A DNA stretch of 64,000 nucleotides, from assembly GCA_965219455.1 (NCBI GenBank), contig OZ244744.1, positions 160,001-224,000 on the forward strand, in the 5' to 3' direction. The stretch's first letter is position 1. Every line of letters begins with the position of its first letter. Positions 1-64,000 of the stretch are shown piece after piece. The notes beneath the pieces are model-generated. The model made no database searches. It was not told where the DNA came from and saw nothing but the letters and a program-made list of their open reading frames with translations. Origin of the DNA: Candidatus Latescibacterota bacterium. GTDB taxonomy: Bacteria > Latescibacterota > UBA2968 > GCA-2709665. A program made the position numbers and the translations under genes.

Positions 1-55
1 AGCCTCGATCGTGTGTTGCTGTCGAGGCTCCATGGGCAAATTTGACTCTATTTGT

Positions 56-331
56 TCAATTGACAGCGTCCTTAAGCGCCTTGCCTGCTCTAAAACGAAC
101 GGTCCTTCCCGCTGAAATCTGAATACTCTCACCCGTCTGAGGATTTCGACCGGTGCGTGCGGCCCTGGTTCCAACCGAAAACGTCCCGAATCCGGAAATG
201 GCGACACGCTCACCGTTTTTGAGCGAATCGGTGATTTCTTTCAGAACGACACGCAGTGCTGATTCCGCATTCCTTTTTGACAGACCGGCCTGATTTGCAA
301 TCGCATCGACTAGATCGGCCCTGCTCGACAT
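56..331 (-). CDS. hup: DNA-binding protein HU
   Basis: 91 aa; GFGTF and ARTGRNPQTGE signature of the HU/IHF family. Confidence 0.95.
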   Translation of the reverse strand: MSSRADLVDAIANQAGLSKRNAESALRVVLKEITDSLKNGERVAISGFGTFSVGTRAARTGRNPQTGESIQISAGRTVRFRAGKALKDAVN

Positions 332-363
332 GGCAATTCACCCCCTTTCTGGAATTTGCCCTG

Positions 364-393
364 AATATAGGCCCGATTGTGGGAATTTGTCAA
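364..393 (-). promoter_or_regulatory. sigma-70-type promoter of hup
   Basis: Minus strand TTGACA-N18-TATATT about 33 bp upstream of the ATG. Confidence 0.6.
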
Positions 394-664
394 GTGCGCC
401 GATACCCTACGACAAAAAAAGTCGGTTCTTTCTTCGATATAATCGCTCAATTATAGCAACAAGAGGGATTGGAACTGGTTTCTTGCCAGGATTTCCGACA
501 CTGATACCGAAACCGGTCCGCGGGTGGTACCCAAAATTGTGGCAAAAACAACGGCGGAGACCATTTTCGGTCTCCGCCCCGTGGGATCCCCAACCAGAGT
601 CGTCGCGGGCGTGGGGCCAGGATCGAGCAAATGCGGCCCTGGCAATTGGCCGGTCCGGCCTTAT

Positions 665-823
665 CAGTCCGTTGAAAAAGTCGCTCTGCAGGCGAGGCCG
701 AGTCATTGTGGCCGAAGACAAGGCGCGCGACCGCGTCGAATCGGGGATTCGGGGAGGGAGCGCAACGCAGTAATTCGGCCACAAGGGCCGGCCGCAGCCC
801 GGATGGACTTTTTCAACGGGCTG
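665..823. mobile_element. MITE family A, copy 1 (159 bp)
   Basis: TIRs CAGTCCGTTGAAAAAGTC / GACTTTTTCAACGGGCTG; 4-bp direct repeat TTAT at 661-664 and 824-827; further copies at 16701 and 29593. Confidence 0.9.
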
Positions 824-1675
824 TTATGCCGACTCCATGAGCGGCTCGAGTTGCAGCCGGCGACGCGGATGTCGAAGTCGCCGGAGGGCCTTTTCCTTAA
901 TCTGCCGAACCCGTTCCCTGGTGAGGCTGAACCGGGTGCCGATTTCCTCCAATGTCATCGCTTCATCGTCGCCTAACCCGAAATAAAGCCTCAACACTTC
1001 CGCTTCACGCGCATCGAGCGTATCCAGGACCATCCTGACCTGATCCTTGACCGACTCGTCGACCACTTCAAGATCCGGCGCTTTTTGAGAGCTATCCGGC
1101 AGGATATGCAGCAGGCTGTGGTCGTCGTCGTCCTTGAACGATGCATCGAGCGACCATACATCGCGCGCCCTGAGGAGTGTATCCTGCACCATATCCACCG
1201 AAACGCCCAACTTTTCCGCAATCGTCTCAGGATCGGGATCGGACTCTTCCGATTGTCGAATCTCTCGCGACACCTTCGCGATATTGTGCAACAGATCAAT
1301 CCGGTTGATGGGCAACCGCACAACCCGTGAATCCTGCGCGAGGCTCTGATGAATGGCCTGCCGGATCCACCAGACCGCGTAAGAAATGAACTTGAATCCC
1401 CGCGTCCCGTCAAATCGTTCGGCGGCCGTCATCAGACCCATGTTCCCCGCGCTGATAAGATCGGCCAACGGCACGCCATGGTTCTGGTATTCCCTGGCGA
1501 CGCTAACGACAAAACGGAGATTCGAACCAACCAGCCTGTCCCTGGCCCGTTGATCTCCCTTTCGGATCCGGTCCGCGAGTGCAATCTCTGTCTCGGCATT
1601 AAGCGGCTCCGAAGAAGCGATATCCCTGAGATAGAGATCCAGAGATTCGCTATCCTGTATCAATATTCCAGCCAC
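824..1675 (-). CDS. Alternative sigma-70 factor, RpoD/RpoS-like, lacking region 1.1
   Basis: SLDLYLRDI (region 1.2), NLRFVVSVA, GFKFISYAVWWIRQAI (region 2), TLEEIG..TRERVRQIKEKALRRLR (region 4). Confidence 0.92.
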   Translation of the reverse strand: MAGILIQDSESLDLYLRDIASSEPLNAETEIALADRIRKGDQRARDRLVGSNLRFVVSVAREYQNHGVPLADLISAGNMGLMTAAERFDGTRGFKFISYAVWWIRQAIHQSLAQDSRVVRLPINRIDLLHNIAKVSREIRQSEESDPDPETIAEKLGVSVDMVQDTLLRARDVWSLDASFKDDDDHSLLHILPDSSQKAPDLEVVDESVKDQVRMVLDTLDAREAEVLRLYFGLGDDEAMTLEEIGTRFSLTRERVRQIKEKALRRLRHPRRRLQLEPLMESA

Positions 1676-1714
1676 GTGTCCAACCTCCGGAAAAATAATG
1701 TGCGTTGCCCACGT

Positions 1715-2263
1715 TTACGTCGCCGGGACGTGCGCTCTGCACGCCTCCCGCAAAGGCCCGCGCAGGCTCATCTGCCGCAACAGAAGGCGATTCATTTCCT
1801 CGGCCGTACGGGACTTGAGAAAAGTTGCAGTAAAGTCTTCATGGAATAGCCTGCACAAGTAGCCGAGAAGGGGCAGATATCTGATATCGCCCTCCCCCGG
1901 CACCGCCATAAGGCAAATCAGCCGAACCGGCTCCGGATGCGTCTCCGAGTGAAAATCCACACCGTGCGATGAAATGCCCAACGCCATACCCAGATGCGCG
2001 GCAGACCGGCAACGGGCGTGGGGAAACGCGATCCCGTTTCCAGCAACGGTACTCTCCAGGTCTTCTCGGTCCAGAACCGATTGCAAAAAACGCAAGCTGT
2101 CGGTCACATAACCCGCGCCGTGTAACCGGTTCACGAGGGCCTTGATTGCACCCATCCGATCCCGCGGTTTCAGGCTTTCGACCATCGTCTCGGGGTGGAA
2201 ATCAACCACACCGCTCAATTCCGTTTTCCATTCACTTCCGTCGTAGTACTCTGAGAACGCCAT
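1715..2263 (-). CDS. PTS IIA-like (Ntr/Fru type) protein
   Basis: LDREDLESTVAGNGIAFPHAR with the phospho-acceptor His; GVDF motif. Confidence 0.85.
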   Translation of the reverse strand: MAFSEYYDGSEWKTELSGVVDFHPETMVESLKPRDRMGAIKALVNRLHGAGYVTDSLRFLQSVLDREDLESTVAGNGIAFPHARCRSAAHLGMALGISSHGVDFHSETHPEPVRLICLMAVPGEGDIRYLPLLGYLCRLFHEDFTATFLKSRTAEEMNRLLLRQMSLRGPLREACRAHVPAT

Positions 2264-2497
2264 GCCAATATAGCCATTGTTTGAAAATCAGCTCGATCCG
2301 GACATGTGTCTATTTCAAGTGTATCGAAGTGCCTGGATCGAAATTCAGCATATTACCCAATGCAAATTTTGCAGAACCGTCGCTTGTACGGTCACTACCA
2401 GTTCAGTATCTCTCACGTAAAACTCGCTGTAAAACAACCGCTTACGGCAAATCTCAGTGGTTTCATCGAATCCTGCAGTATCGTCTCCCTAAATATA

Positions 2498-2513
2498 AGC
2501 AACTTCAATGCCA
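2498..2513 (-). promoter_or_regulatory. sigma-54 (-24/-12) promoter for the PTS-IIA/sigma operon
   Basis: Minus strand TGGCATTGAAGTTGCT matches TGGCAY-N5-TTGCW. Confidence 0.75.
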
Positions 2514-2611
2514 GTTTTTTACAATAAAACATAAATATATAATATATATAAACTTACGCCCGGAGATTCCAATCGGCGGGCGCATGATCTCCGTTCTCGT
2601 GTTCATGCTGA

Positions 2612-2656
2612 CGCAAAATTTGCATCTAAATTCCGACGCGGCGCGCAAAAATTGCA
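2612..2656. promoter_or_regulatory. Putative enhancer (UAS) pair for a sigma-54 activator
   Basis: CGCAAAATTTGCA (2612-2624) and CGCAAAAATTGCA (2644-2656), 32 bp apart, 100-145 bp upstream of the -24 element, with an AT-rich tract (about 2515-2552) in between. Confidence 0.55.
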
Positions 2657-2696
2657 GAGTGGCTCGGAATGCGCCACCTGCGCGGCCTTCCTGCGC

Positions 2697-4058
2697 TCAG
2701 GAGTTCATGTTGTATTTCTTGATCTTGTAATGCAGCGCCCGCACGCTGATACCCAGCACGCGGGCGGCTTCCTTCCGGTTGGACGTTACGTGCGCCAGCG
2801 TTTTTTCGATCAAGATTCGTTCCATTTCCTCTAAGGACGAATTCAGCGGAATCACAAGATCCTGCGGAACCGGAGCGGACGTTCGGACGCCCGAAGGAAG
2901 GCTTTCGGGGCGAACCTCGGTCTCCAAACACGTTACAACGATACGTTCCACAGTGTTTTTTAATTCTCGGACGTTTCCCGGCCACGCGTAGTCCAGTATC
3001 ATCCGCATCGCATCGGGGGTGAACTGTTTCCTTGACTTGTGGTGGAGCGTGCAGAGCTCATCCAGAAAGGTCTCCACAAGCAGGGGAATATCCTCCTCGC
3101 GGTCCTTCAATAGAGGAAGCCGAATGGGAACGACATTGATCCTGTAATACAGATCTTCCCGGAATCGTCCCTCCCGGACCTCCAACTTGAGGTTTCTATT
3201 GGTTGCAAAAATGATACGCACGTCGGCTTTTCTCGGCAAGTTGCTGCCAACGGGAGTGTATACCTTCTCCTCCAGAACGCGCAGGAGGTCGACCTGATTG
3301 GCCAGTGGAATTTCACCCACTTCATCCAAAAACAACGTTCCGGCCTCCGCAGCGGCAAACCGGCCTGGATTGTCGGCGTGGGCGCCCGTAAACGCACCCT
3401 TGATGTGGCCGAACAACTCGCGTTCGAACAACGTTTCCGGTATTGCTCCGCAATTCACCGCCACCAGGGGACCGTTGCGCCGGCCGCTTCGCTGGTGAAT
3501 TGCCCGGGCGACAAGCTCCTTACCTGTGCCGGTATCGCCCATCACCAGAACGGGCACATCGGTCATTGCGGCCTGCGCAAGCGTGTCGCAGACCTGCTGC
3601 ATGGCGGGACTCCGGTGCACGATCTGTCCGAACGCCTCGGTCGAACCCAACCAGGCCCGAAGTTCCTTGTTCTCGGCAACCAGAGCCTGATGCTCCAGGA
3701 GGTGTCGCAGGGACAGATGCAGCCGCTTGAGATCCACCGGCTTCGCCAGATAATCATACGCACCCATGCGCATGGCATCTACCGCAGTGGATATGTCACC
3801 AAAGGCTGTAATAATGATTACGCCTGTATCGGGGCTGGTTTTTTTCAGCTGCCTCAACAGGGAAATCCCGTCGATTCCAGGCATCTTCAGATCCAGAATG
3901 GCCGCGTGGTAGACCCGCGCGTTCAGATTTTCGGCCGCCTCGACGCCGTCATAGGCCACGTCGACCGAATACCCGACGTTCGTCAACGACTCTTTGAGCC
4001 CTTCACATATGTGGTACTCGTCGTCGGCAACAAAGATCCGTATATCTTTTGTGTTCAT
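2697..4058 (-). CDS. Sigma-54-dependent response regulator (NtrC/AtoC/ZraR family)
   Basis: REC domain (DLKMPGIDG), GDTGTGKE Walker [24 protein letters not shown]-terminal Fis-type HTH. Confidence 0.95.
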
Positions 4059-4222
4059 TTCGCTCCGTCAACGGGCGCACCACATCCAGAATGTAGACGC
4101 CTCAACCATCCTGGGGCCAATTCAGGGCCCACGGTATGTGTATTGATTTGATTCCCGCGAGTTCAAGATGAGAAGCGCCGTGGATTTCAGCGAAACGGGA
4201 TTTATCAAGGTGGACGGGGACG

Positions 4223-5314
4223 CTACTCGGAAGGCTCGGCAACCGGCATATGGATCCTGAACACAGTCCCCTTACCCGTTTCGCTCTCCACCTCGATGTG
4301 CCCCCGGTGCTGATAGATGATCTGCTGTGCGATGGAGAGTCCCAGGCCCGTTCCTTCATCACGAGTCGTATAATAGAACTCGAATATCCGATCGATCTCC
4401 TCATCCGGGATCCCACAACCGGTATCCGAAATCGACAGACTAACCTGGCTACCGGCTGAATCCATCCGTGTTCGTGCGCAGAGTTCTCCACCGGATTCCA
4501 TGGCCTGGAACGCGTTAACCGTCATGTTCAGGACGGCCTGGCCCAATTGGCTTTCATCTCCATCGACCGCGGGCAGACATTCAAAAAGATCAAGCATCAG
4601 GCGAATGCCCCGCTCCCGCGCTTCCGGAGAGACCAGGTCAAAGACATTCTGAACGACGCTGTTCAAGCTTATTCGCTGCAGATCCAGCCTTGGCGTTCTG
4701 GAAAACCTCAAAAAATTATGCACTATTCGATCTAGCCGCTTCATTTCCATCTGCGCGATATTGAGCCTGCGATAAACGCGGCCCCGCAATCCCGCTTCGA
4801 CGTCCCTCATGTCGTCTTCCAGAAGTTGCAACTGAATATCCACCGCTCCCAGAGGGTTCCGGACCTCGTGCGCAACGGATGCGGCCAGGCGCCCGAGAGC
4901 GCTCATCTTGGCCACCTGATACGTCTCCCATTCCATTCGTTTCAGGGCAGAGACGTCCTGTACAACCAGAACCACGCCCTGTCCTGAATCGGTCTGCAGA
5001 AACGACGTCGTGGCGCCCAATCGACGCATCCCTCCCTCTTCCTTCTGCAACATAAGATCTTTGGGTACCAAATACAGCTTGCCTCCAAATCCCGCCTCCA
5101 GAATATCCAGCAGATCGGGGCGGCCCGAAAACAGCTCGTCGGCCCCCCGTCCGATCACCCGGCGTCCGGACAGTCCCAGCAGGCGAATCGATGCCCTGTT
5201 GGCCAACACCGCAGACCGATGTCGGTCGAACGCCATAACGCCCTCGTTCAAACCCTCCAGCAGCGCGGCGCTGTATTCCGTTGCAAATTTCGACATGATG
5301 GCTCTCCGGGTCAT
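4223..5314 (-). CDS. PAS-domain sensor histidine kinase (no evident TM segment)
   Basis: AHEVRNPL H-box, N-box NAFQAM, DTGCGI, GTGLGL; N-terminal PAS; start may be 5296. Confidence 0.93.
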   Translation of the reverse strand: MTRRAIMSKFATEYSAALLEGLNEGVMAFDRHRSAVLANRASIRLLGLSGRRVIGRGADELFSGRPDLLDILEAGFGGKLYLVPKDLMLQKEEGGMRRLGATTSFLQTDSGQGVVLVVQDVSALKRMEWETYQVAKMSALGRLAASVAHEVRNPLGAVDIQLQLLEDDMRDVEAGLRGRVYRRLNIAQMEMKRLDRIVHNFLRFSRTPRLDLQRISLNSVVQNVFDLVSPEARERGIRLMLDLFECLPAVDGDESQLGQAVLNMTVNAFQAMESGGELCARTRMDSAGSQVSLSISDTGCGIPDEEIDRIFEFYYTTRDEGTGLGLSIAQQIIYQHRGHIEVESETGKGTVFRIHMPVAEPSE

Positions 5315-5740
5315 CCGTCTAACCTATGCAACCCCTACACAAAAGGCAAGCCCGATCCTCCAGCCGAAATCCGCAACACGCCTGGTTATCGCTCCGGCAC
5401 TACCTGAGGGAAGCCTTCACCCAATCCTGGCACCTTAAACGCACAACATACTTTGCGAGAACGACTTGAAACTTCCTTCGATTTTCGTGAGGCAGACGAG
5501 TGGCCATTGGGTCATCCAAACCTGATCCGGACTTTGATAATTGTTGATTGCGGGGAAGTCCACGCCCGGTACGGCGTTGCCACACGGGGAGCCGCTATGT
5601 CCGGGAGGTCACCAGCCCGCGGAGCACCCGGTCGAACTGCTTATTTCTCAATCACCCCAATAGGTGCGGGAACTTGGGATCGATCCCGTGTTACAATCGG
5701 GTAACATTTTCTCTATCTTCCGGAAAAATAAAGAAAAAGC

Positions 5741-5769
5741 TTGACAACACACACCTCTTGGATTATTGT
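5741..5769 (+). promoter_or_regulatory. sigma-70 promoter of rho
   Basis: TTGACA-N17-TATTGT preceded by an A-rich UP-like tract. Confidence 0.65.
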
Positions 5770-6010
5770 TTCTGTGTAATTCTTCTGCTTCCTTCCCACT
5801 TTTTAGCCGCACTCATACAGATGGCCCCTCGCTTTAGGCAGCCTTAGATACACGAACATCCTCGGTTCACCCCCTTTTGCCCGACAACTACAATTTCATC
5901 CGATCTTCTTTTCCGCCGTTCCCTCCGGCTCCCTGAGTTTCGGCCGGAATCCATGAAAGATTAACTACCTGTATCAATCACTCCGCAACTTTAACAAATT
6001 GGATCCGCCA

Positions 6011-7318
6011 ATGGCAACCGAAACGACCAGAGAATTTCCGAAGACGCCACCCCGAGCAAGTGGTGTGGAAATATTGGAACTCCAGAACATGACCATTTCG
6101 GAACTCGCAAGGTTGGCTCAGGGCCTTGAGATCCAGAGTTATGGAAGCCTGAGAAAACAGGAGCTGATTTTCTCCATCATTCAGGCACAGACCGCGAAAA
6201 ACGGATTGATCCTGGCCAAAGGCGTTCTGGAAATCCTGGAAGACGGCTTCGGCTTCCTCCGATCGCCCAATTACAATTATCTCCCGGGTCCGGACGATAT
6301 CTACGTCTCACATTCGCAGATCAAACGCTTCAATCTTCGTACGGGCGACACCATTTCAGGACAGATTCGCCCACCCAAGAACGACGAGAAGTATTTCGCG
6401 CTCATTCGGGTTGAGGCCGTGAACTTCGAAGATCCGGAACAGTCCAAACAGAAAACCCTCTTCGACAACCTCACCCCGCTGCATCCCCGGCAACGTCTGA
6501 AGCTGGAATACGATTCGAACGACTTTTCAACACGAATCATGAACCTGCTCACCCCCATCGGCAAAGGTCAGCGTGGGATGATAGTAGCGCCTCCCTTTAC
6601 GGGCAAAACCATGTTGCTTCAGAAAATAGCCAACGCAATCACCGAGAACCACCCCGAAATCATTCTCATTGTGCTACTGATAGATGAACGTCCCGAGGAA
6701 GTCACCGACATGCTGAGGTCCGTCAACGGTGAAGTCATCAGTTCCACATTCGACGAACCTCCGGCACGGCATGTACAGGTGGCAGATATGGTCATCGAAA
6801 AAGCCAAGCGCCTGGTGGAACATCAACAGGATGTCGTTATCCTGCTGGACAGTATTACGCGCCTTGCGCGGGCATATAACAACGTCATCCCCCACAGCGG
6901 CCGCATCCTGACCGGCGGTCTTGATTCCAGCGCCATGCAATGGCCCAAACGATTCTTCGGCGCCGCGCGAAACATTGAAGAAGGTGGCAGTCTGACCATC
7001 CTTTCCACAGCCCTTGTCGAAACCGGAAGCCGCATGGACGAGGTCATTTTCGAAGAATTCAAGGGTACCGGTAACATGGAACTGAAACTGGACCGGCGGC
7101 TGAGCAACCGGCGAATCTATCCCGCGATCGACGTAACCCAGTCCGGCACTCGAAAAGAGGAACTGCTGCTCGACGAAAAAGAGCTCAATCGGGTCTGGAT
7201 CCTGCGCCGGTTGCTCAACCAGATGCCTGCTCTGGAAGCCATGGAATTCCTCAAAGAAAAGATGGCGGGGACCAGAAACAACGAGTCCTTTCTGGATTCA
7301 ATGAACAGGCAGTTGTAA
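6011..7318 (+). CDS. rho: Transcription termination factor Rho
   Basis: [42 protein letters not shown]; ATG 6011 preferred over TTG 5999. Confidence 0.98.
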
Positions 7319-7489
7319 GAAACCCGAGTATCGGCTTTCAGGAACCGCCAAGCCGGAGGCACGGACGGCGGCGGTTTCCTATCCAGTAGCCGCGTTTGGC
7401 CTTTATGTCCTTGCGCAAGAATTCTGTTTTGTATATATTTCGTGTCCGTGTTTATCGTCGACTCTTCCGCATCTGAGGACCTGTATCAC

Positions 7490-7747
7490 GTGAAACCGAA
7501 AATTCATCCCAATTACGTGGAAACCACCATCACCTGCGCCTGCGGGAATACCCTGACCACGCAGGCGACCGTGCCCGGCCTGCGGGTGGACATCTGCTCC
7601 AAGTGTCATCCATTTTACACGGGCAAGCAGCGCCTGGTGGACACAGCAGGAATGGTGGAACGCTTCCGGCGGCGGTACAAAATAAACGACGAGGAAGCCG
7701 GCGATGTCCCTGAGCCGGCCGGAGCGACGGAAGCCGCCGAAGATTAG
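7490..7747 (+). CDS. rpmE: 50S ribosomal protein L31 (Zn-binding type)
   Basis: [12 protein letters not shown]...[12 protein letters not shown]; GTG start after GAGG. Confidence 0.95.
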
Positions 7748-7777
7748 CCATCCGGACTGTCACAGATAAGGTGAAAC

Positions 7778-7825
7778 GGCATCGCCCGCCTACCGGTGGA
7801 CGTGAGTACCGCTTCGCCTTTTTTG
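7778..7825 (+). terminator. Probable intrinsic terminator after rpmE
   Basis: AAGGTGAAACGG...CCGCTTCGCCTT stem followed by a T tract. Confidence 0.55.
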
Positions 7826-7838
7826 TTGCCTGCCGCTA

Positions 7839-8000
7839 GTGTTCTGTCCCGGAAATAGATTGCCTAAATTCGGCCGCCGAGTCGCCCGGCTGGCAAGGCG
7901 CCTGAGCGAGGCGACCTGCGCAAGGTCGGCGAGCGAGGGGAACGCAGAGAGACGGGATGAATCGGCGGCCGAATGGTGAGATATTTCTGGGACGGGACAC
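7839..8000. mobile_element. MITE family B, full copy (162 bp)
   Basis: TIRs GTGTTCTGTCCCGGAAATA / TATTTCTGGGACGGGACAC; internal nested inverted repeats; shorter copy at 35298. Confidence 0.75.
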
Positions 8001-8167
8001 AAGTATCACCGGGGGACGACGTCCGGGCTATGCGAGGTATCCGGTGCCCCGACCGTTCGTAGAAGCGTTCCTGCAACCTGAGAGGTGCGAATACCGTTTC
8101 ATGTAATGCCATATTAGCAATCTTGACGGGTCAACCATCCCAAGCGCAAACCTGATGAGGGAGTCGC

Positions 8168-9256
8168 ATGTTCGGTCAACTTCAAGACGTGGAAAAGCGT
8201 TTCAATGAGATCCGCGCCGCGATGGCGCGGCCCGAAGTTGCGGCGAACCCCGCCAGGTTCAGAGAACTCACAATGGCGTATCGCGGGCTGGAAGAAATCG
8301 TCAACACGTACCGCGACTATCAACAGATTGCGACGGGCCTCGAGGAAGCCGGAGAGATAATCCGGGATTCCAATGACGCGGAGTTGGTTGAAATCGCCCG
8401 TGAGGAGCAGGTGGAACTCCAGCAGGAGGAAGCCCGACTCGCCGAGAAACTCCGATTCCTGCTGATCCCCAGGGATCCCAACGACAGCAAAAACACAATT
8501 GTGGAGATTCGCGCTGGCGCTGGAGGCGAAGAGGCAGCCCTGTTTGCTGCCGATCTATATAGGATGTATATTCGTTACTCCGAATCCAAAGGGTGGCGGG
8601 CCGAACTGCTCAGCGCCAACCCAACCGGCATCGGTGGATTCAAGGAAGTCATTTTCTCGGTTAGCGGAAGCGATGTCTACGGCAACCTCAAGTACGAAAG
8701 CGGCGTGCACCGCGTTCAGCGCATTCCCGAGACCGAATCCAGTGGGCGCATCCACACGTCCACGTCCACGGTTGCGGTCCTGCCCGAAGCGGAGGAAGTA
8801 GACATCAAAATCAATCCCGAAGAAATTCGGGTCGACGTCTACCGCTCGTCGGGGCCGGGAGGTCAGAGCGTAAATACGACCGATTCGGCCGTTCGGATTA
8901 CCCATCTGCCCACCGGCCTCATCGTACAATGTCAGGACGAGAAGTCCCAGCACAAGAACAAGGCGAAAGCCATGAAGGTCCTCCGTGCCCGGCTTCTGGA
9001 TCGCGCCATCCAGGATCAACGGGAGACAACTTCCCGGCACCGGAAGGCACAGGTGGGCACAGGGGACCGCAGCGCGAAAATTCGCACTTACAATTTCCCC
9101 CAGGGCCGGGTCACCGACCACCGGATCAAACTCACACTTCACAGACTCGAAGAGACGCTTGAGGGCGACCTGGACGACCTCATCAACGCCCTGCGCCTGG
9201 CCGACCATACCGAAAAAATCAAAGACGGCGAACAGAACACCGCCATTTCTGCCTGA
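8168..9256 (+). CDS. prfA: Peptide chain release factor 1
   Basis: PET specificity motif, [30 protein letters not shown]. Confidence 0.98.
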
Positions 9257-9291
9257 CGCCAACCTGGTCCGGGGGCTACTACGGGCAATCC

Positions 9292-10167
9292 ATGGCCGAA
9301 CTCTCCACTCCTCCCAGGACGTCCGATGTACTCGTCAAAATGGAGCGTAGTCTGGCGGAGGCCGGTGTACCGGATCCACGTGCCGACGCCGAATGGCTGC
9401 TTGCGTCGGTTCTGAATACCAGCCGCTCCGGCATCTACATAAACGCGCGACGCTCACTCCCACCGGCCCAGTATGACCGACTTCGAGCCCTGGTTCAACA
9501 GCGGTGCAGCCGCGTGCCGCTCCAGCACCTGCTCGGGGAGACCGAATTTTTCTCCCTGCCGTTCTACGTCGGCCCGGATGCACTCATCCCCCGGCCCGAA
9601 ACCGAAATTCTGGTTGAATCGCTCGTCGACCGCCTGGTTACGCATACCGGGCCGCGTGTCCTCGATGTTGGAACCGGGGTCGGTCCGATCGCCGTCGCGC
9701 TTGCGCACGCGTTGCCGAAGAGCCGCCTGATCGCCACCGACCTTTCCCCGAAAGCCCTGCGCCTGGCAGTCCGAAATGCCCGTCGCAACGCCGTTCGGCA
9801 GCGGATAGCCTTCGTCTGCACTGACCTCCTTGCCGCATTTCAATCTCGGGCCGTATTCCACGCGATCGTTTCAAACCCCCCCTACATCGCCTCCGGCGAC
9901 CTGTCGAACCTTCAGCCGGAAGTCCGCGACTTCGACCCCCCGCTCGCACTCAACGGCGGACCGGACGGGCTCACATTCCACCGCTCCATCATCGCGCGGG
10001 CGCCGGCGCACCTCTGTCGGGGCGGTTGGCTTGCCCTGGAAGTGGCCGGCGGCACTGCCCCGGACGTGGTGAATCTGCTGGAAAACTCGTCCGGGTTCGT
10101 GCATGAACGGACTATTCCCGATCTCACGGGTACCGAACGCATTCTGCTCGCCAAGAAGGGGGCATAG
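9292..10167 (+). CDS. prmC: Release factor glutamine methyltransferase
   Basis: LIPRPETE, LDVGTG, SNPPYI; follows prfA. Confidence 0.95.
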   Translation: MAELSTPPRTSDVLVKMERSLAEAGVPDPRADAEWLLASVLNTSRSGIYINARRSLPPAQYDRLRALVQQRCSRVPLQHLLGETEFFSLPFYVGPDALIPRPETEILVESLVDRLVTHTGPRVLDVGTGVGPIAVALAHALPKSRLIATDLSPKALRLAVRNARRNAVRQRIAFVCTDLLAAFQSRAVFHAIVSNPPYIASGDLSNLQPEVRDFDPPLALNGGPDGLTFHRSIIARAPAHLCRGGWLALEVAGGTAPDVVNLLENSSGFVHERTIPDLTGTERILLAKKGA

Positions 10168-10315
10168 TGGACTCTCATCCCTCGAACACATCTCCTTGAC
10201 CCCAAAATATCCGATCGCTATATTAACACACGAAGCCGCGTAAGACCCATTTTCCGGGCCGCAAGTTGGCGGCGATGCGCGTCTCTCCAGCTGCTATTGG
10301 CCTCCAGGAGTTTCC

Positions 10316-12187
10316 ATGAACGTCCCCGACGTCGACCGTGTCATTCCTGAGACTCTGGAACATCCCTACCTCTTCTTTTCCAGGTCCGACCTGGAACGCG
10401 TGCGCGCACTCTGCCTCGACGGCACCCACGCGGAAATATACAGTCAGACGCGCGAGCGACTCAACGCTGGGCTCGATCATCCGTTCCCGGTGCCGCCACC
10501 CAGAGAGAAGAGCTATCGGAACGGCAACTGGGAAACATACAGCCGCCTTTCAGGCGAAGCCCGGACCCTCCTTGAAGATTATGTGCTGGCCTATGCGGTC
10601 GACCGGGACCAGGCCTACTTCGAAAAAGCCTGGGAGGGCCTCGCTTCGATGATGAGCTGGCCCTCGTGGGTCCACCCGGTCCACGAATTTATGCTTCTTG
10701 ATCTGGACGGCAGTCATACCTGTACCTGTTTCGCCGCTGCTTACGACCTGCTCTTCGACGCCCTTTCCGAAAATCAGCGCCGGGAACTCGAATTCATGAT
10801 CTTCGCGCGCGGTTTGGGCCATTGCATCGGCGGCATGCAACATCACTTCTGGGCGTCGCGGTACGACAGCAACTGGTGTTCCGTCTGCGTCTCGAACATG
10901 GGTCTCTGCGCCCTGGCTATGCTCGATGCAAGGCACATCCATCTTCGGACGGGCATTCGGCCTCGTGAAGCCATGCTCGGCGTCATTCGAGAATGCGTCG
11001 AACGCGTCACGAAATTCTACGATGCCATCCAAAACGACGGTTCGTGGAAGGAGGGTCCGGGGTACTGGAACTACGGCATCAGTACTTCCTTCCCCTTTTC
11101 CGATGCGCTTCGACGGCTCACCGGTGGACAGATCAACCTTTACGACCATCCCAAACTCAAAAATACGGTCGACTTTCCGATCAACTGTTTTCTCCCGCCC
11201 GACCGCGTGGTCAACTTTGCCGACTGCGGCAAACAGTTTCCCGGCGGTATGGCCTTCCGCAAATTCGCGCAGGAATTCGACCACGGCGCCGCGGCCTACT
11301 TCGATCGACTCACCACGGACAGCCGGCCCTCCATCAAATTGGCGGAGCTATTCTGGGATGCGTCCGATACCGTTCCCGAACTGCCCGTCGAGCCCCACCC
11401 GTCGGCCTACTTTCCCGACGCCGGCTGGTGCGTTATGCGAGGATCATGGCAGGATCCCGACGCCCCCGTCATGGCGCTGAAGATCGGCGCGACGGTCGAA
11501 CCCCACGGCCATGCGGATGTTGGAAACTACATTATCCACGCCGGCCGCCGGACTGCCGTCCGCGAACTCGGTATCGGTCGGTACGGGGATCCCGGCGAAT
11601 GGATCTTCAAATCGACCCACGGTCACAATCTGCCACTCTTCGACGAACAGGGCCAACCCGGCGACCGCCGCCTCGTAGGTACCGTGGAAGAGGTCGAATT
11701 CACGGCCAACCACGATTACCTCCGGGCTTCCATCTCCTCGGCCTACGACATCGACAAACTCACGGTTTTTGTCCGTCACTTTCTCTACATGCGTCCGGTT
11801 TTGTTTCTCGTCATCGACGAGATCGAAGTCACGGAGTCGACCGGAATGGAATCCCGCATTCACTTTGCAGGCACGGCGACGGCGACCGGGTCTTCGGCTA
11901 CTATCATGGCCGGAAATACAGTTGTGAACGCCCGCCTGTTGACCCCACCAGGCGCCGCGTTCGTCACGGGCAAACACATGGACCTCAAGCCGGGACACGC
12001 CGACGCCGAGAGTCTTGAAGTCGAATACCTCAAAGTCGATACCGTCCTGCAACCCGGGCGAGCCAGGTTCGCTGTCGCCTTCGGCATCGACTGCGACACC
12101 GCGGACGTTGCGTTACGAGCCGAAAACGGCCGCATCACTGTCTCACGGAACACACAGTCACTCAGCTTCCACACGGCCTTTGTATAA
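10316..12187 (+). CDS. Heparinase II/III-like polysaccharide lyase
   Basis: HPYLFFS start, SNWCSVC, EGPGYWNYG, NFAD, HGHADVGNY, HNL motifs. Confidence 0.75.
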   Translation: MNVPDVDRVIPETLEHPYLFFSRSDLERVRALCLDGTHAEIYSQTRERLNAGLDHPFPVPPPREKSYRNGNWETYSRLSGEARTLLEDYVLAYAVDRDQAYFEKAWEGLASMMSWPSWVHPVHEFMLLDLDGSHTCTCFAAAYDLLFDALSENQRRELEFMIFARGLGHCIGGMQHHFWASRYDSNWCSVCVSNMGLCALAMLDARHIHLRTGIRPREAMLGVIRECVERVTKFYDAIQNDGSWKEGPGYWNYGISTSFPFSDALRRLTGGQINLYDHPKLKNTVDFPINCFLPPDRVVNFADCGKQFPGGMAFRKFAQEFDHGAAAYFDRLTTDSRPSIKLAELFWDASDTVPELPVEPHPSAYFPDAGWCVMRGSWQDPDAPVMALKIGATVEPHGHADVGNYIIHAGRRTAVRELGIGRYGDPGEWIFKSTHGHNLPLFDEQGQPGDRRLVGTVEEVEFTANHDYLRASISSAYDIDKLTVFVRHFLYMRPVLFLVIDEIEVTESTGMESRIHFAGTATATGSSATIMAGNTVVNARLLTPPGAAFVTGKHMDLKPGHADAESLEVEYLKVDTVLQPGRARFAVAFGIDCDTADVALRAENGRITVSRNTQSLSFHTAFV

Positions 12188-12238
12188 ATCCCGGCCTGCC
12201 GGCGGCAAACCTGCAGCGGTCTCACACCCGCCCATTCC

Positions 12239-13024
12239 ATGCGAATTACCACCTGGAACGTGAACGGCCTGCGCGCCGCACTCAGAAAAGGCTTTGCCCG
12301 GCAAGTTGAACGGATCGCGCCGGACGTACTCCTCCTCCAGGAAGTCCGTGCGCTCCCTGAGCAGCTTCCCGGCGAGTGGATCAATCCGCTCGGCTGGCAT
12401 GTTCACTGGCATCCCGCCGAACGTAAAGGGTACTCCGGGGTTGCGGTCTGGTCCCGCCATCGGTTTGAGGTCCTCGGCACCGGCATCCACGAGTCCGATC
12501 CGGAAGGACGGATCCTTCAGGTACGTGTGAAGGGTATCCGATTGGTAAACGTCTACCTTCCATCCGGCTCATCCAGTGAAGATCGCCAGAAGATCAAGGA
12601 AGATCTCTGGATGGCCCGGTTTCTACCGTGGTCTAAGCAACACACGCAACGTAATGAGCCCGTGATTCTGGGCGGCGACTTCAACATTGCTCACACGGCA
12701 AAGGACATTTTCTATGCCAAAGGGAACGAAAAAAACTCAGGATTCCTGCCACACGAAAGGCAATGGATGACCGACCTGCTGGCTGCCGGTTGGAACGACT
12801 TTGCGCGGCAGCACTTTGGAGATGTACAGGGTCCCTATTCCTGGTGGTCCAATCGCGGGAGGGCCCGCGAATTCGACCGGGGCTGGCGAATCGACTACCT
12901 GCTCGGGAATGCCGCGGTCGCCAGACGTTTCCGTGCCGCCGCAGTACACCGCCAGGCCGGTCTGACCGTTTCCGACCATGCTCCCGTGAGCATCGATCTG
13001 GAAGACACCCCGAGTCCGATCTGA
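12239..13024 (+). CDS. xth: Exodeoxyribonuclease III
   Basis: TWNVNGLRA, GYSGVA, GDFNIAH, GWRIDY, SDHAP. Confidence 0.95.
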   Translation: MRITTWNVNGLRAALRKGFARQVERIAPDVLLLQEVRALPEQLPGEWINPLGWHVHWHPAERKGYSGVAVWSRHRFEVLGTGIHESDPEGRILQVRVKGIRLVNVYLPSGSSSEDRQKIKEDLWMARFLPWSKQHTQRNEPVILGGDFNIAHTAKDIFYAKGNEKNSGFLPHERQWMTDLLAAGWNDFARQHFGDVQGPYSWWSNRGRAREFDRGWRIDYLLGNAAVARRFRAAAVHRQAGLTVSDHAPVSIDLEDTPSPI

Positions 13025-13078
13025 TCCGGTCTTCAGTGTCCATGGTCCCCTCGGTCCACTCAAAAAGGAGAATCGCAC

Positions 13079-13825
13079 TTGACCATCCGACCAAACCGCG
13101 TCAAACGAAAACTCGCCAACGGCAAAGTCGCCTGCGTCGCCGGCGGCCTCACCCATCCCGACGACATCGACGCCTTTGGCCATACCGGATTCGACGGCGT
13201 CTGGCTGGAAGGAGAACACGGGCCCGTCAACGCGGCCGACCTCGGCAACCTCACGAGGGCGTGCGACATCTGGGATATGACCTCGATCGTCAGGGTCAAC
13301 CGCAACGATCAGGCCCTCATATACCGCACGCTGGACCGGGGTGCGCAGGGCATCGTCGTTCCCCACGTCAATACCGATACGGAGGCGCGCAACGTCGTGG
13401 ATGGCGGCAAATTCGCTCCGTTGGGCAAACGCGGCCTCTTCACCAGCCGCCAGGGCTATGGCGTAAGCGACTACCTGCAGGCCGCAAACAACGAGACGCT
13501 TTTCGTCGTACTCATCGAGGACATCGTCGCGGTGCGGAACCTGGACACCATCCTCGGCGTGGATCACATTGACGTTTTCTTTGTCGCTCCGTCGGATCTG
13601 GCCGCCTCAATGGGCCATATTGGAAACAACGACCACCCCGATGTGCAACGCACCGTCGACGAGACCCTGATCCGCATACGGGATGCGGGACGCACGCCAG
13701 GCACCCTGACCGGCAACAATAACGTGGAGAAATACACGGACCTGGGCGCGCGTTTTCTGTTGACCAATATCGGCCCATGGATCACCGCGGGGGCCGCTGA
13801 TTACCTGGAGCGGGCAGGGAGATAG
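13079..13825 (+). CDS. HpcH/HpaI family aldolase
   Basis: WLEGEHGP, LDRGAQGIVVPHV, VLIED, FVAPSDLAASMG. Confidence 0.9.
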   Translation: MTIRPNRVKRKLANGKVACVAGGLTHPDDIDAFGHTGFDGVWLEGEHGPVNAADLGNLTRACDIWDMTSIVRVNRNDQALIYRTLDRGAQGIVVPHVNTDTEARNVVDGGKFAPLGKRGLFTSRQGYGVSDYLQAANNETLFVVLIEDIVAVRNLDTILGVDHIDVFFVAPSDLAASMGHIGNNDHPDVQRTVDETLIRIRDAGRTPGTLTGNNNVEKYTDLGARFLLTNIGPWITAGAADYLERAGR

Positions 13826-13999
13826 ACACGGACGCGGTCGTGATATCCGCGAGACAACATACGGTTGCGTCGGTACGATAGATTCGCCGGTCCATGAGAC
13901 GCCGACGGCGCAGAGAAACAGCGGAACCCCGCGCTGACATCGCTGGAATCGCAACAGGCACCCGTACGGAATCCACGTCAAACACGAAACGAGAACGCT

Positions 14000-16711
14000 A
14001 TGAAGACCAGCACCACGCCCGTCCGACGCCCCACAACCCTGTTTAAGTCACAGGATCTCGAAGTCGCTCGCGGGAACATCGAACGTCACGCCTGGGCCCG
14101 GCGTTACCTGGAAGATCTCCTGTCGTCAGTCGAACAGGTGCGGCACACGACCGTCCAGGACCTCAAAGACTGGATTCCACCGGAAACCCCCGGCAGCGAA
14201 CTCTTTACCATGTGCCCCGCCTGCGAGGCGGCCCCTGTTCACGGACACTACAAATGGGTACCGGAGAATCCCGATCAGCTGATCTGTACGACCTGCAAGA
14301 CCGTCTATCCCCATTCCGACTACCCCGAAGACGTGGTATTCAAGACCGACTTCGGAGGGGGGCAGGAAATCACGTACTACACGGGCAAACACTGGGACCT
14401 CATCGGGTTTCCCTTTGTCTCCTCCTGGACCGCCAATATCCGAGCCCGCAAATGCGAGTATATGGCGCGCATCGCCCGTCAATGCGCCGTGGCCCATGTC
14501 CTGACACAGGAGATCGGCCACGCCGAAAAGACCAGGGACATCCTGCTGAGATTCGCCGAGGTCTATCCCGGTTACATGGTTCACTCCGGATACGGCGAGT
14601 TTTCGGATGCGCCCGCGGAGGTCGCCGCGAGAAATATCCTGGATCTGCCCAAACCGGAACTGGTGGTGCCGCCAAACCGACCGGACCGCAAACTGCACGT
14701 GGGCTACTGGATGGCCGGACGCGCCACCGGAGTGGGCATGGAAGGCACCTTCGTTTCCGATGTCACCGTCGCCTACGACCTCACGTGCGGTTCGGACGCC
14801 GGCGGCAGTCCGGTGTACACCCCAGGAGTCCGTCACAAGATTGAGCACGATCTCCTTCGTGAAAGCACTGCCCTTCTCCTCGCGGATCCCAACTTCAACA
14901 ACAAGAGCGCTACCAACCGCTCTGCCGCGGGCCTTGTCGGCCTTTGTCTTGCCGATCCGAATCTGGTCCGCTTTGGCCTGGACGGGTTCAATCACTTCAT
15001 CTACAACTGGTTTCTGGAAGATGGAATGAGTTCCGAATCGCCCGGTTATGGATTCATGACGCTCAACGGCATTCGCCACTTCGGCGACGCCGCGCATGGG
15101 TACGCCGATTCGGCGGAATCCGGCTCACCGGAACTGGACATCTACGGTGACAGCCGGTACAGGGCCGTACTGGAGGGATACGTCAAGAGCCCGATGCCCG
15201 ATCTGGGTTACGGCGTAATCGCCGACGACGTAACGGCATGCAGGATGTCCGTTGACATAGCCGATATACTCGTCGCCCGCTACGGCGACGCAAACCACAT
15301 TGCCATGCTTGCCGAACTGTGCGAATACGATCTGGAAAACCACGGGGGTGAGTTCGCGCTGTTTCACCGACCACCGGATTTGAGAGCCGACCCGTCGGCT
15401 CCGCTCATCCTTACCGACCGGTTTTTCCCGGACCTGCGCATCGGACTTCTGCGCACAGGGGAACAAGGACGTGCGAGTACCGCGCTCCTGAGCGCCTCGG
15501 ATTGGGGTGGGCATCACCACGAAGACAGCCTGAATCTTGTCTACTGGAAGGACGGACAGGAAGCCCTGACCGACCTCGGTTACCTCTGGGACCGGCCCGA
15601 CAAACACAATACCGTTCGAACCATTGCGCACAACACCGTGATCGTCGACGAGCAAGACCAGAAACGCGACGGCCGCGGCGGCAGCCTCCACCTGTTCGAC
15701 GGCACAGACCGGATAAAGGTCGCCGCAGTTTCTTCCAGGGCCTACGAGGTCGACACCTATCATCGCCTGTGCGCCGTAATCGACCATGGTGGCGGCAGCT
15801 ATTTGATCGACTGTTTTCGGGTGACGGGCGGCGGCGTTCACGATTATCTGTTCCACGGCCCGGTCGCCGACGGTGTACCGCGAAATCTGCACCTTCAACC
15901 GACCGACGCCGAATGGCGAGATTTGACGAGCCTGTCCGCCGCTCAGACCGACACGCCCTGGTCCATCCACTTCGACCTGGACCGGCAACGGTTCACTGCC
16001 TACGCGCTGCCATGCGCCGAGGAGCAGGTCCTCATCGGAAGGGGATGGGGCGAACGGGGCACCGGCTCACGCGACAACGTCCAAACCGGCGAAACCGTAC
16101 CGTATGTGATCCGCCGCCGCACCGGCCTGCCGGCCCACAGCGTCTTTCTTAGCCTCTTCGACGTCAGTCCCCCTTCCCGTCCGTTCGTAACGGCCGTGGC
16201 GAGCCCGGTCTCCTGCTCCGGGGACGGCGTGGGTGTCCGCGTCACCCGCGAATCGGGCACGGATTTCGTGACGGTCTGTCCTGATGGTCAAACCGCTGCT
16301 TTTGAATTTCCGGAAGGGTCCCTTGAAACGAATGGCCGCGTTTCCGTATTCTCCCTGGCATCGGACGGGGAACTGGCGTTTGCCTATCTTCTTGGCGGTA
16401 CACGGGCCAGCCTGAACGACCACGTGCTCGAGCTTGAGGAACCCCTTCTCAGCGGTACGGTTGAGGACGTGATTACGGATAACATCAGCAGCCTTTACCG
16501 AATCGACCGGCCGTTGTCCGACGAGAATCTTATCGGCAAGACATTCCTGGTCCGGGGCGGACCCTATGACACGGGATACCCCGTTCTCCACGTTGAATCC
16601 GACGATCACTCGGCGTGCATCTACACCAAACGTGACGGTCTCGGATACGATGCCATACCCGCCGAAACGTGGAAAATCGTGAACAGCACCGAACATCTAG
16701 CAGCCCGTTGA
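14000..16711 (+). CDS. Large heparinase II/III-like lyase (903 aa)
   Basis: ESPGYG, GHHHEDSLNL, DLGY, TIAHNTVIVD; the stop codon is supplied by a MITE. Confidence 0.72.
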   Translation: MKTSTTPVRRPTTLFKSQDLEVARGNIERHAWARRYLEDLLSSVEQVRHTTVQDLKDWIPPETPGSELFTMCPACEAAPVHGHYKWVPENPDQLICTTCKTVYPHSDYPEDVVFKTDFGGGQEITYYTGKHWDLIGFPFVSSWTANIRARKCEYMARIARQCAVAHVLTQEIGHAEKTRDILLRFAEVYPGYMVHSGYGEFSDAPAEVAARNILDLPKPELVVPPNRPDRKLHVGYWMAGRATGVGMEGTFVSDVTVAYDLTCGSDAGGSPVYTPGVRHKIEHDLLRESTALLLADPNFNNKSATNRSAAGLVGLCLADPNLVRFGLDGFNHFIYNWFLEDGMSSESPGYGFMTLNGIRHFGDAAHGYADSAESGSPELDIYGDSRYRAVLEGYVKSPMPDLGYGVIADDVTACRMSVDIADILVARYGDANHIAMLAELCEYDLENHGGEFALFHRPPDLRADPSAPLILTDRFFPDLRIGLLRTGEQGRASTALLSASDWGGHHHEDSLNLVYWKDGQEALTDLGYLWDRPDKHNTVRTIAHNTVIVDEQDQKRDGRGGSLHLFDGTDRIKVAAVSSRAYEVDTYHRLCAVIDHGGGSYLIDCFRVTGGGVHDYLFHGPVADGVPRNLHLQPTDAEWRDLTSLSAAQTDTPWSIHFDLDRQRFTAYALPCAEEQVLIGRGWGERGTGSRDNVQTGETVPYVIRRRTGLPAHSVFLSLFDVSPPSRPFVTAVASPVSCSGDGVGVRVTRESGTDFVTVCPDGQTAAFEFPEGSLETNGRVSVFSLASDGELAFAYLLGGTRASLNDHVLELEEPLLSGTVEDVITDNISSLYRIDRPLSDENLIGKTFLVRGGPYDTGYPVLHVESDDHSACIYTKRDGLGYDAIPAETWKIVNSTEHLAAR

Positions 16712-16860
16712 AAAAGTCCATCCGGGCTACGTCCGGCCCTTGTGGCCGAAATACTGCGTTGCGCTCCCTTCCCGAATCCCCCGATTCGACGCGGTCGCGC
16801 GCCTTGTCCTCGGCCACAATGACTCGGCCTCGCCTGCAGAGCGACTTTATCAACAGACTG
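16701..16860. mobile_element. MITE family A, copy 2 (160 bp, inverted relative to copy 1)
   Basis: CAGCCCGTTGAAAAAGTC ... GACTTTATCAACAGACTG; direct repeat CTAG at 16697-16700 and 16861-16864. Confidence 0.9.
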
Positions 16861-16871
16861 CTAGCTAATAA

Positions 16872-16900
16872 TTGACAAACACGCTCGTTTTTGTTACGTT
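16872..16900 (+). promoter_or_regulatory. sigma-70-type promoter
   Basis: TTGACA-N17-TACGTT upstream of the polyprenyl synthase and secDF. Confidence 0.55.
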
Positions 16901-16979
16901 GGAAGGTCTTATCCCGATATTGAAACTGCAGTATTCACAGGTTTGACCTGCGGTTTGAAGACGGCCATCCCAGGACCCT

Positions 16980-17945
16980 ATGTTAGATCAGATTCTTCAG
17001 CCCATACAACCCCAGATCGAGCGTTTTGAACGGCGTTTCACAGAGACGCTGGCCTCCGATGTCAATCTGGTTCAGGCCATGGGCAGCCATATTCTCACCA
17101 CGAAGGGAAAAATCATTCGTCCGGCCCTCTCTCTACTTACCGCGCAGGCCATCGGGCAATGTTCCAACAGGGTCGTGGATGCGGCGGCCGGAATCGAAAT
17201 CATCCACACAGCAACGCTTATCCACGACGACGTTATCGATCTTGCCGACAAACGCCGGGGTGCGGAGGTTCTCAACCTCAAATGGGGCAATAAGGCAGCA
17301 GTCCTGATGGGAGACTTTCTCCTGGCCAGGGCTTTGCAGCTTCTGGTCGGCCTCGACTCCATGGAAGTGATGCGAGCCGCTACACGCGCCGTCAGCCGGA
17401 TGATTGAGGGCGAAATTCTGGAGGTCGAGAGCGGAAACGATGCCGAGGCCGCGCGCTATTTCAAAATGATCGACAAGAAAACCGCATCGCTGATGGCCCT
17501 GGCCTGCGAGGTCGGCGCCATATTGGGCGGCGGCACACCCGAGCAGGTCTCGCGGATGTCCACGTTCGGAAAGGAAGTGGGAATCGCCTTCCAGATCACC
17601 GACGATTTGCTGGACTTTATCGGTGACGAAGCCTCTCTGGGCAAGCCGGTGGGCAGCGACGTACGCGAGAGAAAACTGACCTTGCCGCTAATTCGCGCTC
17701 TGGCCAATTGCCCCAACGGCGACGCCGAACTGATACAGGCAAAAGTACGGGACGGCATTGAATCCGATGCCGAACTCCAGGAAGTTTTCCACTTCGTAAG
17801 GCGTTACGAGGGTATCGAAGCCGCCCGCCAGGAAGCACGGGAGTATGCGTCGTCCGGTCTGAAGAGCCTGGCCGAACTGAAATCGTCGGAAGCCAGAAAT
17901 GCACTTGAACTCGCCGTGAGACATGTGGTCGATCGGCAGAAGTAG
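16980..17945 (+). CDS. Polyprenyl diphosphate synthase (IspB/HepT-like)
   Basis: LIHDDVID..RRG (FARM) and FQITDDLLD (SARM). Confidence 0.93.
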   Translation: MLDQILQPIQPQIERFERRFTETLASDVNLVQAMGSHILTTKGKIIRPALSLLTAQAIGQCSNRVVDAAAGIEIIHTATLIHDDVIDLADKRRGAEVLNLKWGNKAAVLMGDFLLARALQLLVGLDSMEVMRAATRAVSRMIEGEILEVESGNDAEAARYFKMIDKKTASLMALACEVGAILGGGTPEQVSRMSTFGKEVGIAFQITDDLLDFIGDEASLGKPVGSDVRERKLTLPLIRALANCPNGDAELIQAKVRDGIESDAELQEVFHFVRRYEGIEAARQEAREYASSGLKSLAELKSSEARNALELAVRHVVDRQK

Positions 17946-18031
17946 GTCGACACGACCGCAGGAACAGCATTCGGCGCCCGACGCCATCCCGATCCCGGAT
18001 CCATCGTGTTCACAGGAGTCAAAACTCAACA

Positions 18032-20584
18032 ATGAAAAGAGATAACCTTCGCGTTCTGATTATCCTCGCTGCGATCGTCCTCGCGTTGTATTACCTTTTT
18101 CCCACGTACCGGTATTATTTCGACCCGCCGGCGGATCCCGATAAACTCGAAGCCGTCAAACGGGAAGCCGTCAACCTGGGGCTGGATCTCCAGGGCGGCA
18201 TCCACCTGGTTCTTGAGGTGGATCCGACCGGCCTTTCCGAAGACGAACGGACGGATGTTGTAGATCGCGTCAAAGAAATCATCACCAACCGGGTTGATCA
18301 GTTCGGTGTGGCGGAACCCATTATCCATCGGGAGGGGGAGTGGCGCATTGTGGTCGAACTTCCTGGCGTGCAGAATGTGGAGCGCGCCAAGAATCTCATA
18401 CAGACGCAGGCGCGCCTGGAATTCAAAATCCTCGCGCCCGTAACCGACCGCTTCGGTGTACTCGACAAAATCGAAACGCGCCTGGCCGCAAGAGCCGGAG
18501 AAGACACAACGAAAAAGGACGTTGCCGGCCTATTTGAAGAGGAGGCCGTCGATGAAAAACCCTCGATTAAACGATATGTACTCTCCCTGGGCGAAGATCT
18601 GATTGTTCCTGCCGACAGGATACAGACCGTAAAGGCCATCCTGTTTGAAGATCCGGAAATCCGTGAGCTCATTCCGGACGATACGGAGTTCCTCTGGGGA
18701 AACGAAGTGGAAGAATTCGGCGATGGTCAGATGTACCGGCGGCTCTATTATCTGTACAAGCGCATCGAAATGACCGGCGACATCGTTCAGGACGCCAAGG
18801 TTACCAAGGGTCAGAGTTTTGAAAATGCCGGGCAGCCCATAATCAACTTTTCCACAACAAACGAAGGCATCAAACGCTTTTCCCGGGTGACCGGGGCCCA
18901 CCTCGAAGAACGCATGGCCATCATTCTCGATGACCAGGTCTACTCGGCGCCTACCATTCGCGCGAAAATTCGTGATGGCCGGTCCATTATCGAAGGCAGC
19001 GGCGACCTGGATGAGGCGAAAGACCTGGCCATTGTGCTGCGGGCGGGTGCCCTTCCGGCCAACGCGCCGATTGTAGAAGACCGAACCGTCGGTCCCTCGC
19101 TCGGACGGGACTCCATTGAGCAGGGGCGGAAGGCCGCCCTGATCGGTCTGGCCATCGTTATGGCATTTATGGTCCTTTACTACGGCCTTTCCGGGATCGT
19201 AGCCAACTTTGCATTGTTCCTGAATCTCCTGTTCGTCATGGCGATCCTGGCGGGGTTCGGCGGCACGCTCACCTTGCCTGGAATTGCCGGGATTATTCTA
19301 ACGATCGGTATTGCAGTCGACGCCAACGTGCTCATCTTCGAGCGTATCCGTGAAGAGTTGCGCAACGGCAAGACCCTCCGCGTCGCCGTCGAAGACGGGT
19401 ACGGCAGAGCGCTGCTCACCATTGTCGACGCCAACGTCACCACGGTAATAACCGCCGTTGTGCTCTACCAGTTCGGTACGGGTCCCATCCGGGGCTTCGC
19501 ACTGACCCTCATGGTCGGTATTCTCTGCAGTATGTTCACAGCCCTGTTCGTGACGCGGACCCTCTTCAGAATCGCGATCAAACGCTGGCAACTGACGTCC
19601 ATCAGTATTGGCAGACTGACCATATTCCATCGTCCATCATTTGACTTCCTGAGCCTGCGCAAACCGGCGTTCGTGCTTTCGGCGCTTCTTATCCTGATCG
19701 GTCTGGGTTCCACGATTTACAGGGGAGGCTACAACCTCGGAATTGACTTCGCGGGCGGTACCCTGTTGGAGTTGCACTTCGAACCTCCGGTCGAGGTTGC
19801 AAACCTGCGGGCTACCCTGCAAGACGTCGACGTGAAGGGTGAAAGACGCGACTTGAGACACAGCGAGATCAAAATTTTCGGCCCGGCTTCAGATATTCTG
19901 ATTCGCGTCGAGGAAGAAACCGAAGGGACAGTCACGGCGGACGCCATAAAAAACACGCTCAAGTCGGAATTTGCGTCCAGCATTCCCGATCCAACGCAGT
20001 GGTTGAGGCGTCAGGAGGCAGTGGGGCCCAAGATCGGCAGTGAACTCAAACAAAACGCCGTTAATGCAATTCTCGTCTCGCTGGTCCTGATCGTTTTCTA
20101 CATCTGGTGGCGTTTCAAGCAGATCCAGTTCGGCATCGCCGCCGTCGTGGCGCTGTTCCACGACGTCCTGCTCACTCTTGGCGTTTTTTCCCTGTTGGAT
20201 AAAGAGATTTCTCTCGCTATCGTGGCCGCGTTGCTTACGATCGTTGGATACTCGCTGAACGATACGATCGTGGTATACGATCGCATCCGGGAAAATCGGA
20301 AGCTTTACCGGCGAGACAATTCGGCCGAGGTTATCAACCGAAGCATCAACGAGAGCCTCAATCGGACGGTTCTTACCTCAGGTACAACGCTGCTCGTTGT
20401 CCTGGGCCTGCTTCTCCTCGGCGGGGAGGTCATTCACGATTTTGCTTTCGCATTGATGATCGGCGTGATCGTAGGAACCTATTCATCTTCATTCGTGGCC
20501 AGTCCTCTCGTGCTGGTCTGGCAGAATGCCATTGATCGCCGGAAAGAGACCGCAGCAGTGTCCTCCCGCCGGGCGAGAGCATAA
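18032..20584 (+). CDS. secDF: Fused protein translocase subunit SecDF
   Basis: LGLDLQGG, VGPSLG, DANVLIFERIREE, GIDFAGG, GYSLNDTIVVYDRIRE. Confidence 0.96.
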   Translation: MKRDNLRVLIILAAIVLALYYLFPTYRYYFDPPADPDKLEAVKREAVNLGLDLQGGIHLVLEVDPTGLSEDERTDVVDRVKEIITNRVDQFGVAEPIIHREGEWRIVVELPGVQNVERAKNLIQTQARLEFKILAPVTDRFGVLDKIETRLAARAGEDTTKKDVAGLFEEEAVDEKPSIKRYVLSLGEDLIVPADRIQTVKAILFEDPEIRELIPDDTEFLWGNEVEEFGDGQMYRRLYYLYKRIEMTGDIVQDAKVTKGQSFENAGQPIINFSTTNEGIKRFSRVTGAHLEERMAIILDDQVYSAPTIRAKIRDGRSIIEGSGDLDEAKDLAIVLRAGALPANAPIVEDRTVGPSLGRDSIEQGRKAALIGLAIVMAFMVLYYGLSGIVANFALFLNLLFVMAILAGFGGTLTLPGIAGIILTIGIAVDANVLIFERIREELRNGKTLRVAVEDGYGRALLTIVDANVTTVITAVVLYQFGTGPIRGFALTLMVGILCSMFTALFVTRTLFRIAIKRWQLTSISIGRLTIFHRPSFDFLSLRKPAFVLSALLILIGLGSTIYRGGYNLGIDFAGGTLLELHFEPPVEVANLRATLQDVDVKGERRDLRHSEIKIFGPASDILIRVEEETEGTVTADAIKNTLKSEFASSIPDPTQWLRRQEAVGPKIGSELKQNAVNAILVSLVLIVFYIWWRFKQIQFGIAAVVALFHDVLLTLGVFSLLDKEISLAIVAALLTIVGYSLNDTIVVYDRIRENRKLYRRDNSAEVINRSINESLNRTVLTSGTTLLVVLGLLLLGGEVIHDFAFALMIGVIVGTYSSSFVASPLVLVWQNAIDRRKETAAVSSRRARA

Positions 20585-20601
20585 CCCGGCAATCTGAACC
20601 C

Positions 20602-20640
20602 AATAGGAAAGCCCGGCGATGTTCGCCGGGCTTTCCTATT
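20602..20640. terminator. Bidirectional terminator between convergent secDF and PBP1A
   Basis: AATAGGAAAGCCCGGCGA-TGT-TCGCCGGGCTTTCCTATT perfect hairpin. Confidence 0.85.
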
Positions 20641-20692
20641 GTTATCTGCAAATTACGCTGTTTGGTCGATTCCAAAAACACGGGACGGGACA

Positions 20693-22846
20693 CTAAAACT
20701 GATACGCACGTTTCGCGTTCTCCCGATCCTGTTTCTTCAGGCCGGGATGCCGGACGACGGCCGCCGTATGGTCCGGACAGGGAGACGTCGGCTCGGCTCC
20801 GGGCACGAACACTTCTTCCAGTCGACTCGGGCAATACATCGAAGCCACCTCAAACGTATCGCCACATACCTCCATCCGGGCGACGCCCGGCGGCAGTTCA
20901 AATTTCTCCTCGGGCAATTCGAGTGTCTCGTGTGCTTTTTTCATGAATTTCGCCCATACCGGCAGCGCCACGGCCGCGCCCGACATCCTGCTTCCCAGAG
21001 ACGCCCGATAGTCGTCGAACCCTACCCAGACGCCGGCCACGATCTGTGGCGTGAAGCCCACAAACCACGTGTCCGCGAAGTTCTGAGTGGTACCCGTTTT
21101 TCCTGCGGCCGGCCGCCGAAACCCATATATCGATCGGGCGCCTGAACCGGTGCCGCGCCAGATTCCCTTGGGCGTCTGCTTCCGCATATCCATCACGGAC
21201 TGAAGCATGCTCGTCGCGACGGCGGCCGCCTCCGCACTGAGCGCCTCGTGCTCCTGGCCCTGAACCCGGCTTTCCATAAGGCTGCCGTCCTTGTCCGTGA
21301 TCTTCACAATGGCGACCGGCTCCACGCGGATGCCACCGTTGGGAAACGTCCCGTAGGCGGCCACCAGGTCGATCAGTTTCACTTCACTTGTACCCATGCC
21401 GAGAGACTTCACTGCCCGGATCCTGCTGGAAATTCCCATGCGCTTCGCCTGGTTCACCGCGGTGCGGGGCCCAATCTCTTCCAGAATTTTCGTTGTCACC
21501 ACATTCCGAGACATGGCAAGGCCGTCCCGCATCGTCATCCAGCCCAGGAACTTCCGATCGTAGTTCTGCGGCCGCCACAGGCTGCCGTCGTACATCTCTA
21601 CCGTAACGGCCGTATCCGGATACCGACGCGTGGGCGGAATCTTCTGCGCGATTGCCGACGCATAGATGATCGGCTTAAATGCCGATCCTGGCTGGCGAAG
21701 GGCTTGAACGGCCCGGTTGAATTTGGTCTCGGTGAAGTCACGGCCACCTACCATAGCCAGAATGTGTCCCGTGCGGGTGTCCAGCGCGACCAGCGCTCCC
21801 TGTACCACCGTGGCCTTCAGCGAGTCTTCCCGGGTGCGGATTCCAGCCCAAAAAGTCGAATCCGGCGGGCTCCGCCGTCTTTTCGCCTCCACCCTTTTCT
21901 GTACCGTATCCAGGTGGTTCAGCAGGGTCTCCTCGGCAATTGCCTGAATACGGCTGTCCACAGTCGAATAGACCGACGCGCCGTCCTTATACAATAGATT
22001 CCAACCGTATTTTTTCTCGAGGTAACGGCGAATATACTCCGTGAAATACGGCGCTTCACCGATCTCTTCATCCACGGTTTCCTTTAGGATAATGGGGCGC
22101 CGCGTGGCGGAAATGTATTGCGCCTGAGTGATTCGGCCCGTGTTGCGCATCAAACGAAGTACCACGTCACGCCGATCTCTGGCCCGTCGGGGATGGTTGA
22201 TCGGTGAGTAGAAATAAGGTCCTCGGAGCAGTCCGACCAGCAGCGCGCACTCGTCCGACGTCAACTCCTGGGCGTCCTTGCCGAAGAACCGCTCTGCTGC
22301 GGACTGAATGCCGTATGCACCGTTTCCAAACAGGACCTTATTGAAATATATTTCGATTATTTCCCGTTTCGTATACGTCCGCTCGAGCAGCACGGCCGTC
22401 AACTGCTCCTTCACCTTCCGGGTCCATGTCTGTTTCTGGTCCAGGAACAGGTTCCGGGCGAGTTGCTGCGTAATCGTGCTGGCGCCGTGGCCCTTCAGTC
22501 TGCCTTCCTGCGTCACGTTGCGCAATACGGCGCGGAAGATATCGGGCAGGCTCACACCCCAATGCCGCCAGAAGAGCTGATCCTCCGTTGCGGTCAGAGC
22601 CCAGATAGCGGCCTCGGGAATCTGGTTGTAAGCAATCGGCACCCTATTCTCGACCCAGAACCGCTTCAGCACCGCGCCGTCGGCGGAGATGATGCTGGTG
22701 GTTCGCGCGGGTTCCACCTCCTCCAATTGTGCAAAGGAGGGCAACTCATCCTTGAATCGAAGCACCACCCCTCCCGCGACGCTCGCATACACCAGTACGC
22801 AGATCCCACAATAGAACAAAATTCGCCGTGCATAGTATCTCAACAT
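20693..22846 (-). CDS. Class A penicillin-binding protein (PBP1A family)
   Basis: EDQLF, GASTITQQLARN, RKVKE; transpeptidase SAFK, SRN, KTG motifs. Confidence 0.95.
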   Translation of the reverse strand: MLRYYARRILFYCGICVLVYASVAGGVVLRFKDELPSFAQLEEVEPARTTSIISADGAVLKRFWVENRVPIAYNQIPEAAIWALTATEDQLFWRHWGVSLPDIFRAVLRNVTQEGRLKGHGASTITQQLARNLFLDQKQTWTRKVKEQLTAVLLERTYTKREIIEIYFNKVLFGNGAYGIQSAAERFFGKDAQELTSDECALLVGLLRGPYFYSPINHPRRARDRRDVVLRLMRNTGRITQAQYISATRRPIILKETVDEEIGEAPYFTEYIRRYLEKKYGWNLLYKDGASVYSTVDSRIQAIAEETLLNHLDTVQKRVEAKRRRSPPDSTFWAGIRTREDSLKATVVQGALVALDTRTGHILAMVGGRDFTETKFNRAVQALRQPGSAFKPIIYASAIAQKIPPTRRYPDTAVTVEMYDGSLWRPQNYDRKFLGWMTMRDGLAMSRNVVTTKILEEIGPRTAVNQAKRMGISSRIRAVKSLGMGTSEVKLIDLVAAYGTFPNGGIRVEPVAIVKITDKDGSLMESRVQGQEHEALSAEAAAVATSMLQSVMDMRKQTPKGIWRGTGSGARSIYGFRRPAAGKTGTTQNFADTWFVGFTPQIVAGVWVGFDDYRASLGSRMSGAAVALPVWAKFMKKAHETLELPEEKFELPPGVARMEVCGDTFEVASMYCPSRLEEVFVPGAEPTSPCPDHTAAVVRHPGLKKQDRENAKRAYQF

Positions 22847-22994
22847 CTTACGGACTTCCAATCTGAAATAGATCGAACGCTTCCGGGCGGGACCGATGCC
22901 CCTGCATTCCGGCCGGGTTCGTCCGCCGTTGGCCGGCCTGGAACCATTTATCGAATTCGAGCCAGCGGCCCGTTTGTGTCTGTGGGCAAACGCG

Positions 22995-25679
22995 TTATGA
23001 CATCACCGCTGCAAGATTCTTGTTCAACCTGCCGAGCGCACTCTGGTACTGTGCGTGCCGCGCCTTCTCCCTGGAGACGACCTCCGCGGGCGCATTGTTA
23101 AGAAATCCGGAGTTACTGAGCTTTCTGTCCAGCCCGCCCAGCAACGCCTCCAGCTTCCCGATCTCCTTCTTCAGACGCTGGCGCTCCACGTCAAGATCGA
23201 TCAGCCCTTGTAAAGGCACAAAGATCTCGACATCCCTCAACACGGCGCTGGCGGAAGCCGCCGGGCGGATAATATGAGCGCCTATGCGAAGATCCGCAAC
23301 CCTGGCAAGCGCTCGAAAATAAACCTCGAATCGGGTCAGAACGTCCCCGATATCTGCCGAATTCACCTTCAAGTGGACATCCGCGCGCCTGCCCGGCGGC
23401 ACGCGCATCGTACCGCGAATATTCCTGACCGCACCCACAACCGCCTGCAATAGCGCCATCTCGCGTTCCGCCGTCGCGTCGAATCGTCCGGAGTTCGCTT
23501 CCGGCCACTTCGCAACAATCAGCGCTTCTCCAGAGTGTGGAAGTTGCTGCCACAGTGCTTCGGAGATAAACGGCGCCAACGGATGAAGCAAACGCAGGGA
23601 GCCCTCCAGCACATGGACGAGCACACGCCGCGCGGTCATTCCCGCTTCCGGGTCACTGCCGTTCAGCCGCACCTTGGCGATTTCCAGGTACCAGTCGCAA
23701 TATGCGTTCCATACGAATTCGTATAGGGTTCTGGATGCTTCGTCAAAACGATAGGCCTCCAGAGACTCCGTCACGGCGCACACTGTGCGGTTGTACTGGC
23801 TGAGTATCCATCGATCCGCAGGATCGTCAGGCGAAACCGGTGGCCGCGTGCACCTAAAGTCATCCCCTTCAAGGTTCATCTGTACAAACCGCGCCGCATT
23901 CCAGATCTTGTTGCAAAAATTCCTGCAGGACTCCGTTATGGGGGAATCCTGTAAATCGTTGTCCGCGACGTCGGCGTCAAAGCGAATGTCCTGTGAACTG
24001 CCGCACTGGTAAAGCAACGACAGACGCGTTGCATCCGCGCCGTACCGCTCGATCAGTTCCCTCGGATCGATCCCGGTACCCAGCGACTTACTCATCCGTT
24101 TTCCGTCGCGCGTCTGGACGGTCGGATGAACAAGAACCGTTCCGAAAGGAATCTCTTCCACGAACTCCACGGCCGTCATTATCATCCGCGCCACCCACAG
24201 GAAGAGAATATCCCTGCCGGTTATCATCAGATCGGTTGGATGGAACACCGTCAAGTCCTCGGCCGGCTCCGGCCATCCGAGGGTGGCGAAGGGCCAGAGA
24301 GCCGACGAAAACCAGGTATCCAGAACGTCCGGATCCTGCACAAGCTCCCGGTTGCCGCAGGCATCGCAACGTACGGGCGCATCCACCCGAACCAGCACCT
24401 TTCCGCAGTCCTCGCAGGTCCACACGGGGATCCGGTGTCCCCACCAGATCTGCCGGGAGATGCACCAGTCCTGAATGTTTTCGAGCCAGTCAACGGAATA
24501 TTCTCGAAATCGATCCGGTACATATTTGATCTCTTGCCTTCTCAAGGCGGGCAGAGCCTGATCCGCCAGGGACCTCATAGCCAGAAACCACTGGTCCATC
24601 GGCAGTGGCTCGATGGGAGTGCCACACTTATCGTGGTGCGGCACCATATGTTCGTAATCCTCGATGCGCTCGAGTAGTCCCGATTCCTTCAGGGCCGCAA
24701 TCACCGCTTTCCGGCAGGCGAACCGGTCCATGCCGCTAAACGATGCGGCTTCCTGGTTCATCTCTCCGCTGAATCCAATGACCTGGATCTCTGGCAATCC
24801 GTGCCGTAACCCGATTTCGTAGTCATTGGGGTCGTGCGCGGGCGTCACCTTAACCGCGCCGCTACCCATCTCCGGATCCGCGTACCGATCGGCCACAATC
24901 GGGATCGGCCGCTCCATTAGCGGCAACATGACACGGCCGCCAATGGCCCGTTGCCAGCGCCGGTCTTCGGGATGCACCGCCACGCCCGTATCTCCCAACA
25001 TCGTCTCAGGACGCGTCGTGGCAACCACCACGTCCGGCCCACCTTCCAGACCCGGATATCTGATATGCCACAGGTATCCTTCATGTTCCCGCTCCTCCAC
25101 CTCCAGGTCCGATATGACCGTGCCGCACCTCGGGCACCAATTTACCATCCGCTTGCCTCGGTAGACCCATCCCTTTTCATAAAATCTCACAAAAGCGGAC
25201 AATACCGCCTGGGCGTATTCACCATCCATGGTAAACCGTTCACGGCCCCAATCGTAGCTGCATCCCATTTCCCGGAGCTGGTTGAGAATGGTTCCGCCGT
25301 ATTCTTGTTTCCAGACCGCGATACGCTTTAACATCTCCTCCCGGCCAATATCGTGGCGTCCCTTTCCTTCCTCCTCAAAAATCTGTTGTTCTACCTTCAT
25401 CTGGGTGGCAATGCCGGCGTGGTCGGTACCCGGCAGGCAGAGCGTCCGATACCCCTGCATTCGCTTCCATCGCACCACGGCATCATGAATTGCATGCTGC
25501 AGCGCGTGCCCCATGTGAAGCTCTCCGGTGACATTAGGCGGTGGAATCGTGATGGAATACGCCTTTCCGACGGCCCGATATTCCGGCCTGAAATAGCCCC
25601 TTGTCTCCCAGAAGGCGTACCAGGTCTTTTCGACCGACCCTGGATCGTACTTTTTTTCGTGCACGGCCTGTTCTCCCAT
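22995..25679 (-). CDS. valS: Valine--tRNA ligase
   Basis: PPPNVTGELHMGHA, DWCISRQIWWGH, RMSKS, C-terminal coiled-coil arm. Confidence 0.97.
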   Translation of the reverse strand: MGEQAVHEKKYDPGSVEKTWYAFWETRGYFRPEYRAVGKAYSITIPPPNVTGELHMGHALQHAIHDAVVRWKRMQGYRTLCLPGTDHAGIATQMKVEQQIFEEEGKGRHDIGREEMLKRIAVWKQEYGGTILNQLREMGCSYDWGRERFTMDGEYAQAVLSAFVRFYEKGWVYRGKRMVNWCPRCGTVISDLEVEEREHEGYLWHIRYPGLEGGPDVVVATTRPETMLGDTGVAVHPEDRRWQRAIGGRVMLPLMERPIPIVADRYADPEMGSGAVKVTPAHDPNDYEIGLRHGLPEIQVIGFSGEMNQEAASFSGMDRFACRKAVIAALKESGLLERIEDYEHMVPHHDKCGTPIEPLPMDQWFLAMRSLADQALPALRRQEIKYVPDRFREYSVDWLENIQDWCISRQIWWGHRIPVWTCEDCGKVLVRVDAPVRCDACGNRELVQDPDVLDTWFSSALWPFATLGWPEPAEDLTVFHPTDLMITGRDILFLWVARMIMTAVEFVEEIPFGTVLVHPTVQTRDGKRMSKSLGTGIDPRELIERYGADATRLSLLYQCGSSQDIRFDADVADNDLQDSPITESCRNFCNKIWNAARFVQMNLEGDDFRCTRPPVSPDDPADRWILSQYNRTVCAVTESLEAYRFDEASRTLYEFVWNAYCDWYLEIAKVRLNGSDPEAGMTARRVLVHVLEGSLRLLHPLAPFISEALWQQLPHSGEALIVAKWPEANSGRFDATAEREMALLQAVVGAVRNIRGTMRVPPGRRADVHLKVNSADIGDVLTRFEVYFRALARVADLRIGAHIIRPAASASAVLRDVEIFVPLQGLIDLDVERQRLKKEIGKLEALLGGLDRKLSNSGFLNNAPAEVVSREKARHAQYQSALGRLNKNLAAVMS

Positions 25680-25757
25680 TCCGCTAAACCGTTCCTTTTC
25701 CCATTAGACGGCGTTCTAGAAGATTGATTCCGTATACGGCCTGTCGTCGACCGGTCC

Positions 25758-26540
25758 TCAACTGCCGTAGGGCACTGATGGCCCCTCTGCAGCCAGCATT
25801 CGATTCAGAAAATCCAGCGACTTGACCTGGCCCCGGTTTCCAATATGGCGCCACAAAAAGCTGCGTAGCACACGACGCGCTTCGTTGGTGTCGCTCGCGT
25901 GGAAACCCTTCTCGTCGATTCGGTCTGCACGTGCAATCTGAAGTTGCTCCAGGAATTGGATGGTAGCCATTTTGACTCCAAGGCCCCCGCTTTCGCAACG
26001 GCGGCAGACCGTACCGCCACGCCCGGCGTCGAAACAGACCCTGCCGCCGGTTATCCGAACGCCACATTGGACGCAACCGCTCAGATGGGGACGATAGCCC
26101 AGCGCCGCGGCCGCCTTGAGCTGAAAATACCAAAGCGGCAATTCAACCGCCTGTTCCTCAACCGTTTCCATCCATCGCAGCGTTTCCAGGGTAACACTGC
26201 ATAAAAGGGAATTCGCATCTTCTTCCGGCGTCAGGCGATCCAGCAGATCACACACGGCGCTTGCGTAGACAAGGCGCCGGTAGACCCGTTTGATGCCCTC
26301 AAAGGGATACAGAATATCACCTTCACTCAAAGTCTGTAATTCTCGGTTTTCACGGCTATAGAAAACATAAGCGCCCCAGGTAATCGGCTCCACGCTGGCG
26401 CCGAACTTACTCCTGGGGCGCCGGGCGCCCCTGGCGACAACCCGCACCTTACCCGCGGTACGGGTATAGATTACCACCACCTTGCTGCTCTCGCTCATCC
26501 GGTAGCCGCGCAGAACCAAACCTTCGGTTTTCGATATCAT
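25758..26540 (-). CDS. recO: DNA repair protein RecO
   Basis: EGLVLR..ESSK..GARRPRSKFG; CVQC/CRRC zinc finger. Confidence 0.93.
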   Translation of the reverse strand: MISKTEGLVLRGYRMSESSKVVVIYTRTAGKVRVVARGARRPRSKFGASVEPITWGAYVFYSRENRELQTLSEGDILYPFEGIKRVYRRLVYASAVCDLLDRLTPEEDANSLLCSVTLETLRWMETVEEQAVELPLWYFQLKAAAALGYRPHLSGCVQCGVRITGGRVCFDAGRGGTVCRRCESGGLGVKMATIQFLEQLQIARADRIDEKGFHASDTNEARRVLRSFLWRHIGNRGQVKSLDFLNRMLAAEGPSVPYGS

Positions 26541-26884
26541 TTCTCGGTTACCGACTTCGGGGACGGCGCACCAGGGTACACCATATAGACCGTTTCGTTT
26601 TCCTTAACCATCCCGTACCGCTCCCGCGCAATCCTCTCAATGATCTCCAGGTCGTTCTTCAACATCTCGACTTCGGTCTCCAACCGCCGGTTTTCGGCCC
26701 TTACGGTTTCAATCTCACCGTACATCGCCTCAATCTCCCGGCTTCGCTCCCGAATCTGCATATACCCACTGTCTCCCGCGAAAAATAAATAGACGAACCA
26801 CAGGGCAGGCAGCGCCCACAGGAATCGATACATCCTTCTGCGGGGTGCGTACAGATATTCCCGTTTTCCTCTATAAAATTTCAT
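26537..26884 (-). CDS. ftsB: Septum formation initiator (FtsB/DivIC family)
   Basis: TM segment, coiled coil, IERIARERYGMVKENE. Confidence 0.8.
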   Translation of the reverse strand: MKFYRGKREYLYAPRRRMYRFLWALPALWFVYLFFAGDSGYMQIRERSREIEAMYGEIETVRAENRRLETEVEMLKNDLEIIERIARERYGMVKENETVYMVYPGAPSPKSVTEK

Positions 26885-26969
26885 TCCGAAAAACCCCTGT
26901 GAACGATTGGATCGTCAAGGACTTCACGCCGGAGAAACGGTGCGCGGTCGAAAGCATTGGAACGGACGG

Positions 26970-28178
26970 CTACAGCACCAAAAGATCGTCCCGGTGAACC
27001 ACCTCTCCTCCGGTTTCCACGTCCAGAATCGACACGACCTCGCCCGTTGATTTACCCAATATCCGCTGTACCTCGTCCGAGCCGTACTTCACCACTCCGC
27101 GTGCGACCTCCAGCCGACGGCGGTCTTCAACAGCAATCAACTCTCCGGCCTCAAAGGCGCCTACCACCTTTACGATACCTGAAGGCAACAGGCTCTTTCC
27201 GCGTTTCACGATTGCCTCCACAGCGCCGTCGTCCACGATCACGGCGCCTTGTCGACGGGAATTGGCAATCCAGAGCTTGCGGCTGGGAAGCTTCTCCCTC
27301 GCGGCAAGAAATAATGTGCCCGATGGCATACCTGCAAGGATCTGGCCCAATCCCATCTTGTGCCCGTTTGCAATCACCGCCAACCTGCCTCCTCGGGTCA
27401 CACTCTGTGCCGCCTCCAGTTTTGAACGCATTCCGCCCAGGCTCACCTGGCTACCGGCTTTCCCGGCCCTTTCGATCATTTCGGGGCCAACCTCCTCAAC
27501 CCGCGCAATGAGGCGTGCGTCCAAGTGGCGGTCCGGGTCTTCCGAGTAAAGCCCATCAACGTCGGTCAGGATAACAAGAAGGTCAGCGTCGACCAGATGT
27601 GCCACGAGCGCGGAGAGGCGATCGTTGTCACCTACCGAAAGCTGGAGTTCCTCAACCGCCACGCTGTCGTTTTCGTTAAGAATCGGAACGGCACCGAAGC
27701 GAAACAACGAATCCAGCGTATTCCGCGCGTTAACGTAACGGCGCCGGTTATCAAGGTCATCGGCAGTCAGCAGGACCTGTCCAACGGGAATATGATGGGA
27801 TCGGAACGCCAGTTTGTACGCATTCATCACCAGCCCCTGTCCAACCGCCGCGGTTGCCTGCAACGCTGACAATCGTCGCGGCCGCTCCTTCAGGCCCAGC
27901 CGGCCCATGCCGGCCCCGACGGCGCCCGACGACACAACGGCAACCTGTATTCCCGTCCGGCGCAATTCTGCCACATCGGTAGCCAGTCGCTCAATCAACT
28001 TCAGATTCAGCGCGCGGTCCTGTTGCGTGACCAGACGCGTGCCCAGCTTCACCACGACGCGCCGAACACCTTCGAACAGCGTCTTTCGTTCAGGGCAGGT
28101 CCGGTTCGGATCGGAGTCACGCATCGTTCCATCCTCCACTGGCAGCCCCCGCTTTCTTTTTGTCATGCATCGATCCAT
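26970..28178 (-). CDS. proB: Glutamate 5-kinase with PUA domain
   Basis: VVVKLGT, SSGAVGAG, NENDSV, GDNDRL, GKSLLPSG; exact start uncertain. Confidence 0.95.
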   Translation of the reverse strand: MDRCMTKRKRGLPVEDGTMRDSDPNRTCPERKTLFEGVRRVVVKLGTRLVTQQDRALNLKLIERLATDVAELRRTGIQVAVVSSGAVGAGMGRLGLKERPRRLSALQATAAVGQGLVMNAYKLAFRSHHIPVGQVLLTADDLDNRRRYVNARNTLDSLFRFGAVPILNENDSVAVEELQLSVGDNDRLSALVAHLVDADLLVILTDVDGLYSEDPDRHLDARLIARVEEVGPEMIERAGKAGSQVSLGGMRSKLEAAQSVTRGGRLAVIANGHKMGLGQILAGMPSGTLFLAAREKLPSRKLWIANSRRQGAVIVDDGAVEAIVKRGKSLLPSGIVKVVGAFEAGELIAVEDRRRLEVARGVVKYGSDEVQRILGKSTGEVVSILDVETGGEVVHRDDLLVL

Positions 28179-28966
28179 TACAAATCCACCCTGACCCGTG
28201 GCCGCACACAGACACCCCGCCTGGCCAGATACGCTTTCACCTGGGGAATGCTGTAGTGCCGATAATGAAAAATAGACGCCGCCAGAGCCGCACTCGCCTT
28301 GCCTTGATGAAGCACCTGATACATGTGCTCCGGCCCACCTGAACCCCCGGAAGCCACGATCGGCACGTCTACAAGATCCGCCACGGCGCGGTTCAACTCA
28401 ATGTCATACCCCTCCCTCGTGCCATCAGCATCGATGCTGTTCAACACCAGCTCCCCCGCGCCTCTGTCGACCAATTCCAATGCCCATTCCAGGGCATCTC
28501 TGCCCGTCCGCTTCCTTCCCCCGTCGATCATGACTTCCCATTCCGGTGTTTCGGACTTGCCTACGCGTCGAATTGCGTCTATGGATCCGACAATTGCCTG
28601 TGTGCCGAAACGCTCTGCACCACGGGTAATCACCTCCGGCGTGCGGACCGCGGCCGAATTGATGGATGCCTTTTCGGCGCCGCCTTCGATGATCGTGCGA
28701 ATATCGTCAAACGTCCGTACGCCGCCGCCCACCGTAAACGGGATAAATACCTGCTCCGATACCTGGCGAACGAGATCAGCCACGATCTCTCGCTTCTCGG
28801 CCGACGCCGTAATATCGAAAAAAACAAGCTCGTCAGCCCCTTCCTCGTCGTACCGACGGGCCAGTTCGACAGGATCTCCGGCGTCCCGGTCAGCCGAAAA
28901 CTTCACCCCGCGTACATTCCGACCGTTCTTGACGTCCAGACAGGGTATGATTCGTTTCGCTAGCAT
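28178..28966 (-). CDS. hisF: Imidazole glycerol phosphate synthase cyclase subunit
   Basis: KRIIPCLDV, GADELVFFDIT, SIDADGTREGYD, ALAASIFH. Confidence 0.96.
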   Translation of the reverse strand: MLAKRIIPCLDVKNGRNVRGVKFSADRDAGDPVELARRYDEEGADELVFFDITASAEKREIVADLVRQVSEQVFIPFTVGGGVRTFDDIRTIIEGGAEKASINSAAVRTPEVITRGAERFGTQAIVGSIDAIRRVGKSETPEWEVMIDGGRKRTGRDALEWALELVDRGAGELVLNSIDADGTREGYDIELNRAVADLVDVPIVASGGSGGPEHMYQVLHQGKASAALAASIFHYRHYSIPQVKAYLARRGVCVRPRVRVDL

Positions 28967-29565
28967 ACGCGCTCGACGAAATTCTTCAGGATTCGCAGTC
29001 CGAGATCCTGGCTCTTCTCGGGGTGAAACTGAATCCCGTAGGTGGCCCCCCGGCCCGCGATGGACGTATAGTCAAGCGCGTAGTCCGTTGTCGCCACACA
29101 GTCGGTCTCGACTTCAGGATCCACGTAGTATGAATGTACGAAATAGAAGAATGCCTCGTCGGGAATGCCCGTCAGAAGCGGCGTCTGTTTTTGAATTTGA
29201 ATCTGGTTCCACCCGATCTGCGGTACTCGCACACCCTCTGGAAACCGACGTACAGAACCCGGAAAAACGTCAAATCCGCGGTGGCGGCCCATCTCGTTGC
29301 TTTCGGTAAAAAGAAGCTGGAGACCGACGCAGATCCCCAGGAATGGACGACCGCTGGCAATCGAATCCATGAGAGGTTCGATCAGCCCCGCTGCATTCAG
29401 GTTCACCATCGTGTCTCCAAAGGCCCCGACTCCGGGCAATACCACGCGGTCAGCACGGTACACGTCTTCCGGGCGATCCGTAATCACCGCGGCGTGCCCG
29501 ACGCGTTCAAATCCCTTTTGCACGCTACGCAGATTGCCTATGCCGCAGTCCACAATCACGATCAT
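28960..29565 (-). CDS. hisH: Imidazole glycerol phosphate synthase glutaminase subunit
   Basis: IVDCGIGNLRSV, LPGVGAF, GICVG, FVHSY, QFHPEKS; true ATG at 29565 (the ORF-track N-terminus is MITE-derived). Confidence 0.95.
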   Translation of the reverse strand: MIVIVDCGIGNLRSVQKGFERVGHAAVITDRPEDVYRADRVVLPGVGAFGDTMVNLNAAGLIEPLMDSIASGRPFLGICVGLQLLFTESNEMGRHRGFDVFPGSVRRFPEGVRVPQIGWNQIQIQKQTPLLTGIPDEAFFYFVHSYYVDPEVETDCVATTDYALDYTSIAGRGATYGIQFHPEKSQDLGLRILKNFVERVC

Positions 29566-29592
29566 CACAACCCCCGTCCGGACCTCCGCTAT

Positions 29593-29779
29593 CAGTCCGT
29601 TGAAAAAGTTGCTCTGCAGGCGAGGCCGAGCCATTGTGACCGAAGACAAGGCGCCTGCCTGTGCGGTGCACGCAGACAGGCGCGACTGAGCCGAATCGGG
29701 GGATTCGGGGAGGGAGCGCAACGCAGTAATTCGGCAACAAGAGCCGGCCGCAGACCGGATGGACTTTTTCAACGGGCTG
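29593..29779. mobile_element. MITE family A, copy 3 (187 bp, with a 27-bp insert)
   Basis: Same TIRs as copy 1; direct repeat CTAT at 29589-29592 and 29780-29783. Confidence 0.9.
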
Positions 29780-30598
29780 CTATGCTCCCAACTCCTCCGA
29801 CCGCCGCGTCGCAGCTTCCACCGCCTTCATCAACGCGGCGCGAACTCCGCCCAGTTCCATGGCCTGTAACCCGGCGATGGTCGTACCGCCGGCGGACGTT
29901 ACCTGGTCTTTCAACACCGCCGGGTGCTGTCCGCTCTGGATCACCATCTTTGCACTGCCAAAAACCGTTTGCGCTGCCAGCTTGAGCGCGACGGGCTTCG
30001 GAATTCCCATCCTGACACCCCCATCGGCCAGCGCATCGATTATTAAATACACAAAGGCAGGGCCGCTGCCGGAAAGTCCGGTCACCGCATCCATTTGCGC
30101 TTCGTTCAGGCGCACCGACTCACCCACCGTTTCCAGGATGGCTTCAGCGGTCGCGAAGTGTGCTTCCTGCGCGAATCGACCCGCGCAAATGGCCGCGACA
30201 GACGAGCGAATCTGTGCAAGAATATTCGGCATCGCCCGCACAACCGGCACCCGCCCGCCCAGAACTTTCTCAATCGCCCCGGTCCGCACGCCGCCCATAA
30301 TCGAAAGCACCATCTGCCGATCGGTAAGGGAAGGCGCCAGCGGCGCCGCAACCGATGCCCAGATCTGGGGCTTCAGACCCAGCACCACCACGTCCTGTTC
30401 CGCGGCAACTTCAGCGGCGTTGCGGCTTGTCTGCACACCCAGCGTCTGCCGATGGGCCTCCAACAATGCCGCATCGATATCCACGGCCGTCACCCGTTCC
30501 GGGGGCAGAGCACCGGAATGCACCAGACCCGAGATCAACGCGCCGCCCATATTTCCGGCGCCAACGACAGCGATCTTTATGTTTTTTATTTCATCCAT
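29780..30598 (-). CDS. proC: Pyrroline-5-carboxylate reductase
   Basis: VGAGNMG, RAMPN, GLSGSGPAF, VTSAGGTT; start may lie further upstream (to 30670). Confidence 0.95.
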   Translation of the reverse strand: MDEIKNIKIAVVGAGNMGGALISGLVHSGALPPERVTAVDIDAALLEAHRQTLGVQTSRNAAEVAAEQDVVVLGLKPQIWASVAAPLAPSLTDRQMVLSIMGGVRTGAIEKVLGGRVPVVRAMPNILAQIRSSVAAICAGRFAQEAHFATAEAILETVGESVRLNEAQMDAVTGLSGSGPAFVYLIIDALADGGVRMGIPKPVALKLAAQTVFGSAKMVIQSGQHPAVLKDQVTSAGGTTIAGLQAMELGGVRAALMKAVEAATRRSEELGA

Positions 30599-30656
30599 AT
30601 CCGTGCATTTCAATCCGAATTTCTCTTGGGCAATCTGGTTTCCAGGATTTATGGGT

Positions 30657-31586
30657 TTATTGATTAACAAAGGTCAGCCAGCCGTACCGGTCGTCCGCCT
30701 CGCCCGACACGACACCGAAAAAAGCGTCCTGCAGTGCTTTTGTAATGGGCCCGCGGATCCCTTCACCGATCGGAATGTGATCAATCCGTGCAACTGGCGT
30801 CACCTCGGCCGCGCTGCCGGTAAAAAAGACTTCGTCGGCAATATACAGTGCCTCTCTCGGTATGGCGCGCTGAGTGACCGCATATCCCAGTTCTCGCGCC
30901 AGCGTAATTACCGTATGACGGGTAATGCCAGGCAGAATTGACGATCCGGTGGAGGGGGTGTAGATCGCGCCGTTCTTCACCATAAAAATGTTCTCTCCGC
31001 TGGCTTCGCTCACGTGGCCCTGTGCATCCAGCGCGATCCCTTCCACGTATCCATCGGCGAGCGCCTCCAGCTTGATCAACTGCGAGTTCATGTAATTCGC
31101 GCCCACCTTGGCCAACGACGGCATCGTATTCGGCGCCAGGCGGTTCCACGAGGAAAACCGCACCGCCGCACCCTTTTCTAGAGCCTCCTCGCCCAGATAG
31201 GCGCCCCATTCCCACACGGCAATCACGACTTCAACGGGACAGGGCGAGGGATCCACGCCCAGACTTCCGTATCCTCGAAAGATGACGGGGCGCACGTAAC
31301 AGGCCTGAAGTCCGTTCGTTCGGATGGACTCCAGAATGGCCTGAGACAATTCCTCACGTTCATAAGGAATTGGCATCCGATAGATCTTGGCTGAATCGTA
31401 CAGACGATTCACGTGATCCGCCAACCGGAAACAGGCCGGTCCCCTCCGCGTATTGTAACAGCGAACTCCCTCAAAAATACTGGATCCATAGTGCACGACG
31501 TGCGACAACACGTGAATCCTTGCGTCGTCCCAATCCACGAACTTTCCGTTAAACCAGATCTTGTCCGCCTTCGGCATCGGAGGCAT
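30657..31586 (-). CDS. ilvE: Branched-chain amino acid aminotransferase
   Basis: HVVHYGSSIFEG, AKVGANY, EASGENIF, ILPGITR, TGSAAEVTP. Confidence 0.95.
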   Translation of the reverse strand: MPPMPKADKIWFNGKFVDWDDARIHVLSHVVHYGSSIFEGVRCYNTRRGPACFRLADHVNRLYDSAKIYRMPIPYEREELSQAILESIRTNGLQACYVRPVIFRGYGSLGVDPSPCPVEVVIAVWEWGAYLGEEALEKGAAVRFSSWNRLAPNTMPSLAKVGANYMNSQLIKLEALADGYVEGIALDAQGHVSEASGENIFMVKNGAIYTPSTGSSILPGITRHTVITLARELGYAVTQRAIPREALYIADEVFFTGSAAEVTPVARIDHIPIGEGIRGPITKALQDAFFGVVSGEADDRYGWLTFVNQ

Positions 31587-31776
31587 TTCTAATCCCTTTT
31601 GGATGGATGGACGTGTATCCTGCGGAGGACGTCTCCCGCAGACATATAGCTTGCATCGGTACACCCTTTTCCCCCGGCCGCCGGCCCGCAGCAGGCTGTG
31701 GGAGCCTTTTACTCTTCCGTTCGATTCAACTGTGTGTCACCGTGGGGAATCTGTGAAAGTGTGTTCGCCATAGCCG

Positions 31777-32607
31777 CTATCGGCGCCGGAAAATCTGGCC
31801 GCTGGGATCACAAGATGCCTTGAGCGCGCGACAAATCCGCTCAAACTGCGGTATGGAGATCGCCTCCGGTCGCAACCTGAAATCGATGTCGGCTACTGCA
31901 CCCACGCGTTGCAGGATCTCCATCTTGCCATCTACCATTCCCAGCAGGGCATTCTTCAACATCTTTCGCCGCTGACCGAAAGCCGCGCGAACCACGCGAA
32001 AGAAGAATTCCTCATCCTGAATCCCGAAGGGAGTCTTCCCGTCGAAGTCCAGCCGCATCACGGACGAAAAGACCCTGGGTGCCGGATAAAAAACAGCGGG
32101 AGTCAGGTCGAAGAGTATATTCGGTCGCGTATGCAACTGAACGGCAATCGACAGAACCCCGTAGTCCCTGCTGCCCGGTGCGGCGACAATTCGTCGGGCA
32201 ACCTCCCGTTGAACGGTCAGGACCGCTCGCGCAAACCCAAACCGGGCATCAAGGATTCGCTGGATAACCGCGCCCGTGATGTTATACGGCAGGTTGCCCA
32301 CCAGAATCGCCCGTTCAAATCCCTCCTCACGAATCAGTTTGCGAAAGTCAACCGTTAACACATCCTGGTTGCACAGACGCAATCTCCGGCCGAACCTCGC
32401 CCGCAGGAAGACACACAGCGCCTCATCCCGTTCGATCCCGATCACCCTGGCCGATTGTGCCACCAACTGGTCGGTCAGCGCGCCGCGGCCCGGGCCGATT
32501 TCAACGACAAGATCGTCCGCGCGGGCACCTGCCGCCCTGACGATCCTGTGGACAGCCCCTGCGTCGGTAAGGAAATGCTGCGCAAGGCCCTTTTTGGGCT
32601 TCGTCAT
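31777..32607 (-). CDS. rsmA: 16S rRNA dimethyladenosine transferase
   Basis: KKGLAQHFL, EIGPGRG, GNLPYNI, QRRKMLKNAL. Confidence 0.95.
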   Translation of the reverse strand: MTKPKKGLAQHFLTDAGAVHRIVRAAGARADDLVVEIGPGRGALTDQLVAQSARVIGIERDEALCVFLRARFGRRLRLCNQDVLTVDFRKLIREEGFERAILVGNLPYNITGAVIQRILDARFGFARAVLTVQREVARRIVAAPGSRDYGVLSIAVQLHTRPNILFDLTPAVFYPAPRVFSSVMRLDFDGKTPFGIQDEEFFFRVVRAAFGQRRKMLKNALLGMVDGKMEILQRVGAVADIDFRLRPEAISIPQFERICRALKASCDPSGQIFRRR

Positions 32608-33371
32608 CACACCAACCCGAATAGCCGACGGGCATTCTCCGTGGTACGAGCGGCAAGACTGTCCACCGGCTCGTCCGCGCATCCGGCCAGGAATTCGGCA
32701 ATTCGCCTGACATAGGCCGGTTCATTTCGCCGGCCCCGATGCGGGATCGGCGCAAGATACGGGCAATCGGTTTCCAGTAGCACCCGATCGGTGGGAATGT
32801 CCATCGCCACAGGTAACGAAGAGGAACGTTTATACGTCACCGTTCCGCCGAATCCCAGATGGAAGCCAAGATCCACGGCCCGCTTCGCCTGAGCCGGATC
32901 TCCGCCAAAACAGTGCAACGCCCCGCCAGCCGCAATGCCGCCCTCGGCCTCAAGAATCTCCATTACCCGATTCTCCGCGCCACGACTGTGGATAACAAGC
33001 GGAAGTCCCGCCTGCCGTGCCAGGCGTATATGGAACCGGAAAATTCGCTCCTGAAGGGTTCGGGGTGCATAATTCCGAAAGAAATCCAGACCCGTCTCAC
33101 CCACCGCCACAACCTTCTCACTTGATACAAGCCGCTTCAGCGCCCTCAAGCCCGCCCCGTCGGCCAGTTCGACGTCGTGCGGATGAAACCCCACGGTTGC
33201 ATAGATGCCGTCGTGTAGCAACGCCAGATCCAGCGCCCTCCGGCTCACATCCAGGTTTGTACCTACGTTGACAATGCGCCCTACCCCCGCCTCCCGGGCC
33301 CGCTGGATGATCGCTTCTTCCTCCCCCAGAAACTGAGGGAAATTCAAATGGGCATGGGTATCGACAAGCAT
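32607..33371 (-). CDS. tatD: TatD family DNase
   Basis: DTHAHL, GETGLD, HSR, HCF, ETDCPYLAP. Confidence 0.93.
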   Translation of the reverse strand: MLVDTHAHLNFPQFLGEEEAIIQRAREAGVGRIVNVGTNLDVSRRALDLALLHDGIYATVGFHPHDVELADGAGLRALKRLVSSEKVVAVGETGLDFFRNYAPRTLQERIFRFHIRLARQAGLPLVIHSRGAENRVMEILEAEGGIAAGGALHCFGGDPAQAKRAVDLGFHLGFGGTVTYKRSSSLPVAMDIPTDRVLLETDCPYLAPIPHRGRRNEPAYVRRIAEFLAGCADEPVDSLAARTTENARRLFGLV

Positions 33372-33376
33372 TGTGC

Positions 33377-35281
33377 TCAGCCCACCTCCGCTCCGTCGGG
33401 AACGTCGGCATCCGGTTGCAGCAGCGCGACACGGCCGTCCGCCGATGCCGCCAGCAGCATCCCTTCCGACGCCAAACCGCGGATTGTCGCCGGCTCCAGA
33501 TTGGCCACCACCACGATCTGACGCCCCACCAGCGAATCCGGGAGATAATGTTCCGCCACGCCGGCAACAATCTGACGTTGCTCGTCACCCAGACTGACCA
33601 GCAGAGTCAGCAGCCGGTCGGCACCGGGAACTCGTTTTGCGGATTCCACCCTGGCCACTCGAAACTCAAGCTTCTGAAACTCCTTGAACGTTACCAGACC
33701 CTCTTTCCTGTCAGCCATGTCTGTTTTCTCCGAGAGGTTTTCTTCTACCGATTCGATCCTGGGAAAAATCGGGCCACGTGCATTCACCTCCGCCCCGGCG
33801 CGCAACCCGCCCCAGGGATGAAGGCCATGCATCGTCTGCGTCTTCACATCTCCATCCGCTCCAATTTGCTCCCAGATCTCCTCTGACTTGCCGGGCAGCA
33901 CCGGAAAGAGCAGCACCGCCAGATGGCGCATCGTCTCAAGAAGGCCGTAGATTGTAGCCTTTAATGTATCCTTACCGCCCGGATCCTTGGCCAGGTTCCA
34001 CGGCGCCTGCGCTTCCGCGAAGCGATTGGCCTGCCGAACGAGGTCCCAGATCGCATCCAGAATTCCCGTGGGGTTCATATTTCCCAGCGCGTCGATCACG
34101 CCTTCCAGCGTCTTGCGCGCCTGCTCCTTCAACGCGGAAAGGACAGGGTGGTTCACTTCTGCTGCAGGTACCCGCCCGCCCAGGTATCGGTTGGCCATCA
34201 CCACGGTGCGATTCAGCAAATTGCCCAGATCGTTCGCCAATTCGGAATTATACCGGTGGACGAATCCCGTTTCGCCGAAACTGCTATCCATCCCCAGCAC
34301 CATCTCGCGCACCAGAAAATATCGAAAGGCGTCCACACCGTATTTCTCCGCCAGATCCAGGGGACGAATCGCATTGCCCAGAGACTTGCTCATCTTTTCG
34401 TCGTCTACGAGCCACCATCCGTGGGCCATCACCGTGTCCGGAGTCTCAACACCTATCGCTTTCAACATCGTCGGCCAGTAGATGCAGTGCGTGGTCAGAA
34501 TATCTTTGCCTATCAGATGGCAGGAAGCGGGCCACCACCGTGCAAACGCTTCGCCATCCTGAAGATAACCCGCGGCTGTAATGTAGTTGATCAGCGCGTC
34601 GAACCAGACATAACACACATATGACTCATCAAATGGCAGCGGAATGCCCCAGGACAGGCGGGCCTTCGGACGGGAGATACACAGATCGTTCAATGGGCGG
34701 CGCAGAAACCCGAGCATCTCGTTTCTGCGCGTTGCGGGAAGCACAAACCGTGAATCGTCTCGGATATGGTCTATCAGCCACTCCTGATATTTTCCCATGC
34801 GGAAGAAATAATTCTTCTCCGATATCCGTGCCACCTCCCGCCCGCACTCCGGGCATTTCCCGTCCAGCAGATCCTTCTCCGTCCAGAACCGTTCGTCAGG
34901 CACGCAATACCAGCCCTCGTAGTCGTCCGCGTAGATCTCTCCCGCGTCGTAGAGACGCTGGAGAATCTGCTGCACCACGTGCCGATGCCTGGATTCGGTT
35001 GTACGGATGAAGTCATCGTATGAAATATTCAAAGACGCCCAGAGTTTCCTGAAGCGTTCGACCATCTCGTCGCAGTGATCCTGGGGGTCGATACCGCGTT
35101 CCTTGGCTGCCTGCGCCACCTTCTGACCGTGCTCGTCCGTCCCTGTCAGAAACAGCACTTCGTCGCCCGCAACCCGATGATACCGGGCAAACACGTCCGC
35201 CATGATGGTTGTATAGGCATGCCCGAGATGCGGCTCGTCATTCACATAGTAGATCGGGGTTGTAATGTAGAATCGCCCCAT
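33377..35281 (-). CDS. metG: Methionine--tRNA ligase with C-terminal tRNA-binding domain
   Basis: PIYYVNDEPHLGH, YVWFDAL, KMSKS, OB-fold tail (ANLEPA..SEGM). Confidence 0.97.
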   Translation of the reverse strand: MGRFYITTPIYYVNDEPHLGHAYTTIMADVFARYHRVAGDEVLFLTGTDEHGQKVAQAAKERGIDPQDHCDEMVERFRKLWASLNISYDDFIRTTESRHRHVVQQILQRLYDAGEIYADDYEGWYCVPDERFWTEKDLLDGKCPECGREVARISEKNYFFRMGKYQEWLIDHIRDDSRFVLPATRRNEMLGFLRRPLNDLCISRPKARLSWGIPLPFDESYVCYVWFDALINYITAAGYLQDGEAFARWWPASCHLIGKDILTTHCIYWPTMLKAIGVETPDTVMAHGWWLVDDEKMSKSLGNAIRPLDLAEKYGVDAFRYFLVREMVLGMDSSFGETGFVHRYNSELANDLGNLLNRTVVMANRYLGGRVPAAEVNHPVLSALKEQARKTLEGVIDALGNMNPTGILDAIWDLVRQANRFAEAQAPWNLAKDPGGKDTLKATIYGLLETMRHLAVLLFPVLPGKSEEIWEQIGADGDVKTQTMHGLHPWGGLRAGAEVNARGPIFPRIESVEENLSEKTDMADRKEGLVTFKEFQKLEFRVARVESAKRVPGADRLLTLLVSLGDEQRQIVAGVAEHYLPDSLVGRQIVVVANLEPATIRGLASEGMLLAASADGRVALLQPDADVPDGAEVG

Positions 35282-35297
35282 TCACCCAACCTTTCTG

Positions 35298-35353
35298 GTG
35301 TTCTGTCCCGGAAATAGATTGCCGAATGGTGACATATCTCTGGGAAGGGACAC
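35298..35353. mobile_element. MITE family B, internally deleted copy (56 bp)
   Basis: First 26 bp identical to 7839-7864, joined directly to the GAATGGTGA...GGGACAC right end; overlaps the holB stop codon. Confidence 0.7.
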
Positions 35354-36417
35354 TAATTTCCGATTTCTTTGACGTCGCGCCAGAGAGAGACGAGGCCAAC
35401 GTGCAGATTGACATTGCGGCGATTCATCTCCCGCAACGTCTCGATCCTGCTGGCTGTCCGCTGCAGGCCCTCCAGACCGAACGCGCGGGACAAAAGCCGA
35501 ATATCGTCCACCCTTCCCCTGTGAGTCACCCCATCGGCATCGCCGTAGCGGAGAACCAGGACGTCCCGTAGCCACACCTCCGCGCCGCCGAGCAGTTGCA
35601 GGGCTTCATCTCGATCTGCAGCCAGTTTTTCCAGTGCCGCATAGGTTCTGGCCTCCTCGTCCCACAGGAGCGCCGCCAGAAACCGGTACGCCCGGTCTTG
35701 CAGGTCATCAGTCTCCCTGTCGACCATTTCGCGGGCACGCCTGAGGTTTCCGCCGCAGGATCGCGCGATGTACAACGCCTTGTCGGCGTCGACCCCCGGC
35801 CCGTCTATCAACATCCGCGCCACGTCGTCAACCGAAACGGACGAAAACACAACCCACTGACAGCGAGAGACAACCGTCGGCAGCAGGGCCTCCTGGGTGG
35901 ATGACGTGAGAATCAACAGAGAACGTGCGGGTGGTTCTTCCAGTGTTTTCAGCAGCGCATTGGCGGCTTCCACGCGCATCCGATCCGCATGCATCACGAC
36001 CGCCGCCCTCCATCCCCCCTCGAACGTGCCATATGCAAACTGCCTCTGCAAAGTTCGAATCTGCTCGATGGAAAGGGTGGCGTGGTCGGCCGGTAGTGGA
36101 TATCCGTAAGGATCTTTTACGATCTGTCGCAGCGTCTCTCGCTCCATCTCAGGCGACGTTCGCGCTGAAAACGGGAACAACAGTGACATATCCGGGTGGA
36201 TCAAACCCGCTGTCTTCCTGCATCCCCGGCAATTCTCGCAGCACCCCTCTTGCCCCTGGTCGCAGTAAAGGCTCCTCGCCATTTCAAGGGCCGCGGCCAC
36301 CTTGCCCGCACCCACCGGTCCGGTAAACAAGAGGGCGTGCGGCAAATTTTTGCTTCGCACAATCCGCTCAAGCCGCCCCTTCACGCGTTTTTGACCCACG
36401 ACTGCCTGGTCGAACAT
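35353..36417 (-). CDS. holB: DNA polymerase III subunit delta'
   Basis: HALLFTGPVGAGK, Cys cluster, HPD, AANALLKTLEEP, TVVSRC. Confidence 0.92.
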   Translation of the reverse strand: MFDQAVVGQKRVKGRLERIVRSKNLPHALLFTGPVGAGKVAAALEMARSLYCDQGQEGCCENCRGCRKTAGLIHPDMSLLFPFSARTSPEMERETLRQIVKDPYGYPLPADHATLSIEQIRTLQRQFAYGTFEGGWRAAVVMHADRMRVEAANALLKTLEEPPARSLLILTSSTQEALLPTVVSRCQWVVFSSVSVDDVARMLIDGPGVDADKALYIARSCGGNLRRAREMVDRETDDLQDRAYRFLAALLWDEEARTYAALEKLAADRDEALQLLGGAEVWLRDVLVLRYGDADGVTHRGRVDDIRLLSRAFGLEGLQRTASRIETLREMNRRNVNLHVGLVSLWRDVKEIGN

Positions 36418-36439
36418 ACCACACCCGCCCACCATCTGA

Positions 36440-36952
36440 TTAACGCAATGCCGCAACTCCGCCGTTCACCCACTCGGAAATACGTCCGTTCAACGCCTTC
36501 AACATAACGAGCGCATCTTCCCTGGGCTTACGGTAATACCCGCGGCGAATCGCGACCGTCCGAAATCCGAGCTTCCTGTAGAGCCCAATGGCCGCCAGGT
36601 TGGAAACCCGGACCTCAAGGGTAACGACCTGTACATTTCGATCGGGCAACCCTTTCAGCACGGCCTCCACAAACTGTCGACCGAAACCTCGACGCCGAAA
36701 ATCGGTATGCACCGCCAGATCGGCCAGATGATATTCACCAGCCACAAGAAAGCCAACCGCAAACGCGACGACCCGCTTGCCATACACGTAGACAAGACTA
36801 TGGTTGTTCTGTCTGGATAGTGCGTCTTCAAAATCCCGCCTGTGCCAGGGTTCCGCGAAACCGTCGCGTTCGATGTCCACGACCACGTCGAGGTGCCCTG
36901 CGCCCATCTCACAGAGTCTAAATTCGGATATCGCCTGCAAGTCGACCCGCAT
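36440..36952 (-). CDS. rimI: Ribosomal-protein-alanine N-acetyltransferase
   Basis: LAVHTDFRRRGFG, LEVRVSN..AIGLY..GF, RRGYY, EDALVM; AAGGAG RBS before ATG 36952. Confidence 0.9.
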   Translation of the reverse strand: MRVDLQAISEFRLCEMGAGHLDVVVDIERDGFAEPWHRRDFEDALSRQNNHSLVYVYGKRVVAFAVGFLVAGEYHLADLAVHTDFRRRGFGRQFVEAVLKGLPDRNVQVVTLEVRVSNLAAIGLYRKLGFRTVAIRRGYYRKPREDALVMLKALNGRISEWVNGGVAALR

Positions 36953-37670
36953 TGATTTCGGACTCCTTCGGGCCGGCATCGGCCTGATATCGCGTGGCTC
37001 TCGCGTTCTCCACCTGACTCCGGCGGAGGTATTCCGGTTCCGCCGTGTCCACGTCGACCGCATGTCCGGCCCGCAGAGCTTCAACGCCCAGAAGAGCCAC
37101 GGATGCTCCGCTGGGATGGGTGGCTCCGGGGGCAAACCGGGCGTCCTCACCCATATATGCCTCGATCCGGTTCCGGTATGCCAACCCCCCTTCGCCGACG
37201 ATCAACACCGGTTTTGGCAGCCTCGGCATCAGATCTTCGAGAGGCAACGCGGCGTTTTGAAGGCGCGCGGTCAGAACGCCTGCGTCAAGACCGTACACGC
37301 CCGCATAGACTTCGCCGCGACGGGCATCGAGCATCGCACAGACCGGCATCCCTTCAATGACAACCTGTGCCGCCATACCTTTCAGTGTCGGCACTGGCAA
37401 CAGTGGCAGATTCAACGCGATACACAGGCCCTTCGCCGCGGCCATTCCAATCCGCAAGCCCGTAAACGAACCCGGACCCGACCCCACGGCCACCCCGTGC
37501 AGGTCCGCCGGTACGAGTCCCGAGTCTGCCACGGCCCGTTCAACCATCGCCAACGTGCGTTCCGCGTGCCGCAACCCCGTATTCTGCGAATGAGACATCA
37601 GAACCCTGTCGTCGTCCACCAGCCCGACACTGCACACCGGCGTCGAGGTTTCGATTCCCAACACGTACAT
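36918..37670 (-). CDS. tsaB: tRNA threonylcarbamoyladenosine biosynthesis protein TsaB
   Basis: LGIETST, GPGSFTGLRIG, DARRGEVY, PEYLR. Confidence 0.95.
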   Translation of the reverse strand: MYVLGIETSTPVCSVGLVDDDRVLMSHSQNTGLRHAERTLAMVERAVADSGLVPADLHGVAVGSGPGSFTGLRIGMAAAKGLCIALNLPLLPVPTLKGMAAQVVIEGMPVCAMLDARRGEVYAGVYGLDAGVLTARLQNAALPLEDLMPRLPKPVLIVGEGGLAYRNRIEAYMGEDARFAPGATHPSGASVALLGVEALRAGHAVDVDTAEPEYLRRSQVENARATRYQADAGPKESEINAGRLAGDIRI

Positions 37671-37717
37671 CGCACCGCCTTACGACGCTAGAACACGGTC
37701 CCCGTCACCGCCCGGCT

Positions 37718-38740
37718 TCATAACAGGCGCTCCTGCCGCCCGTCCGGGGGATTCAACCCCAGATGCCGATAGGCCAGTGACGTTGCCTGGCGCCCCCTGT
37801 GTGTTCGCAGCAGATAACCTTCCTGAATCAGGTACGGCTCATATACTTCCTCGATGGTATCCGACTCTTCGCCCAGCGCGGCGGCCAGGTTATTGAGGCC
37901 AACCGGGCCACCTCCGTACTTCTCCACCAGAGTCGAGAGGAGCCGGCGGTCCATCTCGTCCAGGCCTTCGTTGTCGATGTCGGCCAATTCCAGCGCGCGA
38001 CCTGCAACATCGAACGTAATCGTACCCCGCGCACGCGCCTGTGCGTAATCCCGCGACCTTCGCAACAGCCGTGTCGCAATGCGGGCGGTACCCCTTGCCC
38101 GACGCGCAATTTCGAAAGCCCCCTCCGGATGAATCTCGATTTTCAATATTCGTGCGGCACGTTCGACGATTGTCTTTAATTCCGGTTCCGTATAAAAGTC
38201 CAGCCGTTCGATGATCCCGAACCGGTCCCGCATCGGACCGGTCAGCAGGCCATAACGTGTGGTTGCGCCGATGAGTGTAAACCGCTCGAGGGGGACCCTG
38301 TACGAGCGCGCGCCGGGACCACTGTCGAGCATAATATCCAGCACGAAATCTTCCATCGCCGGATACAGTGTTTCCTCCACAACCCTGTTCATCCGATGGA
38401 TCTCATCAATAAACAGGACGTCTTTTTCATTCAGGTTGGTCAGCAAACCCGCCAGGTCCGCCGCGCGTTCAAGTACGGGGCCGGAAGTCGGAACGATTTC
38501 GGCCCCCAGTTCGTTGGCGACAACAAATGCAAGCGTTGTCTTTCCCAGCCCCGGAGGACCGTAGACAAGCGCGTGGTCCATGGCCTCGCCCCGGTGCATT
38601 GCCGCATCGACCGCAATCCGAAGCTTCTCCTTGACCTTCTCCTGTCCGGTCATATCCGCAAATCGCGCCGGGCGCAACTGCTCGTCGCCTTCACACTGAT
38701 CCAGGTCTTGCATCTGAGGATCGCTTATCCTTCCAATCAT
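37718..38740 (-). CDS. ruvB: Holliday junction helicase RuvB
   Basis: [33 protein letters not shown]. Confidence 0.97.
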
Positions 38741-38826
38741 TCTGATCTGTCTTTCGTTATTTCCCCGAGCCCATATCCGTTCTCCGGCGTCGCGACATCC
38801 GCATGAACATCGCGCCCTCTGCGGGA

Positions 38827-39420
38827 CTATAGACGCCGTAGCGCTTCTCGGATAATCTCTTCTACCGGTACGTCGTTACCCTGATCGCGGACCACGTGGT
38901 TCACCACGCTACGCGCCTCCAACTGAGGGACGCCCAGACCCGCAAGCGCCATTGCCGCTTCCTCAGCCCGTCCCGCTACCACAGGCGATACCTGCTCCCG
39001 GACATCGTCGTCGGGCACATCGCCGATCCGGTCCTTCAATTCGAGCACCAGCCGACGGGCGAGTTTCGGGCCAATCCCCTTGATCTGCGTGAGTCCCCCG
39101 GCGTCTTCCGATGCCACCAACCTGCGAAAGACCCGGATTTGAACGCCGGAAAGGATCTTCTGTGCCAACGGGGGGCCGATTCCCGAGACTGAAATTAACA
39201 GCTCGAACAAGCCCCGCTCGGCTTCGGTTGCGAATCCGTAAATCGTCAACGAATCCTCGCGCACGTGCAAATGGGTCAATATTCTGAGGGTCTCACCCCG
39301 ACCCCGGCTGGCGTCATAACTTGATAGCGGAATATGAATGAAAAACCCGACGCCTGCAACGTCCACGACCAAATGCGTGGGGCTGTTCACGGCCAGTTTG
39401 CCTTCAAGATAGGCGATCAT
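38827..39420 (-). CDS. ruvA: Holliday junction branch migration protein RuvA
   Basis: [29 protein letters not shown]. Confidence 0.95.
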
Positions 39421-39424
39421 ACGA

Positions 39425-40069
39425 CTACCGACCCTTCCGTTTCGCCCCGGTCGTCCGGAACCTGGCGACGCCCATTTCCGAAAGCTTCTCTTTCAGCCGG
39501 TCCATCTGCTGCGCGCGCGCGTTCGCGCTCCCGGTTGTGGGAATGGCCGCCGCCCGTTTTCCCACAAGGGACTTTTCCTGATGTCCGTGATCGCCCGGCG
39601 CCTGAAGCCGGTTCACGTGGCAAACCGCGACAGCCAGGGCGTCGGTAACATCGTATGGGCCGGTGACGCGCTCCTGACCGAACAGATTTCGTATCATGAA
39701 CTGAACCTGCTCCTTGGACGCCCCGCCACGGCCCACGACGGCCTGTTTGACCTCGCGAGGCGCGTATTCGAAAACGGGCAGTTCCGACCTGGCGAGCGCC
39801 ACCATGATCGCGCCCCGGGCTTCGCACATCTTCATCAACGTCTTCACGTTGGCCCGATAGAAGGCATTTTCGACCGCAACCTCATCAGGCGAGTATTCTT
39901 CAACCAGCCGTACCAGGCCATCGTGAATCTCCAGCAACCGTCCGGGAAAAGAAAGACCGGGATCCGGTCGCAAACGTCCACATGCAACCAGCCGGCTCTT
40001 CCGGCGCTGGTTTTCCACCACTCCATAACCGGTAATGACACTGCCCGGGTCGATACCCATTACAAGCAA
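39425..40069 (-). CDS. ruvC: Crossover junction endodeoxyribonuclease RuvC
   Basis: GIDPG, VAVE, GGASKEQV, DVTDALAVA. Confidence 0.93.
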   Translation of the reverse strand: MLVMGIDPGSVITGYGVVENQRRKSRLVACGRLRPDPGLSFPGRLLEIHDGLVRLVEEYSPDEVAVENAFYRANVKTLMKMCEARGAIMVALARSELPVFEYAPREVKQAVVGRGGASKEQVQFMIRNLFGQERVTGPYDVTDALAVAVCHVNRLQAPGDHGHQEKSLVGKRAAAIPTTGSANARAQQMDRLKEKLSEMGVARFRTTGAKRKGR

Positions 40070-40187
40070 GGCGTCCGCCTTTCAAGGGCGTGGATTGGAC
40101 TCGATACGCTGGTGCAAGACCGGTGACCGCGCCACGCACCTGCGCCAAGGCGAACAGTCCCGTCGGCCAAAGTCGGTCATCTTAAAA

Positions 40188-40934
40188 TTAAATCAAAGCG
40201 GCCAGTTGCTCTTCATCCATCTCGAAGTTCGCATAGACCCGTTGTACGTCATCCTGGGATTCCAACATCTCCAACAGCCGAATGACCTGAGCCGCCGTCG
40301 TTCCCTCAACGGGAACCGTATTCTGCGGCACGCGGGTCAATTCGGCGCGCTCAACGGGAATCTGTTGCGCCGCAAACGCCTTCTGCACCCCGTCAAAGCC
40401 TTGCTGTGACGTGTAAACCTCGTATACTGCTTCCTCTTCAACGATGTCTTCGGCTCCGGCTTCGAGGGCGGCCATCATCAACGTTTCTTCATCGACGTTG
40501 TCTCTGGATATCACAACCAGTCCCTTCTGATCGAAAACCCAGGCTACAGAGCCGCTTTCGGCCATGCTGGCGTTACATTTGTTGAGCAGATGCCGCACCT
40601 GGGAAACCGTGCGGTTTTTGTTGTCTGTCAATACCTCGATGAAAATTGCGACGCCTCCGGGCCCATACCCCTCGTAAACCGCCGATTCGTACGATTCGCC
40701 CGGCAGGTCGCCTGTGCCCTTCTTTATGGCGCGCTCAATATTGGCGGCCGGCATATTTTCCGATTTTGCGTTTAAAATGGCGGCCCTGAGCCGTGGGTTA
40801 TTCGCCTCATCGCGGCCCCCATCCCTCGCAGACACCGTAATTTCCCTGATCAGCCTGGTGAACAGCTTGCCCCTGGCGGCATCCGCGCGTCCTTTTTTGT
40901 GCTTGATATTTGCCCATTTCGAATGACCGGCCAT
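40188..40934 (-). CDS. yebC: YebC/PmpR family protein
   Basis: MAGHSKWANIKHKK, YEGYGPGG, TDNKNRT, DDVQRVYAN. Confidence 0.95.
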   Translation of the reverse strand: MAGHSKWANIKHKKGRADAARGKLFTRLIREITVSARDGGRDEANNPRLRAAILNAKSENMPAANIERAIKKGTGDLPGESYESAVYEGYGPGGVAIFIEVLTDNKNRTVSQVRHLLNKCNASMAESGSVAWVFDQKGLVVISRDNVDEETLMMAALEAGAEDIVEEEAVYEVYTSQQGFDGVQKAFAAQQIPVERAELTRVPQNTVPVEGTTAAQVIRLLEMLESQDDVQRVYANFEMDEEQLAALI

Positions 40935-41210
40935 AAACCGCCCACCTCCTTCGAAGATCAACAAACTCTCGAAAAAATCGCTCTAACTATTTGATAATAT
41001 AGAAACAAATAGATATTAAGGCAATACAAAAAGAAGCGATTTTGCTCGCAGTTTCGCCGCCTCCGGCTTCCTTGATACGCCAGGCCACGAGACCGATCGC
41101 CGGCGACGGGACGTCCCGGCACCCACCACTGGCGACTCCACGGCGTCATGCCGGCCGAATCCCTGCTTCCGGCAGAGGTTCCGCTATTCAGGAGAACACT
41201 CCGCCGTAAA

Positions 41211-55182: not shown

Positions 55183-56235
55183 TTATTTTACCCGCACCGC
55201 CCGCCCGCGACGTACGGACTGGACCTCCTTGAAACAGAGCCGGAGAGCGTCCGCCGCCCGGACCCCGGACAATGCCTCGGCCGGAACCCCTCTCGCCACT
55301 TCATCCACGGCGGCCTGAATCTCCCGGGTAAACGCCACCACCGGGTCTCCCGAACCCAGTCTTGGCTTCCGGACCTTTTTGTCTTCGGTCAGAAGCGTGA
55401 GAGGGGTGGACAGAACCGGCTTATCGCCCAATGTGGCAAACTCGTAAATCAACGTCGCCCTTTCAAGGTAGATTTCGAAACCGTGGGCAAACGCGCGGCC
55501 GGGCTGTGAAATCGCGCCCGAAGCGCAGGTGATGCTCAAGCCCGGCCGGTCGAAGAACCTGTAGCTCGTGCACAAATATTCGGCGTAATGATCGTTAACC
55601 AGCCGACCGGTCGACGATACCTGGTCGGGTACACCGCACAACAGCAGAATATAGTGGGTATCGTGGATGTGCAGATCCACACCCGGCCCTCCGCTCCGTT
55701 CGACGTCGCTGAATTCCGATGACCAGTCGGGTTGGGAGATAATCCGCTTGAAATGCGCGCCCAGAAGCGCTCCGTACTCCCCGCCCTCCACGACCTTCCG
55801 GGCATATGCGAATTCCGGAAAAAACGGCAACACCTGCGCCACCATCAGCGAACGCCCGTAATTTCCCGCCTCCTGAACCATCCGGTCCGCGTCCTTCGGT
55901 TTCAGCGCAATCGGCTTCTCGAGCAACACATGCTTTCCCGCCCGCAGGGCCGCTATGGTCACGTCCCGATGCATCGCCGAGGGCAGGCAGATATTCACAA
56001 GGTCGATTCCAGGATCGGCCAGCAGATCGTCGACCTTCCGGTACGTCCGTATTCCGGACAGATCTTCGATACCTCCGGGTTCCCCGAAATTCCCATGAAT
56101 CCCCCGCCAATCCCCCCTCAGTTTCTTTTCGTCCCGCGTACAGATGGCCGTCACCTTCCCGCCCTTCACTCTTCGGGCGCCGCGATAGTGGGTCATCCCC
56201 ATAAATCCGATGCCGATAATGCCAATGTGTACCAT
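55183..56235 (-). CDS. Gfo/Idh/MocA family oxidoreductase
   Basis: IGIIGIGFMG, AGKHVLLEKPIA, DLHIHD. Confidence 0.92.
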   Translation of the reverse strand: MVHIGIIGIGFMGMTHYRGARRVKGGKVTAICTRDEKKLRGDWRGIHGNFGEPGGIEDLSGIRTYRKVDDLLADPGIDLVNICLPSAMHRDVTIAALRAGKHVLLEKPIALKPKDADRMVQEAGNYGRSLMVAQVLPFFPEFAYARKVVEGGEYGALLGAHFKRIISQPDWSSEFSDVERSGGPGVDLHIHDTHYILLLCGVPDQVSSTGRLVNDHYAEYLCTSYRFFDRPGLSITCASGAISQPGRAFAHGFEIYLERATLIYEFATLGDKPVLSTPLTLLTEDKKVRKPRLGSGDPVVAFTREIQAAVDEVARGVPAEALSGVRAADALRLCFKEVQSVRRGRAVRVK

Positions 56236-56870
56236 AGCGACCCTTCCATTGAAATTCAACGACCGTCCGCAAAACGGACGGCCTGGCGCCCGATCCCGCT
56301 ATTGATTACACGATAACGTGCGCTTGTCGCGATCCTGGCGCCGTCTTGCCCTCATATTTCAGCACAGGCTGGCGCCCGCAAATGCGATATATATTGTCAA
56401 TATAGGCTGAATGGAAAGACGCTGCAAGCGGAAATGGATCGACCGGAATGAGGTCTTCGTTGCATGCGCTGCCCACGTTTGCACCAAGGCATTTCAGCTT
56501 ATTTCGGCGCGTCCCGGCAGTCCGACAAACCGGATTGACCGGGCACTTTCCCACCCGCAAAGCCCTTGCTGCCAGGGCCTGTAAACATCCGGGCGCCAGG
56601 TGATTCCGGCCAATTGCGCATGGATGTCCGTCTTTCGTGGCTTCCGGGCATACAGCCGCTGGCATACGCCTTGCCGCGCAGCCCGGCGGAGTTCCGGAAG
56701 GGTAAAATCGCCCTTGATATGGCGGTAGTTTTCGGTTATTGTTAAGCGATTCGACGCAATTTGCGTCGAATCGGGGAGGCCCGGGCCTGAAACCCCGGCG
56801 ACGTCACGGCATCTAACGCATAAATTACATTGCACTTATTCCCGCGCAGTCCAGCGAAGAGATTTTACCC

Positions 56871-57407
56871 ATGAAATTGAATCGCGTATTGTTTATTATA
56901 TTCTTTGCGATCGCCCTCGGCGACGTTTCCACACATGCCGCCACCGCACCCGACTTCAACCTCCGGAACCTGCAGGGCGAACGGGTCAACCTCAAGACCC
57001 TGCTGGCAAAGGGACCGGTGCTTCTGGATTTCTGGGCGACTTATTGCAAGCCCTGCGTCAAGGCGATGCCCAAGCTTCAGAAGATTCACGAGAAATACGG
57101 CAAATCCGGACTCACGGTTCTTGGCGTCAACGTGGACGGGCCGCGCGGACAGAACCGAGTGAAACCCTTTCTCCGGGCGCGAAAGGTCAGCTTCCCAATC
57201 GCACTCGACTCCGACAGCGCCGTGATGCGGCGGATGCAGGTCAATGTCCTGCCAACCACGCTGTTGATCACGCAGAATGGCAAGATCGCGCTCAGGCAGG
57301 TCGGATACAATTCGAAACATGCCGATGCGTTGTTGGCCGCAGTAGAGTCGCTCTTTTCCAAGCCCGGAGACGACGAGGCAAACGCCGATGCGCGTGCCGA
57401 TAAATAG
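56871..57407 (+). CDS. Exported TlpA/ResA-like thiol-disulfide oxidoreductase
   Basis: Signal peptide; APDFNL, LLDFWATYCKPC, cis-Pro motif VLPTT. Confidence 0.92.
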   Translation: MKLNRVLFIIFFAIALGDVSTHAATAPDFNLRNLQGERVNLKTLLAKGPVLLDFWATYCKPCVKAMPKLQKIHEKYGKSGLTVLGVNVDGPRGQNRVKPFLRARKVSFPIALDSDSAVMRRMQVNVLPTTLLITQNGKIALRQVGYNSKHADALLAAVESLFSKPGDDEANADARADK

Positions 57408-58971
57408 ACTGGCGACGCTTTTTCTTGTCCTTATGGCCGACCGCGCCGCAGCACAGGTTACAGCTTCCAGCCTGACCGAACTGCAGCGCGGGCGGGTACC
57501 GGGCGTGGATTCGCTTGCGGTTTCCAACCTTTACGAACAGTTTGATGTCGACTACATCCAGCACGGGATCCAGGCCGGTTTCCGGGCCGAAATTTTCAAC
57601 ACATGGCGCAACATCGGTCCCGGCTCGCGCCTGTCGCAGGTTGAATACCGAGTGGTTCATATTGCCCAGAAGCACCTGCGATGGACAAACGGACCCACCG
57701 AACTGGTTACGGGCAACTACTACGCCATCCTGGGCCGGGGAATCACGCTCAGGGCCTTCGATCTCCCGGGGGTAATACTGGAGAGCGCTCAATACCGGCG
57801 TCGCTATTCGCCATCGCGAGACCTGGAGGGCGGCATGGCCACCTGGGCGGGGCCTCGGGCCGAGGCAAAAGCCCTGATCGGGCGACCCGTATTGAGTGAC
57901 GTTCCGCCTGCGGTGCGGGTGGGTAATCCGCTTCGTGATGTACCGCGACGTGACAACTGGCTTCTCGGAGGCGAAGTCTCGCTGCGGCCTCACAAGCAGA
58001 TCAAGACCGGTGTCACGGCCGTCAGCCATCACGCCTCAAGGTTTGACTCCACCCGAACGTGGTCGGGTTTTCTGGAACTCGACATCACCCCCGCAATTGA
58101 ATCATCCGGCCTTACGGACGCGTTTGCAACCATCTACGCAGAATACGCCGGACTGAATGACGTGCACGTGGAGGGAAGCGCACTCTATATTTCGGCCAAC
58201 GCCGGCATTTCCAACCTGGGCTTGAGCCTGGAATACAAGGATTACGAGAAATTCGCCTTCAATTTCAACGATCCACCATCCCTGGTTCGCGAACACTCGG
58301 CCGTCCTGCTCAACCGGGCCACCCATGCCCTGATTGCCGATACGGAAAAAGGCTATCAGGCGGAAGCCACCTATTCTATTTTCGACCTGGGCACGCTGAC
58401 GGTAAATATAAGCAAGGGTGAGAACGAACTGGCGCCCGGCTTCGCAACCACCTTCAATGAGCGGTATTTCGGCGTGGACATCGACCCCCCGTCTGGTGAT
58501 CGGGGCCGCGCGATATCTACCAACCTGTTCGTCGATTGGGGAAAAAACGAACTGAAGGGGATCCGGAAGCACAGAATCGCTGGCGCGGGAATCGAATCCA
58601 TCACACCCGGCGGATCTGTCGCGGGCTTGGATTTTCAGGTCCGTCGCGCGGCCAGGCTGCCTCGAAATGAGCCGGCGTTTTGGGACGTCTTTACCCAGTT
58701 TTCCTACCAGCATCTCTCGGGCGTGGGTACCGCCCTCGTTCTTGATCGCACCAACGATCCGTTCGAGGTTGACGATGGCGCAACGCCGGACCGGATCGAG
58801 ACCGGGACGCGCACCTGGCTGGCGGTCAATCTCAACGTCGGCTTTCTCGAACGATACGAGGCCCTTATATTCGCCGGCCGCAGGCGAGGCGGCGCCGCGT
58901 GTACTTCGGGTACATGTTATCAGGTGCTGCCATTCAACGGCCTTGAAATGCGTTTCAAAACCCATTTCTGA
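57388..58971 (+). CDS. Probable outer-membrane beta-barrel protein (DUF6029-like)
   Basis: Signal peptide (AAA-Q); GNYYAILGRGITLR, EYKDY, alternating beta-strand pattern, C-terminal RRGGAACTSGTCYQVLPFNG..KTHF ending in Phe. Confidence 0.72.
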   Translation: MRVPINRLATLFLVLMADRAAAQVTASSLTELQRGRVPGVDSLAVSNLYEQFDVDYIQHGIQAGFRAEIFNTWRNIGPGSRLSQVEYRVVHIAQKHLRWTNGPTELVTGNYYAILGRGITLRAFDLPGVILESAQYRRRYSPSRDLEGGMATWAGPRAEAKALIGRPVLSDVPPAVRVGNPLRDVPRRDNWLLGGEVSLRPHKQIKTGVTAVSHHASRFDSTRTWSGFLELDITPAIESSGLTDAFATIYAEYAGLNDVHVEGSALYISANAGISNLGLSLEYKDYEKFAFNFNDPPSLVREHSAVLLNRATHALIADTEKGYQAEATYSIFDLGTLTVNISKGENELAPGFATTFNERYFGVDIDPPSGDRGRAISTNLFVDWGKNELKGIRKHRIAGAGIESITPGGSVAGLDFQVRRAARLPRNEPAFWDVFTQFSYQHLSGVGTALVLDRTNDPFEVDDGATPDRIETGTRTWLAVNLNVGFLERYEALIFAGRRRGGAACTSGTCYQVLPFNGLEMRFKTHF

Positions 58972-59005
58972 CGCAGACCACACACACTCTCAAGGGAGGA
59001 TTGCC

Positions 59006-59986
59006 ATGAGTCGAATCACTACGTGCGTCTTGTTCCTGCTGGTTCTGGGACTCTACCCCTTTGTACCCGCGCAAGCGCAGGGCGTCGATGACGCGGTACC
59101 GACGTTCTCGCTTACCGGGCTGGATGGGAAGACCTACGCCTCGGCGACCTACAAGGGCAGTGTCCTGGTCCTCTATTACCTGGGCCATAACTGACCCACG
59201 TGCCGGGCGGCGGGTCCGTCCATAGAACAGCAGATCTGGAAGGCGTTCCAGGATGACGGCTTAGCGGTCCTGGGACTTGACATCTACAATGGCAGTCAGG
59301 CTCAACTTAAGGATTTTCAGGCAGTGTCCACGATCACGTTTCCCCTCCTGCTGCAGGCAAGCAATATAAGGGGATCTCACGGGACCCACACTTTGCTGGT
59401 CGCGGACCGGGAAGGAATCGTCCGTCACATCGGGCGTGGCGCTTCCGGTCTCAGCGCCGCGGCCGAGAGCATCCGACAATTACTGACCGTTCCGCCGCCG
59501 GCGATCAATCTTCCGAATACGTCACTCGAATTTGGCGAGGACGTTCCAGCCGGAGAATCCAGAACGCTCACCCTGGTCGTGCAGAATACAGGGGGGGAAG
59601 CCCTCAATATCAGCGACATTCAATCCGATCTCGAGGGGATCTCCATTGATACAACCGAGCTGTTGGTTGCGGCGGGAGACAGCGCGAAGGTCGAAATCAC
59701 CTTCACCCCCACAGAAACCGGCCCCTTCTCCGGCACCCTGACCATTCTGAGCAACGACCCGGAAAACGGCAGCATTATCGTCTCGTTCTCCGGAACGGCC
59801 ATCGTCATCTACGGCGACGCCCGGGCGGATTTCGACGGTGACGGGGAAATCGGATTCAGTGACTTCGTCGCCTTTGCCCAGGCCTTCAACACCGACAACG
59901 CTACCTTCGACCTGAGCGGGAACGGTCTGGTCGACTTCCCGGACTTTCTGGAATTCGCGAAAAACTTCGGCAAACGCCTGCCCTGA
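59006..59986 (+). CDS. Predicted selenoprotein: exported redoxin (UxxC) + Ig-like + dockerin/EF-hand-like domain, 326 aa, Sec63
   Basis: GGGAGG RBS and ATG 59006; in-frame TGA at 59192-59194 in LYYLGHN-U-PTC; the frame stays open into the 59324..59986 ORF and completes the thioredoxin fold. Confidence 0.85.
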
Positions 59987-60004
59987 GTTCCGCCGGACTA
60001 TTCA

Positions 60005-60040
60005 CGAAAAAGCCACGCCGAATAAAGCGTGTCTTTTTCG
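60005..60040 (+). terminator. Probable terminator after the redoxin operon
   Basis: CGAAAAAGCCACGC...GCGTGTCTTTTTCG imperfect hairpin with T tract. Confidence 0.55.
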
Positions 60041-60048
60041 TTCCCTAG

Positions 60049-61932
60049 CCCTAAAATAAGCGAGTATCGTGTGCGCCACAGTGATTTGTGTTTGTGTTGA
60101 GGCGTTGGTGTCGATTTATATGGAATTGGCGTTTTGGATGGTTTTTAGGGCCGTGTTTGTCGTGGTCGCTATGGTAAATTGAGTATCCGAAGTGGCGTTG
60201 AGACGCGTGGTGGACACACCGGTCCGTTGAGGGGTGTGGGGATGGCGCCGCGTTTGTGTGTCATCGGTGGTGCTGCATTGGTGTTATCCAAATCCGGTGC
60301 GTTCAATGATACGCCAGGTGCTGAAGAGGCGATCGAGGGTGGGTTGATAGCCGATGAGCCGTAACGTGGTGGTGCGCGCGCGTTGGATGACGTGGCAGGG
60401 AATCAAGATAATGCTGTGGATGAAGCGCCGGAATTCCATGCAGACGTACTGCTGTCGATCACGGTGTCTGTGCATCATCATGGCAAACCAGGATTTGAGG
60501 TTCCAGGCCAGGGCGGCGATGACCATATAGGCCCAGTTGCTGACCAGGTCATACAGGGGCACGCGCAAGGCGTTGACGCCGTTTTTGAGTTGCTCGATGA
60601 CGTTCTCCTGATCGCAGCGTTGGTTGGCGCAGGCGACGATCTCTTGGGGGGTCACGTCCGTGCGTGTCGTGATATAGAAGAAATAACGGCATTCGTCGAA
60701 CAGGACAAGGTCGCCCTTCATTTTGCTGATGTTCTTGCGCAGGACCACGACGCGATACCCACGTTTACAGCGCGTGGGTTGGTAGTTGAACTCGGCCACG
60801 TGTTCGTGGTTCAGCACCAGGTTGGCGTAGGCCCGCTTGTGGACGATGCGCTGTTTCTCGTGGGGCTGATTGCGCTTCCGCTTCTGGTCGGTCACGGTGT
60901 GATAACGGGGTTTGCGTTGCAGGGGCTGCCATTGTGCCTCGTCGAGGGCCTCGGCACGGGAACGCATCGCCGCGTTGGCGTCCATCCCGAAGATGAAGTC
61001 GACGCTTTTGGCCCAGCGATCAAGATGTCGAGTCAAGAAAAAGTCGGTGTCGCCACGCACACAGATGCGCTTGGCGTGGGGCTGCACCAGCGCCAAGGCG
61101 TCGTCGATCCAGGGTGCCGCACCGGTGTGGCTGGGCACATTCCCCGGTCGGTTGACCAGGAAGAGCACTTCCTTCGTGTTGGAAAGTGAGATCACCAGCG
61201 GATGGTAGCCCCAGATGCCCTGGTAAGAGATGTCCATACCCCTCTTGCGCTTGCCATACGTGGGCACGTTTGTGCCGTCCACATCGATATAGGTGATGTC
61301 ACCAAGCAATTTGCGGCCACGCGATGCCCACAAGGAGGATCGCACCGCGTTGATGCACGCCATCAGTTCGACGATGTCCCGTTCCGAGAAGCGTCGGCAA
61401 AAGTCACCCGCCGTGGTCGGATCGGGAATCAACTTGGCGCCCAGGGCATTCATGTAGGCCCCGTCACTTCGCAAACGCTCGATATCCTCCAGGCGCGTGC
61501 CGCCGCATAACACGTTGTATGTGATGTTTAGTACGTGGTCCGACTCATGATAGGGCAGATGCACCTTCAACAAGGACAGTGACGCGTCGATGCGCTTGGG
61601 CAGACCCAGCTTGGTGACCAGGCGATGCACGGCGCCGATGCCTCCGTAACTCATCGCGTCGGTGTAGGCGCCTACCTCGTAGTGCACTTTGCCAGGACTG
61701 AACATGGGCCGGCGCTGGGCCTGCCAATGCCCCGCTCGACCGTGGCGGGCGGCCACTTTGCGTTTGCGACGAGCACGATTCCTGCGGCTGTCATCAACCG
61801 ATATTCTTTTCACCGGAAAGGTCTCCTGCGTTGGAGTGATGATTTCTAGCACAATCCATCTATCTCCAACAACGGTAGGCCTTTCCGGTCTCTTGGACCA
61901 GAAAAATTTCACTGGTCACGCTTGTTTAAGGC
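60049..61932 (-). mobile_element. IS1380-family insertion sequence (about 1884 bp)
   Basis: Imperfect TIRs CCCTAAAATAAGCG / CGCTTGTTTAAGGC, CTAG on both flanks (60045-60048, 61933-61936), single transposase gene. Confidence 0.85.
60284..61813 (-). CDS. IS1380-family DDE transposase
   Basis: IPDPTTAGDFCRRF, IDVDGT, GYHPL, RPGN, VRGD, RCDQENVIEQLK; GTG 61813 after AGGAGA preferred over 61912. Confidence 0.9.
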   Translation of the reverse strand: MKRISVDDSRRNRARRKRKVAARHGRAGHWQAQRRPMFSPGKVHYEVGAYTDAMSYGGIGAVHRLVTKLGLPKRIDASLSLLKVHLPYHESDHVLNITYNVLCGGTRLEDIERLRSDGAYMNALGAKLIPDPTTAGDFCRRFSERDIVELMACINAVRSSLWASRGRKLLGDITYIDVDGTNVPTYGKRKRGMDISYQGIWGYHPLVISLSNTKEVLFLVNRPGNVPSHTGAAPWIDDALALVQPHAKRICVRGDTDFFLTRHLDRWAKSVDFIFGMDANAAMRSRAEALDEAQWQPLQRKPRYHTVTDQKRKRNQPHEKQRIVHKRAYANLVLNHEHVAEFNYQPTRCKRGYRVVVLRKNISKMKGDLVLFDECRYFFYITTRTDVTPQEIVACANQRCDQENVIEQLKNGVNALRVPLYDLVSNWAYMVIAALAWNLKSWFAMMMHRHRDRQQYVCMEFRRFIHSIILIPCHVIQRARTTTLRLIGYQPTLDRLFSTWRIIERTGFG

Positions 61933-62220
61933 CTAGCTTGAGTGACATTGGTCGTCCATCTTCTATCCGGCACGGCTGAACAGGTACCAATCGAAGGCTC
62001 GATTCAATATTCCGAGTCCGGTTTTTCAGAAACCGAACCGATTTATCCAGCGTCTAATAATACAGATAGACAATACACCATCCCAATTCCAGACTCTTAG
62101 CCCGGGGTGACCGGGAACTCTGCGCCGGGCAGAGGGGCAGAAGACGTTCACGGTGGATTGCGTCGTAAAAACAGCGAAGCCCACTGCTCCATTGTTTCTG
62201 CAAATTCAGGATTTCCACCC

Positions 62221-63645
62221 ATGGAACCTCACACCGGACCCAATTCCGGTACACGTGACCTGCTTCCGGCCGTGCGTTCATACATTGACCGGCACGAAAT
62301 GATCCGGCCCGGCGACGGGATCGTGATCGGCGTATCGGGAGGTCAGGACTCGGTATCGCTGCTGGATGTGCTATACCGGCTTCGGAAGCCTCTCGATATC
62401 ACGCTCTACGTCGCCCACCTCAACCATCAACTCAGGGGCCCGGCGTCCGATGAGGACCAACAATTCGTAACGGATCTCGCCGCCTCTATGGATCTGCCGT
62501 GCTTCTCCGAAAAAGCAGTCCTGCCCGAACGGGGCTCTCCTGAAGGGGCGGCCCGAGAAGCGCGCTTCGGATTCCTCAAACGGGTAATACGCGTGACCAG
62601 CGCTTCCCTGATCGCAATGGGCCATACCCGCAGCGATCAGGCCGAAACCGTATTGATGCGCTTGATTCGCGGCGCAGGTCCAACCGGACTCGGGGCGATC
62701 CGCCCGATCCGTGATGGCCTCTGGATCCGCCCCCTCCTGGCGGTCTCGCGACAACAGATACAGGCTTATGTCGAACACCGAAACCTGCAGGTGCGCCACG
62801 ACAATACCAACGCCGACACGCGCTTCCTTCGGAACCGGATCCGGCATCATCTCCTGCCCGAGATCGCGTCAGATTACAACCCCGCAATCGAAGCGGCCCT
62901 GGCCAGGTCCGCGGTAATCATCCAGGGGGAGGATCAACTGCTCGGTCAGCTGGCTGAATCGGCTTACCGAAAGGCCCTGCGTTACGAAGGCAGACGAAAA
63001 ATAATCCTTGATGAAAACGCCGTTTTCGGTTATCATATAGCACTTCAACGCCGAATCTACAAAACGGCTTTTTTTCGGCTTCGTGGCTGCGCGCGGGCGT
63101 TTGATGAGCAGAGCGTCAGTCGCATGGAAACCCTGCGTCTGACACCTGCAGGCGCGGTTCAGGTGTCTTCCGATATCTCTATTCATCGTTCGAGCCCATG
63201 GCTGATTCTTAGTCGGCCAACGCCGTCGTTTGAGACCGAAGTCGCCGTTCCGGGCGTCACCTCAATACCGGAGATCGACGCGGTTCTGGAGACGAGCATC
63301 CGGCCTGCCGGCCAGATGCGAAAGCACGATCTATCGTCCGATCCACATCGCGCCTGCTTCGACTGGGACGCGCTTCCCGGCGGTCTGACCCTGAGGAATC
63401 GGCGCACGGCGGATCGTTTCAGACCTTTCGGCCTGAACGGAACACAAAAGATAAGCGACCTGTTTATCAACCTCAAGATTCCCAGGCCGCTGCGTGACGA
63501 AATTCCCCTGCTCTTGGGCGGACAGGCCATCCTCTGGGTGGTCGGCTTGCGTACGGCCCAGTCCACGGCCGTCACGCATCGGGCGAAGACGGTGCTGGAC
63601 GTCACCTTCAAGGGTGGTTGGGGAGGCGTTATCGCCTCCTCTTAA
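62221..63645 (+). CDS. tilS: tRNA(Ile)-lysidine synthase
   Basis: VSGGQDS PP-loop, HLNHQLR, AAREAR, GHTRSDQAET, IRPLL, RNRIRH, C-terminal TilS_C domain. Confidence 0.95.
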   Translation: MEPHTGPNSGTRDLLPAVRSYIDRHEMIRPGDGIVIGVSGGQDSVSLLDVLYRLRKPLDITLYVAHLNHQLRGPASDEDQQFVTDLAASMDLPCFSEKAVLPERGSPEGAAREARFGFLKRVIRVTSASLIAMGHTRSDQAETVLMRLIRGAGPTGLGAIRPIRDGLWIRPLLAVSRQQIQAYVEHRNLQVRHDNTNADTRFLRNRIRHHLLPEIASDYNPAIEAALARSAVIIQGEDQLLGQLAESAYRKALRYEGRRKIILDENAVFGYHIALQRRIYKTAFFRLRGCARAFDEQSVSRMETLRLTPAGAVQVSSDISIHRSSPWLILSRPTPSFETEVAVPGVTSIPEIDAVLETSIRPAGQMRKHDLSSDPHRACFDWDALPGGLTLRNRRTADRFRPFGLNGTQKISDLFINLKIPRPLRDEIPLLLGGQAILWVVGLRTAQSTAVTHRAKTVLDVTFKGGWGGVIASS

Positions 63646-63668
63646 GCATTATTGTTAAGGCGGTTTTC

Positions 63669-64000
63669 ATGGCGGAACGTAAAGACCAGGAAGAAACTCC
63701 GGCTGCGGAGCAGAAGGAACAGACGCCGCCCGTACCGGAGTTGAAACCCGAGTCTGACGTCAACCCGGAAGCGTCGGAGGCCCCGCGGAACCAACCTCGG
63801 CCACGGTCCAACCGGGAACCCGGGTCAAACCCCGAAAACGACGGCCGCGAGTGGCGGCGACGCTCAAAAACGCTTGCATTCTGGGTCTTTTTTGTACTGG
63901 TCGCCCTCTTCGCAACCCGGTTTTTCGGGAGCAGTACCGGCTCCGGCGACGTCGTCCTCAGTTACAAGGAATACCGTACCCTGATGAAACAGGGCAAGAT
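63669..64000 (+). CDS. ftsH: Probable FtsH N-terminus (truncated by the window edge)
   Basis: Open frame MAERKDQ...KTLAFWVFFVLVALF (TM)...VLSYKEY..LMKQGK; typical position after tilS. Confidence 0.7.
   Translation, partial: MAERKDQEETPAAEQKEQTPPVPELKPESDVNPEASEAPRNQPRPRSNREPGSNPENDGREWRRRSKTLAFWVFFVLVALFATRFFGSSTGSGDVVLSYKEYRTLMKQGK

What the first reader, a model, noticed from the sequence alone, without database searches (positions are those of the whole stretch)
59006..59986. Hidden exported selenoprotein (U-P-T-C redoxin) split by the ORF caller
Seen: RBS GGGAGG and ATG 59006 give a signal peptide (..PAQA-Q), then VPTFSLTGLDGK..KGSVLVLYYLGHN, TGA (59192-59194), PTCRAAGPSIEQQIWKAFQDDGLAVLGLDI..ITFPLL..LLVADREGIVR with no further stop until 59986. 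The TGA falls exactly at the first, nucleophilic Cys position of a thioredoxin-fold CxxC; compare LDFWATY-CKPC in the neighbouring TlpA. Established: UxxC thioredoxin/peroxiredoxin-like proteins are a known selenoprotein class. Inference: this is one 326-aa Sec protein. An exported architecture fused to Ig-like and dockerin-like domains is unusual, and standard annotation would break it into two fragments.
Basis: partly seen in the sequence, partly recalled or inferred. Interest (0 to 1): 0.92.

Follow-up and report, generated by a model that had tools for sequence, protein, structure and literature searches.

The report
Secreted selenocysteine redoxin with dockerin tail
This gene is a real selenoprotein, a secreted thioredoxin-fold enzyme whose active-site cysteine is replaced by selenocysteine, and public annotation has so far cut it, and its many relatives in one bacterial phylum, in two at the TGA codon.

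Summary
ATG 59006 to TGA 59986 is one 326-codon frame with a single in-frame TGA at codon 63. That TGA is the first position of a U-P-T-C redox motif in a TlpA/ResA-like thioredoxin-fold domain.

Evidence for selenocysteine:
- The genome has selA, selB, tRNA-Sec and selD.
- 58 of 63 extracted homologues carry TGA in the same column; the other 5 carry Cys.
- A profile search of 151 genomes of the phylum gave about 138 matches, 133 of them with an in-frame TGA.
- dN/dS is about 0.14 before the TGA and 0.19 after it.
- A hairpin at 59205-59221 fits the published bacterial SECIS model, and its synonymous sites are frozen.
- TGA is otherwise the commonest stop codon in this genome.

Public protein sets hold only C-terminal fragments of this protein, named "choice-of-anchor D" or "DUF1573".

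UxxC redoxin selenoproteins are a known class. What is new here:
- a family of Candidatus Latescibacterota in which nearly every copy found uses Sec;
- fusion to Ig-like repeats plus a dockerin, or in a sister family to a T9SS sorting domain;
- conserved linkage to a TlpA-like gene and a DUF6029 outer-membrane barrel gene.

Cell-surface display is inferred, not shown. Novelty: new variant of a known kind. Interest is moderate.

The parts
56871..57407 (+). TlpA-like thiol-disulfide oxidoreductase gene (Cys form, WATYCKPC, signal peptide). First gene of the putative three-gene operon.
   Evidence: AhpC-TSA 8e-25, Redoxin 2e-21. Adjacent to the Sec gene in the genus, in family f1 and in family f3, with shuffled order.
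57388..58971 (+). DUF6029 gene (527 aa), a putative outer-membrane beta-barrel. It overlaps the TlpA-like gene by 20 nt and ends 34 nt before the Sec gene.
   Evidence: PF19494, 1.9e-12. Passages of PMC9603273 link DUF6029 to Wzi-type beta-barrels by HHpred. Synteny.
58994..58999 (+). Shine-Dalgarno GGGAGG, 6 nt before the ATG
   Evidence: Read directly
59006..59986 (+). Complete selenoprotein coding sequence: 326 codons plus the TGA stop.
   Evidence: Orthologues begin at the same Met.
59006..59077 (+). Sec-type signal peptide, residues 1-24, with predicted cleavage after AQA.
   Evidence: Inferred from the sequence (basic n-region, hydrophobic core, A-x-A). No signal-peptide predictor was available. 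Conserved in orthologues. dN/dS 0.38, typical of a signal peptide.
59084..59443 (+). TlpA/ResA-like thioredoxin-fold (redoxin) domain, residues 27-146
   Evidence: PF00578, PF08534; a profile of 23 family members matches 2ls5, 3kcm and 3hdc, and ResA structures at 1e-14 to 1e-10.
59192..59194 (+). TGA = selenocysteine codon 63, the first position of U-P-T-C
   Evidence: Cys in 5 homologues; no variant in reads
59201..59203 (+). TGC = Cys66, the resolving residue of the UxxC motif; invariant
   Evidence: invariant column C40 of A2
59205..59221 (+). bSECIS hairpin: 6-bp stem (59205-59210 paired with 59216-59221) and a 5-nt loop CGGGU (59211-59215). 16 nt lie between the UGA and the loop; energy -7.8 kcal/mol.
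   Evidence: Frozen wobble positions. Fits the model quoted in PMC13188914.
59498..59794 (+). Ig-like domain (choice-of-anchor D / DUF1573 / ASH type), residues 165-263
   Evidence: ASH 5e-12, HYDIN/VesB Ig 4e-11, DUF1573 4e-11. (NF012200 choice_anch_D, 54 bits against a cut-off of 45).
59816..59977 (+). Dockerin-type module: two Ca-binding F-hand repeats (DFDGDGEIGFSDF and DLSGNGLVDFPDF), residues about 271-324.
   Evidence: the tail profile matches the cellulosomal dockerin 2y3n_B at 2.5e-10 over both repeats; dockerin_GC 25.3 bits, below its cut-off of 29. Pfam Dockerin_1 was not reported.
59984..59986 (+). Terminal TGA, used here as an ordinary stop
   Evidence: Homologues end at the same place with TGA, TAG or TAA.
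60014..60041 (+). Terminator-like hairpin followed by a T run, after the gene

Best explanation
The frame 59006-59986 encodes one 326-residue secreted selenoprotein.

Decoding. During translation the UGA at codon 63 is read as selenocysteine. The hairpin that starts 10 nt after the UGA (59205-59221, loop CGGGU) acts as a bacterial SECIS. It recruits SelB carrying Sec-tRNA(Sec), which is made by SelA and SelD from the tRNA-Sec of the same genome.

Anatomy of the mature protein:
- a TlpA/ResA-like thioredoxin-fold domain whose redox centre is U63-P-T-C66;
- one Ig-like spacer domain;
- a C-terminal dockerin.

Chemistry, by analogy with ResA/TlpA (inferred). The selenolate of U63 is the exposed nucleophile. 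It attacks a disulfide or another oxidised sulfur or oxygen electrophile in a substrate. The mixed selenenyl-sulfide is resolved by C66, and the resulting Se-S bond is reduced again by a partner.

Location (inferred). The protein works outside the cytoplasm, most likely displayed on the cell surface. Its dockerin would bind one of the genome's cohesin proteins, several of which carry T9SS sorting domains. In a sister family the same Sec redoxin is fused directly to a T9SS sorting domain. The conserved neighbours, a periplasmic TlpA-like CxxC protein and a DUF6029 outer-membrane barrel, are candidates for electron supply and for outer-membrane passage or anchoring.

Shown here: one frame, the conserved Sec/Cys column, the Sec machinery, the hairpin, selection on both sides, the domain architecture and the synteny.
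Inferred: actual Se incorporation, the substrate, the direction of the redox reaction, cohesin binding and surface location.
For: (1) One gene. The Pfam redoxin domain spans the TGA. Mean pairwise dN/dS over 15 genus orthologues is 0.14 for codons 25-62, 0.19 for codons 64-160, 0.20 for the Ig domain and 0.19 for the dockerin.

(2) Sec/Cys pair.
- 58 of 63 homologues extracted from 54 loci have TGA at the first position of xxC; 5 have Cys.
- The full-length Cys form P0015 reads FLGYNCPVC.
- 16 of 16 aligned Cys-type database relatives have invariant Cys at both positions.

(3) Breadth.
- All 14 genomes of the genus have the orthologue with one TGA.
- A profile search of 151 genomes of the phylum found matches at E<=1e-18 in 84. 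By family: f1 17/18, f2 29/30, f3 36/64, f4 1/2, ten other families 0/36.
- Of about 138 match rows (my hand count), 131 have one TGA, 2 have a TGA plus another stop, 1 has a TAA and 4 have no stop.

(4) Machinery in the same genome.
- tRNA-Sec: 73.6 bits against a cut-off of 47; ARAGORN calls SeC with anticodon tca.
- SelA: 481 bits.
- SelB wing domain: 75 bits, directly upstream of the tRNA.
- SelD: 360 bits, itself with one in-frame TGA.

(5) SECIS.
- The window's hairpin has a 6-bp stem, a loop CGGGU with G in the second position, and 16 nt between the UGA and the loop. This meets the constraints quoted in PMC13188914: loop 3-9 nt, stem 4-16 bp, G in the first two loop positions, spacing 16-37 nt.
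- 54 of 56 distinct Sec sequences have a hairpin that fits the model.
- 80% reach -5 kcal/mol or lower, against 13.6% of 1,220 control positions in the same genes. The medians are -7.8 and -0.4.
- Family f3 encodes different peptides at this place (AEAA, LSRAE) and yet forms hairpins at the same distance.
- Wobble bases inside the hairpin are frozen: Ala GCG 34/34, Gly GGT 42/44, Pro CCG 40/45. At other conserved codons the major allele is 0.31-0.72, and GGT is rare at the other Gly sites.
- dS is 0.29 in codons 64-74 against 0.57-0.77 elsewhere.
- Mean hairpin energy is -8.97 for Sec forms (n=40) and -5.04 for Cys forms (n=5).

(6) TGA is a normal stop here. It closes 1,980 of 3,869 long open frames, and the five neighbouring genes have no in-frame TGA.

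(7) Fold class. The family profile matches TlpA/ResA-like structures at 1e-14 to 1e-10. Peroxiredoxins and glutathione peroxidases reach only about 1e-3.

(8) Location.
- The tail profile matches cellulosomal dockerins.
- The genome holds 7 cohesin hits over the Pfam cut-off. At least 5 frames combine a cohesin with a T9SS sorting domain.
- SprA scores 495 bits against a cut-off of 200.
- Three of the 5 f3 members scanned carry TIGR04183 at 31-43 bits, cut-off 23; the f3 dockerin form L083 and the beta-lactamase-like fusion L079, whose list showed only the best 25 of 56 families, did not show it.
- 5 of 5 Cys relatives tested carry TIGR04183 at 27-50 bits.

(9) Synteny. The TlpA-like gene and DUF6029 stay next to the Sec gene in the genus, in 4 further f1 loci and in 8 f3 loci, although gene order and strand change.

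(10) Two contigs from RNA libraries bridge the TGA: X17 record 2 covers 59138-59317 with 0 differences, and X18 record 7 covers 59084-59281.
Against: No direct evidence of selenium incorporation exists: no labelling, no peptide.

The RNA-structure statistics for this one gene are modest.
- The fold of 59186-59270 is no more stable than shuffles (z 0.16).
- 10% of usage-weighted and 6% of uniform synonymous recodings of the window's hairpin fold as stably. Only 13 of 40 distinct Sec sequences fall at or below 0.05 with usage weights, and 23 of 40 with uniform weights.
- RNAalifold found no consensus structure on the 46-sequence alignment.
- Fixed-column covariation is weak: score 0.200 against 0.156 in shuffles, with 6 of 500 shuffles as high. 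The outer four pairs are mostly unpaired in that register. The hairpin register shifts between clades.
- Gly-Pro codons (GGN CCN) are self-complementary by themselves.
- Two of 5 Cys forms still have a fair hairpin.
- Rfam has no match at this place.

Against the location model:
- The window's protein has only a Sec-type signal peptide and no recognised signal for crossing the outer membrane.
- Pfam Dockerin_1 does not report the tail at E<=0.1, nor in the whole-genome scan.
- NCBIfam dockerin_GC scores 25.3 bits, below its cut-off of 29.
- The PorU-like frame is below the NCBIfam cut-off.

Against a plain ResA-like mechanism:
- The ResA model scores 33.8 bits against a cut-off of 170.
- I see no conserved cis-proline at the place expected from 3kcm.
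- No reductant for a surface enzyme is known.

The RNA-library contigs may derive from contaminating DNA, as the tool itself warns.
Confidence: 0.9

Rival explanations
1. The TGA is a true stop. The locus is then a broken gene, or two genes: a 62-residue secreted peptide, and a separate Ig-dockerin protein that starts at GTG 59324, as public annotation has it.
For: Table 11 gives exactly these two ORFs. The public collection holds the 220-aa product and many like it, named choice-of-anchor D or DUF1573 proteins. TGA is the commonest stop in this genome.
Against: The redoxin domain would be cut through its active site. The annotated starts of the fragments differ between relatives, giving lengths of 195-241 aa, as expected of arbitrary calls. 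The TGA column is kept in 58 of 63 homologues down to about 33% identity and is replaced only by Cys. dN/dS is equally low on both sides. A nonsense mutation would not persist across a class-level clade.
Confidence: 0.02
2. The UGA is read through, but not as selenocysteine. Possibilities are near-cognate Trp, Cys or Arg insertion, or a lineage-specific reassignment of UGA.
For: Nothing specific. No tool here can show which residue is inserted. The hairpin could in principle stimulate generic read-through.
Against: A complete selA-selB-selC cluster and selD are present. The only alternative residue in the 63 extracted homologues is Cys, the classical Sec partner. The hairpin fits the SelB-type model with G/U in the loop at a fixed distance. 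TGA closes about half of the long frames, and this gene's own end is a TGA, so there is no reassignment.
Confidence: 0.03
3. It is a selenoprotein, but a peroxidase (a peroxiredoxin or GPx-like scavenger of peroxides outside the cell) and not a thiol-disulfide oxidoreductase.
For: The best Pfam hit is AhpC/TSA, 47.5 bits. NCBIfam gives weak hits to PrxQ, thiol peroxidase and glutathione peroxidase. Sec is a very good peroxide reductant; Sec-Prx and GPx-like families are listed in PMC13188914 Table 1. The expected cis-proline is missing, as in Prx and GPx.
Against: The Prx signature is absent: the residue at -3 is an invariant Gly and not Thr/Ser, and there is no invariant Arg in the Sec forms. 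The UxxC spacing is that of oxidoreductases. The profile ranks TlpA/ResA-like structures at 1e-14 to 1e-10, but Prx and GPx structures at about 1e-3. The Pfam AhpC-TSA model also scores the ordinary TlpA-like neighbour higher.
Confidence: 0.15
4. It is a selenoprotein redoxin that stays in the periplasm. The dockerin-like tail and Ig domain would then mediate periplasmic protein contacts, for example with the DUF6029 barrel or the TlpA-like neighbour, and not surface display.
For: The window's protein has only a Sec-type signal peptide. TlpA/ResA relatives are periplasmic or membrane-anchored (established knowledge). The Pfam Dockerin_1 and dockerin_GC cut-offs are not met. A periplasmic reductant (the TlpA-like neighbour) is encoded next door.
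Against: Three of the 5 sister-family members scanned and all 5 Cys relatives tested carry T9SS type A sorting domains, which mark cargo exported across the outer membrane. The tail is homologous to cellulosomal dockerins over both repeats. The genome pairs cohesins with T9SS sorting domains and has SprA.
Confidence: 0.3

Closest known systems
Prx-like thiol:disulfide oxidoreductase selenoprotein (PF00578, UxxC/UxxU) and 'Redoxin family protein' selenoprotein (PF08534, UxxC), as listed in Table 1 of PMC13188914 (passages seen)
   Same: Same Pfam domains (PF00578 47.5 bits, PF08534 31.5 bits). Same UxxC motif, with Sec at the first position. Also predicted by Sec/Cys pairing.
   Different: The representative sequences named in the table could not be fetched here, so identity of the families is untested. 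The table and the passages I saw mention no Ig-like repeats, dockerin, T9SS sorting domain or Latescibacterota. No NCBIfam selenoprotein model reaches its cut-off on this protein.
Thiol-disulfide isomerase-like selenoprotein (cd02966, TlpA-like family, UxxC) and ResA-like WAxxUGC motif protein (NF041054)
   Same: TlpA/ResA-like fold, extracytoplasmic, Sec in the redox motif.
   Different: NF041054 scores only 28 and 20 bits against a cut-off of 300, and only on f3 members. The motif here is [GF][HYFW]x-U-x-x-C with no Trp before it, not WAxxUGC. The extra domains are absent from those families as listed.
ResA / TlpA / CcmG thiol-disulfide oxidoreductases (Cys enzymes; PDB 1st9, 1jfu and others)
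   Same: Best solved relatives by profile: ResA at 2e-10, TlpA at 1e-2. CxxC at the same place. Secreted. A true TlpA-like gene lies next door.
   Different: Sec in place of the nucleophilic Cys. No WC motif. No evident cis-Pro. The ResA model cut-off is not met (33.8 of 170 bits). Ig-like and dockerin modules are appended.
OS_HP2 / DUF1573 domain selenoprotein (PF07610, UGC motif; NF041425)
   Same: The same kind of Ig-like DUF1573 domain occurs in a known selenoprotein family. There is a weak hit of 23.3 bits on residues 171-264.
   Different: In that family Sec lies in the DUF1573 protein itself (UGC motif). Here the Ig domain has no Sec, and the model cut-off of 100 bits is far from met.
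T9SS-secreted thioredoxin-fold proteins of Bacteroidota, such as HBP35 of Porphyromonas gingivalis
   Same: A thioredoxin-type domain with CxxC joined to a T9SS C-terminal sorting domain, hence surface display. The Cys relatives found here have that architecture.
   Different: Those are Cys proteins. No Sec form with this architecture turned up in my searches.
E. coli fdhF SECIS (recalled: GGUC loop with G23/U24, minimal element 11 nt after the UGA)
   Same: Counting the U of UGA as 1, this family places G22 G23 U24 (C25) in or at the apical loop, and the stem starts at +14 to +17.
   Different: The stem is shorter, no bulged U is evident, and the register varies between clades.

Membership tests
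Bacterial selenoprotein (Sec decoded at UGA) | In-frame UGA aligned with Cys in homologues (Sec/Cys pair) | tested here: met
   58 homologues with TGA and 5 with Cys in one column. P0015 and 16 of 16 database relatives have Cys there.
Bacterial selenoprotein (Sec decoded at UGA) | bSECIS hairpin directly downstream: loop 3-9 nt, stem 4-16 bp, G in the first two loop positions, 16-37 nt from the UGA (model quoted in PMC13188914) | tested here: met
   6-bp stem, loop CGGGU, spacing 16 nt, -7.8 kcal/mol. 54 of 56 distinct Sec sequences fit the model. 80% reach -5 kcal/mol or lower, against 13.6% of controls. Wobble positions are frozen. Covariation in fixed columns is weak.
Bacterial selenoprotein (Sec decoded at UGA) | selA, selB, selC (tRNA-Sec) and selD in the genome | tested here: met
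   each is above its curated cut-off
Bacterial selenoprotein (Sec decoded at UGA) | Coding conservation on both sides of the UGA | tested here: met
   dN/dS 0.14 before the UGA and 0.19 after it
Bacterial selenoprotein (Sec decoded at UGA) | Selenium actually incorporated (75Se labelling or mass spectrometry) | not testable with these tools
TlpA/ResA-like thiol-disulfide oxidoreductase | Thioredoxin-fold domain with a CxxC-type motif at the N-terminus of helix 1, homologous to solved TlpA/ResA-like proteins | tested here: met
   Profile against the PDB: 2ls5 at 1.6e-14, 3kcm at 2.7e-14, ResA at 2e-10. The motif aligns with their CxxC.
TlpA/ResA-like thiol-disulfide oxidoreductase | Score above the curated ResA subfamily cut-off (NF002854) | tested here: not met
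   33.8 bits against a cut-off of 170. It is therefore not a ResA orthologue, only a relative.
TlpA/ResA-like thiol-disulfide oxidoreductase | Conserved cis-proline loop facing the active site | tested here: inconclusive
   There is no conserved Pro at the position aligned with the 'VP' of 3kcm. The only invariant Pro is in FPLL.
Peroxiredoxin (AhpC/TSA) | Pfam PF00578 above its gathering score | tested here: met
   47.5 bits against a cut-off of 26
Peroxiredoxin (AhpC/TSA) | Catalytic signature: Thr/Ser three residues before the peroxidatic residue, and a conserved Arg (established knowledge) | tested here: not met
   An invariant Gly lies at -3, and no Arg is invariant among the Sec forms
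Dockerin | Two duplicated Ca-binding F-hand segments, homologous to solved dockerins | tested here: met
   The tail profile matches 2y3n_B at 2.5e-10 over both repeats, and also 4wi0_B and 4u3s_B. The D/F pattern is invariant.
Dockerin | Pfam Dockerin_1 or NCBIfam dockerin_GC above the cut-off | tested here: not met
   Dockerin_1 is not listed at E<=0.1, nor in the genome scan. dockerin_GC scores 25.3 bits, below 29. A relative, L083, reaches 29.3.
Dockerin | Binds a cohesin | not testable with these tools
Cohesin genes do exist in the genome.
T9SS cargo | C-terminal type A sorting domain (TIGR04183) | tested here: not met
   The window's protein has none. Three of the 5 f3 relatives scanned and 5 of 5 Cys relatives do.

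The most novel reading that the evidence does not exclude
This is the founding member of a family of selenoenzymes displayed on the cell surface. Latescibacterota would export a Sec-containing TlpA-like redoxin and fix it outside the outer membrane, either through a dockerin bound to T9SS-anchored cohesin scaffolds or through a direct T9SS sorting domain. Together with the always-linked periplasmic TlpA-like protein and the DUF6029 outer-membrane barrel, it would form a thiol/selenol relay across the envelope. That relay would act on extracellular substrates, for example by opening disulfide cross-links in polymers before degradation, or by handling external oxidants or sulfur and selenium species. 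This would be the first dockerin-borne selenoprotein, and a use of selenium outside the cell envelope.
Probability: 0.3. Interest if true: 0.75.

Novelty: new variant of a known kind. Interest (0 to 1): 0.55.

Why it matters
1. Annotation. In this window and in its relatives' public protein records seen, this gene appears only as a nameless "choice-of-anchor D / DUF1573" fragment, while about 133 TGA-bearing copies were found in the 151 genomes searched. A family model with a Sec flag would mend these records and add a family to the selenoproteome of a phylum for which the two full-text searches made with the older spelling (Latescibacteria with selenocysteine; the word start 'Latescibacter' in the 2026 review) found nothing relevant.

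2. Biology. Nearly every copy found in Latescibacterota uses Sec (133 of about 138 matches), although Cys forms abound elsewhere. This points to strong selection for the selenolate in this setting.

3. Location. The swap between dockerin and T9SS sorting domain on one catalytic module, together with the fixed TlpA-like and DUF6029 neighbours, gives a testable hypothesis. It concerns extracytoplasmic, perhaps extracellular, selenium-based redox chemistry, and it suggests a role for the uncharacterised DUF6029 barrel.

4. Method. It is a clean positive control for finding selenoproteins from raw sequence.

Tried and rejected
- Rfam scan of the window: no SECIS family hit. Rfam-type models are not expected to catch such short coding hairpins.
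- RNAalifold on the 46-sequence alignment: no consensus structure. I attribute this to register shifts between clades, so I moved to per-sequence tests.
- Folding of 59186-59270 against shuffles: z 0.16, uninformative in a GC-rich coding region.
I then used single proteins instead.
  - One search gave only 14 close relatives, useful for the organism label.
  - (metagenome scan with the Cys form P0092) was dominated by the T9SS tail motif. Most of the 80 loci match only residues ~155-259.
  - One search found no DUF6029 in those loci. Whether the three-gene module exists outside Latescibacterota therefore remains untested.
- DUF6029 protein against PDB sequences: nothing significant.
- The listing of cluster members: no names or accessions for four Cys relatives.
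- Structure and complex prediction could not be run: structure prediction and complex prediction. So there is no 3D model, no fold search and no dockerin-cohesin test.
- Literature. 'selenocysteine' + 'dockerin' gave 7 papers, none about such a protein judging by title and abstract. 'Latescibacteria' + 'selenocysteine' gave 4 papers, seen as listing only and none on selenoproteins of the phylum. 'Latescibacteria/dockerin/cohesin' returned only cellulosome papers. The supplementary selenoprotein lists of PMC13188914, PMC2398784 and PMC9402790 may contain members of this family, and I could not see them.
- Lipoprotein reading of Cys7: rejected. ITTC is not a lipobox, and the Cys is not conserved (L036 has Phe there).
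- Upstream in-frame ATG 58667: rejected as the start. It overlaps the DUF6029 gene, and orthologues share the Met at 59006 with its RBS.
- A genome-wide selenoproteome scan was considered and not done.
Full report
**1. The observation**

- GGGAGG lies at 58994-58999, six bases before ATG 59006.
- The frame runs to TGA 59984-59986 and is interrupted once, by TGA 59192-59194 (codon 63).
- The product begins with a typical Sec-type signal peptide (MSRITTCVLFLLVLGLYPFVPAQA/QG).
- It reads ...VLVLYYLGHN-U-PTC-RAAGPSIEQQIW... around the TGA.

Under table 11 the frame falls into an ORF that ends at 59194 and a GTG-started ORF at 59324-59986. Pfam places AhpC-TSA (residues 27-118, E 2e-12) and Redoxin (27-146) across the TGA, followed by an Ig-like ASH/DUF1573/HYDIN-type domain (165-263) and EF-hand-like matches in the last 55 residues. 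NCBIfam adds choice-of-anchor D (54 bits, cut-off 45), a weak ResA match and a sub-threshold dockerin_GC match.

**2. Is the TGA real, and is TGA a stop in this organism?**

Contigs of four public runs laid on 58800-60100 show no difference at 59192-59194. One 3.2-kb contig covers 59031-60049 without a single difference. In the 5.84-Mb single-contig genome, TGA closes 1,980 of 3,869 open frames of 300 codons or more. The five genes around the locus have no internal TGA, and this gene itself ends in TGA. There is therefore no reassignment of the code, and no sequencing error.

**3. Sec machinery**

The genome holds all four components.
- tRNA-Sec: Rfam 73.6 bits against a cut-off of 47; ARAGORN calls SeC with anticodon tca.
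- SelA (481 bits) and a SelB wing domain (75 bits), directly upstream of that tRNA.
- SelD (360 bits), which itself contains one in-frame TGA.

**4. Comparative evidence**

A six-frame search with residues 1-160 in 40 relatives found the orthologue in all 14 genomes of the genus, at 71-85% identity, each with one TGA. It also found dozens of more distant copies at 33-50% identity, nearly all with one TGA.

I extracted 63 homologues from the fetched loci.
- 58 have TGA at the first position of a [GF][HYFW]x-U-x-x-C motif.
- 5 have Cys there (IGYNCPVC, FGFRCPVC, LGYSCKYC, LGHNCAPC, LGYNCAPC).
- A full-length Cys form from the public protein collection reads FLGYNCPVC (P0015).

In a maximum-likelihood tree of the 63 redoxin domains, the five Cys forms sit at four separate places beside Sec forms. 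Well-supported branches force at least three changes. The tree is unrooted, so I do not claim a direction of change.

A profile of 23 members (A2) was searched in 151 genomes drawn from the phylum. It matched at E<=1e-18 in 84 of them: families f1 17/18, f2 29/30, f3 36/64, f4 1/2, and ten other families 0/36 among those searched. Of about 138 match rows (my hand count):
- 131 carry exactly one TGA;
- one carries two TGA;
- one carries a TGA and a TAG;
- one carries a TAA;
- four carry no stop.

The record titles of 10 of 14 close loci read Candidatus Latescibacterota bacterium, three read Gemmatimonadota bacterium and one reads uncultured bacterium.

**5. Selection**

| Region (15 genus orthologues, Nei-Gojobori means) | dN/dS |
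|---|---|
| Signal peptide | 0.38 |
| Codons 25-62, before the UGA | 0.14 |
| Codons 64-160, after the UGA | 0.19 |
| Ig-like domain | 0.20 |
| Dockerin | 0.19 |

Both halves are under the same purifying selection. This excludes a dead downstream half.

**6. The SECIS element**

A hairpin lies directly after the UGA. I count the U of UGA as 1.
- Stem: G14-G19 pairs with C25-C30 (59205-59210 with 59216-59221).
- Loop: C20 G21 G22 G23 U24 (59211-59215).

The 2026 review PMC13188914 (passages of its SECIS section) gives the consensus bacterial model: a loop of 3-9 nt, a stem of 4-16 bp, a G in one of the first two loop positions, and 16-37 nt between the UGA and the loop. The window's element meets all four, with a 5-nt loop, a 6-bp stem, G second in the loop and a spacing of 16 nt. 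Its energy is -7.8 kcal/mol.

Across the family:
- 54 of 56 distinct Sec sequences have a hairpin that fits the model.
- 80% reach -5 kcal/mol or lower, against 13.6% of 1,220 control positions taken from the same genes. The medians are -7.8 and -0.4.

The strongest argument is at the synonymous sites. Inside the hairpin, Ala is GCG in 34/34 sequences, Gly is GGT in 42/44 and Pro is CCG in 40/45. At other conserved codons of the domain the commonest third base reaches only 0.31-0.72, and GGT is a rare Gly codon. In line with this, dS falls to 0.29 in codons 64-74, against 0.57-0.77 elsewhere.

In family f3 the peptide at this place is different (AEAA or LSRAE). The RNA nevertheless forms other hairpins (CGCGG-AGG-CCGCG; CUCUCG-CGUGC-CGAGAG) at the same distance. 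Sec forms fold this segment more stably than Cys forms: mean -8.97 for n=40 against -5.04 for n=5.

Results against the SECIS reading:
- Stability alone is not striking for this gene. 10% of usage-weighted synonymous recodings do as well; 13 of 40 distinct sequences fall at or below 0.05 with usage weights, and 23 of 40 with uniform weights.
- The fold of the wider segment equals shuffles.
- RNAalifold gives no consensus.
- Fixed-column covariation is weak: 0.200 against 0.156, with 6 of 500 shuffles as high. Only the inner four pairs are well kept.

From memory, the loop GGUC with G23/U24 and the 11-nt spacer are those of E. coli fdhF. I did not check this in a paper.

**7. What kind of protein**

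The family profile finds TlpA/ResA-like structures first: 2ls5 at 1.6e-14, 3kcm at 2.7e-14, 3hdc, and B. subtilis ResA at about 1e-10. Peroxiredoxins and glutathione peroxidases appear only near 1e-3. The UxxC aligns with their CxxC.

The peroxiredoxin signature is absent. The residue at -3 is an invariant Gly, and no Arg is invariant among the Sec forms. It is not a ResA orthologue either (33.8 of 170 bits). I also see no conserved cis-proline where 3kcm has one.

The C-terminal 55 residues are a dockerin by homology. A profile of 21 tails matches the cellulosomal dockerin 2y3n_B at 2.5e-10 over both repeats, and two scaffoldin dockerins as well. However, Pfam Dockerin_1 and NCBIfam dockerin_GC stay below threshold for this protein.

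**8. Architecture across the family, and location**

Members share the signal peptide and the Sec redoxin but differ behind it. There are none to five or more Ig-like repeats, with open frames up to about 1,700 codons. The C-terminal end is one of two kinds:
- a dockerin, in families f1 and f2 and some f3 and f4 members;
- in family f3, a T9SS type A sorting domain: TIGR04183 at 31-43 bits against a cut-off of 23, in three of the five members scanned.

Of the other two scanned, L083 carries a dockerin_GC match, and L079 inserts a beta-lactamase-like serine hydrolase.

A search of 1.84 billion representatives with the profile found 968 proteins at E<=1e-10. The top 150 almost all cover the whole profile, so they are forms without Sec.
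- The nine I fetched that cover the motif column have CxxC, except one with Glu at the first position.
- 16 of 16 aligned have both Cys invariant.
- 5 of 5 tested carry a T9SS sorting domain.

The catalytic module is thus typically exported cargo.

The window's genome has the pieces for surface display:
- SprA at 495 bits, and a PorU-like frame below its cut-off;
- 22 T9SS tails;
- 32 Dockerin_1 matches;
- 7 cohesin matches over the cut-off. At least five frames combine a cohesin with a T9SS tail. One of them is a 266-aa protein made only of signal peptide, cohesin and sorting domain. It is multi-copy and present in 31 of 31 relatives searched.

From this I infer surface tethering through dockerin and cohesin in this lineage, and direct T9SS anchoring in f3. 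It is not shown. The window's protein has no known outer-membrane export signal, and the binding test could not be run.

**9. Neighbourhood**

The gene is the last of three.
- TlpA-like gene, 56871-57407 (WATYCKPC; AhpC-TSA 8e-25).
- DUF6029 gene, 57388-58971. It overlaps the first by 20 nt and ends 34 nt before the Sec gene.
- The selenoprotein gene.

A promoter-like site lies at 56714-56742 and a terminator-like hairpin at 60014-60041. Passages of PMC9603273 relate DUF6029 to Wzi-type 18-stranded outer-membrane barrels by HHpred.

The two neighbours lie next to the Sec gene in all genus loci with enough flank, in four further f1 loci and in eight f3 loci (30-38% identity), although gene order and strand differ there. 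They are not next to the f2 copies examined. Linkage that survives rearrangement suggests a shared function. I propose electron supply by the TlpA-like protein, and passage or anchoring by the barrel. This is speculation.

**10. Public annotation**

The protein collection contains the 220-aa GTG fragment of this gene (P0005) and dozens of similar 195-241-aa fragments, named choice-of-anchor D or DUF1573 domain-containing protein. The whole protein is not there.

**11. Expression**

Two libraries labelled metatranscriptomic hold contigs that bridge the TGA: 59138-59317 with no differences, and 59084-59281. The tool warns that DNA can be present in such libraries, so this is a weak hint of transcription. 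It says nothing about decoding.

**12. Comparison with what is known, and novelty**

Table 1 of PMC13188914 (passages seen) already lists these UxxC selenoprotein families:
- Prx-like thiol:disulfide oxidoreductase (PF00578);
- thiol:disulfide interchange protein (PF13098);
- redoxin family protein (PF08534).

It also lists a DUF1573 protein with a UGC motif. PMC9312934 lists the same classes. A Sec redoxin as such is therefore known.

I did not find the following in those passages, nor in full-text searches for selenocysteine with dockerin or with Latescibacteria:
- the fusion to Ig-like repeats and a dockerin or T9SS tail;
- the near-exclusive use of Sec in one phylum-level clade;
- the fixed TlpA-like/DUF6029 linkage.

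No NCBIfam selenoprotein model reaches its cut-off on the protein. I could not fetch the representative accessions of the review, and supplements were closed. The family may hide in an existing list.

**Verdict:** Confidence that it is a selenoprotein is about 0.9-0.95. Confidence in surface display is about 0.5-0.6. Interest is 0.55.

Noticed in passing
G000:C1:3407174-3408097 (-), locus L017: The selD gene of this genome has one in-frame TGA (360 bits to TIGR00476), so selenophosphate synthetase is itself a selenoprotein here.
   Followed up: partly
G000:C1:4374337-4377628 (+), loci L001, L009, L016: selA, selB and the tRNA-Sec gene lie in one cluster. The tRNA starts about 140 nt after the SelB wing domain.
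   Followed up: partly
window 60284-61912 (-), and read breakpoints at 60045-60049: A DDE transposase (PF13701, 1.4e-38) sits directly after the selenoprotein gene. Contigs of other runs break or run on unlike at 60045-60049, and word depth jumps from about 13 to 165-260 there. This looks like a multi-copy IS whose insertion at this site is not shared by all strains.
   Followed up: partly
loci L025, L027, L028, L030 (genomes G004, G002, G008, G010): Four of 14 genus relatives carry a second Sec paralogue in tandem (motif LGHNU[ND]LC, 58-61% identity), about 0.6 kb downstream of the orthologue. The window's genome has the IS element at that side instead.
   Followed up: partly
locus L079 2463-4379 (+), genome G083: A family member fuses the Sec redoxin to a beta-lactamase-like serine hydrolase domain (D-aminopeptidase/AmpH-type, 3e-37). 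By eye, its C-terminus carries a T9SS-tail-like NYPNPFN motif, but TIGR04183 was not among the 25 of 56 families shown for it.
   Followed up: no
G000:C1:5268601-5269398 (L097 1348-2148) and paralogues at C1:703519, 709001, 3775246, 5322676, 5660464: A multi-copy family of small proteins made only of signal peptide, cohesin and T9SS sorting domain. It is present in 31 of 31 relatives searched and could serve as surface anchors for dockerin proteins.
   Followed up: partly
window 41211-43002 (-) and 45453-50813 (-): Group II intron RNA domains (RF02001 139 bits, RF01998, RF00029) lie about 2.5 kb from a complete rRNA operon (5S, 23S, tRNA-Ala, tRNA-Ile, 16S).
   Followed up: no
protein P0124 (database representative, 169 aa): A relative of the Cys form L042_2 reads FGFSEPGC, seemingly with Glu at the Sec/Cys position. 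This may be a degenerate copy or a sequencing or frameshift artefact.
   Followed up: no
family f3 loci L081, L082, L087: Their hairpin (CUCUCG-CGUGC-CGAGAG) begins its loop 15 nt after the UGA, one short of the 16-37 nt window of the published bSECIS model. A strict model-based search would therefore miss them.
   Followed up: partly
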